Shown: positions 1 through 11,677 of the stretch, piece after piece
Layout of the letters: each line of letters begins with the position of its first letter
Position numbering within the stretch: the stretch's first letter is position 1
Virus record (IMG/VR): IMGVR_UViG_2711768074_000029
Location: 1 to 11,677 of that record
Direction: 5' to 3' (one strand)
DNA length: 11,677 nt
Origin: a virus
Lineage: Duplodnaviria; Heunggongvirae; Uroviricota; Caudoviricetes
Position numbers and translations under genes: made by a program
Notes under the pieces: model-generated
The model's input: the letters and a program-made list of their open reading frames with translations, nothing else
Database searches by the model: none
Told to the model about the DNA's origin: nothing

Positions 1-60
1 GGTATCCGTTCTGCTGAAGTGTCATGGCGTTGATTTTACGGTGACTCTTCGACAGTGAAA

Positions 61-83
61 AGAAAAAAGGCCGCAGAGCGGCC
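61..83 (-). terminator. Intrinsic terminator ending the leftward int-distal operon
   Basis: Stem ggccgc (69-74), loop aga, gcggcc (78-83); the plus-strand A-run 63-68 becomes a U-run directly after the hairpin on the minus transcript. Lies about 125 nt downstream of the stop at 209. Confidence 0.5.
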
Positions 84-208
84 ATAATTACATTCAAAAA
101 TCAATAAGTTGCATAATTATCAATAACTTACAGACACGCAAAAACACAGCCAACCACAGCAAGTAACAGGGATGTGGTCACTTTGTGGATCATATCGCCA
201 CCATAAAT

Positions 209-646
209 TTACTTAATAACAGTAACAACAGCCACAAGCACAGCCATCGCAGACAGGACAATACCTGTGAGTAGCCAAGTCTGATTTGCAAATGATTTCT
301 GAAGTTCAGTACGATGCTCAGCCATCTCAACTTTCAGAGACTGGCGCAAATCAGCCATCTCAGACTTCAGGGATTGGCGCGATTCTGCCATCTCAAGCCG
401 CAACCCTTCACGAATCTCCAGTACATCAAATTTGGTGGCAAAGGATTCACTTCTCGTGGTGAGAGTAATCAGGTTGTTTTTGATTTCAGTTACATCACTT
501 TCTAGGCAACTAACTCGCCGTTCAAGGTCGTCATTCATGCCATCGCCTCCATCATTACCACTTCCTGTCACTTGGTTGTTGGATACATTATTGGCATTCT
601 CTTTCTTTTTTCTGAACGGTAAGATTGCAGTACTGTCCGGCATCAT
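209..646 (-). CDS. Hypothetical coiled-coil protein with C-terminal transmembrane helix (tail-anchored); 145 aa, or 109 aa if it starts at the internal MNDDLERR
   Basis: ATG overlaps the upstream stop (ATGA coupling). The N-terminus is low-complexity (N/G/S-rich), the middle carries 11-residue repeats EMAxxRQSLKx, and the C-terminus WLLTGIVLSAMAVLVAVVTVIK is hydrophobic. No family recognised. Confidence 0.6.
   Translation of the reverse strand: MMPDSTAILPFRKKKENANNVSNNQVTGSGNDGGDGMNDDLERRVSCLESDVTEIKNNLITLTTRSESFATKFDVLEIREGLRLEMAESRQSLKSEMADLRQSLKVEMAEHRTELQKSFANQTWLLTGIVLSAMAVLVAVVTVIK
319..417. repeat. Three imperfect tandem 33-bp units inside the coiled-coil gene, in frame (encode 11-aa hendecad repeats)
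   Basis: Units start at 319 (cagccatctcaac...), 352 (cagccatctcaga...) and 385 (ctgccatctcaag...). Confidence 0.6.
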
Positions 647-1005
647 TTGTCATCACCCTGCTTACCTACCCAGCTCATAAAAGCTCGGGCCGAGTAACGA
701 TGAACAAACCCACATCTGTTGCAGGTAAGTCTGAATTCATAGTTATGGATATTTTTCCGATCATCTCCCTCATATCCCGGATACCCAGTAAATGGACCGA
801 TGTAATCAAGCATAATCAAAGCTCTTGAATTGCCCCCCTCAGCAGTTTTCACTTCAGCCCCATCCGCAATAGCCCCCGTCAAATACATGTGCATATCCGT
901 ATCGCCACACGACAAACATTTTTCATTCGCAGACGACTCATCGAGAAAACGAGCAAAATTATCAAGCGTTGCCATTCCTTTAAGTTCATCTATATCAAAC
1001 TTCAC
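643..1005 (-). CDS. Hypothetical zinc-ribbon protein (Cys4: C30, C33, C95, C98), 120 aa
   Basis: GTG start lies 2 nt after the int stop, with a strong SD (AGGAGG, plus 1015-1020 reverse complement) inside the int 3' end. CxxC...CxxC pairs KCLSCG and TCNRCG. No family recognised. Confidence 0.6.
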   Translation of the reverse strand: MKFDIDELKGMATLDNFARFLDESSANEKCLSCGDTDMHMYLTGAIADGAEVKTAEGGNSRALIMLDYIGPFTGYPGYEGDDRKNIHNYEFRLTCNRCGFVHRYSARAFMSWVGKQGDDK

Positions 1006-1007
1006 TT

Positions 1008-1985
1008 TTAAGCACCTCCTAGCGGATTAAATCTCACCGCATCCTGCAAGTAATCCGGCGCAAGATGGGCATAAATCATTGTTGTCTGAATCTTTGCGTG
1101 CCCCAGAATTTTCTGGAGCGTCAGAATATTGCCGCCGTTCATCATGAAATGACTGGCGAAGGTGTGGCGCAGCGCATGAACAGCCTGGCCGTCAGGAACA
1201 TCAGGTGCGACCGTTTTGATGACATCGCGAACCAATGGATAATCCAGCGTCGGAAACACCAGTTTCCCGCCCCGTTTTTTGATCTTTTCAAACAAATCTT
1301 CGGAGATTGGGACGGTACGGTTTTTACTGTTCTTTGTTTTTGAAAAAGTGATTCGACAATGCAGAACGCGGCGTTGCTCCAGTGCCGCTACCTCGCCCCA
1401 TCGCGCCCCGGTCGATAAAAGGATTTCAACAGCCAGCCGCTCATCGGGATTTTCAGCCAGTGCATCCAGCAACTGAACACATTCAGACTTACTCAGATAT
1501 CCCATTTCGCGTTCGTTAACCTTCATTCCTTTCAGACCTTGAACGGGGTTATCGTTAAGGAAATGGCCGGAAGAGATGAGTGCACTAAACATCGCGCTTA
1601 ACGCCCCAATCTCTCGATTTATGGTGCTGGGCTGTATCCCCTGCTCTATCCTGGACACACGTAGCTCGGTGAGCATCGTTGTATTAAGTTTATGCACGCA
1701 CGGGTCATCCATTGCCTCACTCAAGCGCAGCAATTTAAGGCGCGTGTTATGCCCTGACTTCATTAGCTGGCCGTGGTATTTCCACCACAAGTCAATAAGC
1801 ACTGACAGCGGACGGCGATCAATGGAGTTTCCTTTCCACTCATTGTTATGCTGTTGTGCCAGCACCCACCGCTCATATAAAACTGCATCCGATTTCGTTT
1901 TAAATTTTTTGCGAATGCGTTTGCCTTTACGCCCCTCCGGGCGCATGTCAAGAAGATACCCTCCCGGAATTGATTTTATGCTCAT
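1008..1985 (-). CDS. int: Tyrosine integrase, P2 Int family
   Basis: Translation from MSIKSIPGGYLLDMRPEGRKGKRIRKKF matches the P2 Int N-terminus pattern. The catalytic region (GARWGE...HALRHTFASHFMMNGG...LGHAKIQTTMIYAHLAPDYLQDA) has the R..HxxR..Y signature. I take ATG 1985 as start rather than the ORF-track start at 2135, which would overlap C by 100 bp. Confidence 0.9.
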   Translation of the reverse strand: MSIKSIPGGYLLDMRPEGRKGKRIRKKFKTKSDAVLYERWVLAQQHNNEWKGNSIDRRPLSVLIDLWWKYHGQLMKSGHNTRLKLLRLSEAMDDPCVHKLNTTMLTELRVSRIEQGIQPSTINREIGALSAMFSALISSGHFLNDNPVQGLKGMKVNEREMGYLSKSECVQLLDALAENPDERLAVEILLSTGARWGEVAALEQRRVLHCRITFSKTKNSKNRTVPISEDLFEKIKKRGGKLVFPTLDYPLVRDVIKTVAPDVPDGQAVHALRHTFASHFMMNGGNILTLQKILGHAKIQTTMIYAHLAPDYLQDAVRFNPLGGA

Positions 1986-2034
1986 TCGTGAACCCCCAGC
2001 GTTACAAGACCACCATGCCCCCAGCGTTCCATGA

Positions 2035-2346
2035 TTAGCCGGGCTGTGTGCCAGTCTTGCGGGGTTTTTGAGAAGGCGATGTGCTTTTTGGCCCATCAGG
2101 GGAGAGAGACGGACTGATCTGTCCTGCAGCCTCATTAGTTTTTCCTGTCATAAGCCATATTGTGTACTTTTCGAAATCTTTAGAATTAATTACGCGATCG
2201 ACAACACTTAAACCGACCTCTCTTTTACCACTCTCATAGTTCTTTATGGTTCCGAGGTTTATCCCGGTAACATCAGCAAACTCAGCTTGAGTTAACCCTT
2301 CACTCTTTCGTATCTCTTTCAGTTTTTTTTCATATCCACTTGACAT
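2035..2346 (-). CDS. C: Immunity repressor, P2 C-like (HTH)
   Basis: 103 aa. LTQAEFADVTGINLGTIKNYESG is an HTH, and the C-terminal YTIWLMTGK...AGQISPSL resembles P2 C (YTLWFMTNQ...SGQIAPAL, from memory). GGAG SD 6 nt before the ATG. Sits directly upstream of int on the same strand, as in P2. Confidence 0.8.
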   Translation of the reverse strand: MSSGYEKKLKEIRKSEGLTQAEFADVTGINLGTIKNYESGKREVGLSVVDRVINSKDFEKYTIWLMTGKTNEAAGQISPSLSPDGPKSTSPSQKPRKTGTQPG

Positions 2347-2437
2347 GGTGGTCTCCAGACGACTAAATTAATACTAAAGGTCGCCTAGTGACGACTTTTA
2401 GCAACAAATAACCACAGACAGAACAGGTTATCACATC
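2347..2437. promoter_or_regulatory. Divergent Pc/Pe-type immunity switch region with direct-repeat candidate operator half-sites
   Basis: 91 bp between the divergent C and cox-like genes. Direct repeats GACGACT at 2358-2364 and 2390-2396, 32 bp apart. Exact -35/-10 elements not confidently placed. Confidence 0.4.
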
Positions 2438-2722
2438 ATGGCAAAAGTCCTGAACACACACGAACAGGCAGACTTTGAGCGTTTGGCGGCGTTCTATCCA
2501 TACCGCGATGCGCATGGATTACCAATACTTGAAGAGAGTCTGAAGGATTACGCAAAGCGCACCAATCAAACTGTTAACGCAGTAAAAAGGCAGGCTGACA
2601 GAGCACTAATACCCATCAATCAGGGCGAAAAAGGTGGGAAGCGAACAGTAAATCTCTACGCGATTTTTCTGAAAACCATCAGGAACGCAGAGAAGTACGT
2701 TCAGATGACAGGACTTAATTGA
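2438..2722 (+). CDS. Cox-like excisionase / early regulator (first gene of early operon)
   Basis: 94 aa, in the position of P2 cox. The central segment YAKRTNQTVNAVKRQADRALIPINQ...GGKRTVNLYAIFL has the same HTH-then-basic-strand architecture as P2 Cox. Similarity judged by eye only. Confidence 0.5.
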   Translation: MAKVLNTHEQADFERLAAFYPYRDAHGLPILEESLKDYAKRTNQTVNAVKRQADRALIPINQGEKGGKRTVNLYAIFLKTIRNAEKYVQMTGLN

Positions 2723-2926
2723 ATGGTCAGCAACATCATCAACGCCATCTTGGCACTCGTGTTTATCGAAGTGGGCGTCGCAGCGATTTATCTGTTTCGC
2801 AAACTAACCGGACATGATGAGCGTTTTGTTGATCTCAGCATTGAGTTCATTGCCGCTTATACCAAAGGGCTTTTTCCGGCTGCCATTGGCTCGGTGCTTA
2901 TAGCGATTGTTCTCCGTTTATCATGA
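2723..2926 (+). CDS. Small hydrophobic (two TM-like segments) protein, 67 aa
   Basis: ATG immediately follows the cox-like stop. Hydrophobic stretches IINAILALVFIEVGVAAIYLF and AAIGSVLIAIVLRL. Confidence 0.5.
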   Translation: MVSNIINAILALVFIEVGVAAIYLFRKLTGHDERFVDLSIEFIAAYTKGLFPAAIGSVLIAIVLRLS

Positions 2927-2969
2927 AAAATCTCAGTAATTCATAATCATTGTAGCAAGGAGAGTCGTT

Positions 2970-3077
2970 ATGTGTGGACTGGATAAGATGGATCTTTTCT
3001 TAATCATAACACTATCAGTTAACTTTGGGGTTTTATTGGGCCTTGCGGTTGTCATGCAGGGGTATAAACGAAAATGA
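2970..3077 (+). CDS. Possible 35-aa membrane peptide
   Basis: AGGAG (2958-2962) 7 nt before ATG 2970. Translation MCGLDKMDLFLIITLSVNFGVLLGLAVVMQGYKRK. Too short to verify. Confidence 0.25.
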   Translation: MCGLDKMDLFLIITLSVNFGVLLGLAVVMQGYKRK

Positions 3078-3163
3078 ATAAGCAGAAGAAAAACAGCGAA
3101 CCCCGTTACACGAGGTTTCGCCGTAAGTACTTTGAAAATGGTCGTTATGCAGGAAAAGTTAAA

Positions 3164-3400
3164 TCAGTGTCTACGATTCGGCATTACAGCCCCGACCAAT
3201 TCAGCTTTAACAATATATTCCTGCAAGAATGCAACGAGGTCTTTTGCTTGCTCAAGAGTTAAACCAGTGAATAGCTCACCAGCCTCAGGAAGTTTTGCAT
3301 TATTGGCTAAATGATAGTGGAAACGTAAACAGGCAAGATTGTTTGCAGTAACACATTCAAGCCCAGCAGGAATATAGATAGGTACTTCTTTTTGGGACAT
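3164..3400 (-). CDS. Small antisense-oriented hypothetical protein (78 aa) inside the early-operon region
   Basis: Strong SD (AAGGAG, read on the minus strand) 8 nt before ATG at 3400. Translation MSQKEVPIYIPAGLECVTANNLACLRFHY...TLEQAKDLVAFLQEYIVKAELVGAVMPNRRH looks protein-like. Region is AT-rich relative to its neighbours. Confidence 0.4.
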   Translation of the reverse strand: MSQKEVPIYIPAGLECVTANNLACLRFHYHLANNAKLPEAGELFTGLTLEQAKDLVAFLQEYIVKAELVGAVMPNRRH

Positions 3401-3499
3401 ATTAATCTCCTTTCTGTTTGTGTGGAAACAACAGAATACCATGCGCCGGGCATGGCTAAAACCCGGCACCAATTCGTAACAGCGGCAGGATATTTTTGT

Positions 3500-3850
3500 A
3501 TGAAACAACGACGCAATTCTCCACAGCAGCGTTTCCGCAACGGTGCGGAACACCACGCTAACCGTTTCGCTACCAGTGCATCACGCAGCAACATCCGCTA
3601 CAGCCTGAGTGATACACACGCAACGCCGGATGGCTACCCAGTAAAACAAATCGGCGAGCACGCCTGGCTGATTGAGAAAGCTGGAATCGTGATCCACAAA
3701 TGCCCACGCAATCCGTTTACCGGAAACCGCATTTTTGCATTGAGCTGTGGCGACAATCAGTTCGGGCAGGATTTCACATTATACGAAGCACTTCGCACGG
3801 TTGATCGTCTGCTTCGCGGGCAAAGTTTTATTAAACAGGCTGATTTATAA
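3500..3850 (+). CDS. Hypothetical early protein (116 aa from ATG 3500; alternative starts 3452 or 3392)
   Basis: ORF 3392..3850. ATG 3500 has AGGA 9 nt upstream and avoids overlapping the minus-strand gene. No family recognised. Confidence 0.5.
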   Translation: MKQRRNSPQQRFRNGAEHHANRFATSASRSNIRYSLSDTHATPDGYPVKQIGEHAWLIEKAGIVIHKCPRNPFTGNRIFALSCGDNQFGQDFTLYEALRTVDRLLRGQSFIKQADL

Positions 3851-3860
3851 CAGGTGCTTT

Positions 3861-4148
3861 ATGACCAAAGACCATGCACAAGGTGTATTTATCCGTTTTA
3901 TTGATTTTCGCGGTGAACTGTTATTACGTGCATCCGCTATTGACGGAGTGACTCCGGCGGGTAAAAACGGAGCCGACGAAGCCACTTACGTTTATCTGAA
4001 CGGCACGCGACTGCTTCTGGAACTTCCGTACCAGACCGTACGAGAAATCATTAGCGAAGCTGAAAAGGCACGCCAGGCTAATGGCGATGAACCCTATATC
4101 GAAATTATTTGTATGGATTCAGAAGCTGAAATACAGAAAGCAGATTAA
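3861..4148 (+). CDS. Hypothetical early protein, 95 aa
   Basis: ATG 3861 follows the upstream stop by 10 nt, with AGGTG upstream. Translation MTKDHAQGVFIRFIDFRGELLLRAS... Confidence 0.55.
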   Translation: MTKDHAQGVFIRFIDFRGELLLRASAIDGVTPAGKNGADEATYVYLNGTRLLLELPYQTVREIISEAEKARQANGDEPYIEIICMDSEAEIQKAD

Positions 4149-4159
4149 AGGGCGTTGTG

Positions 4160-4402
4160 ATGGGCAAAGAATATAAAACTCTCATTAACAAAGCACTTGA
4201 GCGTTTTTATTTTCGCTTAAGTGCATCAGGCGCTCATGCTGAACGTGCGGCCCGTGACTCATTGACCAGAGCAATCCGAAGTCTGTATGACGTGGCTTTT
4301 TACGCTGATGATCTGGATGCACTTAACGAACTTTCCGAGCTGATCTGTGCCGCAGAATGCGGGGAACATATTGAACCGTATAAGCTGGGGAATATCGCAT
4401 GA
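4160..4402 (+). CDS. Hypothetical early protein, 80 aa
   Basis: ATG 4160 (GTG 4157 possible), with AAGGG upstream. Translation MGKEYKTLINKALERFYFRLS... Confidence 0.55.
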   Translation: MGKEYKTLINKALERFYFRLSASGAHAERAARDSLTRAIRSLYDVAFYADDLDALNELSELICAAECGEHIEPYKLGNIA

Positions 4403-4512
4403 GTATATTTATCTCATGGCTTGTTCTGATTATTTCGGTGGCCTGCGCTATTGGGATTATGCGAATTATTCATTCAATAAAAAAGATTGAACGTTTTTTC
4501 ACTGGCGAATAA
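4399..4512 (+). CDS. Possible 37-aa hydrophobic peptide, translationally coupled
   Basis: ATGA overlap with the preceding stop. Translation MSIFISWLVLIISVACAIGIMRIIHSIKKIERFFTGE. Confidence 0.3.
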   Translation: MSIFISWLVLIISVACAIGIMRIIHSIKKIERFFTGE

Positions 4513-4598
4513 CAGAGCAAATAAAACCACAGATAAAATAAGAAAATGTAAAAACAATCCGCATTAGCGGAGGTATTCGCACACGCCAAGGAGGCGTA

Positions 4599-4802
4599 AT
4601 GGCAATTAAGCATTTTCCTGTCGTTCGTTTTACCTCCAGAGGGCGTGAATACGAAGTCGACGAACGCCTGATTACCACAATCGACAAACACCGTTCGGAA
4701 AAGGATGCACACCACATCTACCTCACTGACGGCACTTACTTCTGCGCCACCAACGTGGCGCGGGTGAATCTTATCCGACAGGTACAGGAGCCACGCAGAT
4801 GA
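4599..4802 (+). CDS. Hypothetical protein, 67 aa
   Basis: Strong SD AAGGAGG (4588-4594) before ATG 4599. First of three ATGA-coupled genes. Confidence 0.6.
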   Translation: MAIKHFPVVRFTSRGREYEVDERLITTIDKHRSEKDAHHIYLTDGTYFCATNVARVNLIRQVQEPRR

Positions 4803-5065
4803 CCATTCTGGACTACATCGCTACCCATCCGGGTTGTAGCGGCGGAGAAATCGCCGCAGCACTGAATACCCCAACCACAGCCATCAATGCTGAGTTACGC
4901 CGACTCTGGCGCGGCGGCTTAGTCATCAGAACAAACCGCAGCACAGGTGGTCGCGCTCGCAAAGCAGGAGGCCAAGCTTCTTACCACGTAAACCCGATGC
5001 CGTTCGGGTGTAGCAATCCACTTACTCACATGTTTAACCAGCTACTGAAGGAAACCAGAGCATGA
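4799..5065 (+). CDS. Winged-helix DNA-binding protein, 88 aa
   Basis: ATGA overlap with the upstream gene. ILDYIATHPGCSGGEIAAALNTPTTAINAELRRLWRGGLVIR is a typical wHTH (recognition helix plus wing). Confidence 0.6.
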   Translation: MTILDYIATHPGCSGGEIAAALNTPTTAINAELRRLWRGGLVIRTNRSTGGRARKAGGQASYHVNPMPFGCSNPLTHMFNQLLKETRA

Positions 5066-5361
5066 GCACCATCAATCACCAGAAGCTACGCGAACTGGCA
5101 TTTGCCCTGCAACGAATGGCAACGCCTCAAAAATTACTGGTATTTCGCGCAATGCTCTCGCCGTCTGCTGTGCTGGCACTGCTGGATGAGCTGGAGCACG
5201 CCAGAACCACGGCTCCTGCCATTCGCCTGACGCTCCATCATGAAATCGCTGATTTCTGCGCGACGTTGAAGGCGCCAGGCGAACCGGAAACACCGGAAGC
5301 AATACGGCAAGAGCTGCTGCAACGCATTGACAAGGTTTTTGATTTTTTTCTGAACCAGTAA
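5062..5361 (+). CDS. Hypothetical protein, 99 aa
   Basis: ATGA overlap with the wHTH gene. Predicted helical and acidic; no family recognised. Confidence 0.6.
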   Translation: MSTINHQKLRELAFALQRMATPQKLLVFRAMLSPSAVLALLDELEHARTTAPAIRLTLHHEIADFCATLKAPGEPETPEAIRQELLQRIDKVFDFFLNQ

Positions 5362-5483
5362 GAAACCAGAACATGCACACACAAAAAAACCGCTTGCCAT
5401 GCCGCAATCAGTCAGGTTACATTTCCGCTGCACCTCACAAAACGGGTGTCGGGTTTCGCAGCCTGCTGACTACACAAGCGCAC

Positions 5484-5504
5484 AACCGCGCCAGCGGTTT
5501 TTTT
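5484..5504 (+). terminator. Intrinsic terminator-like hairpin within the early region
   Basis: Stem aaccgc (5484-5489), loop gcca, gcggtt (5494-5499), followed by a 7-T run to 5504. Confidence 0.45.
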
Positions 5505-5683
5505 GTGCGTACTGTATTGCCACGTTTTTTTCGCGTCAGAATTATGGCGGGGCGTACGGGGCCGACTTCGGTCGGGCCGGGTTCTTGTGTAGCCGGTACT
5601 GCGAACCTCGTACGTCTCGCCACCCACAGTTTCGCAGCTCTGGATGGTGAGTTTTCACAACTTACTACACAAGGGGCCACACC

Positions 5684-5860
5684 ATGGCAAACCGCAGACT
5701 TTCCCGCGCATCACGCGTCGCGCAAATCATGCACATCAATATGCTGCATGAGCGCAGCCACGCACTATCAAACATTTATTCCGCCTCTGTTTTCAGCTAT
5801 CTGGCGGATGATCTGCACGAGCTTCAACAGCTCATCCAGCAGCAAAACAAACTCCATTAA
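5684..5860 (+). CDS. Small hypothetical protein, 58 aa (below the ORF-track cutoff)
   Basis: AAGGGG (5671-5676) 7 nt before ATG 5684; stop TAA 5858-5860. Translation MANRRLSRASRVAQIMHINMLHERSHALSNIYSASVFSYLADDLHELQQLIQQQNKLH. Confidence 0.45.
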   Translation: MANRRLSRASRVAQIMHINMLHERSHALSNIYSASVFSYLADDLHELQQLIQQQNKLH

Positions 5861-5932
5861 TTCCTGTTCCGGGCCTTTCCTGCACCTTGCGGCGGGAGGC
5901 CTTCGCACATCTGTAACAAGAGGATTGCCGCA

Positions 5933-6298
5933 ATGATTCTCGCCAACGACTTTCTTGAATACCTGCTCAACACAGAACGTGATCTTGCCGCTCGCGTGCG
6001 TGATCGTTATGACATGTACCAGAAATCCCTGCCTGTACCGCAGCTCGCTGACGGAAAGATTGTTATTGATGGTCGCTACATGATTGACAGCCACGAGGGA
6101 AATTACAGGCTTTACCGCATTGAAGGTGGCACCCCGTCCGTTATTGGCATTTACCAGCGCCCATCCTCTGCAATCGTCGATGTGATTGCCGACAGCATCC
6201 GCATCACACATCGCCATGCCGACACAGAAGACACCGTGCTGGAAATTCAGCGGCTGGCTGCCGTCTGCCGCGACACCCTGAATGGCATGACGAAGTAA
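5933..6298 (+). CDS. Hypothetical protein immediately upstream of gpA, 121 aa
   Basis: AAGAGGA (5918-5924) 8 nt before ATG 5933. Stop lies 6 nt before the gpA start. Confidence 0.6.
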   Translation: MILANDFLEYLLNTERDLAARVRDRYDMYQKSLPVPQLADGKIVIDGRYMIDSHEGNYRLYRIEGGTPSVIGIYQRPSSAIVDVIADSIRITHRHADTEDTVLEIQRLAAVCRDTLNGMTK

Positions 6299-6304
6299 AT
6301 CACT

Positions 6305-9112
6305 ATGACGGCAGAGTACATCAGGGACTGGCAACAACCGCGCCACGCAGTGGGGCGTGAAGGAACGGGGATCCCCGTTCCTGAATCCGCGCTTTCCTCC
6401 TGGCTGGATGCCTACCGGGCAGAGAACGAGCGCCGCCAGGAAATGGCTGATGCGGCGTTCTCCGCCACGCCGCTGGGCAACCTGATTAATAAAAGCCTGG
6501 ACGCACAGGAAAAACAGGACAAAACCATCACACTGGCAGGAGACGCCAGAAAACAGGCACGCGGCGCGGTGGATGAAGCCATGGCCTCGCTGCGCCTGCT
6601 GCCGTCCTATCTGCGCGATCCGCTTATTCGCCACCTCTCCTTCCTGCGCAAAAAACAGGAAGCCGATCGCCGGAAAGGCAAAAAGAGCTGGCAGGCTGAA
6701 CGCTACGCGCGCGGAACCCTGCGCAAAATATTCGAACGTCTGGACCGCACCGACCACCGCTGGCTGACACCGGGTTATCGCTCCCTTGCCGGACGCGAAC
6801 GCCTGGATGATTTGCTTTACCTGCCGCAGCTCAACCAGCACCAGATACAGACGCTGGCCACCATGACGGCGGCGATGTTCAGCAGCACCTTCGAAAAACT
6901 CTGCGATGGCTTTGGCGCGACCGATGGCGAACTGACCATGGATGTAACGCTGAAGGCGTATCAGATGCTGGCCCGCATGGCGTTACACCTGCACGCCATG
7001 CCGCCACATTACGAAGCTCTGAACAAGAGCGATCCGGATACGGAACTGTTACCGGGCGCAATCCTTCGCCTGACCTGTGCGGAATGGTGGAAACGCAAAC
7101 TGTGGCTGTTACGTTGCGAGTGGCGGGAAGAACAACTCCGCGCCGCCTGTCTGGTTTCCAGAAAAACATCACCCTATCTGAGCCAGGACGCGTTAAGCGA
7201 GTTTCGCGCACAGCGCGAGAAAACACGCGATTTCCTGAAAAGTTTCATGCTGGAAAACGAAGACGGGTTCACGATTGATCTCGAGACAGTGTATTACGCG
7301 GGAGTAAGTAACCCGGTTCACCGTAAGGCAGAAATGATGGCCACCATGAAGGGACTGGAACTTCTGGCCGAAGCCCGTGGCGACAAAGCGGTGTTTCTGA
7401 CCATCACCTGCCCGTCAAAATACCACGCCACAACAGAGAACGGTCATCCGAATCCCAAATGGAACGGGGCCACCATGCGCGACTCCAGCGATTACCTGGT
7501 TAACACGTTTTTTGCGGCGGTCCGCAAGAAACTGAACCGCGACGGCCTGCGCTGGTATGGCATCCGCACAGTGGAGCCTCACCATGACGGCACCGTGCAC
7601 TGGCATATGATGGTCTTTGCTCATCCGGAAGAAATCGACACCATTGTGTCCCACACCCGCGATATTGCCATTCAGGAAGATCGTCACGAGCTGGGTGATG
7701 ATATTACCCCACGCTTTAAGGCGGAGTACGTCGACGGCTCAAAAGGCACGCCAACCAGCTACATCGCCACCTACATCGGAAAGAACCTGGACAGCCGCGC
7801 CGTGGATGGTATCGACCCGAAAACGGGCAAGCCACGCGTTGACCACGAAACCGGAAAATCAATGGCCGAGAGCGTGGAGCGCGCCATCGGCTGGGCGCGC
7901 CTTCACCGGGTCCGCCAGTTCCAGTTCTTTGGCATCCCCTCCCGTCAGGTGTGGCGTGAACTGCGCCGCCTTGCCAGCCAGATGGCACGCAACCCGGAAG
8001 GCCCGCAACGGCTGAAGGATGACGCAATGGATGCAGTGCTCGCTGCCGCTGATGCCGGGTGTTTTGCCTCCTACATTGAAAAACAGGGCGGCGTACTTGT
8101 TCCACGCAAAGACTACCTGATTCGCACTGCCTACGACCTCGCAGATGAGCTGAACGATTACGGCGAACAGAGCGTACAGATTTACGGGATCTGGTCACCA
8201 CTCATCGGGGAGTCTTCCCGTGTGTGCACACATCCGGATAACTGGAAGCTGGTAAGACGTAAACCGGAAGCGGAAGACAGCGCCCGCGAAAATGGTTTTG
8301 ACCTTCAGGGCGGCCCTGCCGCCCCTTGGACTCGTGGCAATAACTGTCCCCGTGTACAGGAAACGGACAACAACGGGACAGAACAGCCGGAAGAACGGCC
8401 AGCACCGTGGCCGCAGCTCCCTGACGGCGTTGAAGTGAACGAATGGATGCGCTCACTGAAACGGCACGAACGCCGGACGCTGATGCGTTCGCTGCGTGAC
8501 AAGCAGGCAAAAAACAGCAGTGATGAAATGCAGAACTGGACACAGAGCCGCAAACAGCCACGGCCTTTGCCTGATAACCACGAATTACTCGCTAAAGAAT
8601 GGCGGGAATCTGCCGAATCTCTCGGCCTGTATATCGGTGAACAGCAGATGCAGCACCTGTTACGGGGCGGCAGCCTGTACGTTGACGGCAGCATCATTGC
8701 ACCACAGGGATTTGAAATTGTACGCAAACCGGATACCCGCCCGGACAGCCGAATCACGCAGCTCTGGCAGCACCTGAGCCGTAATCACGGCGTAAGCAGC
8801 ACGGAGATCCGCCATAACCCGGTCGCCAGCTATCTGGCACAGCTGGGGGCATCAGACCCCGAAGCCGCCGCACGTCTGGCATCCACACTTCAGCAGGACC
8901 AGAACACCATGAAAACCCCCGTTACCGTGCTTTCTGACATGCTGCGCGCCATCCGTGACGCAGAGCACGCACAGAGAATCAGTGAAACAACTGAACGCGC
9001 CCGCCGCAAAGCAGACCTGCTGCGGGGTGGCCTGACCAGTAGAAACAAAAAACAGACAGAAACGGGATTCACAAATCCCGTAAATGAGCAAAAAACGCGC
9101 CGCGATATATGA
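6305..9112 (+). CDS. A: Rolling-circle replication initiator (replication endonuclease), P2 gpA family
   Basis: 935 aa. HUH motif RTVEPHHDGTVHWHMMVF (about 7570-7620) and catalytic tyrosine pair SYIATYIGKN (about 7760-7790) match P2 gpA (RVVEPHHDGTPHWHMMVF; GYIAKYISKN, from memory). The N-terminal PRHAVGRE also matches. Confidence 0.92.
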   Translation: MTAEYIRDWQQPRHAVGREGTGIPVPESALSSWLDAYRAENERRQEMADAAFSATPLGNLINKSLDAQEKQDKTITLAGDARKQARGAVDEAMASLRLLPSYLRDPLIRHLSFLRKKQEADRRKGKKSWQAERYARGTLRKIFERLDRTDHRWLTPGYRSLAGRERLDDLLYLPQLNQHQIQTLATMTAAMFSSTFEKLCDGFGATDGELTMDVTLKAYQMLARMALHLHAMPPHYEALNKSDPDTELLPGAILRLTCAEWWKRKLWLLRCEWREEQLRAACLVSRKTSPYLSQDALSEFRAQREKTRDFLKSFMLENEDGFTIDLETVYYAGVSNPVHRKAEMMATMKGLELLAEARGDKAVFLTITCPSKYHATTENGHPNPKWNGATMRDSSDYLVNTFFAAVRKKLNRDGLRWYGIRTVEPHHDGTVHWHMMVFAHPEEIDTIVSHTRDIAIQEDRHELGDDITPRFKAEYVDGSKGTPTSYIATYIGKNLDSRAVDGIDPKTGKPRVDHETGKSMAESVERAIGWARLHRVRQFQFFGIPSRQVWRELRRLASQMARNPEGPQRLKDDAMDAVLAAADAGCFASYIEKQGGVLVPRKDYLIRTAYDLADELNDYGEQSVQIYGIWSPLIGESSRVCTHPDNWKLVRRKPEAEDSARENGFDLQGGPAAPWTRGNNCPRVQETDNNGTEQPEERPAPWPQLPDGVEVNEWMRSLKRHERRTLMRSLRDKQAKNSSDEMQNWTQSRKQPRPLPDNHELLAKEWRESAESLGLYIGEQQMQHLLRGGSLYVDGSIIAPQGFEIVRKPDTRPDSRITQLWQHLSRNHGVSSTEIRHNPVASYLAQLGASDPEAAARLASTLQQDQNTMKTPVTVLSDMLRAIRDAEHAQRISETTERARRKADLLRGGLTSRNKKQTETGFTNPVNEQKTRRDI

Positions 9113-9160
9113 AGCGCGCACAAAACAGGCGAAAACGGGATTTAAAAATCCCGTAAACGA
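9057..9160. promoter_or_regulatory. Two copies of an ACGGGATT(T)...AATCCCGT palindrome: candidate parC-like centromere / ParR operator
   Basis: Palindrome 1 at 9062-9081 (8-bp arms, loop caca) lies inside the gpA 3' end. Palindrome 2 at 9135-9154 (9-bp arms) overlaps a possible promoter (TTTAAA 9141-9146, 17 nt, ATTAAT 9164-9169) upstream of parM. Neither is followed by a T-run. Confidence 0.4.
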
Positions 9161-9188
9161 TTAATTAATCAACATAAGGAAAAGCGAC

Positions 9189-10148
9189 ATGAAAATTTGT
9201 ATCGACGACGGCTCCACCAACATCAAGCTGGCATGGACTGAGAACGGCGAACGCCGCAACGCCATCAGCCCGAACAGCTTCAAGTCGGAATGGTCTGCGC
9301 CGTTCGGTGGCACGCAGCCCGCGAACTACATGCTTGATGGCGTGCGCTATGGTTTTGATCCGGTCAGCGATCGCTTTGTCCAGACGACCGACACGCAATA
9401 CCAGTACAGCGATGTGAATGTAATCGCCATTCACCACGCGCTGGTCAAATCAGGCATCACACCACAGGAAGTGGATGTGGTTGTTACCCTGCCACTGAGC
9501 GAGTATTTCGACACAAACGCACAGCCGGACATGGCCAACATCAACCGCAAAAAAGCGAACGTTATGCGCCCGGTGGAGTACCAGAACGGCGAGGCATTCA
9601 CTATCCGTAACGTGCGGGTTATGCCTGAATCCATTCCGGCTGGCTTTAAAGCACTGGCTGACATGAGTCCGTTTGAATCCCTGCTGATTGTGGATTTGGG
9701 CGGAACCACGCTGGATGTGGCAAAGGTTCAGGGGCAACTGGCAGGTATCAGCCAGGTGTTTTGCGATCCACACGTAGGCGTTTCTCTGATGGCCGATGCC
9801 GTACTGTCGGTGATGGCCACTAACGGTATGCGCACCAGTCACCACATCGCCAATACCATTATCGAACGTCGCCATAATGAAGCCTGGCTGCGCCAGCACA
9901 TCCACAATGACGCGCATTACGCCAGCCTGATGGCGGTTATTCGTGAAAAGGAAGAAACACTGAAACAACGCGTGATCCGCGCGCTGGCGGTTTTTTCGGG
10001 TTACGGGCGGGTGATGGTTGTCGGTGGCGGGGCGGAGATTGTGGCACCCGCTATCCGCGAAGCCTGCGGAGTTAATGCGACTTTCATCGCGGACGGGGTG
10101 CCACAGTTTGCTCTGGTTAATGGGCTGTACGCAATGGACAAGGAGTAA
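9189..10148 (+). CDS. parM: Actin-like segregation ATPase, ParM/StbA family
   Basis: 319 aa. N-terminus MKICIDDGSTNIKLAW matches R1 ParM (MLVFIDDGSTNIKLQW). Further matches: YSDVNVIAIHHAL, NVRVMPESIPAGF, LLIVDLGGTTLD, VMVVGGGAE and the C-terminal LVNGLY. AAGGA SD 8 nt upstream. Confidence 0.9.
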   Translation: MKICIDDGSTNIKLAWTENGERRNAISPNSFKSEWSAPFGGTQPANYMLDGVRYGFDPVSDRFVQTTDTQYQYSDVNVIAIHHALVKSGITPQEVDVVVTLPLSEYFDTNAQPDMANINRKKANVMRPVEYQNGEAFTIRNVRVMPESIPAGFKALADMSPFESLLIVDLGGTTLDVAKVQGQLAGISQVFCDPHVGVSLMADAVLSVMATNGMRTSHHIANTIIERRHNEAWLRQHIHNDAHYASLMAVIREKEETLKQRVIRALAVFSGYGRVMVVGGGAEIVAPAIREACGVNATFIADGVPQFALVNGLYAMDKE

Positions 10149-10152
10149 ACCA

Positions 10153-10464
10153 ATGACGACACCAACCAGACGGATAAGTTTCTATCTGAAGCCCGCCGCC
10201 GTCAAGAACGAAGGAGAAGCATGCGCCTGGCTGGACAGCCTTACACCAGAAGCCCGCAAAAGCGGCCAACGCGTGGCTTTTCTGGCCGGGCTGGCACTTC
10301 TGAAGACGAATCCGGCAGAGGCTTACCGACTGGCCGCATGGGCTGATGATGAGATGTTACCTGTGACACAAATCAGCTCAAAAAAGTTTGAAGCACAGTC
10401 TGCACCAGTGGCTAAGATAACCAGCCAGATGGCTGGGAATATCCGGGCGTTATTTCCTGAGTAA
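10153..10464 (+). CDS. parR: ParR-like centromere-binding adaptor / repressor (ribbon-helix-helix)
   Basis: 103 aa from ATG 10153, with an AGGAG SD inside the parM 3' end. RRISFYLKP...LDSLTPEARKSGQRVAFLAGLALL aligns with R1 ParR (RRTIAFKLNP...LDSIPQGERSRLNRAALTAGLALY). The ORF-track start at 10018 overlaps parM and is rejected. Confidence 0.8.
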   Translation: MTTPTRRISFYLKPAAVKNEGEACAWLDSLTPEARKSGQRVAFLAGLALLKTNPAEAYRLAAWADDEMLPVTQISSKKFEAQSAPVAKITSQMAGNIRALFPE

Positions 10465-10592
10465 AAGCATCTGCGCGAAAAATGCTCACGTTTATAGAGA
10501 CAGTATCATTCCATTTGGCACACTTACTTCAATAATCGATCTGTTAAACAAATAGATTGTCTATTATCTATCGATTAAAACGATCAATTATC

Positions 10593-10620
10593 TTGACAGT
10601 AATGTGCCTTTTTGTAAGAT
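10593..10620 (+). promoter_or_regulatory. Near-consensus sigma70-type promoter with a GATC overlapping the -10
   Basis: TTGACA (10593-10598), 16-nt spacer, TAAGAT (10615-10620). GATC sites at 10535, 10582 and 10618. AT-rich repeats (ATCGAT, ATTATCT, ATAGAT/ATCTAT) lie just upstream. Confidence 0.4.
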
Positions 10621-10670
10621 CGTTCGCATTGTGAGCGACAAGATAATTGCGCGGCATTGTCCATGCAAAA

Positions 10671-10698
10671 CGCCCCAATAGCAGCAACTATTGGGGCG
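10671..10698. other. Perfect 11-bp-stem hairpin (cgccccaatag / cagcaa / ctattggggcg)
   Basis: Seen directly. On the minus strand it is followed by UUUUG; on the plus strand there is no U-run. Could be a leader structure of the plus transcript or a weak minus-strand terminator. Confidence 0.4.
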
Positions 10699-10726
10699 TA
10701 AAACTCGGTCGGACTCACTTAACCTG

Positions 10727-10811
10727 ATATGCGTGCCTTCCGAAGTAAATCAAAATGTGCGTCGTATATTTTATTGCTTACACGCACCTCTGTAAAGGCA
10801 CGCATATTTTT
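10727..10811 (+). promoter_or_regulatory. Long-range 13-bp perfect inverted repeat enclosing an inner stem, followed by a T-run, directly upstream of the orf89 RBS (attenuator- or operator-like)
   Basis: atatgcgtgcctt (10727-10739) pairs with aaggcacgcatat (10795-10807), followed by ttttt. Inner inverted repeat gtgcgt / acgcac. The GAGG RBS is at 10817-10820. Confidence 0.4.
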
Positions 10812-10828
10812 CCTATGAGGTAAATAAA

Positions 10829-11098
10829 GTGCGGGCTAAAACAGGTATTTGCAAGAACCCTCATCGTTATAATCCAACATTTCTGTCTCTCCCTGAATAT
10901 CAAGGACAAGAAGGTCGGCACAAATGCGCTGCCTGTGCTTTTGAGCTAGGCATAAAAGATGCGCTTGAAGGACGCGCTATGGCTCAGAATGATTTAGTTT
11001 TAGCTAACATTCCGTTTAGCCAGGCTGGAACTGTAAGGCACAGAGATGCCTATGAAGCATATGTTCGTGGTTGGCGATTAATAAACAGCAACAATTGA
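10829..11098 (+). CDS. Hypothetical 89-aa protein with a Cys/His cluster (C8, H12, H31, C33, C36); orphan transcription unit
   Basis: GTG start 7 nt after GAGG; stop TGA 11096-11098, followed 9 nt later by a strong intrinsic terminator. No family recognised. Confidence 0.6.
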   Translation: MRAKTGICKNPHRYNPTFLSLPEYQGQEGRHKCAACAFELGIKDALEGRAMAQNDLVLANIPFSQAGTVRHRDAYEAYVRGWRLINSNN

Positions 11099-11106
11099 TA
11101 CTTTTG

Positions 11107-11130
11107 AAGCGCCGATAAGGCGCTTTTTTT
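11107..11130 (+). terminator. Rho-independent terminator
   Basis: Stem aagcgcc (11107-11113), loop gataa, ggcgctt (11119-11125), then a 7-T run. Confidence 0.75.
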
Positions 11131-11131
11131 G

Positions 11132-11280
11132 TTTGCACGATAGTGCACAAGTTTGCACAATTTTTTTGAACGACTTTTTGTACTTCCGGCCCGCGTGGTG
11201 GCTGGATCCGTCAAGGATCCGTACGTGCACAAAAAAACGCGTTTTTTCTGCGCGCAGGTGACGGGGGAACAGCCCGCGTT
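11132..11280. other. Repeat-rich non-coding region: candidate cos / packaging region
   Basis: TTTGCAC at 11132 and 11152; GTGCAC at 11144 and 11225; direct repeat GGATCCGT at 11204 and 11215; palindrome A7-CGCG-T6 at 11231-11247. A G-rich segment ggtgacgggggaacagccc (about 11257-11275) partly resembles the P2 cohesive end GGCGAGGCGGGGAAAGCAC as I recall it (13 of 19). Lies between the replication/cargo genes and a leftward gene, as cos does in a P2 prophage. Confidence 0.3.
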
Positions 11281-11533
11281 TCAGGGGGTAAATAGCATTC
11301 CCTGAACGATGTCGCAGAGATAGAACAGAATGGCTGTATTTCTCACGCTGAGCGTGAAAAAGACGTGAGGGCTTTTGATTTGATGGGGTGAAAGGTAAGG
11401 CCGTCAAAATCGCACTGAGACGGCGAGAACATGCAGTCAACGCGGTGGGATTGCGTAAGAGTCTGACTGTCGATGATGGCAATCAGCAGGAAAGCGTCGT
11501 GAAATTATCTGACTGATACAGGAGCTGGAGAGT

Positions 11534-11558
11534 CGGGGCATAAATTTTTTATGCCCCG
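11534..11558 (-). terminator. Hairpin downstream of the leftward edge gene (possible terminator)
   Basis: 11-bp stem cggggcataaa / tttatgccccg with loop ttt. No clean U-run follows on either strand. Confidence 0.3.
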
Positions 11559-11584
11559 GCGAAGCAGCAGACAAGCGAAGCGCG

Positions 11585-11677
11585 TCAGGATGTGGGCTGG
11601 GTGTCTAACAGTGCGTAAGGGTTAAAGCGGATCACCTCTTCGCCAAGCCAGTCATTGATGTGCTTCATGGCCTCCAT
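11585..11677 (-). CDS. 3' end (last 30 codons) of a leftward gene truncated by the window edge; position matches portal gene Q of P2-like phages, identity unverified
   Basis: Open frame on the minus strand from the window edge to stop TGA (plus tca 11585-11587); C-terminal peptide ...KHINDWLGEEVIRFNPYALLDTQPTS. Assignment to Q rests on synteny only. Confidence 0.35.
   Translation of the reverse strand: MEAMKHINDWLGEEVIRFNPYALLDTQPTS

What the first reader, a model, noticed from the sequence alone, without database searches (positions are those of the whole stretch)
61..1010. Integrase-coupled two-gene cassette: Cys4 zinc-ribbon protein plus hendecad-repeat, membrane-anchored coiled-coil protein
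Seen in sequence: the zinc-ribbon gene starts (GTG 1005) 2 nt after the int stop, with an AGGAGG SD inside the int 3' end. The coiled-coil gene overlaps its stop (ATGA), and an intrinsic terminator follows at 61-83. The three genes therefore look like one leftward transcription unit with int. Established knowledge: in P2 the att site lies just past the int 3' end with no genes in between, so these are cargo. I recognise neither protein. A small zinc-ribbon partner with a tail-anchored coiled-coil membrane protein is the sort of pairing seen in exclusion / abortive-infection or lysogenic-conversion modules. Inference: candidate undescribed two-gene accessory system riding on the integrase.
Basis: partly seen in the sequence, partly recalled or inferred. 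Interest (0 to 1): 0.75.

Follow-up and report, generated by a model that had tools for sequence, protein, structure and literature searches.

The report
Prophage zinc-ribbon plus membrane-anchored coiled-coil pair
A P2-like prophage of E. coli carries, between its integrase and the end of the element, a conserved and mobile two-gene module of untested function (a small zinc-ribbon protein and a tail-anchored coiled-coil membrane protein apparently made in two sizes); it is most likely an accessory function expressed in the lysogen, such as exclusion of other phages.

Summary
Zn-ribbon gene 643-1005(-), GTG start 2 nt after the int stop with an AGGAGG SD. Coiled-coil gene 209-646(-), ATGA overlap. 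Three 11-residue repeats, a C-terminal TM helix, and a terminator at 69-83.

The terminator is the 25-bp att core (59-83), which is the host ihfA terminator present in all 5426 E. coli genomes. Prophage DNA starts at 84, so the cassette is inside the element.

The int-attL slot is variable. Sister prophages carry divergent versions of the same pair, or an unrelated 131-aa gene.

The pair travels together:
- downstream of int at four host sites in five genera;
- upstream of int in Dickeya;
- at the ogr end in Morganella, with promoter- and terminator-like sites of its own;
- in lambdoid phages (SPN3UB gp24/gp25) far from any integrase.

The coiled-coil protein sits on the DUF1640/XhlA fringe (beta-layer FATKxD, hendecads, tail anchor) but lacks a head domain. 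The Zn-ribbon family is small, confined to Enterobacterales, in no Pfam family, and without structural relatives.

New: a conserved internal GGAGG-ATG (P~5e-5) predicts long and short isoforms.

Function is untested. The best guess is lysogen-expressed phage exclusion or abortive infection at the inner membrane (~0.4).

The parts
59..83 (-). 25-bp att core (AAAGAAAAAAGGCCGCAGAGCGGCC). It is also the intrinsic terminator of host ihfA, and it ends the leftward int-cassette transcript.
   Evidence: It is identical in attL (window), the empty attB and the attR of strain 165. Window 1-83 is present in 5426 of 5426 E. coli genomes. In empty sites ihfA stops 18 nt beyond it. The terminator scan hits 83-69(-).
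84..208 (.). Non-coding phage arm of attP/attL, between the core and the cassette.
   Evidence: It is found in 306 of 5426 E. coli genomes, always next to btuC where checked. It is conserved whatever cargo sits in the slot.
209..646 (-). Gene for the tail-anchored alpha/beta coiled-coil membrane protein, long isoform, 145 aa. Its start overlaps the Zn-ribbon stop (ATGA).
   Evidence: ORF. PHROG 9415, E 1.3e-37. The AF2 model has residues 1-34 disordered, helix 36-66, a break at 67-71 and helix 72-144. dN/dS is 0.06-0.21. The N-terminal 36 codons stay open in all 17 loci examined, with dN/dS 0.17-0.46.
536..550 (-). Embedded Shine-Dalgarno GGAGG (550-546), a 7-nt spacer, and the conserved internal ATG of Met37 (538-536). 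This is the predicted start of a 109-aa short isoform (209-538).
   Evidence: GGAGG lies 4-9 nt before this ATG in 9 of 12 independent lineages. Synonymous-codon resampling expects 1.6 +/- 1.2, P~5e-5. Many annotations call the 109-aa form.
425..442 (-). Beta-layer motif F-A-T-K-F-D (residues 69-74).
   Evidence: It matches the DUF1640/Tcar0761 consensus [aliphatic]-A-T-K-[polar]-[DE] given in PMC4786415. The AF2 helix breaks exactly here. The motif is repeated six times as nonads in the Dickeya homologue.
296..394 (-). Three tandem hendecads (residues 85-117).
   Evidence: TRF finds a 33-bp period at 318-396. Copy number is 1-4 among close homologues and up to 5 in divergent ones.
215..277 (-). 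C-terminal transmembrane anchor (W124-I144), followed only by K145.
   Evidence: Seen directly in the sequence. It is helical in the model. The same architecture appears in all homologues.
643..1005 (-). Gene for the Cys4 zinc-ribbon protein, 120 aa. CxxC knuckles at 907-918 and 712-723.
   Evidence: PHROG 4293, E 9.8e-25. The four Cys, G99 and W112 are invariant. AF2 pLDDT is 78.8. It has no Pfam, NCBIfam or PADLOC family and no structural relative.
1015..1020 (-). AGGAGG Shine-Dalgarno for the Zn-ribbon gene, inside the int 3' end.
   Evidence: Read from the sequence. The int/Zn junctions have spacers of no more than 3 nt, or overlap, in most P2-type loci.
1008..1985 (-). P2-type tyrosine integrase, 325 aa from MSIKSIP.
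   Evidence: Pfam Int_N plus Phage_integrase. 99.4% identical to the annotated int of strain 165.
2035..2346 (-). C-type HTH repressor, the first gene of the leftward C-int-Zn-CC unit.
   Evidence: Pfam HTH_3 and PHROG 147. No convincing terminator lies between it and 83.

Best explanation
SHOWN.
- Window 84-1005 is the att-proximal cargo of a P2-like prophage inserted in the ihfA terminator, between btuC and ihfA.
- The cargo is a conserved, mobile two-gene module. The first gene encodes a 120-aa soluble Cys4 zinc-ribbon protein. Its stop overlaps the start of the second gene, which encodes a tail-anchored coiled-coil protein.
- The coiled-coil protein has, in order: a disordered N-terminal 34 residues, a Gly/Asp-rich run, a helix, a beta-layer (FATKFD), hendecads, and a C-terminal TM helix.
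- In the window both genes sit downstream of C and int with no intervening terminator.

INFERRED, in order of decreasing support.
1. The pair is transcribed with C and int from the lysogenic promoter, so it is made in the lysogen.
2. The coiled-coil gene gives two products. One is a long form, translationally coupled to the Zn-ribbon protein. The other is a short form from a conserved internal GGAGG-ATG at Met37.
3. The coiled-coil protein forms a trimeric stalk. It is anchored in the inner membrane and projects into the cytoplasm, as DUF1640-type proteins do.
4. The Zn-ribbon protein docks on the N-terminal extension of the long form. It supplies the 'head' that this family lacks.
5. The complex acts against superinfecting phages, by exclusion or abortive infection. 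The fast-evolving Zn-ribbon protein would be the specificity or sensor part. The conserved membrane stalk would be the effector, possibly perturbing the membrane in the way XhlA does. The short isoform would modulate the long one.
For: Boundary and slot: define the att core. Searches show 306 genomes with the same arm and at least four different slot contents.

Linkage of the two genes across deep divergence and different contexts:
- E. coli, Salmonella, Klebsiella, Serratia, Yersinia and Sodalis, downstream of int at four or more host sites.
- Dickeya, between repressor and int.
- Morganella, at the ogr end, with a TTGACT-17-TATTAT promoter-like site and its own terminator.
- Lambdoid phages SPN3UB, ST101-KPC2phi6.1 and an Enterobacter phage-plasmid, next to an arc/ant region and lipoprotein morons.

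Translational coupling: the Zn and CC genes overlap by 1-11 nt in most loci.

Architecture.

Internal start.

Asymmetric evolution. Against strain 165, int is 99.4% identical, CC 97% and Zn 80% (Zn dN/dS 0.63). Against L004, Zn is 59% identical with dS 1.09, while CC is 92% with dS 0.24. That indicates allele swapping.

Defence-type neighbour: an Abi_C-domain gene lies in the same slot in Yersinia.

Precedents:
- XhlA acts together with a holin in PBSX (PMC5589764).
- XhlA-domain, single-TM genes lie next to cI in Mannheimia lambdoid phages (PMC4553209).
- P22 exclusion genes are prophage-expressed (PMC10461980).
Against: - There is no experimental datum for any family member.
- No enzymatic or known effector domain is present.
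- PADLOC gives no family-wide hit. One of 29 Zn members matches PDC-S64 weakly. The coiled-coil hits to LmuB, ZorA and LeoC are generic coiled-coil matches.
- The Zn/CC physical interaction and the trimeric state were not modelled.
- Lysogenic expression is inferred from operon layout and from what is known of P2, not measured.
- The scan found no promoter of the cassette's own in the window.
- Guilt by association with defence genes is thin. It rests on one Abi_C neighbour.
Confidence: 0.4

Rival explanations
1. Lysogenic conversion aimed at the host rather than at phages. The tail-anchored stalk, with its Zn-ribbon partner, would scaffold or inhibit a host inner-membrane or membrane-proximal machine such as a transporter, the divisome, flagellar export or ribosomes. 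MCUR1 as a scaffold, and E. coli tail-anchored proteins such as YgiM or YqjD/ElaB, are the models.
For: DUF1640/CCDC90-like affinity. The coiled coil plus anchor matches TIGR04211 (SH3_and_anchor) at E 4e-5. In Dickeya the module lies next to a tail-anchored protein with a Flk_N domain. Its position in the lysogenic operon also fits.
Against: The rapid turnover and allele swapping of the Zn-ribbon gene, and the slot variability, are more typical of inter-phage conflict. No host partner is indicated by any result.
Confidence: 0.2
2. A lysis-related accessory. An XhlA-like membrane protein would tune the phage's own holin or lysis timing, and the long and short isoforms would act like a holin/antiholin dual start.
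For: Two of 12 family members hit Pfam XhlA at E~1e-5. PGAP names one partner 'hemolysin XhlA'. XhlA is required together with holin XhlB in PBSX. The gene has a dual start.
Against: The module is never next to lysis genes. It sits in the C-int operon, or in moron clusters near immunity regions. Sister prophages with the same backbone lack it and carry another gene in its place. So it is dispensable for the lytic cycle.
Confidence: 0.12
3. An addiction or toxin-antitoxin-like pair that stabilises the prophage. The membrane protein would be toxic. The Zn-ribbon protein or the short isoform would be the antidote.
For: It is a two-gene, translationally coupled, small and mobile module. It encodes a single-TM protein that could depolarise the membrane. 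The prophage also carries ParM/StbB maintenance genes.
Against: There is no similarity to known TA families. The CC protein is much longer than typical membrane toxins of the Hok type.
Confidence: 0.08
4. An accessory of site-specific recombination that works with the integrase, for example by tethering or regulating Int or att complexes.
For: Tight translational coupling to int in most P2-type loci. A zinc ribbon could bind nucleic acid.
Against: The module is absent from P2 itself (established knowledge). Sister prophages with the same att arm and btuC-ihfA site (int not compared) lack it. It is separated from int in Morganella and in lambdoid phages.
Confidence: 0.05

Closest known systems
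DUF1640 / CCDC90-like family (PF07798; MCUR1, CCDC90B and prokaryotic homologues; trimeric alpha/beta coiled coils of Hartmann et al. 2016, PMC4786415)
   Same: It has the beta-layer motif x-A-T-K-x-D at the start of the stalk, hendecad periodicity and a C-terminal membrane anchor. The best PDB profile hit is 6h9l, a three-chain 'uncharacterized protein' with ATKEDIEALRK repeats, at E 6.5e-6. Six of 12 relatives hit PF07798. PGAP names variants at the same slot 'DUF1640 domain-containing protein'.
   Different: The window protein itself scores far below the Pfam cut-off, 10.9 bits against 33.5. It has no N-terminal globular head domain, only a disordered 34-residue extension and a Gly-rich run. 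It is always paired with a separate Zn-ribbon gene. It is encoded by phages.
XhlA (PF10779), the membrane protein of the B. subtilis PBSX lysis cassette xhlA-xhlB-xlyA
   Same: It is a small phage-encoded protein with an N-terminal coiled coil and a C-terminal TM segment. Two of 12 relatives match the family at about 1e-5, and one partner is annotated 'hemolysin XhlA'.
   Different: It is not adjacent to a holin or endolysin. It is encoded in the lysogenic operon or in moron positions. It has a Zn-ribbon partner and an internal start. The window protein itself does not match the HMM.
Prophage exclusion/abortive-infection pairs made of a soluble sensor and a membrane effector (lambda RexA/RexB), and P22 SieB with its in-frame truncated product Esc (Ranade & Poteete 1993, recalled from memory; the reference is cited in PMC10461980)
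   Same: Works like, by inference only. It is expressed from the prophage, pairs a cytoplasmic component with a membrane component, and appears to make a shorter in-frame isoform from an internal start.
   Different: No sequence similarity was found or tested. RexB and SieB are polytopic membrane proteins, not tail-anchored coiled coils.
Variable anti-phage hotspots of P2-like phages and P4 satellites (Rousset et al. 2022, PMC9122126)
   Same: It is a small locus of roughly 0.4-3 kb, flanked by conserved anchors (int and the att arm), whose content turns over between otherwise near-identical P2-like prophages. In Dickeya the pair lies between the repressor and int, the position of the hotspot described for K139-like Vibrio phages.
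   Different: That paper describes the slot downstream of replication gene A for E. coli P2-like phages, psu-int for P4, and cI-int for K139-like phages. The text passages searched do not mention the int-attL slot. No validated defence system was found in the slot here.
Generic zinc ribbons (TFIIS/Rpb9-type, NrdR N-terminus)
   Same: It has two CxxC knuckles on beta-hairpins. There are weak Foldseek hits to TFIIS-type domains.

Membership tests
DUF1640 / CCDC90-like (PF07798) | Match to the family HMM above the gathering score | tested here: not met
   The window protein gives E 0.43 and 10.9 bits against a cut-off of 33.5. Six of 12 relatives reach E<0.01, best 6.8e-6.
DUF1640 / CCDC90-like (PF07798) | Beta-layer motif [aliphatic]-A-T-K-[polar]-[D/E] at the start of the coiled-coil stalk | tested here: met
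   F69-A-T-K-F-D74 in the window protein. Relatives have FATKSD or FATKAD, and Dickeya has six nonad copies. The AF2 helix breaks at 67-71.
DUF1640 / CCDC90-like (PF07798) | C-terminal transmembrane anchor | tested here: met
   W124-I144 is hydrophobic and helical, with one residue after it.
DUF1640 / CCDC90-like (PF07798) | Globular N-terminal head domain | tested here: not met
   Residues 1-34 have pLDDT below 50 and no secondary structure. They are followed by a Gly/Asp run.
DUF1640 / CCDC90-like (PF07798) | Homotrimeric assembly | not testable with these tools
   Only monomer prediction is available. The closest solved relative, 6h9l, has three chains.
XhlA (PF10779) | Match to the family HMM | tested here: not met
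   No hit for the window protein. Two of 12 relatives hit, best 7.7e-6.
XhlA (PF10779) | Encoded in a lysis cassette next to a holin and an endolysin | tested here: not met
   The neighbours are int, att, ogr, or immunity-region morons in all loci.
Known or candidate anti-phage defence systems (PADLOC-DB 2.0.0) | Match of either protein, or of their relatives, to a defence-system model | tested here: not met
   Nothing for the window proteins. One of 29 Zn members hits PDC-S64 at 4e-4. The CC hits are generic coiled-coil matches.
Variable cargo hotspot of P2-like phages | Conserved flanking anchors with different gene content in closely related elements | tested here: met
   The same btuC/att arm and int are seen with the window-type pair (86 genomes), a Zn166+DUF1640 pair, a Zn132+DUF1640 pair, or a single 131-aa gene.
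Variable cargo hotspot of P2-like phages | Slot contains experimentally validated defence systems | tested here: not met
   None was found in the slot contents scanned. The only lead is an Abi_C-domain gene with a weak AbiJ match in the Yersinia slot. The slot's full content range across genomes was not surveyed.
Cys4 zinc ribbon | Two CxxC knuckles conserved across the family | tested here: met
   C30, C33, C95 and C98 are invariant in 29 sequences. The strands at 38-40, 89-95 and 101-105 flank the knuckles.
Cys4 zinc ribbon | Zinc binding | not testable with these tools
   Needs metal analysis of purified protein.
Dual-start (two-isoform) phage membrane genes such as SieB/Esc or holin/antiholin | Conserved in-frame internal start with its own ribosome-binding site | tested here: met
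   GGAGG lies 4-9 nt upstream of the conserved Met in 9 of 12 lineages, against 1.6 expected, P~5e-5. This is a sequence-level test only. Whether two proteins are made is untested.
Dual-start (two-isoform) phage membrane genes such as SieB/Esc or holin/antiholin | Sequence homology to SieB or to holins | not tested
   No SieB or holin family appeared in the Pfam or PHROG scans. No direct comparison was run.

The most novel reading that the evidence does not exclude
The pair is an undescribed two-gene anti-phage system of temperate enterobacterial phages. A rapidly diversifying zinc-ribbon sensor sits on the cytoplasmic tip of a trimeric, tail-anchored alpha/beta coiled-coil stalk of the DUF1640/XhlA type. 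When it recognises an incoming phage component, the stalk's TM bundle blocks DNA entry or depolarises the membrane. A short isoform, made from an internal ribosome-binding site embedded in Gly codons, sets the threshold, as Esc does for SieB. This would also give the first function for a prokaryotic member of the DUF1640-like proteins.
Probability: 0.3. Interest if true: 0.7.

Novelty: new variant of a known kind. Interest (0 to 1): 0.55.

Why it matters
- It defines a further variable cargo slot in P2-like prophages, between int and att. About 5.6% of complete E. coli genomes carry a prophage at this one site. The slot could be mined as the published P2/P4 hotspots were.
- It links a small Zn-ribbon family that has no Pfam entry to the tail-anchored DUF1640/XhlA-like coiled-coil proteins. 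Those are widespread in phages and organelles, and no bacterial function for them turned up in the literature searched here. A phenotype for this pair would give a handle on that whole class.
- The internal Shine-Dalgarno hidden in a Gly-Gly run explains why annotation pipelines disagree on the gene start (145 aa against 109 aa). It predicts two isoforms, which is directly testable.
- The carriers include STEC and ETEC strains, and clinical Klebsiella and Salmonella. If the module excludes phages, it is relevant to phage therapy and to host-range prediction.

Tried and rejected
- Host-gene hypothesis: rejected. The core-genome match ends at 83, and the cassette is absent from empty sites.
- Spurious ORFs: rejected on conservation, invariant Cys and dN/dS.
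- Ogr/Delta-type Zn finger: no Pfam hit.
- Known defence families: PADLOC on the two proteins and on 29 + 12 relatives gave nothing family-wide.
- tblastn of the window proteins against INPHARED phages: no match. Only the more central family members P0058 and P0059 reach isolated phages.
- The search for related loci with the broad alignments failed for lack of a conserved stretch. The close alignment found nothing in the species-representative genomes.
- Literature searches for accession numbers, 6H9L, 'XhlA + anti-phage' and 'tail-anchored prophage exclusion' gave nothing relevant.
- A complex (multimer) prediction could not be run with the tools available.
- Integrase-accessory role: considered and largely rejected because of the Morganella, lambdoid and sister-prophage contexts.
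Full report
**1. What is in the window**

The 11.7-kb window is the left end of a P2-like prophage.
- On the minus strand lie a C-type HTH repressor (2035-2346), a P2-type integrase (1008-1985) and the two genes of the finding.
- On the plus strand lie a cox-like early operon, a Phage_GPA replication endonuclease (6305-9112) and a ParM/StbB partition pair.
- The closest complete genomes are E. coli chromosomes carrying the same arrangement next to btuC.

**2. Check of the observation**

- The int stop TAA is at 1010-1008. Two nt later comes GTG at 1005-1003. AGGAGG is at 1020-1015, 9 nt upstream and inside int.
- The 120-aa ORF (1005-643) has CLSC and CNRC knuckles.
- Its TGA overlaps the ATG of a 145-aa ORF (646-209).
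- That ORF contains three tandem 11-residue units (residues 85-117). TRF finds the 33-bp period.
- It ends in a 21-residue hydrophobic helix plus one Lys.
- The only strong terminator in 1-2600 is GGCCGC-TCT-GCGGCC followed by TTTTTTCTTT at 83-69 on the minus strand.

**3. Where the prophage ends**

- Window 1-83 is present in all 5426 complete E. coli genomes, and the match stops at 83.
- In an empty site, btuC, these 83 bp and ihfA are contiguous. The ihfA stop lies 18 nt past position 83.
- Aligning attL (window), attB and the attR of strain 165 gives a 25-bp common core, AAAGAAAAAAGGCCGCAGAGCGGCC, at window 59-83.
- The core contains the whole hairpin and T-run, so the 'terminator' is the ihfA terminator. 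It is duplicated by integration. It must also be present in attP, where it again follows the cassette.
- Phage DNA therefore begins at 84, and the cassette is inside the element.

**4. The int-att slot is variable**

- The phage arm 84-208 occurs in 306 of 5426 genomes.
- Eighty-six of those carry the window-type cassette at 90-95% DNA identity.
- Others with the same btuC junction and int carry one of three alternatives:
  - a Zn-ribbon of 166 aa (about 23% identical) plus a 145-aa protein that PGAP names 'DUF1640 domain-containing';
  - a 132-aa plus 134-aa version of the pair;
  - a single unrelated 131-aa gene, for example in the O104:H4 strain HUSEC2011.

**5. The two genes travel together**

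The pair lies downstream of int in P2-like prophages at several host sites:
- btuC-ihfA in E. coli and Salmonella;
- yhbY-rlmE-ftsH;
- dadX in Klebsiella;
- mntR/mntH in Serratia;
- and in Yersinia and Sodalis.

The pair also occurs in three other positions.
- In Dickeya zeae it lies upstream of int, between the repressor and int.
- In Morganella it is at the opposite prophage end, between the pykA terminator (the likely att site) and ogr. A TTGACT-17-TATTAT promoter-like site lies about 50 nt upstream, and a terminator of its own lies downstream. That is the classic layout of a moron.
- In the lambdoid siphophages Salmonella SPN3UB (gp24/gp25) and Klebsiella ST101-KPC2phi6.1, and in an Enterobacter phage-plasmid, it lies far from any integrase. 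There it sits in a moron cluster beside arc/ant-type immunity genes and lipoprotein genes.

In most loci the Zn-ribbon stop and the CC start overlap by 1-11 nt. The second and third refutation conditions (housekeeping homology, no co-occurrence) are therefore not met either.

**6. The zinc-ribbon protein**

- It belongs to PHROG 4293, of unknown function. It has no Pfam, NCBIfam or PADLOC family.
- An exhaustive HMMER search of 1.84 billion representative proteins found only 35 relatives at E<=1e-3.
- The members that carry a source name are all from Enterobacterales.
- Across 29 members the four Cys, G99 and W112 are invariant, and F17 is nearly so.
- The AF2 model (pLDDT 78.8) has two N-terminal helices, a zinc-ribbon sheet interrupted by a disordered loop (residues 45-60), and a C-terminal helix.

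**7. The coiled-coil protein**

- It belongs to PHROG 9415.
- The model shows residues 1-34 disordered, helix 36-66, a break at 67-71, and one long helix 72-144 that runs into the TM segment.
- The break coincides with F-A-T-K-F-D. This fits the beta-layer consensus [aliphatic]-A-T-K-[polar]-[D/E] that Hartmann et al. described for DUF1640 and Tcar0761-type trimeric alpha/beta coiled coils (PMC4786415).
- The Dickeya homologue carries six nonad copies of (F)ATKADLQ(N/S).
- A family profile hits PDB 6h9l (three chains, ATKEDIEALRK repeats) at E 6.5e-6 and the Giovannonibacteria beta-layer construct 7o92 at 7e-4.
- Six of 12 relatives hit PF07798 and two hit XhlA. The window protein itself is below threshold for both.
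- Hendecad copy number varies from 1 to 5 among homologues.
- The family lacks the globular head of DUF1640 proteins.

**8. A second, internal start**

- In all 17 loci examined, the CC reading frame stays open from the Zn-ribbon stop to a conserved Met. A Gly/Asp-rich run precedes that Met.
- The 36 upstream codons evolve with dN/dS 0.17-0.46, so the long form is coding.
- At the nucleotide level the Gly codons spell GGAGG 4-9 nt before the conserved ATG in 9 of 12 independent lineages.
- Resampling synonymous codons with E. coli usage gives 1.6 +/- 1.2 lineages, P about 5e-5.
- In the window this is GGAGG at 550-546 and ATG at 538-536.
- This points to an embedded ribosome-binding site and a 109-aa short isoform. 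It also explains why many annotations call the 109-aa product.
- The lineages are related, so the P value is approximate.

**9. Evolutionary asymmetry**

- Between the window and strain 165, Int is 99.4% identical, the CC protein 97% (dN/dS 0.06) and the Zn-ribbon 80% (dN/dS 0.63).
- Against locus L004, Int is 97.8%, CC 92% (dS 0.24) and Zn 59% (dS 1.09). That indicates allele replacement.
- The changes concentrate in the loop between the knuckles.

**10. How it most likely works**

Shown:
- position inside the prophage in a variable slot;
- gene linkage and overlap;
- the architecture of both proteins;
- the embedded internal start signal.

Inferred:
- expression in lysogens from the C-int transcript, because no terminator lies before the att core, and from what is known of P2 Pc transcription (my own knowledge);
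- a trimeric cytoplasmic stalk anchored by its tail;
- the Zn-ribbon docking on the N-terminal extension of the long isoform as a detachable head;
- an anti-phage role, with the fast-evolving Zn-ribbon giving specificity and the conserved stalk/TM acting at the membrane.

Support for the anti-phage reading is contextual:
- slot turnover;
- mobility between phage types;
- moron organisation;
- an Abi_C-domain neighbour in Yersinia;
- XhlA's cooperation with a holin;
- XhlA-like genes beside cI in Mannheimia phages;
- the SieB/Esc precedent (from memory; the reference is cited).

I put it at about 0.4.

The rivals are listed separately with their evidence:
- manipulation of a host membrane machine, 0.2;
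- a lysis accessory, 0.12;
- an addiction module, 0.08;
- an integrase accessory, 0.05.

**11. Novelty**

- No paper in the searchable library mentions these proteins.
- The passages of Rousset et al. 2022 that I searched describe other P2/P4 hotspots, and the cI-int slot of K139-like phages, but not this one.
- The kind of thing, a prophage moron in a variable slot with an XhlA/DUF1640-like tail-anchored protein, is known.
- The obligate Zn-ribbon partner, the headless stalk and the dual start are new features.
- I rate it a new variant of a known kind, with interest 0.55.

Noticed in passing
window 59-83: The prophage integrates exactly in the ihfA transcription terminator. The 25-bp core holds the complete hairpin and T-run. 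After integration, therefore, ihfA (at attR) and the phage int-cassette transcript (at attL) each keep a full terminator.
   Followed up: yes
window 5430-5504 and 5540-5627 (+): Rfam hits above gathering score to the isrK Hfq-binding sRNA (61.9 bits) and the C4 antisense RNA (83.2 bits). They lie in tandem in the early rightward region, upstream of the replication gene. Overlapping ORFs listed there are probably not genes.
   Followed up: no
window 9189-10464 (+): A ParM (StbA_N + ParM_N) gene and a Plasmid_stab_B partition gene lie directly after replication gene A. That is the published P2 hotspot, and Rousset et al. note partition systems there in about a quarter of P2-like phages. The prophage may be able to persist as a plasmid.
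   Followed up: partly
window 6305-9112 (+): The gpA-type replication endonuclease is 935 aa. The Phage_GPA domain covers only residues 179-498, which leaves a long C-terminal extension of about 430 residues of unknown function.
   Followed up: no
L006 5190-5585 (-); also L043, L044: The alternative occupant of the same int-attL slot is a 131-aa protein (WP_000416308/WP_000416304) with no Pfam-like, NCBIfam or PADLOC match. It is present in O104:H4 HUSEC2011 and in other STEC-associated strains.
   Followed up: partly
L032 5431-5983 versus L031 5431-6063 (Dickeya zeae): In one Dickeya genome the coiled-coil gene is split into 89-aa and 99-aa ORFs inside the nonad (ATKADLQ) repeat array, and some repeats are lost. 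This could be repeat slippage causing inactivation, possibly an on/off switch.
   Followed up: no
L031 4285-4896 (+): Immediately upstream of the pair in the Dickeya prophage is another tail-anchored protein, 203 aa, with a Flk_N domain and a C-terminal TM segment. It lies between the repressor and int and has no PADLOC match.
   Followed up: partly
L052 5356-7221 (+) (Yersinia): The int-att slot here holds two more genes after the pair: a 288-aa protein with no match, and a 300-aa protein with a Pfam Abi_C domain and a weak AbiJ match (E 1.6e-4).
   Followed up: partly
L050 3701-3730 and 3920-3948 (Morganella): This P2-like prophage also seems to use a host terminator (pykA) as its attachment site. 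Here the pair lies on the ogr side of att, so in the circular phage it would be collinear with int across attP.
   Followed up: partly
L008 (IMGVR_UViG_2648501110_000023): This 5.7-kb IMG/VR contig encodes Int, Zn-ribbon and CC proteins 100% identical to those of the window. No complete RefSeq E. coli genome exceeds 94.5% DNA identity over the cassette.
   Followed up: no
window 10829-11098 (+): An 89-aa ORF with a CAAC motif and no Pfam match lies downstream of the partition genes in the hotspot region. The rest of 10500-11677 was not analysed.
   Followed up: no

What the first reader, a model, noticed from the sequence alone, without database searches (positions are those of the whole stretch)
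2927..3420. AT-rich insert in the early operon carrying a small gene in antisense orientation
Seen: between the cox-like module and the next plus-strand early gene the composition turns AT-rich. The best-supported ORF here is on the minus strand (3164..3400, strong SD, protein-like translation), convergent with early transcription. Overlapping plus-strand ORFs (3074..3262, 3132..3314) are less protein-like. Inference: a moron with its own promoter in the 3401-3499 gap, whose expression would collide with early-operon transcription. It is possibly expressed in the lysogen when Pe is repressed, which is the pattern expected of prophage-encoded host-benefit or exclusion genes.
Basis: partly seen in the sequence, partly recalled or inferred. 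Interest (0 to 1): 0.5.

Follow-up and report, generated by a model that had tools for sequence, protein, structure and literature searches.

The report
Antisense accessory gene cassette in prophage
A real 78-residue gene sits backwards inside the early lytic operon of a P2-like E. coli prophage, and the structured leader in front of it also precedes phage lambda's exclusion gene sieB and at least 15 other small genes, so it appears to be one member of a swappable class of probably prophage-expressed accessory genes.

Summary
Window 2927-3420 is AT-rich (39.5% GC against 50.6% for the window), and the minus-strand ORF 3164-3400 is a genuine gene, called orf78 here. It has 24 distinct copies in Enterobacterales. 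Substitutions by codon position are 1000/665/2019, and all antisense frames are broken by stops in the homologs.

The interval is two modules, not one insert. Plus-strand early genes orf67, orf35 and orfX occupy 2723-3163 and are common in relatives. The orf78 cassette occupies about 3164-3475 and is rare (12 of 5426 E. coli genomes). It differs by 2-3% from a prophage whose flanks differ by 13-24%.

In about 40 loci orf78 lies on the integrase/repressor strand of a P2/186-like early region, tail-to-tail with orfX. ORF 3132-3314 is spurious. ORF 3074-3262 is a real 30-codon gene that reads through into the cassette.

The 70-nt leader (3401-3470) carries an invariant TGnTAnnnT and three covarying stems. 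A covariance model built only from orf78 leaders finds the same leader before at least 15 unrelated small ORFs and upstream of lambda sieB (E = 7e-6), always antisense to early operons.

Best reading: a sieB-type antisense moron. Promoter activity, expression in the lysogen and protein function are not shown.

The parts
2723..2926 (+). orf67, a 67-aa membrane protein and early-operon backbone gene. It is part of the common module, not of the orf78 cassette.
   Evidence: PHROG 14475, E = 1.8e-29. About 75% DNA identity in roughly 350 E. coli genomes. 77-78% amino-acid identity in L006 and L007.
SD AAGGAG lies upstream, and its stop overlaps the orfX start (ATGA).
   Evidence: Sequence. 61-64% amino-acid identity, with the same ATGA junction, in L006 and L007. 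Absent from L047, where orfX directly follows orf67.
3074..3163 (+). orfX, the conserved part (30 codons) of a small basic early protein with motif [FY]-R-[RK]-x-Y-[FS]-x-x-G.
   Evidence: The stand-alone form is 35 aa in L006. The motif ORF is found tail-to-tail with orf78 in 14 diverse loci, mostly with good SDs. 13% divergence from L047, the same as the backbone.
3164..3262 (+). Read-through extension of orfX into the antisense of orf78 (99-nt overlap). Probably not selected in this lineage.
   Evidence: The junction lies exactly at the orf78 stop. The window uses a different frame from most loci. The most variable positions fall on orfX codon position 1.
3164..3400 (-). orf78, a 78-aa protein-coding gene and the cargo of the cassette.
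   Evidence: 13 protein clusters at 56-74% identity. 22 of 24 distinct copies are intact. Substitutions by codon position are 1000/665/2019. Antisense frames carry stops in all but one frame of one copy, L012. AF2 model is three strands then one long helix, pLDDT 72.
3407..3412 (-). Shine-Dalgarno AAGGAG of orf78.
   Evidence: Sequence. Conserved as AGGA/GGAG in the leaders.
3414..3434 (-). Hairpin C (CTGTT..AACAG plus an inner stem). Its 3' arm abuts the SD.
   Evidence: Compensatory changes. In alignment A11, 6 of its 7 pairs change on both sides. Replaced by non-homologous 8-10 bp hairpins in the long-class leaders.
3433..3441 (-). TGGTATTCT, an extended -10-like element and candidate promoter of orf78.
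   Evidence: TGnTAnnnT occurs exactly once in 24 of 24 distinct leaders, against 3.07 expected from shuffles. Not flagged by the two-hexamer scan.
3439..3455 (-). Stem B (CCATG/CATGG), followed by a U-rich stretch and flagged as terminator-like.
   Evidence: T:A to C:G covariation.
3445..3467 (-). Stem A (GCCGGG/CCCGGC), mutually exclusive with stem B.
   Evidence: Compensatory variants GCCGAG/CTCGGC (L042) and CCGAT/ATCGG (L011). Unique in the window.
3099..3117 (-). Terminator-like hairpin 46 nt downstream of the orf78 stop, inside orfX. Weak evidence.
   Evidence: Similar hairpins lie 30-90 nt downstream in 8 of 15 loci. This one is disrupted by 4 substitutions in L047.
3500..3850 (+). DUF4761 early gene, the first backbone gene to the right of the cassette. 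Its probable start is ATG 3500, not TTG 3392.
   Evidence: Pfam PF15958, E = 1.9e-68. Alignment with the L002 and L006 homologs.

Best explanation
Window 3164-3475 is a self-contained accessory-gene cassette (a moron) inserted backwards into the early lytic operon of a P2-like prophage integrated next to btuC.

The cassette has two parts. The first is a 70-nt structured leader, homologous to the region upstream of sieB in lambda and Rac and to the leaders of at least 15 other small cargo genes. The second is orf78, a 78-residue soluble protein predicted to fold as three strands and one long helix.

Inferred mechanism:
1. The leader supplies a weak, -35-less extended -10 promoter (TGGTATTCT) and a strong ribosome-binding site.
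2. orf78 is therefore transcribed leftward on its own, head-on against the early promoter Pe.
3. While the C repressor keeps Pe off in the lysogen, orf78 can be made.
4. After induction, convergent transcription and pairing with the early transcript would shut it down. The early gene orfX overlaps its 3' end by 99 nt.

By analogy with sieB, the only characterised cargo of this leader, the protein most likely serves the lysogen, for example by excluding other phages or modulating the host. It is unlikely to serve lytic growth.

Shown here: coding status, purifying selection, accessory distribution, cassette exchange, constant antisense orientation, and leader homology with covariation.

Inferred only: promoter activity, expression in the lysogen, the interference mechanism, and the protein's function.
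For: Coding status:
- The family is 60-76% identical across genera.
- Third-position excess is 1000/665/2019.
- Antisense frames are interrupted by stops in nearly all homologs.

Accessory and mobile:
- 1401 E. coli genomes carry the related early region, but only 12 carry orf78.
- 2-3% divergence across 3164-3470 against 13-24% in the flanks, compared with L047.

Orientation and position:
- Always on the int/C strand, between int and gpA, at several different slots.

Leader:
- TGnTAnnnT is present in 24 of 24 leaders, against 3.07 expected.
- Covariation is 90-95% paired, with 0 of 500 shuffles reaching the observed value.
- Covariance model R1, built from orf78 leaders only, hits the leaders of other cargos at E = 1e-23 to 1e-7 and lambda sieB upstream at E = 7e-6. 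It gives no hit in controls L002, L003, L006, L007 and L008.
- Other cargos also sit antisense: in a P2-like prophage (L100), in lambdoid Nissle (L099) and in a Rac-like prophage (L101). Lambda sieB is on the strand opposite N and ral.

Other:
- Composition is 39.5-41% GC.
- Terminator-like hairpins lie downstream in about half of the loci.
Against: - There is no experimental evidence for a promoter, a transcript or a protein.
- The two-hexamer sigma-70 scan finds nothing in 3401-3499. The -35 position reads TTTTAG.
- The 5' arm of hairpin C overlaps the proposed -10. A transcript started there would lack the covarying hairpin, so either the promoter or the RNA-structure reading is incomplete.
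- G.U counts do not settle which strand folds.
- In lambda and Rac sieB the hexamer reads TGGTTCT or TGGTCTC.
- The window's downstream terminator-like hairpin is not conserved in L047.
- The protein has no hit in PADLOC, NCBIfam or PHROGs, and no homolog in 50,697 sequenced phage genomes. An exclusion function is only an analogy.
Confidence: 0.55

Rival explanations
1. The unit is mainly a regulatory antisense device. Leftward transcription from the leader, and the resulting RNA, would throttle the early operon by transcriptional interference or RNA pairing. Known parallels are lambda OOP against cII, or the face-to-face promoters of phage 186. On this reading the protein is secondary.
For: - Always antisense to the early operon.
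- Always overlaps the 3' end of orfX by 47-113 nt.
- The structured leader is conserved more strongly than the coding sequence.
- The same leader serves many different cargos, so the shared function could lie in the RNA or in the act of transcription.
Against: - Strong purifying selection acts on the orf78 protein across genera.
- Each cargo keeps a strong SD and an intact ORF.
- The cassette is absent from most related, presumably functional prophages, so it is not a core switch component.
Confidence: 0.15
2. Orf78 is a phage-borne BssS-like protein that changes host physiology, such as biofilm or signal uptake, to benefit the lysogen. It would not act on other phages.
For: - Sub-threshold PF13991 hits in 7 of 13 family members, best E = 0.004.
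- hhalign against E. coli BssS and against a BssS alignment gives E about 1e-3 over 51-57 columns.
- Same size, same order of strands then one long helix, and a shared C-terminal His.
- The E. coli bssS promoter region reads TTGGTATACTGAAG..CTTCAG. This is the same layout of hexamer plus overlapping inverted repeat.
Against: - The score of 17 bits is below Pfam's 27-bit cut-off.
- hhalign probability is only 18-19%.
- The fold searches do not agree. orf78 matches COMM domains, while the low-confidence BssS model matches generic beta-meanders.
- The molecular function of BssS is itself undefined.
Confidence: 0.2
3. orfX and orf78 form a two-gene antagonistic pair, like a toxin-antitoxin or abortive-infection system. 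The early-operon product and the antisense product would counteract each other.
For: - The tail-to-tail pairing is conserved in 14 diverse loci, although the pair sits at different places in the operon.
- orfX is small and basic with a conserved motif.
- Some orf78 copies are pseudogenes.
Against: - orfX occurs alone in about 350 E. coli genomes.
- Other cargos of the same leader lack orfX, for example L100.
- Neither protein hits any PADLOC or Pfam toxin or antitoxin family.
- The recent exchange moved orf78 plus its leader without the orfX 5' part.
Confidence: 0.08
4. The real genes are on the plus strand (3074-3262 or 3132-3314), and the minus ORF is a chance open frame.
For: Both plus ORFs are open in the window. 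Some databases list the 62-aa product as a protein.
Against: - The 3132-3314 frame has 3-9 stops in every homolog.
- The extension of 3074-3262 uses different frames in different lineages.
- The minus frame is open in 22 of 24 copies and shows the expected codon-position pattern.
Confidence: 0.02

Closest known systems
sieB (superinfection exclusion B) of phage lambda and of the Rac prophage, with its upstream region
   Same: - Both are small accessory genes placed antisense inside an early operon (K-12 Rac).
- The upstream region has the same stems A, B and C. The orf78-derived covariance model finds it in lambda at E = 7e-6.
- In a Rac-like O157 prophage, a different 59-aa cargo with this leader occupies the sieB slot.
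   Different: - Orf78 got no SieB-family hit in the Pfam scan. Orf78 is 78 aa, while lambda sieB (34482-35036) encodes 184 aa.
- The host phage is P2-like, not lambdoid.
- Lambda and Rac sieB have about 45 extra nt before the ATG and lack the TA of the hexamer.
- Expression of sieB in lysogens is recalled from the literature (Ranade and Poteete 1993). That paper could not be read here.
Morons of temperate phages in the Hendrix/Juhala sense, such as lambda bor and lom or P2 old, tin and fun
   Same: Present or absent between close relatives, deviating base composition, a plausible own promoter, and sometimes a terminator.
   Different: - It lies inside the early operon rather than in the late region or at the genome ends, where the P2 morons sit according to established knowledge.
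- It uses a leader shared with many other cargos.
BssS / YceP (Pfam PF13991)
   Same: Similar length, weak profile similarity, the same order of secondary-structure elements, and a C-terminal His.
   Different: Below the family threshold. It is phage-borne, and the fold searches disagree.
COMM domain (COMMD proteins, including bacterial COMMD-like 9q6a)
   Different: No sequence similarity, and the model is of moderate confidence (pLDDT 72). The paper on prokaryotic COMMD-like proteins mentions neither phage nor BssS.

Membership tests
Moron (accessory transcription unit in a prophage) | Present in some phages and absent from close relatives | tested here: met
   Window 2711-3531 is replaced by about 40 nt in L002 and L003. 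orf78 is found in 12 of 5426 E. coli genomes, against 1401 that carry the related early region.
Moron (accessory transcription unit in a prophage) | Own promoter upstream | tested here: inconclusive
   TGnTAnnnT is invariant in 24 of 24 leaders. However, the two-hexamer scan finds no site, and the hexamer overlaps hairpin C.
Moron (accessory transcription unit in a prophage) | Terminator downstream | tested here: inconclusive
   A terminator-like hairpin lies at 3117-3099, but it is disrupted in L047. 8 of 15 loci have one within 30-90 nt.
Moron (accessory transcription unit in a prophage) | Base composition differs from the neighbours | tested here: met
   GC is 0.395-0.414, against 0.506 for the window.
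Moron (accessory transcription unit in a prophage) | Expressed from the repressed prophage | not testable with these tools
   This needs RNA or protein data from a lysogen.
sieB-type antisense cassette | Leader homologous to the region upstream of lambda sieB | tested here: met
   Alignment A10. Covariance model R1 hits L103 584-668 at 31 bits, E = 7e-6, with no hit in the controls. K-12 Rac sieB is recognisable by eye but fell below E = 1 with R1.
sieB-type antisense cassette | Gene antisense to the early operon | tested here: met
sieB-type antisense cassette | Protein homologous to SieB | tested here: not met
   The Pfam scan of orf78 returns only a weak BssS hit and no SieB-family hit.
BssS family (PF13991) | Score at or above Pfam's gathering threshold of 27 bits | tested here: not met
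   17.1 bits, E = 0.006. 7 of 13 members hit, all sub-threshold.
BssS family (PF13991) | Profile-profile or fold agreement | tested here: inconclusive
Known anti-phage defence or toxin-antitoxin proteins | Match to a PADLOC or Pfam toxin/antitoxin model | tested here: not met
   No hits for orf78, orfX, orf35 or orf67.
Known RNA family (Rfam 15) | Covariance-model match of the leader | tested here: not met
   No match at E up to 5 in 2300-3700.

The most novel reading that the evidence does not exclude
The 65-75-nt leader may be an undescribed, portable adaptor for antisense accessory genes in temperate phages of Enterobacterales.

One structured element precedes lambda and Rac sieB, orf78 and at least 15 other unrelated small ORFs in both P2-like and lambdoid prophages. 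It consists of two mutually exclusive GC stems, an invariant TGnTAnnnT, and a covarying hairpin that abuts the ribosome-binding site.

It could mark a cargo-swapping hotspot and control when these genes are made. For example, it might couple their expression inversely to early lytic transcription, or act in the early-sense transcript.

Within that frame, orfX and orf78 would be a conserved convergent pair with its own logic.
Probability: 0.4. Interest if true: 0.75.

Novelty: new member of a known kind. Interest (0 to 1): 0.55.

Why it matters
Prophage accessory genes that are expressed while the phage is silent often decide phage resistance, virulence or fitness of the host. They are hard to recognise when they are small and unannotated.

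This case provides a sequence signature for finding them: a structured leader that a covariance model can search for. It also reveals a new protein family (Orf78) and a new small early protein (orfX). It links a P2-like early-operon slot to the classical lambda sieB locus.

If the leader does control expression, one set of experiments on it would explain the regulation of a whole class of antisense prophage genes. That class includes one in the probiotic strain E. coli Nissle 1917.

Tried and rejected
Searches that returned nothing useful:
- PHROGs, NCBIfam and PADLOC gave nothing for orf78. Pfam and PHROGs gave nothing for orfX.
- tblastn against 50,697 phage genomes found no homolog.
- Rfam gave no match at E up to 5.
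- A sequence search of solved structures gave only a chance hit at E = 0.56.
- The AlphaFold database library was not available for fold search.
- The profile search of 1.84 billion proteins added only a few 72-82-aa relatives, plus repetitive long proteins that look like low-complexity matches.

Tests that did not confirm an idea:
- LexA box: the inverted repeat CTGT-N13-ACAG has the wrong spacing, judged from the sequence.
- H-type pseudoknot for stems A and B: rejected, because only 1 nt separates a' from b'.
- The leader as a repeated element within the window: it occurs only once.
- Codon-position test on the non-overlapping part of orfX: the sequences are too diverged to give a clear signal (1268/1331/1573).

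Literature:
- The paper that mapped the sieB promoter (PMID 8335629) is not held.
- Searches for tL1 with sieB and for KilS gave nothing usable.
- A BssS-plus-prophage search hit only the restriction enzyme Nb.BssSI.

Full report
CONTEXT

The window is the left end of a P2/186-like prophage. It contains:
- an integrase (about 1008-1985, minus strand);
- a C-type HTH repressor (2035-2346, minus strand; PHROG 147);
- a Cox-like gene (2438-2722, plus strand; PHROG 11533/575);
- a string of small plus-strand early genes;
- the replication endonuclease gpA (6305-9112; PF05840);
- a ParM gene.

Its closest relatives in complete E. coli genomes sit next to btuC. A promoter-like site at 2340-2369 and two direct repeats at 2347-2396 mark the C/cox switch region.

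THE OBSERVATION

- GC is 0.395 in 2927-3420, against 0.506 for the window and 0.44-0.51 for the neighbouring genes.
- The minus ORF 3164-3400 has AAGGAG 6 nt before its ATG.
- The plus ORFs 3074-3262 and 3132-3314 exist.
1401 of 5426 E. coli genomes carry the related early region, but only 2 carry the whole stretch. In typical relatives (L002, L003), cox is followed directly by the DUF4761 gene, and window 2711-3531 corresponds to about 40 nt.

TWO MODULES, NOT ONE

A sensitive search with 2711-3531 splits the stretch into two modules.
- Module 1, 2722-3085, is present at about 75% identity in roughly 350 genomes (for example L006 and L007).
- Module 2, 3116-3467, is present at about 76% identity in 10 further genomes (L004, L005).

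Module 1 is plus-strand backbone:
- orf67 (2723-2926; PHROG 14475);
- orfX, whose start overlaps the previous stop (ATGA at 3074-3077).

In L006 orfX is a 35-codon gene that ends 2 nt before the DUF4761 start. In the window the same gene runs on past codon 30 into the antisense of the minus ORF. The junction lies exactly at the minus ORF's stop codon.

WHICH STRAND CODES

The minus ORF (orf78) codes.
- It defines a family of 13 clusters at 56-74% identity in Escherichia, Rahnella, Yersinia, Serratia, Enterobacter and Citrobacter, and on genome contigs in Erwinia, Yokenella, Morganella, Trabulsiella and Photorhabdus.
- 29 columns are invariant.
- Among 24 distinct DNA copies, 22 are intact at 73-80 codons.
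- Substitutions by codon position in 11 ungapped copies are 1000/665/2019.
- All three antisense frames carry stops in the homologs, with a single exception (one frame of L012). The frame of 3132-3314 has 3-9 stops in every homolog.
- The extension of orfX uses different frames in different lineages.

POSITION AND ORIENTATION

In about 40 loci from E. coli genomes, species-representative genomes and IMG/VR, orf78 lies between int/C and gpA of a P2/186-like element. It is always on the int/C strand. The slot varies:
- between C and cox (L004 type);
- before DUF4761 (window, L025-27, L047);
- after a short DUF4761 homolog (L011, L013, L014).

In L004 the Pe-like promoter lies between C and orfX. 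There too, orf78 is antisense within the early transcript.

No sequenced phage genome in INPHARED has a homolog.

THE PARTNER orfX

In 14 diverse loci a small early-sense ORF converges on orf78 and overlaps its 3' end by 47-113 nt.
- It carries the motif [FY]-R-[RK]-x-Y-[FS]-x-x-G.
- Its N-terminal arm is 13-18 residues long.
- It usually has a good SD.

It matches no Pfam or PHROG family and is rarely annotated. Why the two genes travel together is unexplained.

CASSETTE EXCHANGE

A second prophage background (L047-L050, at dmsA, with a different C and cox and no orf35) carries the same cassette. Divergence from the window, by segment:
- 13% in 3074-3163;
- 16-24% to the right of 3471;
- 2-3% (7 of 307 positions) across 3164-3470.

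The unit that moved is therefore orf78 plus its 70-nt leader.

THE LEADER

The 70 nt upstream of the ATG are better conserved than the gene itself. On the orf78 strand the leader contains:
- stem A, GCCGGG (3467-3462) pairing with CCCGGC (3450-3445);
- stem B, CCATG (3455-3451) pairing with CATGG (3443-3439);
- TGGTATTCT (3441-3433);
- hairpin C (3434-3414);
- the SD.

Stems A and B exclude each other. All three stems show compensatory changes:
- My tally gives 100 of 114, 88 of 95 and 86 of 98 Watson-Crick cells.
- The tool count on alignment A4 gives 90% paired, with 0 of 500 shuffles reaching the observed covariation. Slid controls give 19-46%.

TGnTAnnnT occurs exactly once in each of 24 distinct leaders, against 3.07 expected from shuffles. 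In a 'long' class of leaders, non-homologous 8-10 bp hairpins follow it within 1-7 nt.

I read TGGTATTCT as an extended -10 element. Three things count against that reading:
- the two-hexamer scan flags nothing;
- the 5' arm of hairpin C overlaps the hexamer;
- G.U counts do not identify the folding strand.

The leader's function is therefore unresolved.

THE LEADER IS NOT SPECIFIC TO orf78

An exact-pattern scan of IMG/VR with the stem-B core returned 50 stretches.
- About 13 precede orf78.
- About 9 look like chance matches.
- The rest carry the whole leader in front of unrelated small ORFs.

Clustering gives 16 groups, at least 14 of which are true cargo families. Further cargos were seen, and sieB is an additional one.

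Covariance model R1 was built only from orf78 leaders. It finds these other leaders at E = 1e-23 to 1e-7 and gives no hit in five control loci. On the resulting alignment, 94.6% of cells pair, 8 of 12 pairs change on both sides, and 0 of 500 shuffles match. That alignment is fitted to the model, so the count leans towards the structure.

Contexts of the other cargos:
- P2-like prophages at the same slot and orientation (L066, L075, L082, L089, and L100 with a 64-aa cargo).
- Lambdoid prophages. In E. coli Nissle 1917 the leader precedes an unannotated 65-aa zinc-ribbon ORF with a strong terminator, antisense between rdgC and the repressor.
- A Rac-like O157 prophage, where a 59-aa cargo occupies the sieB slot.

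By blastn, 107 of 5426 E. coli genomes carry one leader subtype.

The region upstream of sieB in lambda (about 34393-34460) and in K-12 Rac shows the same three stems. R1 scores the lambda copy at E = 7e-6. Lambda sieB is on the strand opposite N, ral and ea10.

That sieB has its own promoter and is expressed in lysogens is my recollection of Ranade and Poteete (1993). That paper could not be read here.

THE PROTEIN

- Pfam gives only a sub-threshold BssS hit: 17 bits against a 27-bit cut-off, in 7 of 13 members.
- hhalign against BssS gives E about 1e-3 but a probability of 18-19%.
- Distant members and BssS share length and a C-terminal His.
- The BssS model is poor (pLDDT 63) and matches generic beta-meanders.

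I do not file Orf78 under BssS. The resemblance is a lead only.

VERDICT

Orf78 is one cargo of a sieB-type antisense cassette.
- Promoter activity, expression in the lysogen, the mechanism of interplay with early transcription, and the protein's function are all inferred.
- The most interesting by-product is the shared structured leader. I found no description of it in Rfam or in the papers I could search.

Noticed in passing
window 5430-5504 and 5540-5627: Rfam finds isrK (61.9 bits) and a C4 antisense RNA (83.2 bits) side by side. Both lie inside the 187-aa ORF 5373-5936, so that ORF is probably not a gene. Relatives annotate an 'ash family' pseudogene at this position.
   Followed up: no
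window 2340-2396: Two direct repeats, GGTGGTCTCCAGACGACT and GGTCGCCTAGTGACGACT, lie 32 nt apart in the C-cox gap. A TTGACA-18-TAAATT promoter-like site is also present. These are candidate C operators and the early promoter Pe.
   Followed up: partly
window 9189-10148: A complete ParM/StbA actin-like partition gene (PF06406 plus PF21523) lies directly after gpA. This is unusual cargo for an integrated P2-like prophage.
   Followed up: partly
L099 4480-4800 (E. coli Nissle 1917, NZ_CP007799.1, about 2073000-2073330): The leader is followed by an unannotated 65-aa zinc-ribbon ORF and a strong intrinsic terminator. RefSeq instead annotates an overlapping 121-aa ClpX-type zinc-finger gene on the other strand.
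   Followed up: partly
L102 2906-3125 (K-12 Rac, NC_000913.3 1418405-1418624): The annotated small RNA KilS begins about 55 nt beyond the sieB leader, on the early-sense strand. The leader may therefore mark a processing site or start site in the early transcript.
   Followed up: no
L001 4101-4452 compared with window 3500-3850: The DUF4761 gene is intact in the window. It is annotated as frameshifted in strain JP538, whose insert is 100% identical to the window's.
   Followed up: no
L013 6001-6216 and L014 6001-6236: The orf78 copies in Erwinia tracheiphila and Photorhabdus luminescens are disrupted, by an early stop and a frameshift respectively, although their leaders are retained.
   Followed up: partly
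L008 3016-3040 (E. coli K-12 bssS upstream): The bssS upstream region reads TTGGTATACTGAAGTTGCTTCAG. This is an extended -10-like hexamer whose last bases start an inverted repeat, the same layout as in the orf78 leader.
   Followed up: no
L056 7990-8170 and L077 7918-8007: Some lambdoid contigs carry two leader-plus-cargo cassettes in tandem, the second with a diverged leader (E = 0.003 and 3e-6 with model R1).
   Followed up: partly

Follow-up and report, generated by a model that had tools for sequence, protein, structure and literature searches.

A candidate C4/IsrK-type RNA immunity module in the early operon of a P88-like Escherichia coli prophage

The immI region of phages P1 and P7 (c4, a1/b1, a2/b2, icd, ant) is the system after which the Rfam C4 family is named, and heteroimmunity in P1/P7 arises by specificity swaps. 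The immunity region of satellite phage P4 runs in the order PLE, seqA, t1, cI (CI RNA), seqC, kil/eta, and epsilon; the designations t1 and t4 reportedly follow Briani et al. from the year 2000. The processed C4/CI RNA is a trans-acting repressor in both P4 and P1 (PMC4825925, PMC3632133, PMC10111431), and IsrK has already been equated with seqA, and C4 with CI (PMC3632133, PMC4825925, PMC10111431). The eta gene of P4 overlaps seqA and cI; it is translatable only from an upstream promoter, and its translation prevents termination (PMC10111431). In the Gifsy-1 prophage of Salmonella, the C4-like RNA STnc1160 is lost upon deletion of the isrK promoter, and expression of the anti-repressor needs read-through from the isrK promoter, pairing of the b1-type residues G28/G31 with the downstream RNA, and translation of orf45 (PMC4825925). 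Hfq binding and a trans-activator role of IsrK have been demonstrated for Gifsy-1 only (PMC4825925).

The stretch of DNA analyzed here (the window, 11.7 kb) covers the early region, from integrase to ParM, of an E. coli prophage of the P88-like kind (Xuanwuvirus, P2 family). Its genes stand in the order integrase, P2 C-type repressor, early genes, wHTH, orf99, island, epsilon-like gene, orf121, gpA, and ParM (Table 1). Sequence comparison and the analogy with homologues make it likely that the island is an RNA immunity/anti-repressor module of the P4, P1/P7, and Gifsy-1 kind, placed in the early operon of a P88-like prophage, in which C4 would repress and translation of an eta-like frame would override the repression. 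The region of the island shares 99% identity with phages PhiR44_2 and P884B11; with P88, the identity is 89% at 83% query coverage. Searches against NCBIfam gave zero hits for the 187-residue product of the eta-like frame, the epsilon-like protein, orf121, and orf99, and only matches far under the cut-off for the wHTH protein; a Pfam search with orf121 was also without a hit. A LexA box (CTGT-N8-ACAG) was considered as well and set aside, as the four matches compare with 3.6 expected and none is close to the node.

Table 1. Positions of genes, RNAs, and recognition elements in the window; RNAs, promoters, and functional names are predictions.
Feature	Start	End	Strand	Remarks
P2 C-type immunity repressor	2035	2346	-	36% identity to P2 C, E = 2e-23; HTH_3 domain
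MarR-type wHTH protein	4799	5065		
orf99	5062	5361		directly before the island
Eta-like reading frame, 187 codons	5373	5936	+	ATG start; covers IsrK, t1, C4, and the targets
A-tract (A7 at 5384-5390)	5377	5397	+	directly 5' of the -35 hexamer; UP-element-like
Candidate internal sigma-70-like promoter TTGCCA-18-TACATT	5394	5423	+	consensus match only; predicted start ~5430
IsrK/P4 seqA-type RNA	5430	5504	+	hairpin 1, b1 hairpin, single-stranded a1, t1 terminator
b1 target	5453	5462	+	core TTCGCAG at 5455-5461; displayed in a hairpin loop inside the isrK-type RNA
a1 target CTACACAAG	5470	5478	+	single-stranded, inside the isrK-type RNA
Intrinsic terminator, equivalent of P4 t1/IsrK terminator	5484	5504	+	hairpin and T7; covered by the isrK model
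Second promoter-like match TTGCCA-17-AATTAT	5517	5545	+	probably non-functional
C4/P4 CI-type antisense RNA	5545	5627	+	closing stem, two hairpins, CCACCC tail
a' recognition sequence CTTGTGTAG	5584	5592	+	within the 12-nt loop of hairpin 2
b' recognition sequence CTGCGAA	5599	5605	+	single-stranded junction of C4
b2 target	5629	5638	+	core TTCGCAG at 5631-5637; just 3' of C4
Hairpin between b2 and a2	5645	5667	+	5' arm TGGTGAG (5645-5651)
a2 target CTACACAAG	5665	5673	+	overlaps Shine-Dalgarno AAGGGG (5670-5675) of the epsilon-like gene
P4 epsilon-like "derepression" (anti-repressor) gene	5684	5860	+	first regulated gene, after a2
orf121	5933	6298	+	downstream gene placed under the node
gpA replication endonuclease	6305	9112	+	Pfam Phage_GPA, E = 1e-130

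The arrangement is closest to that of P4. In both, promoter (in the window, the candidate site), b1, a1, intrinsic terminator, CI, b2, a2 over the Shine-Dalgarno sequence, and ATG follow one another in this order; an overlapping frame begins upstream of the promoter and lies in the identical frame relative to C4 (orf199, eta, in P4); an epsilon homologue is found downstream, and replication genes further on. The setting differs, since the window belongs to a complete P2-family phage with gpA, whereas P4 is a satellite with the alpha primase; the module in the window follows the early promoter and cox, that of P4 a late promoter. The spacer between t1 and C4 is also shorter, ~35 nt in the window against ~100 nt in P4. 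In contrast to P4, the window is without a Kil/Icd-like segment: the epsilon-like gene directly follows a2 and is overlapped, in a different register, by the eta-like frame. When a Kil/Icd-like first gene after seqC was looked for with the NCBIfam model phage_ICD_like, residues 146-193 of P4 Eta matched, and the ORFs of the window gave no hit.

The window shares with P1/P7 the Rfam C4 family, the use of two short recognition sequences with targets both upstream and downstream, and the position of the downstream target over the ribosome-binding site of the gene that opens an anti-repressor operon. However, the regulated protein is P4 epsilon-like and not Ant, icd is absent, and the upstream target region has a terminator and scores as isrK, not as c4-a1b1. 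The isrK - orf45 (STnc1160) - anrP locus of Gifsy-1 resembles the window in its Rfam isrK family, in a frame over the C4-like RNA that is coupled to the next gene, and, as predicted for the window, in terminator read-through giving a long transcript, in pairing of b1-type residues with a downstream structured RNA, and in an anti-repressor output. In contrast to the window, Gifsy-1 is lambdoid, and AnrP belongs to another protein family.

The first-pass annotation of this DNA, made from the letters alone, had suggested a small structured RNA in the island; our analysis revealed two, an isrK-type and a C4-type RNA, both over the Rfam gathering scores. The C4 model (RF01695; gathering score 45) matched over its full length, model positions 1-87, with 83.2 bits at 5540-5627 (E = 1.3e-15). 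The architecture is that of the family, with a long closing stem of 17 bp (5545-5561 with 5606-5622), two hairpins, a single-stranded junction, and, at the 3' end, the CCA-like tail CCACCC. Hairpin 1 is the hairpin with a UUCG loop already noticed in the first pass (CCGAC-UUCG-GUCGG, 5562-5575), and hairpin 2 (5576-5597) displays the 12-nt loop. The minimum free energy of the RNA is -47.6 kcal/mol (z = -4.15), and the corresponding structure is identical to the model structure. The closing stem is 100% paired across 22 relatives, with four compensatory pairs. Furthermore, a' and b' are complementary to a1/b1 upstream and to a2/b2 downstream at the ribosome-binding site, as is characteristic of RF01695.

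The isrK model (RF01394; gathering score 50) matched upstream of C4 with 61.9 bits at model positions 1-77, and the RNA ends in an intrinsic terminator, as membership of this family demands; the hairpin with T7 had been recognized as terminator-like before. The c4-a1b1 model (RF03163) overlaps the isrK match and gave 19.9 bits, under its gathering score of 46.7, and P4, with 44.1 bits, likewise falls just under this score. On the same models, cI of P4 reaches 74.9 bits (C4), and seqA with t1 reaches 60.8 bits (isrK). The P2 early region gave zero matches to C4 or isrK, so that the module cannot count as a general feature of P2.

The repeats described in the first pass are the recognition elements of these RNAs. 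On the plus strand, the 9-mer CTACACAAG stands at 5470 and again at 5665, and its complement is found at 5584; these are its only three matches in the window (0.06 expected; 0 of 200 shuffles), and the 10-mer GTTTCGCAGC was found at 5453 and 5629, as had been reported. The first pass had overlooked CTGCGAA at 5599-5605, which is complementary to the core of the 10-mer and lies in the same structured RNA as the inverted 9-mer. In every relative, a2 adjoins the Shine-Dalgarno sequence, 8-10 nt ahead of the ATG. Nearly all differences between the window and P88 fall in the six a/b elements, where the three copies of each have changed in step and complementarity is kept: for the a element, CTACACAAG/CTTGTGTAG in the window correspond to CAACTACAG/CTGTAGTTG in P88, and for the b element, TTCGCAG/CTGCGAA correspond to TTTCCAC/GTGGAAA.

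Relatives were gathered by scanning viral contigs with the invariant 21-mer of C4 hairpin 1, and this scaffold proved to be common to 120 contigs. They carry 27 a'/b' combinations, made up of 22 a' loops and 11 b' junctions. In nearly all classes, sequences complementary to a' stand at fixed distances on either side of it, and the same holds for b'. The longest complement to a sequence's own targets averages 8.3 (a1), 8.9 (a2), 7.1 (b1), and 7.2 nt (b2), against 4.4-4.8 nt for foreign targets. The covariation check proposed in the first pass was run on a 22-sequence alignment of relatives with differing specificities, and the a/b pairings hold in 93-98% of cells. The pairing of a1/b1 with a'/b' is realized in 97.7% of cases with compensatory changes at 13 of 16 pairs (a1-a' helix, 95.9% and 7/9; b1-b' helix, 100% and 6/7), and that of a'/b' with a2/b2 in 92.9% with compensatory changes at 11 of 16, whereas slid controls are 27-50% paired. 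These comparisons indicate that the a/b repeats are the RNA-RNA recognition partners of the C4 loop and junction. The hairpin between b2 and a2 was also considered as a conserved structure and rejected, as it is 82% paired with zero compensatory change; its 5' arm, TGGTGAG, also complements positions 5616-5622 on the 3' side of the C4 stem, and TTTT comes directly after it.

The product of the epsilon-like gene matches the Pfam Derepression family (PF25738; cut-off 27) with 28.6 bits, and a full-length relative reaches 32.7 bits. This relative is 29% identical to P4 epsilon (BLASTP, E = 4e-9). Relative to P88, the gene in the window has a 54-bp (18-codon) in-frame deletion, through which the epsilon-like protein of the window may be non-functional. 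On sequence grounds, the P2 C-type repressor encoded in the window is plausibly the target that the epsilon-like protein would inactivate. Mitomycin C induces P88 but not P2 (PMC5285337).

The first-pass annotation saw no convincing ORF in the island. However, an ATG-initiated frame of 187 codons on the plus strand runs across it, beginning upstream of the internal candidate promoter, 11 nt after the stop codon of orf99, and ending in a TGA that overlaps the ATG of orf121 (ATGA, 5933-5936). Over the island, 70 of 78 distinct relatives have no stop in this frame, whereas the other five frames are open in 0-12 of the 78, with an average of 2.5-4.5 stops. The ATG of the eta-like frame either shares nucleotides with the stop of the gene before it (ATGA) or follows that stop within 14 nt, and this holds across many unrelated upstream contexts. 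Thus, at the sequence level, the locus has the P4-type arrangement of an eta-type ORF that begins upstream of the promoter and is coupled to the preceding gene. Two relatives illustrate how the frame is maintained: in L038, it is kept open by +1 before C4 and +2 in the a' loop, and in L087 by +1 in b1 and -1 before b2. Since the compensating indels of L038 keep the frame open while rewriting ~20 residues, it is the continuity of the frame that is conserved, not its amino-acid sequence.

The last 80 codons of the eta-like frame are the +1 frame of the epsilon-like gene. This +1 frame is stop-free in eight alleles, which are related, and random synonymous recoding leaves it open in 0.5-34% of trials per allele; an open frame is thus only moderately improbable by chance, which is suggestive, not decisive. 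In Rha-type relatives, the eta-like frame runs on without a break into the regulated Rha gene, in the nested manner of eta and kil in P4. The first-pass annotation had regarded a conserved frame across the region as evidence against its own reading. Such a frame is present, yet it leaves an RNA function standing, because eta of P4 overlaps seqA and cI likewise (PMC10111431).

From the homologues, we infer the promoter, the RNA ends, RNase P cleavage, the involvement of Rho, and the direction of control (C4 repression/IsrK activation). In a lysogen, the P2 C-type repressor would shut the early promoter, and the internal candidate promoter would be constitutive. Most transcripts from the latter would stop at t1 and give an IsrK-like RNA of ~75 nt, and those that read through would yield a stable C4 RNA of ~78 nt, cut at its 5' end by RNase P and with a CCA-like 3' end. 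Pairing of C4 with a2/b2 would hide the ribosome-binding site of the epsilon-like gene and cause premature termination, keeping the anti-repressor, orf121, and gpA off, and a superinfecting phage of identical a/b specificity would be silenced by C4 in the same way. Pairing with a1/b1 would boost termination at t1, which would amount to autoregulation. Surplus IsrK might titrate C4 or open the structure, switching translation on as in Gifsy-1. During lytic growth, transcripts from the upstream early promoter would include the eta-like start codon, and ribosomes crossing t1, C4, and the targets up to the start of orf121 would override both termination and antisense control, so that gpA could be made.

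It is possible, albeit rather doubtful, that the activator logic of the Gifsy-1 IsrK type dominates. The read-through transcript would then fold in cis into a translationally silent structure, in which b1/a1 of IsrK are paired with b'/a' of C4; once this was opened, the frame of an orf45-like ATG at 5544 would be translated, coupled to expression of orf121, gpA, and the epsilon-like gene, and the node would be an induction trigger and not an immunity repressor. The window shares its Rfam family and architecture with Gifsy-1, in which this logic has been supported by experiment (PMC4825925). The ATG at 5544 lies in the eta-like frame at the conserved 5' flank of C4, equivalent to that of Gifsy-1 orf45, and the frame ends in ATGA with orf121. 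The mitomycin C inducibility that distinguishes P88 from P2 (PMC5285337) also fits a trigger. In contrast, processed C4/CI is a trans-acting repressor in P4 and P1, and a2 over the Shine-Dalgarno sequence of the epsilon-like gene is the classic geometry of repression. The two logics are not mutually exclusive and can coexist.

The site TTGCCA-18-TACATT aligns with the TTGCCT...TATAGT region of P4, and the isrK model begins at 5430; by this alignment, the candidate promoter is the positional equivalent of PLE of P4 and of the isrK promoter. The first-pass annotation had overlooked this better-placed site and proposed a promoter at TTGCCA-17-AATTAT (5517-5545, plus strand), a sequence that is present but unlikely to act as one. 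The corresponding proposal, that C4 is an independent small-RNA gene with its own promoter at this site, appears improbable. The site matches the consensus at 9 of 12 positions, and AATTAT is conserved in P88-like and Rha-type loci. However, the start, ~7 nt past 5545, would fall within the closing stem of C4, the -35 hexamer is variable in relatives (TCGCCA, TCGTCA, TTGCTA), and sequence comparison shows that the site is missing from P4 and P4-like loci, whose spacer is different and without such hexamers. AATTAT also fits the conserved 5' flank of C4 in the Rfam model (uuuuAuGG), so that it is not necessarily a -10 element, and in Gifsy-1, STnc1160 vanishes without the isrK promoter (PMC4825925). 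Because of the start inside the C4 stem, the variable -35 hexamer, the absence from P4-like loci, and the dependence on the isrK promoter in Gifsy-1, we favor 5394-5423 as the sole promoter of the node. Of the internal node that had been proposed ahead of gpA, termination and regulation are thus supported, and re-initiation at 5517-5545 is judged unlikely.

The complementarity between the T-run of the terminator and the A7CCGC region that had been noted in the first pass was found to extend over a 21-nt inverted repeat, in which 5377-5397 forms the 5' arm and 5490-5510 (the 3' arm of t1 and the U-tract) the 3' arm, with 90% complementarity and a folding z of -5.0. The A-run is kept in one relative with a different t1 stem (L075) and is absent from the Rha-type L004 and from P4. 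Pairing of the two arms as a conserved antiterminator was therefore considered unsupported beyond the close P88-like group.

A plain protein-coding gene of the Ash/Eta family, with incidental RNA-like features, is a very improbable account of the region. The frame is indeed conserved and open, RefSeq labels it as an "ash family protein" pseudogene in relatives, and there is a weak match to Phage_ASH (PF10554) of 24.8 bits, just under the cut-off of 26; for comparison, P4 Eta scores 82.4, the relative L016 105.9, and the Rha-type L004 39.3 bits. A BLASTP comparison of the 187-residue product with P4 Eta was non-significant (E = 1.5), and only the shared frame and the sub-threshold Ash match suggest a link between the two. 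On the other side, two Rfam models score well over threshold, substitutions are complementary between distant sites and not concentrated at synonymous positions, the indels of L038 alter ~20 residues and spare only the openness of the frame, and the C-terminal 80 residues are an alternative frame of a bona fide epsilon homologue. The further suggestion of the first pass, protein-binding iterons, taken here to include operators for a phage protein (wHTH, C, or gpA), deserves next to no credence although the 9-mer and the 10-mer have direct and inverted copies close to a replication gene, since in each element one copy is without exception the reverse complement and sits in the loop or junction of a folded RNA, change across relatives is strictly complementary with G-U pairs tolerated, a/b specificities reassort independently of the flanking protein genes, and the homologous sites of P4 and Gifsy-1 are by experiment sites of RNA-RNA pairing (PMC4825925).

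Complete E. coli genomes carry the node in about one case in five (1,152 of 5,426), and RefSeq shows there an unannotated gap or an "ash family protein" pseudogene. In E. coli FDAARGOS_946, the node is 100% identical to that of the window. Among 122 scaffold loci, ~85 have the order epsilon-like gene, (orf121), gpA, and ParM, 22 are of the Rha type, and five have kil followed by alpha as in P4. The module type is well known; its occurrence in P88-like phages is one for which a literature search found no description.

We tentatively suggest that P88-like phages of the helper type took over a satellite RNA immunity cassette. The cassette may gate the epsilon-type anti-repressor against their own or a rival P2 C-type repressor, together with the replication genes, and may act as a sensor of the promoter of origin, while the a/b sequences may serve as bar-codes that mediate immunity and cross-talk among co-resident prophages and satellites. 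If the sensor reading is true, C4 would silence transcripts from the internal promoter, and those from the early promoter would escape through eta-like translation; the eta-like frame would then be open purely for continuity, even where it passes out of frame through the epsilon-like gene. The a/b codes are shared by P2-like, lambdoid, and P4-like elements, with at least 22 a' loops and at least 11 b' junctions on one scaffold, and a shared cassette would tie helpers to satellites.

With such a module, it becomes understandable that a P2-family early operon is interrupted, ahead of the essential gpA, by a terminator and an antisense RNA. Furthermore, the epsilon-type anti-repressor becomes a candidate for the switch that induces P88-like phages, which respond to mitomycin, whereas P2 is non-inducible. 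Existing models are not overturned by the node. The three-way co-variation over 27 specificity combinations provides clean natural data on how heteroimmunity evolves in RNA-based immunity.

Our analysis revealed that the a' and b' specificities of the C4-type antisense RNA reassort independently of each other among viral contigs L003-L122, where 27 a'/b' combinations are carried on a single invariant scaffold and the b' sequence CTGCGAA occurs with at least eight different a' loops. The scaffold is common to P88-like, Rha-type (lambdoid-like) and P4-like elements. At the P4-like locus L016, b' reads TTTCCAC and is thereby complementary to P88 b' GTGGAAA; this match may have arisen by chance or may reflect helper-satellite cross-talk.

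In the closing stem of C4, the 3' strand can also pair with a complement just 3' of the downstream target b2, and this pairing was kept in 98.7% of cells among 22 relatives. P4 keeps it with wholly different sequences (GCTATCGCC/GGCGATAGC), as does L016 (GCTACCACC/GGTGGTAGC). The pairing would give rise to an alternative hairpin whose loop contains b2 and which is followed by a U-run; P4 t4 may be its counterpart.

A 21-nt inverted repeat links the region before the internal promoter to the t1 terminator, where its second arm covers the U-tract and the 3' arm of t1; the span between the outer ends of its arms folds with z = -5.0. In transcripts starting upstream of the internal promoter, and only in these, the 5' arm would be present to sequester this part of the terminator. 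The repeat could be a promoter-of-origin antiterminator, or its 5' arm could be merely a UP-element-like A-tract; in the relatives compared, the pairing has no co-variation support beyond the P88-like group.

Coordinates of the features discussed (window positions unless a compared sequence is named)
Feature	Position	Strand	Remark
a' (C4 loop)	5584-5592	+	
b' (C4 junction)	5599-5605	+	
C4 closing stem, 3' strand	5616-5622	+	CTCGCCA
Complement of this strand	5645-5651	+	TGGTGAG; just 3' of b2
U-run	5652-5655	+	TTTT
Inverted repeat, 5' arm	5377-5397		
Inverted repeat, 3' arm	5490-5510		
eta-frame translation	5373-5683	+	
eta-frame translation, L126	1194-1463		
eta-frame translation, L001	6074-6334		
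eta-orf99 fusion, L037	4598-5530	-	
epsilon-like gene	5684-5860		deletion junction ~5690/5691
ParM-type gene and partner	9189-10148 and downstream		directly 3' of gpA

The Pfam family Phage_ASH, like the PGAP name "ash family protein", stands for the seqA-t1-CI-seqC RNA region translated in the eta frame. RefSeq therefore either marks this RNA module as a truncated pseudogene or gives it no annotation, and never lists it as an ncRNA. Single-base differences create in-frame fusions of the eta-like frame, with the upstream orf99 in contig L037 and with the downstream orf121 in contigs L010 and L038. These fusions fit selection for uninterrupted translation, as opposed to one particular protein.

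Compared with P88 and PV468777, the epsilon-like gene has lost 54 bp in frame, the deletion lying between two AACCGCA repeats, and its product has 58 amino acids instead of 76, with residues 5-22 missing. Viral contigs L029 and L070 carry the same allele, as does E. coli FDAARGOS_946; it is therefore a circulating variant, possibly encoding a defective anti-repressor.

A ParM-type actin-like segregation gene and a partner gene follow gpA immediately, an unusual arrangement in an integrating P2-family phage. Their presence hints at a plasmid-like phase of this prophage.

Follow-up and report, generated by a model that had tools for sequence, protein, structure and literature searches.

The archetypal type II partition system, ParMRC (parA/stb) of plasmid R1, has the gene order parC, parM, parR, and its parC is composed of ten direct 11-bp iterons in two blocks of five. 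A ParM homologue is also encoded by the tailed temperate coliphage D6, which is a plasmid prophage. In the Corynebacterium glutamicum prophage CGP3, the actin-like filament former AlpC and its adaptor AlpA are induced early and are required for efficient replication of the phage circle; the adaptor binds the upstream region of its own operon, and the system acts on the excised circular phage DNA soon after induction (PMC4446434). For P2-like phages, plasmid-partitioning genes that could permit plasmid maintenance were reported in more than a quarter, and the interval between gpA and Q, which holds tin and old in P2, was described as a defence hotspot (Rousset et al., bioRxiv 10.1101/2021.01.21.427644). 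An episomal state was also suggested by Pfeifer et al. (2021), whose phage-plasmid screen detected P88.

The annotation of such genes in RefSeq as ParM and a partitioning protein, and the idea of plasmid maintenance, precede this work. Added here are the tie of the cassette to one type of gpA, the single clade formed by its ParMs, the purifying selection, the paired lineage-specific sites and the predominance of chromosomal copies. A search of the accessible literature returned no experimental study of the cassette.

Genomic setting of the cassette

The window, that is the whole stretch of 11,677 nucleotides analysed, is the left arm of a P88-like prophage (Xuanwuvirus, Peduoviridae) integrated beside btuC in E. 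coli. The order across the region is gpA, parM, parR, a variable interval and the 3' end of the portal gene Q, with the following features:

6305..9112, + strand, gpA-type rolling-circle replication endonuclease, 935 aa (Pfam Phage_GPA, E 1e-130)
9046..9087, + strand, repeat unit 1, candidate centromere/operator (parC), within the last gpA codons; palindrome ACGGGATTCACAAATCCCGT at 9062-9081
9119..9160, + strand, repeat unit 2, candidate parC; palindrome ACGGGATTTAAAAATCCCGT at 9135-9154
9141..9169, + strand, weak sigma-70-like promoter candidate, TTTAAA-17 nt-ATTAAT (lenient scan, 8/12 matches)
9189..10148, + strand, parM, actin-fold ATPase, 319 aa (Pfam, R1 ParM structures, PHROG 691 'partition protein')
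10153..10464, + strand, parR, adaptor protein, 103 aa (Pfam Plasmid_stab_B, E 9.8e-24)
10465..11589, no strand, variable hotspot from parR to the 3' end of portal gene Q (portal placed from relatives)
10829-11098, 89-aa ORF within the hotspot (PHROG 3941, function unknown)

The Pfam match bears out the preliminary description, in which the protein upstream of the cassette was read as gpA-like. No plus-strand terminator was predicted before parM in a scan from position 8900 onward. In relatives, a complete P2-type virion gene set adjoins the cassette, and structural genes and plasmid-type partition genes therefore occur together, as in phage-plasmids, with the virion set taken from those relatives. 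The 89-aa ORF had no match in Pfam or PADLOC.

The cassette DNA was 94-97% identical in Escherichia phage P88 (NC_026014), phage 520873, Citrobacter phage phiSM and other Xuanwuvirus, all of which have annotated ParM and 'partition protein' genes that likewise follow gpA and precede the hotspot, and palindromes as in the window. The differences from the window were allelic only and mostly in the ParR linker (P88 ParR, 83% identity), whereas the cargo downstream of parR differed.

ParM and ParR

The product of parM, which begins MKICIDDGSTNIKLAW, matched StbA_N (E 1.8e-82) and the ParM C-terminal domain (E 1.7e-67) in Pfam, and aligned over its full length with R1 ParM structures, 1mwk among them (315 residues, E 4.8e-91). 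The nucleotide-binding/ATPase motifs DDGSTNIK, MPESIPAG, DLGGTTLD and GGGAE were all retained relative to R1 ParM. The identity proposed earlier from actin-fold motifs was thus upheld, and the homology search suggested as a check for a different actin/Hsp70-fold family returned ParM. Within E. coli, ParM identity was 97% or more, and the dN/dS of parM (0.06-0.16) indicates strong purifying selection. A Shine-Dalgarno sequence for parM (AAGGA) is located at 9176-9180.

For ParR, the best solved structure matched by a profile of its relatives was pB171 ParR (2jd3; E 0.005, residues 9-74). The protein is conserved at both ends, in the N-terminal DNA-binding region (residues 1-65) and in a C-terminal NIRALFPE, with a variable linker between them, and its C-terminal [KR]xN-x3-LFP motif is shared with R1-type and plasmid ParRs (at least xN-x3-L with R1). 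Together with the Plasmid_stab_B match, these results agree with the earlier naming of the downstream gene as parR. The ribbon-helix-helix fold is predicted from sequence matches, the AF2 monomer being of low confidence (pLDDT 54). The N-terminal DNA-binding region is also common to the R1-type ParR that adjoins a ParM identical to that of R1, but the latter has 117 aa, and part of the segment following the DNA-binding region is missing from the window protein. The dN/dS of parR was 0.37-0.48, and numerous alleles were present within E. coli (54-98% identity); the variation was in the linker, and conservation was seen in the DNA-binding N-terminus as well as in the arms of the palindromes.

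The parM stop codon (TAA, 10146-10148) and the parR ATG (10153) are adjacent, and the parR Shine-Dalgarno sequence (AAGGAG, 10140-10145) is inside the end of parM. The translational linkage asserted in the preliminary description is plausible from this close spacing, which is what speaks for it, although the genes do not overlap.

Candidate centromere and promoter

Two 42-nt direct repeats (9046-9087 and 9119-9160; 83% identical, 73-nt spacing) each contain one palindrome of 20 bp with the core ACGGGA-N8-TCCCGT; the palindromes are 73 bp apart (approximately 7 helical turns), just upstream of parM. The chance expectation for this pattern was 0.04, and none of 200 shuffles attained two matches. 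No further copy was found in the window, even when 3 mismatches were allowed, and no extra half-sites were detected there. The two palindromes that had been put forward as a possible centromere or operator are therefore present far above chance, but the first is inside the 3' end of gpA and is not intergenic.

The central 8 bp varied among E. coli relatives, while the hexamers on either side (ACGGGA/TCCCG) were retained save for one last-base change. A site at the matching position, about -127 from the parM ATG, was observed in Hafnia, Plesiomonas, Serratia and Enterobacter phages, and each phage lineage had a pair of related sites, near -130 and near -55. The position of these paired sites was kept while their sequence differed between lineages, as do the ParRs. 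Such a pair in every phage lineage, specific to it in sequence but similarly spaced from the parM start, would fit a minimal parC, and by sequence the palindromes are good centromere/operator candidates.

In R1 as in the window, repeats are found directly upstream of parM and overlap a promoter, which in the window is possible and weak at best. In contrast to the iteron blocks of R1, and to the usual iteron arrays of the closest plasmid relative (IncL/M), the candidate parC is formed by two palindromic sites and not by direct iterons. Set against plasmid iteron arrays, two sites with no extra half-sites make the formation of a ParR scaffold conjectural, which counts against the centromere reading. 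If confirmed, this candidate parC would be a compact centromere variant for studying ParR-ParM coupling.

The -35 element of the promoter candidate coincides with the centre of palindrome 2, and a stricter consensus promoter scan returned nothing at 9141..9169. The ATTAATCAA motif was conserved in Hafnia and Plesiomonas phages.

Linkage to gpA and probable origin

Among E. coli genomes, parMR was found in 1278 and the matching gpA-type 3' region in 1354 (approximately 94%), these being counts from two separate searches and not a per-genome adjacency test. Similarity among related phages broke exactly at the parR stop (10464), which sets the variable hotspot at 10465-11589. The sequence comparisons indicate that the cassette travels with the gpA type and not with the variable cargo. 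The earlier view of parMR as hotspot cargo like tin and old is contradicted by these results, as its presence lacks the patchy, exchangeable character of defence cargo.

In a neighbour-joining tree, a comparison that had been suggested beforehand, the gpA-linked ParMs of Escherichia, Plesiomonas, Hafnia, Serratia and Enterobacter prophages formed one clade, with 53-62% identity to the window ParM. Their genes always followed gpA and preceded portal Q, except that the Serratia locus ended short of any portal gene. A single clade in the same position points to one old capture that was subsequently retained.

Distribution and proposed function

The cassette is genuine and very common. Of 5426 complete E. 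coli genomes, 1303 contained it, strains of O157:H7, O104:H4 and ST131 among them, and it was also present in a Salmonella P2-like prophage bearing sopE. Roughly one complete E. coli genome in four has a plasmid segregation machine within an integrating phage. Of 1451 copies in these genomes, 1449 were chromosomal and 2 were on plasmid records, which suggests that the phage seldom, if ever, lives as a stable plasmid.

On balance, the locus is probably a functional type II (ParMRC) DNA-segregation cassette that P88-like (Xuanwuvirus) phages, and others of the P2-like type, carry within their replication module. Its most likely task, once the phage has infected a cell or been induced, is to segregate or position phage circles outside the chromosome. 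ParR dimers would bind the two palindromes, the conserved C-terminal helix of ParR (...NIRALFPE) would catch the ends of ATP-ParM filaments, and the elongating filaments would separate or disperse circular phage genomes. The monomeric circles expected from P2-type rolling-circle replication would be plasmid-like, and the system may act while the genome is extrachromosomal and replicating, either post-infection or post-excision. The cassette is probably co-transcribed with gpA from the early operon, possibly with a contribution from a weak, ParR-repressible promoter under palindrome 2, and such co-transcription would leave it largely silent in the integrated lysogen; this timing is deduced solely from the absence of predicted signals. 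The benefit might be the reliable distribution or positioning of circles, as with AlpAC, and possibly a short-lived carrier state. CGP3 and the window both encode an actin-like filament former with an adaptor, but AlpC presumably belongs to an unrelated actin-like branch, and the host phylum and phage type differ. The function of AlpAC has been shown experimentally, whereas we infer that of the window cassette.

A more specific form of this proposal can be offered only tentatively. A plasmid ParMRC might have been captured once, long ago, by P2-like phages and remade into a device specific to phages, with a minimal centromere of two operators. The device would distribute gpA rolling-circle monomers, or would support an episomal carrier state that is inherited but only transient, either preceding integration or following excision. 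On that view, roughly one in four of the P2-like prophages of E. coli would routinely rely on actin-driven DNA segregation in their life cycle. If the cassette organises replicating phage circles or allows a carrier state, models of the induction, lysogenisation and loss of P2-like prophages would change.

Alternative explanations

The two studies of P2-like phages and phage-plasmids cited at the outset raised the episome reading that the preliminary description also offered, in which P88-like phages would be facultative phage-plasmids, persisting for many generations as low-copy circles replicated by gpA and stably inherited through ParMRC. Plasmid prophage D6 likewise encodes a ParM, annotated as 'StbA type plasmid stability protein' and with 47.5% identity, and one convincing circular record was found among the 'plasmid' records examined. 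This record, NZ_CP148288.1 (34,461 bp), is a complete P88-like genome with phage genes only, including int, gpA and parMR, and it also encodes a Hok/Gef family gene, a second plasmid-type maintenance module. However, an integrated phage in a strain of the same project was 99.9% identical over a 2.4-kb stretch including parR, so that the circle may represent replicating phage DNA after excision. The remaining 'plasmid' records that were inspected were rejected as chimeras with core chromosomal genes or IS-riddled linear fragments, and no ParM of the phage clade was found among PLSDB plasmids (53-65% identity). In contrast to D6, the window element has an integrase and is integrated in >99% of cases, and neither the site beside btuC nor the chromosomal predominance in E. 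coli corresponds to an extrachromosomal lysogen. Plasmid replication would also need gpA from the early operon, whose expression in P2-like phages drives lytic development too. While the episome idea itself stands in print, a common stable plasmid state is disfavoured, and we regard this explanation as unlikely.

The segregation function proposed above was also weighed against co-option for competition, whereby ParR/parC would destabilise incoming replicons sharing the centromere (partition incompatibility) or the genes would act as an anti-phage system like others between gpA and Q. The location in a documented defence hotspot, and a ParR far more variable than ParM, which could reflect diversifying pressure, would be in keeping with this. 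The ParR variation is nevertheless in the linker, presence follows the gpA type, and a PADLOC-DB search with ParM, ParR and the downstream ORF returned no match. Plasmid relatives have different iterons, the ParR/parC specificity is unlike that of plasmid systems, and titration by ParR and parC would not require the ATPase that is under strong purifying selection in ParM. The defence or exclusion role suggested in the preliminary description is therefore unsupported and quite improbable. Still less probable is a neutral hitch-hiker from a plasmid, with unrelated palindromes serving, for example, as minus-strand terminators or mRNA-end hairpins. Both palindromes do resemble intrinsic terminators on the minus strand (the first from the terminator scan, the second read off the sequence), and rare decayed copies exist, such as the partial parM in NZ_CP027312.1. 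Among the window ORFs, however, no minus-strand gene requiring a terminator there was evident. Low dN/dS, retention across the five genera with unchanged gene order despite the ParM divergence, and paired sites that hold their position while their sequence diverges all argue against neutral carriage.

Identity of the parM and parR genes

The two genes downstream of gpA, the rolling-circle replication endonuclease gene, had been recognised as a ParM/ParR pair in the preliminary description, and this was confirmed by Pfam and by matches to R1 ParM and pB171 ParR.

9189-10148, plus strand: parM, 319 aa, starting MKICIDDGSTNIKLAW
10153-10464, plus strand: parR, 103 aa, Plasmid_stab_B (ParR/StbB family; Pfam, E 9.8e-24)

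The parM product matched StbA_N (E 1.8e-82) and the ParM C-terminal domain (E 1.7e-67) of Pfam, and R1 ParM (1mwk and others) was aligned to its residues 2-316 with an E value of 4.8e-91. The phosphate-binding, catalytic and adenosine motifs (DDGSTNIK, MPESIPAG, DLGGTTLD and GGGAE) were all unaltered relative to R1 ParM. In NCBIfam, matches to ParM were sub-threshold only. The adjacency of the two genes stood, but the proposed translational linkage needs a small correction, as parR begins 4 bases past the parM stop.

A PDB search with the single ParR sequence gave no match, and the AlphaFold2 model (monomer, 19-sequence alignment) had a mean pLDDT of 54.5 and a pTM of 0.35. Because a monomer is unable to form the dimeric ribbon-helix-helix, PDB sequences were searched instead with a profile of ParR relatives, for which the best sequence was pB171 ParR (2jd3; E 0.005, residues 9-74). 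Alignment with plasmid and phage ParRs, including the ParR encoded beside a ParM identical to that of R1, revealed that the N-terminal DNA-binding region and a C-terminal N-x3-LFP motif are conserved and that the linker between them is variable. We take this C-terminal segment to be the ParM contact, as in the R1 ParM-ParR peptide structure.

Host element and boundary of the variable region

The window represents the left arm of a prophage of the P88 type (Xuanwuvirus, Peduoviridae) inserted beside btuC, with the order two small ORFs, integrase, C-type repressor, early genes, gpA, parM, parR, a short variable segment and the 3' end of the portal gene Q. The cassette (parM and parR with a candidate parC upstream) was 94-97% identical to the copies in P88, 520873, phiSM, PhiR44_2, Chuche and other phages, whose records already label the genes 'plasmid segregation protein ParM' and 'partition protein'. 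Of 5426 complete E. coli genomes, 1303 carried it, among them JJ1886 and O157:H7 strains, and it also occurred in a sopE-carrying Salmonella P2-like prophage; the O104:H4 strain 2011C-3493 has the linked gpA region.

Placement of the cassette as cargo of the variable gpA-Q interval, the hotspot that holds tin/old in P2, was not upheld. Searched for separately, the 3' part of this gpA type (at least 80% coverage) occurred in 1354 genomes and parMR occurred in 1278; the two counts show near-equal frequency rather than genome-by-genome adjacency. Similarity to related phages ended exactly at the parR stop (query 1465, window 10464) or within the parR linker, which places the start of the hotspot of P2-like phages after parR. 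The gpA-gpQ locus was analysed in E. coli by Rousset et al. (bioRxiv 10.1101/2021.01.21.427644).

10465-11589: variable hotspot, holding an 89-aa ORF of unknown function

The hotspot cargo at 10593-11126 appears to be one small unit, made up of a promoter-like site, the ORF and a terminator-like hairpin. A possible small antisense RNA (about 10665-10762, minus strand; fold z-score -3.5) lies within it.

10593-10620, plus strand: promoter-like site TTGACA-16-TAAGAT
10829-11098: 89-aa ORF with a Cys-x2-Cys motif (PHROG 3941)
11106-11126: terminator-like hairpin
10796-10768, minus strand: promoter-like site TTTACA-17-TAAAAT
10670-10699: perfect hairpin with 12-bp arms, followed by a T run, downstream of the minus-strand promoter-like site

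The 89-aa ORF had no Pfam or PADLOC match. The RNA candidate matched Rfam ctRNA/sar antisense families below threshold only, and would be antisense to the 5' leader of the mRNA of the ORF.

Candidate centromere and transcription signals

Both palindromes reported upstream of parM were retained, with slightly corrected coordinates that place the first within the last codons of gpA.

9062-9081: 20-bp palindrome 1, within the last codons of gpA (6305-9112; Phage_GPA, Pfam, E 1e-130)
9135-9154: 20-bp palindrome 2, upstream of parM
9141-9169, plus strand: weak promoter candidate TTTAAA-17-ATTAAT (8/12), in which the centre of palindrome 2 could be the -35 element TTTAAA

These were the only two matches to the palindrome pattern in the window with up to 3 mismatches permitted (0.04 expected by chance), and none of 200 shuffles gave two. 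Each palindrome is enclosed by a 42-nt direct repeat, with a repeat spacing of 73 nt. Two related sites were found in every phage lineage, about 110-140 nt and about 35-60 nt upstream of the parM ATG.

Paired sites upstream of parM in the phage lineages
E. coli: ACGGGAYT-N4-RAATCCCG, spacing 73
Hafnia: TGGGATT..AAACCCA and CGGGTT..AATCCCA, spacing about 72
Plesiomonas: GCGGGACAAC..CCCG, two copies, spacing 72
Serratia and Enterobacter: GCCNNTTAAANGGC-like, plus an inner inverted pair of ATTTTTCT elements, spacing 93

A conserved position combined with a sequence that changes along with ParR is the pattern that a co-evolving ParR/parC pair would show. Among E. coli relatives, the outer hexamers ACGGGA/TCCCG were constant save for one last-base change, and the central 8 bp were variable. 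The iterons of an IncL/M plasmid resemble the inner ATTTTTCT elements of the Serratia and Enterobacter sites; however, that plasmid has the usual arrays of direct repeats of about 10 bp, whereas the phage candidate has two sites. No iteron array or extra half-sites above chance were detected around parM (31 matches in the window against 31.8 expected). If it is a parC, the candidate would be a minimal two-operator version. A scan of IMG/VR with the palindrome pattern returned 25 single, unpaired matches, none beside a ParM and one within the portal gene of a P2-like but unrelated contig; all are ascribed to chance.

A stricter consensus scan found no promoter at palindrome 2, and no plus-strand terminator was predicted between 8900 and parM; parMR is therefore probably transcribed by read-through from the early operon, as judged from these predictions. 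On the minus strand, T-rich runs follow both palindromes in a terminator-like arrangement (the first detected in the terminator scan, the second by reading the sequence), and a putative terminator role remains as an alternative or additional function.

Evolution of ParM and ParR

The ParM relatives fell into two groups, an E. coli phage clade with at least 91% identity and the rest, which were far lower. The next identities were 61-62% (Hafnia, Plesiomonas) and then 53-58% (Serratia, Enterobacter). In the contexts fetched, ParM was downstream of a gpA homologue in Hafnia, Plesiomonas, Enterobacter and Serratia quinivorans; it lay between gpA and the portal gene Q of a P2-like prophage in the first three, and the Serratia locus stops before any portal gene. 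At 52% identity or below, no gpA lay within 4 kb of the ParM gene, and several of these ParMs were on plasmid records. Comparison of this ParM with plasmid and phage ParMs, which the preliminary description had called for, was made by neighbour-joining: the gpA-linked ParMs clustered as one clade within the enterobacterial plasmid ParMs, with an IncL/M-type ParM among the nearest neighbours. This suggests one old capture of ParM, which was afterwards retained.

Within the E. coli clade, dN/dS was 0.06-0.16 for parM and 0.37-0.48 for parR. ParR was multi-allelic in E. coli (54-98% identity), with differences mainly in the linker, and ParM was at least 97% identical. DNA similarity to relatives broke inside parR at 10207, 10299 and 10349, in the linker region (10207-10440). 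Recombination at the adjacent hotspot seems to reach the parR linker and to spare the C-terminal NIxxLFPE motif.

Chromosomal or episomal location

All but two of the 1451 cassette places in complete E. coli genomes were chromosomal (1449). The sole clean circular phage genome among PLSDB records was NZ_CP148288.1 (34,461 bp; strain Z1323PEC0009), which has virion genes together with int, gpA, parMR and a Hok/Gef gene; another strain from the same project has an integrated phage 99.9% identical to it over 2.4 kb including parR. No phage-clade ParM was found on ordinary plasmids in PLSDB. A stable plasmid lifestyle of the cassette phages is therefore rare at most. Elsewhere in the phage collection, a ParM was found only in D6 (47.5% identity), a P1-like plasmid prophage.

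The Hok/Gef family toxin gene of NZ_CP148288.1 (1291-1431) adjoins ogr and gives this phage group, besides parMR, another maintenance module typical of plasmids, one of the post-segregational killing kind.

The other candidate episomes examined were rejected. Of the phage records CP025923 and CP025874, the one examined, CP025923, has a RefSeq twin (NC_049344, phage 520873) that is a linear prophage excerpt with host yecA, and a Shigella boydii 'plasmid' record was a linear fragment full of IS1. The Salmonella 'IncHI2 plasmid' record pS2122_1 (NZ_CP110658.1) holds a P88-like prophage with parMR, and with sopE in the tail-fibre region (12186-37321), but also the core chromosomal genes ffh, rpsP, trmD and pheA, together with IS26. 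This chromosomal chimera arose either through IS26-mediated fusion of chromosome and plasmid or through misassembly.

Possible role of the cassette

The best-supported reading, which we hold to be somewhat probable, is that, once the phage has infected a cell or been induced, the cassette would be a functional ParMRC acting on phage circles that replicate outside the chromosome. Among integrating prophages, the closest functional precedent is AlpAC of CGP3, which is induced early and without which the excised circles do not replicate efficiently (PMC4446434). A heritable plasmid state would extend this ParMRC reading and is less likely, indeed rather doubtful, the single clean circle standing against the overwhelmingly chromosomal location.

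Co-option as a defence or exclusion module, also offered in the preliminary description, is without support and highly unlikely: there was no PADLOC match, gpA linkage is conserved, the ATPase is strongly constrained and the candidate centromere is unlike that of plasmids. Neutral carriage, against which the selection and conservation data argue, is the least probable of all.

Literature searches found no published experiments on P88/Xuanwuvirus ParMR; the cassette is not discussed in the P88 paper, and the phiSM gene is entered simply as a 'fitness' factor in the paper on the C. rodentium prophages. The finding of a ParMR pair holds good, but annotation of the feature precedes it and its main interpretation is likewise in print, an episomal state having been suggested by Rousset et al. 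and by Pfeifer et al. The comparative additions (core-module status, a monophyletic phage clade, a two-site candidate parC with conserved geometry and near-exclusive chromosomal location) sharpen a testable question and do not make the finding novel.

Other features of the window

Upstream of gpA, two RNA matches exceeded the Rfam gathering score.

5430-5504, plus strand: isrK Hfq-binding RNA, 61.9 bits
5540-5627, plus strand: C4 antisense RNA, 83.2 bits

The pair resembles the immI antisense-RNA module of P1/P7 and lies just upstream of a 58-aa ORF (5684-5860) of the Pfam 'Derepression protein' family. These matches explain why 5373-5936 is without convincing ORFs. At the left prophage end, the interval from the btuC-side attachment site to the integrase holds two small minus-strand ORFs of unknown function (209-1005; 145 and 120 aa; PHROGs 9415 and 4293) and may be a second cargo position.

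What the first reader, a model, noticed from the sequence alone, without database searches (positions are those of the whole stretch)
10465..11130. Orphan 89-codon gene with near-consensus promoter, two-layer structured leader and strong terminator, next to the candidate cos site
Seen: a self-contained transcription unit with TTGACA-N16-TAAGAT at 10593-10620, a perfect 11-bp hairpin (10671-10698), a 13-bp inverted repeat plus T-run just before the RBS (10727-10811), a GTG-start ORF with a Cys/His cluster, and a textbook terminator (11107-11130). A GATC overlaps the -10 and two more lie within 90 bp upstream. Inference: the leader could be an attenuator or thermosensor, or the inverted repeats could be operator sites. 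Dam methylation could modulate the promoter. The protein is unrecognised; together with ParMR it fills the slot where P2 carries exclusion genes.
Basis: partly seen in the sequence, partly recalled or inferred. Interest (0 to 1): 0.65.

Follow-up and report, generated by a model that had tools for sequence, protein, structure and literature searches.

The report
Antisense-gated, Dam-marked prophage accessory gene cassette
A self-contained accessory gene in a P2-like E. coli prophage encodes a small zinc-binding protein of an unstudied family tied to GATC restriction-modification systems, and an overlooked opposite-strand small RNA plus Dam methylation sites appear to control it.

Summary
The reading of the leader needs revising. 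On the minus strand, inside the 13-bp inverted repeat, lies a promoter (TTTACA-17-TAAAAT, 10796-10768). It is as good as the sense promoter and is conserved in all 31 non-redundant phage homologues, with only the T1/A2/T6 positions and the -35 invariant. The 12-bp hairpin lies downstream of it, covaries, and carries its G.U pairs and T-run on the minus strand. The "two-layer leader" is therefore most likely a roughly 100-nt cis-antisense RNA gene opposing the mRNA.

GATC is enriched 7.9-fold in these leaders, and one site sits 10-11 nt upstream of the -35 in 30 of 31.

The 89-aa protein has a CHCC zinc site and two Q.G..RHK repeats. It has no Pfam, PADLOC or PDB match. Elsewhere its family is the third gene of type II restriction-modification operons with a Dam-family methylase. 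These operons contain DpnII, MutH/Sau3AI-type or REase_II nucleases. The domain also occurs fused to PD-(D/E)XK or HNH nucleases.

Best reading: a mobile cassette in the gpA-gpQ hotspot encoding a Dam-site-linked DNA-binding protein, gated by antisense RNA and methylation. No expression or function has been shown.

The parts
10538..10621 (.). Three Dam sites (GATC at 10538-41, 10582-85 and 10618-21). The middle one lies 11 nt upstream of the -35 and the last overlaps the -10.
   Evidence: Sequence and positions. A GATC lies 10-11 nt upstream of the -35 in 30 of 31 homologues, with further sites at or near the -10. Enrichment is 7.9-fold over the flanks.
10593..10620 (+). Sense sigma-70 promoter TTGACA-16-TAAGAT. 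The predicted start is about 10627, giving a 5' UTR of about 200 nt.
   Evidence: 10 of 12 matches. Conserved as TTGAnn-16..18-TAnnAT in 31 of 31 homologues.
10585..10649 (.). Perfect 11-bp inverted repeat (10585-95 and 10639-49) bracketing the sense promoter. Its role is unknown and it is specific to this lineage.
   Evidence: I3. It is absent from the L092 group.
10670..10699 (-). 12-bp GC-rich hairpin, followed on the minus strand by TTTTGCAT. Proposed 3' stem-loop or terminator of the antisense RNA. The same hairpin is also present near the 5' end of the mRNA.
   Evidence: The stems covary. G.U pairs number 31 on the minus strand and 8 on the plus strand. There are weak Rfam hits on the minus strand to the terminator hairpins of ctRNA_pGA1 and sar.
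10662..10761 (-). Predicted cis-antisense RNA of about 100 nt, complementary to the middle of the mRNA leader, including the 5' arm of the 13-bp helix.
   Evidence: Inferred from the promoter and hairpin positions. It folds with z = -3.4. No transcript data are available.
10768..10796 (-). Antisense sigma-70 promoter TTTACA-17-TAAAAT, located in the loop of the 13-bp inverted repeat.
   Evidence: 10 of 12 matches. All 31 homologues have TTTAC[AT]-17-TAnnnT. The invariant columns of the alignment are the -35 and T1, A2 and T6 of the -10.
10727..10811 (+). Long-range 13-bp helix (10727-39 with 10795-807) plus a U-run, lying just upstream of the ribosome-binding site.
   Evidence: Analogous long-range helices occur in relatives (L092 GAGGTGT/ACACCTC and L003 GAATG/CATTC).
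10812..10831 (+). Ribosome-binding site GAGG (10817-20), weakly paired with CCU at 10812-14, and the GTG start at 10829.
   Evidence: Relatives have a stronger hairpin occluding the ribosome-binding site, with compensatory changes.
10829..11098 (+). 89-aa protein with a CHCC zinc site (C8, H12, C33, C36) and two Q.G..RHK...A..G repeats.
   Evidence: AF2 pLDDT is 92. It matches phrog_3941 at 9e-49. The ORF is intact in all homologues examined.
11106..11133 (+). Intrinsic terminator closing the unit.
   Evidence: Homologous cassettes have their own terminators.

Best explanation
The locus is a mobile, insulated accessory cassette in the gpA-gpQ hotspot of a P2-like (Xuanwuvirus) prophage.

A Dam-site-decorated sigma-70 promoter (start about 10627) makes an mRNA with a structured leader of about 200 nt. 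A second conserved sigma-70 promoter faces it from inside the leader (10796-10768, minus strand). That promoter makes a cis-antisense RNA of about 100 nt, which ends at the 12-bp hairpin.

Pairing of this RNA with the leader most likely keeps the protein off until a trigger lowers the antisense RNA or changes the methylation state. Structure around the ribosome-binding site and convergent transcription probably contribute. The GATC sites make promoter output depend on Dam methylation. This logic is that of IS10 or type I toxin-antitoxin systems.

The product is a small zinc-binding, probably DNA-binding protein. Its family is functionally tied to Dam/GATC methylation systems. In the prophage it most likely acts on DNA according to its GATC methylation state, as a conditional exclusion or defence function.

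What is shown by sequence and comparison: the features themselves, their conservation, and the genomic associations. What is inferred: that the transcripts exist, that the antisense RNA represses, that the protein binds DNA, and the biological role.
For: Architecture:
- Both promoters score 10 of 12.
- In 31 non-redundant phage homologues, at 43% mean column identity, the minus-strand -35 and the T1, A2 and T6 positions of the -10 are invariant at exactly 17-nt spacing. The interior of the hexamer varies (TAAAAT, TAATCT, TAGACT, TAGAAT, TACGAT and others).
- A strong hairpin ends 63-72 nt downstream of that promoter in 28 of the 31 (97 nt here, 133 nt in L122; in L097 the script picked a different hairpin). 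The stems covary, and G.U pairs favour the minus strand 31 to 8.
- The hairpin occluding the ribosome-binding site shows compensatory changes.
- GATC occurs once per 58 nt in the leaders and once per 453 nt in the flanks, the highest enrichment of all 16 palindromic tetramers. Its positions relative to the -35 and -10 are fixed.
- The cassette sits in three different phage slots with unrelated neighbours.

Protein:
- Invariant C8, H12, C33, C36 and the RHK motifs, and a confident model.
- Among metagenomic loci with at least 2.5 kb on both sides, 25 of 30 carry a Dam-family methylase. So do 17 of 22 protein clusters.
- The gene lies next to DpnII, next to a MutH/Sau3AI-family gene, or next to a REase_II enzyme.
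- The domain is fused to NOV_C or HNH nucleases and to DndB.

Slot: the gpA-gpQ hotspot (PMC9122126). Phage 186 carries tum/orf97 with its own promoter in the same place.
Against: - No transcript, protein or phenotype data exist for this cassette.
- The minus-strand tail after the hairpin (TTTTGCAT here, TTCCCTTAT in relatives) is a weak U-tract, and the terminator scan did not call it. The RNA end is therefore uncertain.
- A hairpin is symmetric between strands. The hairpins used for the G.U count were picked on the minus strand, which biases that count.
- The invariant GTAAAG also pairs within the predicted mRNA structure, so part of its conservation could be due to RNA structure.
- GATC is not enriched upstream of the methylase in the restriction-modification operons (1 per 685 nt against 1 per 450). 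There is therefore no evidence that the protein binds the GATC sites of its own promoter.
- Plasmid homologues at 39% identity lack this leader, so the protein need not be toxic.
- There is no PADLOC match, and DNA binding is only inferred from the fusions and the conserved basic residues.
Confidence: 0.45

Rival explanations
1. The protein is an anti-restriction or DNA-protection factor. It shields or modulates unmethylated GATC DNA, or the nuclease or methylase of GATC systems. The phage makes it when its own DNA is undermethylated. The regulatory architecture is the same as in the best explanation.
For: The family is embedded in GATC restriction-modification operons with three unrelated nuclease families. 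This points to the methylation mark or the methylase as the partner, rather than a specific nuclease. GATC at the -10 would couple expression to undermethylation (with knowledge of IS10 pIN).
Against: Fusions of the domain to nucleases fit a targeting domain better than an inhibitor. Phages grown in Dam+ enterobacteria are already protected from DpnII-type enzymes. The three phage slots are typical of lysogen-expressed exclusion genes. The family is rare on plasmids: tblastn found only 12 of 72,556 plasmid records, and the three neighbourhoods inspected showed no typical anti-restriction genes.
Confidence: 0.22
2. The leader is purely cis-acting. The 13-bp helix plus U-run would be an attenuator or thermosensor, and the inverted repeats would be operators. 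The minus-strand promoter match would be silent.
For: The leader folds strongly (z = -3.9). A 13-bp helix is followed by U5 just before the ribosome-binding site. An 11-bp repeat brackets the promoter. Relatives have a hairpin occluding the ribosome-binding site.
Against: The helix-plus-U-run arrangement is not conserved as a terminator. In most relatives the U-run lies in a hairpin loop. The 11-bp repeat is lineage-specific. The conservation pattern T1, A2, T6 plus a 17-nt spacer plus TTTAC in 31 of 31 sequences is what a promoter predicts, not what a helix predicts.
Confidence: 0.12
3. The cassette is a Dam-dependent epigenetic (phase-variable) switch. A host or phage regulator, or the protein itself, competes with Dam at the promoter GATCs, as at agn43, pap or the P22 gtr operon. 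This would give heritable ON and OFF lysogen subpopulations. The antisense RNA would be secondary.
For: There are 2-4 GATCs at fixed promoter positions. A conserved palindromic segment (TAATCGAT...ATCGATTA, 10533-10577) lies between two GATCs and is shared with the L092 group. The family is linked to Dam.
Against: No recognisable OxyR or Lrp site pattern was found by eye. The upstream palindromic segment occurs only in the P2-type lineage. There is no GATC cluster at the restriction-modification operon promoters.
Confidence: 0.12

Closest known systems
IS10/Tn10 transposase control (pIN/pOUT with RNA-OUT, and a Dam site in the pIN -10); also Dam control of finP/traJ on pSLT
   Same: Two facing sigma-70 promoters, with a short antisense RNA complementary to the 5' part of the mRNA. 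GATC lies in or next to the promoter hexamers, so output depends on methylation state. This comparison rests on my own knowledge, set.
   Different: Here the overlap lies in the middle of a leader of about 200 nt, not at the translation start. The gene is not a transposase or a transfer gene. Neither the Dam effect nor the antisense effect has been tested.
Type I toxin-antitoxin loci (hok/sok, symE/symR, ralR/ralA)
   Same: A small protein gene on a mobile element, a long structured leader with an occluded ribosome-binding site, a cis-encoded antisense RNA, and its own terminator.
   Different: The protein is hydrophilic, zinc-binding and probably DNA-binding, not a membrane peptide. Relatives are ordinary members of restriction-modification operons and plasmids and lack such a leader. 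Toxicity is unknown.
Accessory units in the P2/186 gpA-gpQ hotspot (P2 old and tin; 186 tum/orf97)
   Same: The same slot, next to cos. A unit with its own promoter and terminator, independent of the phage operons (PMC9122126).
   Different: No sequence relationship. No match to PADLOC defence models.
Third genes of type II restriction-modification systems (C controller proteins)
   Same: A small gene co-transcribed with the methylase and nuclease, 17-20 nt after the nuclease gene.
   Different: It is not a helix-turn-helix protein. It lies downstream rather than upstream of the nuclease gene. No operator or GATC cluster is seen at the operon promoter.
Ribosome modulation factor (Pfam PF04957) / Rmf-CrpP-like small helical proteins
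   Same: A shared A..GY..G helix motif. The best Foldseek hit is 2jrm (E about 1), and 10 of 47 members weakly match the Pfam model.
   Different: hhalign probability is 5%. All matches are below threshold. RMF has no CHCC site and no RHK repeats.

Membership tests
Cis-antisense RNA-regulated gene (IS10-like or type I TA-like) | A functional promoter on the opposite strand inside the transcribed region | tested here: met
   In silico only. The match is 10 of 12. TTTAC[AT]-17-TAnnnT is found in 31 of 31 homologues, with promoter-type invariant positions. Transcription has not been observed.
Cis-antisense RNA-regulated gene (IS10-like or type I TA-like) | A defined antisense RNA with a structured 3' end or terminator | tested here: inconclusive
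   A covarying hairpin lies 63-97 nt downstream in most loci, with a G.U bias to the minus strand. The U-tract is weak and the terminator scan did not call it.
Type I toxin-antitoxin | The protein is toxic when the antisense RNA is removed | not testable with these tools
   No assay is available here. Relatives without the leader exist in restriction-modification operons and on plasmids, which argues against strong intrinsic toxicity.
Dam-regulated promoter | GATC within or adjacent to the -35 or -10, conserved in position | tested here: met
   One GATC overlaps the -10 and another lies 11 nt upstream of the -35. 30 of 31 homologues keep the upstream site. Enrichment is 7.9-fold. The effect of methylation has not been tested.
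Intrinsic attenuator in the leader | A conserved terminator hairpin plus U-tract upstream of the ribosome-binding site | tested here: not met
   The helix and U5 are present in the window. In the 12-sequence subgroup the U-run lies in the loop of the hairpin that occludes the ribosome-binding site.
Rfam RNA families | A match at the gathering score over the leader or antisense region | tested here: not met
   No hit in the window or in 7 homologous loci. Only sub-threshold hits to the hairpin were found.
Known anti-phage defence proteins (PADLOC v2) | A match to a profile | tested here: not met
   0 families at E of 10 or less.
RMF (PF04957) | A match above the gathering score, or significant profile-profile similarity | tested here: not met
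   The best member has E = 0.0016, below the cutoff. hhalign probability is 5%.
Phage 186 Fil (PF10893) | Significant similarity to Fil | tested here: not met
   hhalign probability is 2.5%.
Accessory component of Dam-family (GATC) type II restriction-modification systems | Encoded next to a Dam-family methylase and a GATC-type nuclease | tested here: not met
   This is met for the wider family. It is not met for this copy, whose neighbours are ParM/ParR and the cos/portal region. The host Dam would have to serve as the methylase.
Zinc-binding protein | Four conserved Cys/His ligands | tested here: met
   C8 and H12 are invariant. C33 and C36 are conserved in at least 90% of 47 diverse members. 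Metal content has not been measured.

The most novel reading that the evidence does not exclude
The 89-aa protein would be the prototype of a new mini-domain that reads the methylation state of GATC. It is a zinc-stabilised pseudo-dimer of two Q.G..RHK repeats, and each repeat could contact one half of the palindrome. Restriction-modification systems would use the domain as a targeting or control module. Enterobacterial phages would have captured it and wired it to a sensor made of Dam-marked facing promoters and an antisense RNA. The protein would then be released only when undermethylated DNA appears or host transcription collapses. That would be a previously unrecognised methylation-sensing exclusion (or anti-restriction) system.
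Probability: 0.2. Interest if true: 0.85.

Novelty: new variant of a known kind. Interest (0 to 1): 0.62.

Why it matters
The cassette is common. The exact protein occurs on at least 1000 contigs, and the full cassette is in 166 of 5426 complete E. coli genomes. Relatives occur in Salmonella and Providencia prophages. It is nevertheless annotated as hypothetical, or not annotated at all.

If the reading holds, it adds three things:
- A conserved phage antisense RNA that is absent from Rfam.
- Another natural circuit that combines Dam methylation with antisense control.
- A handle on a protein family of more than 1600 clusters that accompanies GATC restriction-modification systems across Bacteroidota, Bacillota and Proteobacteria and has no assigned function.

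It also gives a defined, testable candidate from the part of the P2 defence hotspot that is still of unknown function.

Tried and rejected
- STnc6030, the antisense RNA of the BTP1 prophage, is a different element that lies antisense to the tailspike gene.
- Rfam gave no family over the leader in 8 loci.
- Pfam, NCBIfam and PADLOC found nothing for the protein, and PHROGs matched only phrog_3941, a family of unknown function.
- Homology to RMF and to 186 Fil was rejected by hhalign.
- I tested whether the protein might bind GATC boxes at restriction-modification operon promoters. GATC is not enriched there.
- I looked for a plasmid leading-region (anti-restriction) context. tblastn found only 12 plasmid records. 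The two enterobacterial copies whose sequence I read lack the leader. One plasmid copy is a methylase-nuclease-X operon.
- A functional link to BstA is seen in only one lineage.
- Blastn with the leader alone finds it nowhere else among the phage records.
- The apparent loss of the ORF has two explanations. In many RefSeq genomes it is an annotation inconsistency. In the phage 503458 record it is three 1-nt deletions that look like assembly errors.
- The AFDB50 fold library was unavailable.

Full report
**Where the window comes from.** The window is 100% identical to chromosomal P2-like prophages of E. coli and 98.9% identical to Escherichia phage 520873 (Peduoviridae, Xuanwuvirus). The local gene order is replication endonuclease A, ParM, ParR, the 89-codon ORF, the cos region, then portal Q on the other strand. 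The full 836-nt query is present in 166 of 5426 complete E. coli genomes. About 1100 genomes share only its right end, the cos region. The gpA-gpQ interval is the established accessory and defence hotspot of P2-like phages. About a quarter of these phages carry a partition system there (PMC9122126; PMC13586616). Phage 186 has the tum/orf97 unit, with its own promoter, in the same slot.

**Checking the observation.** Every feature is present.
- Sense promoter TTGACA-16-TAAGAT at 10593-10620.
- Terminator at 11106-11126 followed by T7.
- Hairpin of 12 bp, arms 10670-81 and 10688-99.
- Inverted repeat of 13 bp, arms 10727-39 and 10795-807.
- ORF 10829-11098 with a GTG start and GAGG 8 nt upstream.
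- GATC at 10538, 10582 and 10618.

Three perfect inverted repeats of 11 nt or more in 666 nt is far beyond chance. None of 300 dinucleotide shuffles has two repeats of 12 or more. The leader folds with z = -3.9.

The same scan reports a second promoter that scores equally well, on the minus strand. It is TTTACA-17-TAAAAT at 10796-10768, inside the loop of the 13-bp repeat. The T-run of the 12-bp hairpin is on the minus strand (GGGGCG-TTTTGCAT). On the plus strand the hairpin is followed by TAAAAC.

**Comparative test.** Tblastn and pattern scans found homologues at 50-63% amino-acid identity.
- In a Salmonella P22-like phage the gene lies between cI and N.
- In a Providencia lambdoid phage it lies between Q and the lysis genes, on the opposite strand.
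- About 50 further IMG/VR contigs carry it.

All the ORFs are intact. No neighbouring gene family occurs in more than 5 of the 31 non-redundant loci. The conserved unit is therefore the cassette itself.

The 31 upstream regions align at only 43% mean column identity but share one architecture.
1. A sense promoter TTGAnn-16..18-TAnnAT in 31 of 31. A GATC lies exactly 10-11 nt upstream of the -35 in 30 of 31. More GATCs lie in the -35, at the end of the -10 or just after it.
2. A strong hairpin whose stems differ in sequence but stay paired.
3. An invariant GTAAAG, which is the minus-strand -35 TTTAC. Exactly 17 nt further on is a hexamer in which only T1, A2 and T6 are invariant. Variants include TAAAAT, TAATCT, TAGACT, TAGAAT, TACGAT, TACAAT, TAGTAT and others. 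This is the signature of selection on a sigma-70 promoter.
4. A long-range helix that encloses that promoter.
5. In the largest subgroup, a hairpin that occludes the ribosome-binding site, with compensatory GC-to-AU changes.

In 28 of the 31 loci the hairpin ends 63-72 nt after the predicted antisense start. In this window it ends 97 nt after it, and 133 nt in L122. In L097 the script picked a different hairpin. G.U pairs in the hairpin number 31 on the minus strand and 8 on the plus strand. That count carries a selection bias, because the hairpins were picked on the minus strand.

GATC occurs once per 58 nt in the leaders and once per 453 nt in the rest of the loci. This is a 7.9-fold enrichment, the highest of the 16 palindromic tetramers.

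No Rfam family covers the element in 8 loci.

**The protein.** Pfam, NCBIfam and PADLOC give nothing. PHROGs places it in phrog_3941, of unknown function. An exhaustive HMMER search finds 173 representatives, and a profile search finds at least 1600 clusters. All are named hypothetical.

C8 and H12 are invariant across 47 diverse members, and C33 and C36 are conserved in at least 90% of them. R30, Q65, R70 and H71 are also invariant, and H31 and S64 are conserved in at least 90%. The sequence is an internal duplication of the motif Q.G..RHK....A...G...G. AF2 gives pLDDT 92 and shows the same element twice.

No solved or viral predicted structure matches significantly. The RMF and Fil resemblances are at motif level only.

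**Family context.** The standalone gene lies in operons with a Dam-family methylase (TIGR00571, 330 bits) in several arrangements.
- Methylase, a 425-aa enzyme (PADLOC REase_II, E = 1.6e-150), then the small gene 17-20 nt later. This is seen in Bacteroidales and on a Lactiplantibacillus plasmid.
- The small gene, a PDC-S19 protein, a small ORF, then methylase and nuclease.
- An HTH gene and the small gene, convergent with DpnII and a methylase.

Of 30 loci with at least 2.5 kb on both sides, 25 carry the methylase. So do 17 of 22 protein clusters.

The fused forms show a similar pattern, although some were on contigs too short to judge or had no methylase nearby.
- Domain plus NOV_C (PD-(D/E)XK nuclease), next to a Dam-family methylase.
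- DndB/DpdB-like plus the domain, inside an operon of methylase, DpnII and a second methylase.
- Domain plus HNH, next to a MutH/Sau3AI-family gene and two methylases.
- A BrxR-like WYL regulator plus the domain, with no methylase nearby.

Three unrelated nuclease families therefore accompany the domain. DpnII and MutH/Sau3AI are known (my own knowledge) to be GATC-specific, and the third is the REase_II enzyme. The constant partner is the Dam-type methylase or its mark. I infer a nucleic-acid-binding module that acts at Dam sites.

GATC is not enriched at the promoters of these operons. Enterobacterial plasmid homologues lack the phage-type leader. The GATC-rich antisense leader is thus a regulatory shell specific to the enterobacterial phage lineage.

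**Mechanism.** I commit to the following.
- The sense mRNA starts near 10627.
- A convergent promoter makes an antisense RNA of about 100 nt (10761 to about 10665). This RNA pairs with the leader, including the 5' arm of the 13-bp helix.
- The duplex would lower translation or stability, as in IS10, hok/sok and countertranscript systems. Convergent transcription and structure near the ribosome-binding site would add to this.
- Dam methylation at the promoter sites sets the balance.
- Release would follow loss of the labile antisense RNA or the appearance of undermethylated DNA.

I estimate the antisense RNA gene at about 0.75 and Dam sensitivity at about 0.6. I put DNA binding linked to GATC at about 0.45, and a role in exclusion or defence rather than anti-restriction at about 0.3 against 0.2.

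**Comparison and novelty.** The control logic has known precedents in IS10 and in type I toxin-antitoxin systems, so the cassette is a new variant of a known kind. The RNA, the protein family and its link to GATC systems appear undescribed in the libraries searched.

Noticed in passing
window 5430-5627 (+): Rfam gathering-score hits to the isrK Hfq-binding RNA (5430-5504, 61.9 bits) and the C4 antisense RNA (5540-5627, 83.2 bits). This is a P1/P7-type c4 immunity-like RNA module in the early region of this P2-like prophage. The same pair occurs in L123 at 1259-1457.
   Followed up: no
window 10585-10595 and 10639-10649: A perfect 11-bp inverted repeat (CAATTATCTTG/CAAGATAATTG) brackets the sense promoter from the -35 to about +20. 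It is absent from the closest diverged relatives (the L092 group), so its role is unknown. It could be an operator pair.
   Followed up: partly
window 10533-10577: An 8-bp inverted repeat, TAATCGAT...ATCGATTA, with internal ATAGAT/ATCTAT symmetry, lies between the two upstream GATC sites. It is conserved in the L092, L095 and L096 P2-type cassettes but not in other lineages. It could be a regulator site that competes with Dam.
   Followed up: partly
window 11204-11222: A direct repeat GGATCCGT-N3-GGATCCGT, carrying two more GATC sites, lies in the cos-proximal region that is conserved among P2-like phages.
   Followed up: no
L223 (NZ_CP025892.1) and many RefSeq E. coli genomes: The ORF is intact, with one substitution, but is not annotated in many genomes that are 99.8-99.9% identical. 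The family is therefore under-counted in annotation-based surveys.
   Followed up: yes
L224 (phage 503458, NC_049341): Three single-base deletions break the ORF in this record, although the leader is 98% identical. They look like assembly errors rather than decay.
   Followed up: partly
L058 2723-4028; L059: In one lineage the small gene is followed about 100 nt later, on the same strand, by a protein with a BstA_C domain (a prophage abortive-infection defence). This was seen only in that lineage.
   Followed up: partly
L010 5271-6876; L013 5317-6931: In some loci the small gene heads an operon with a DUF3644 protein (PADLOC candidate PDC-S19) and a 102-105-aa ORF, upstream of the Dam-family methylase and the REase_II enzyme. 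TIR, AbiEii and RadC genes lie nearby, suggesting a defence island.
   Followed up: partly
L003 about 4700-4730; L092 about 4700-4715 (upstream of the cassettes): Many cassettes are preceded by their own intrinsic terminator (for example GGTCGCAGAAATGCGGCC-T6), which insulates them from upstream phage transcription. The window copy lacks a clear one after ParR.
   Followed up: no
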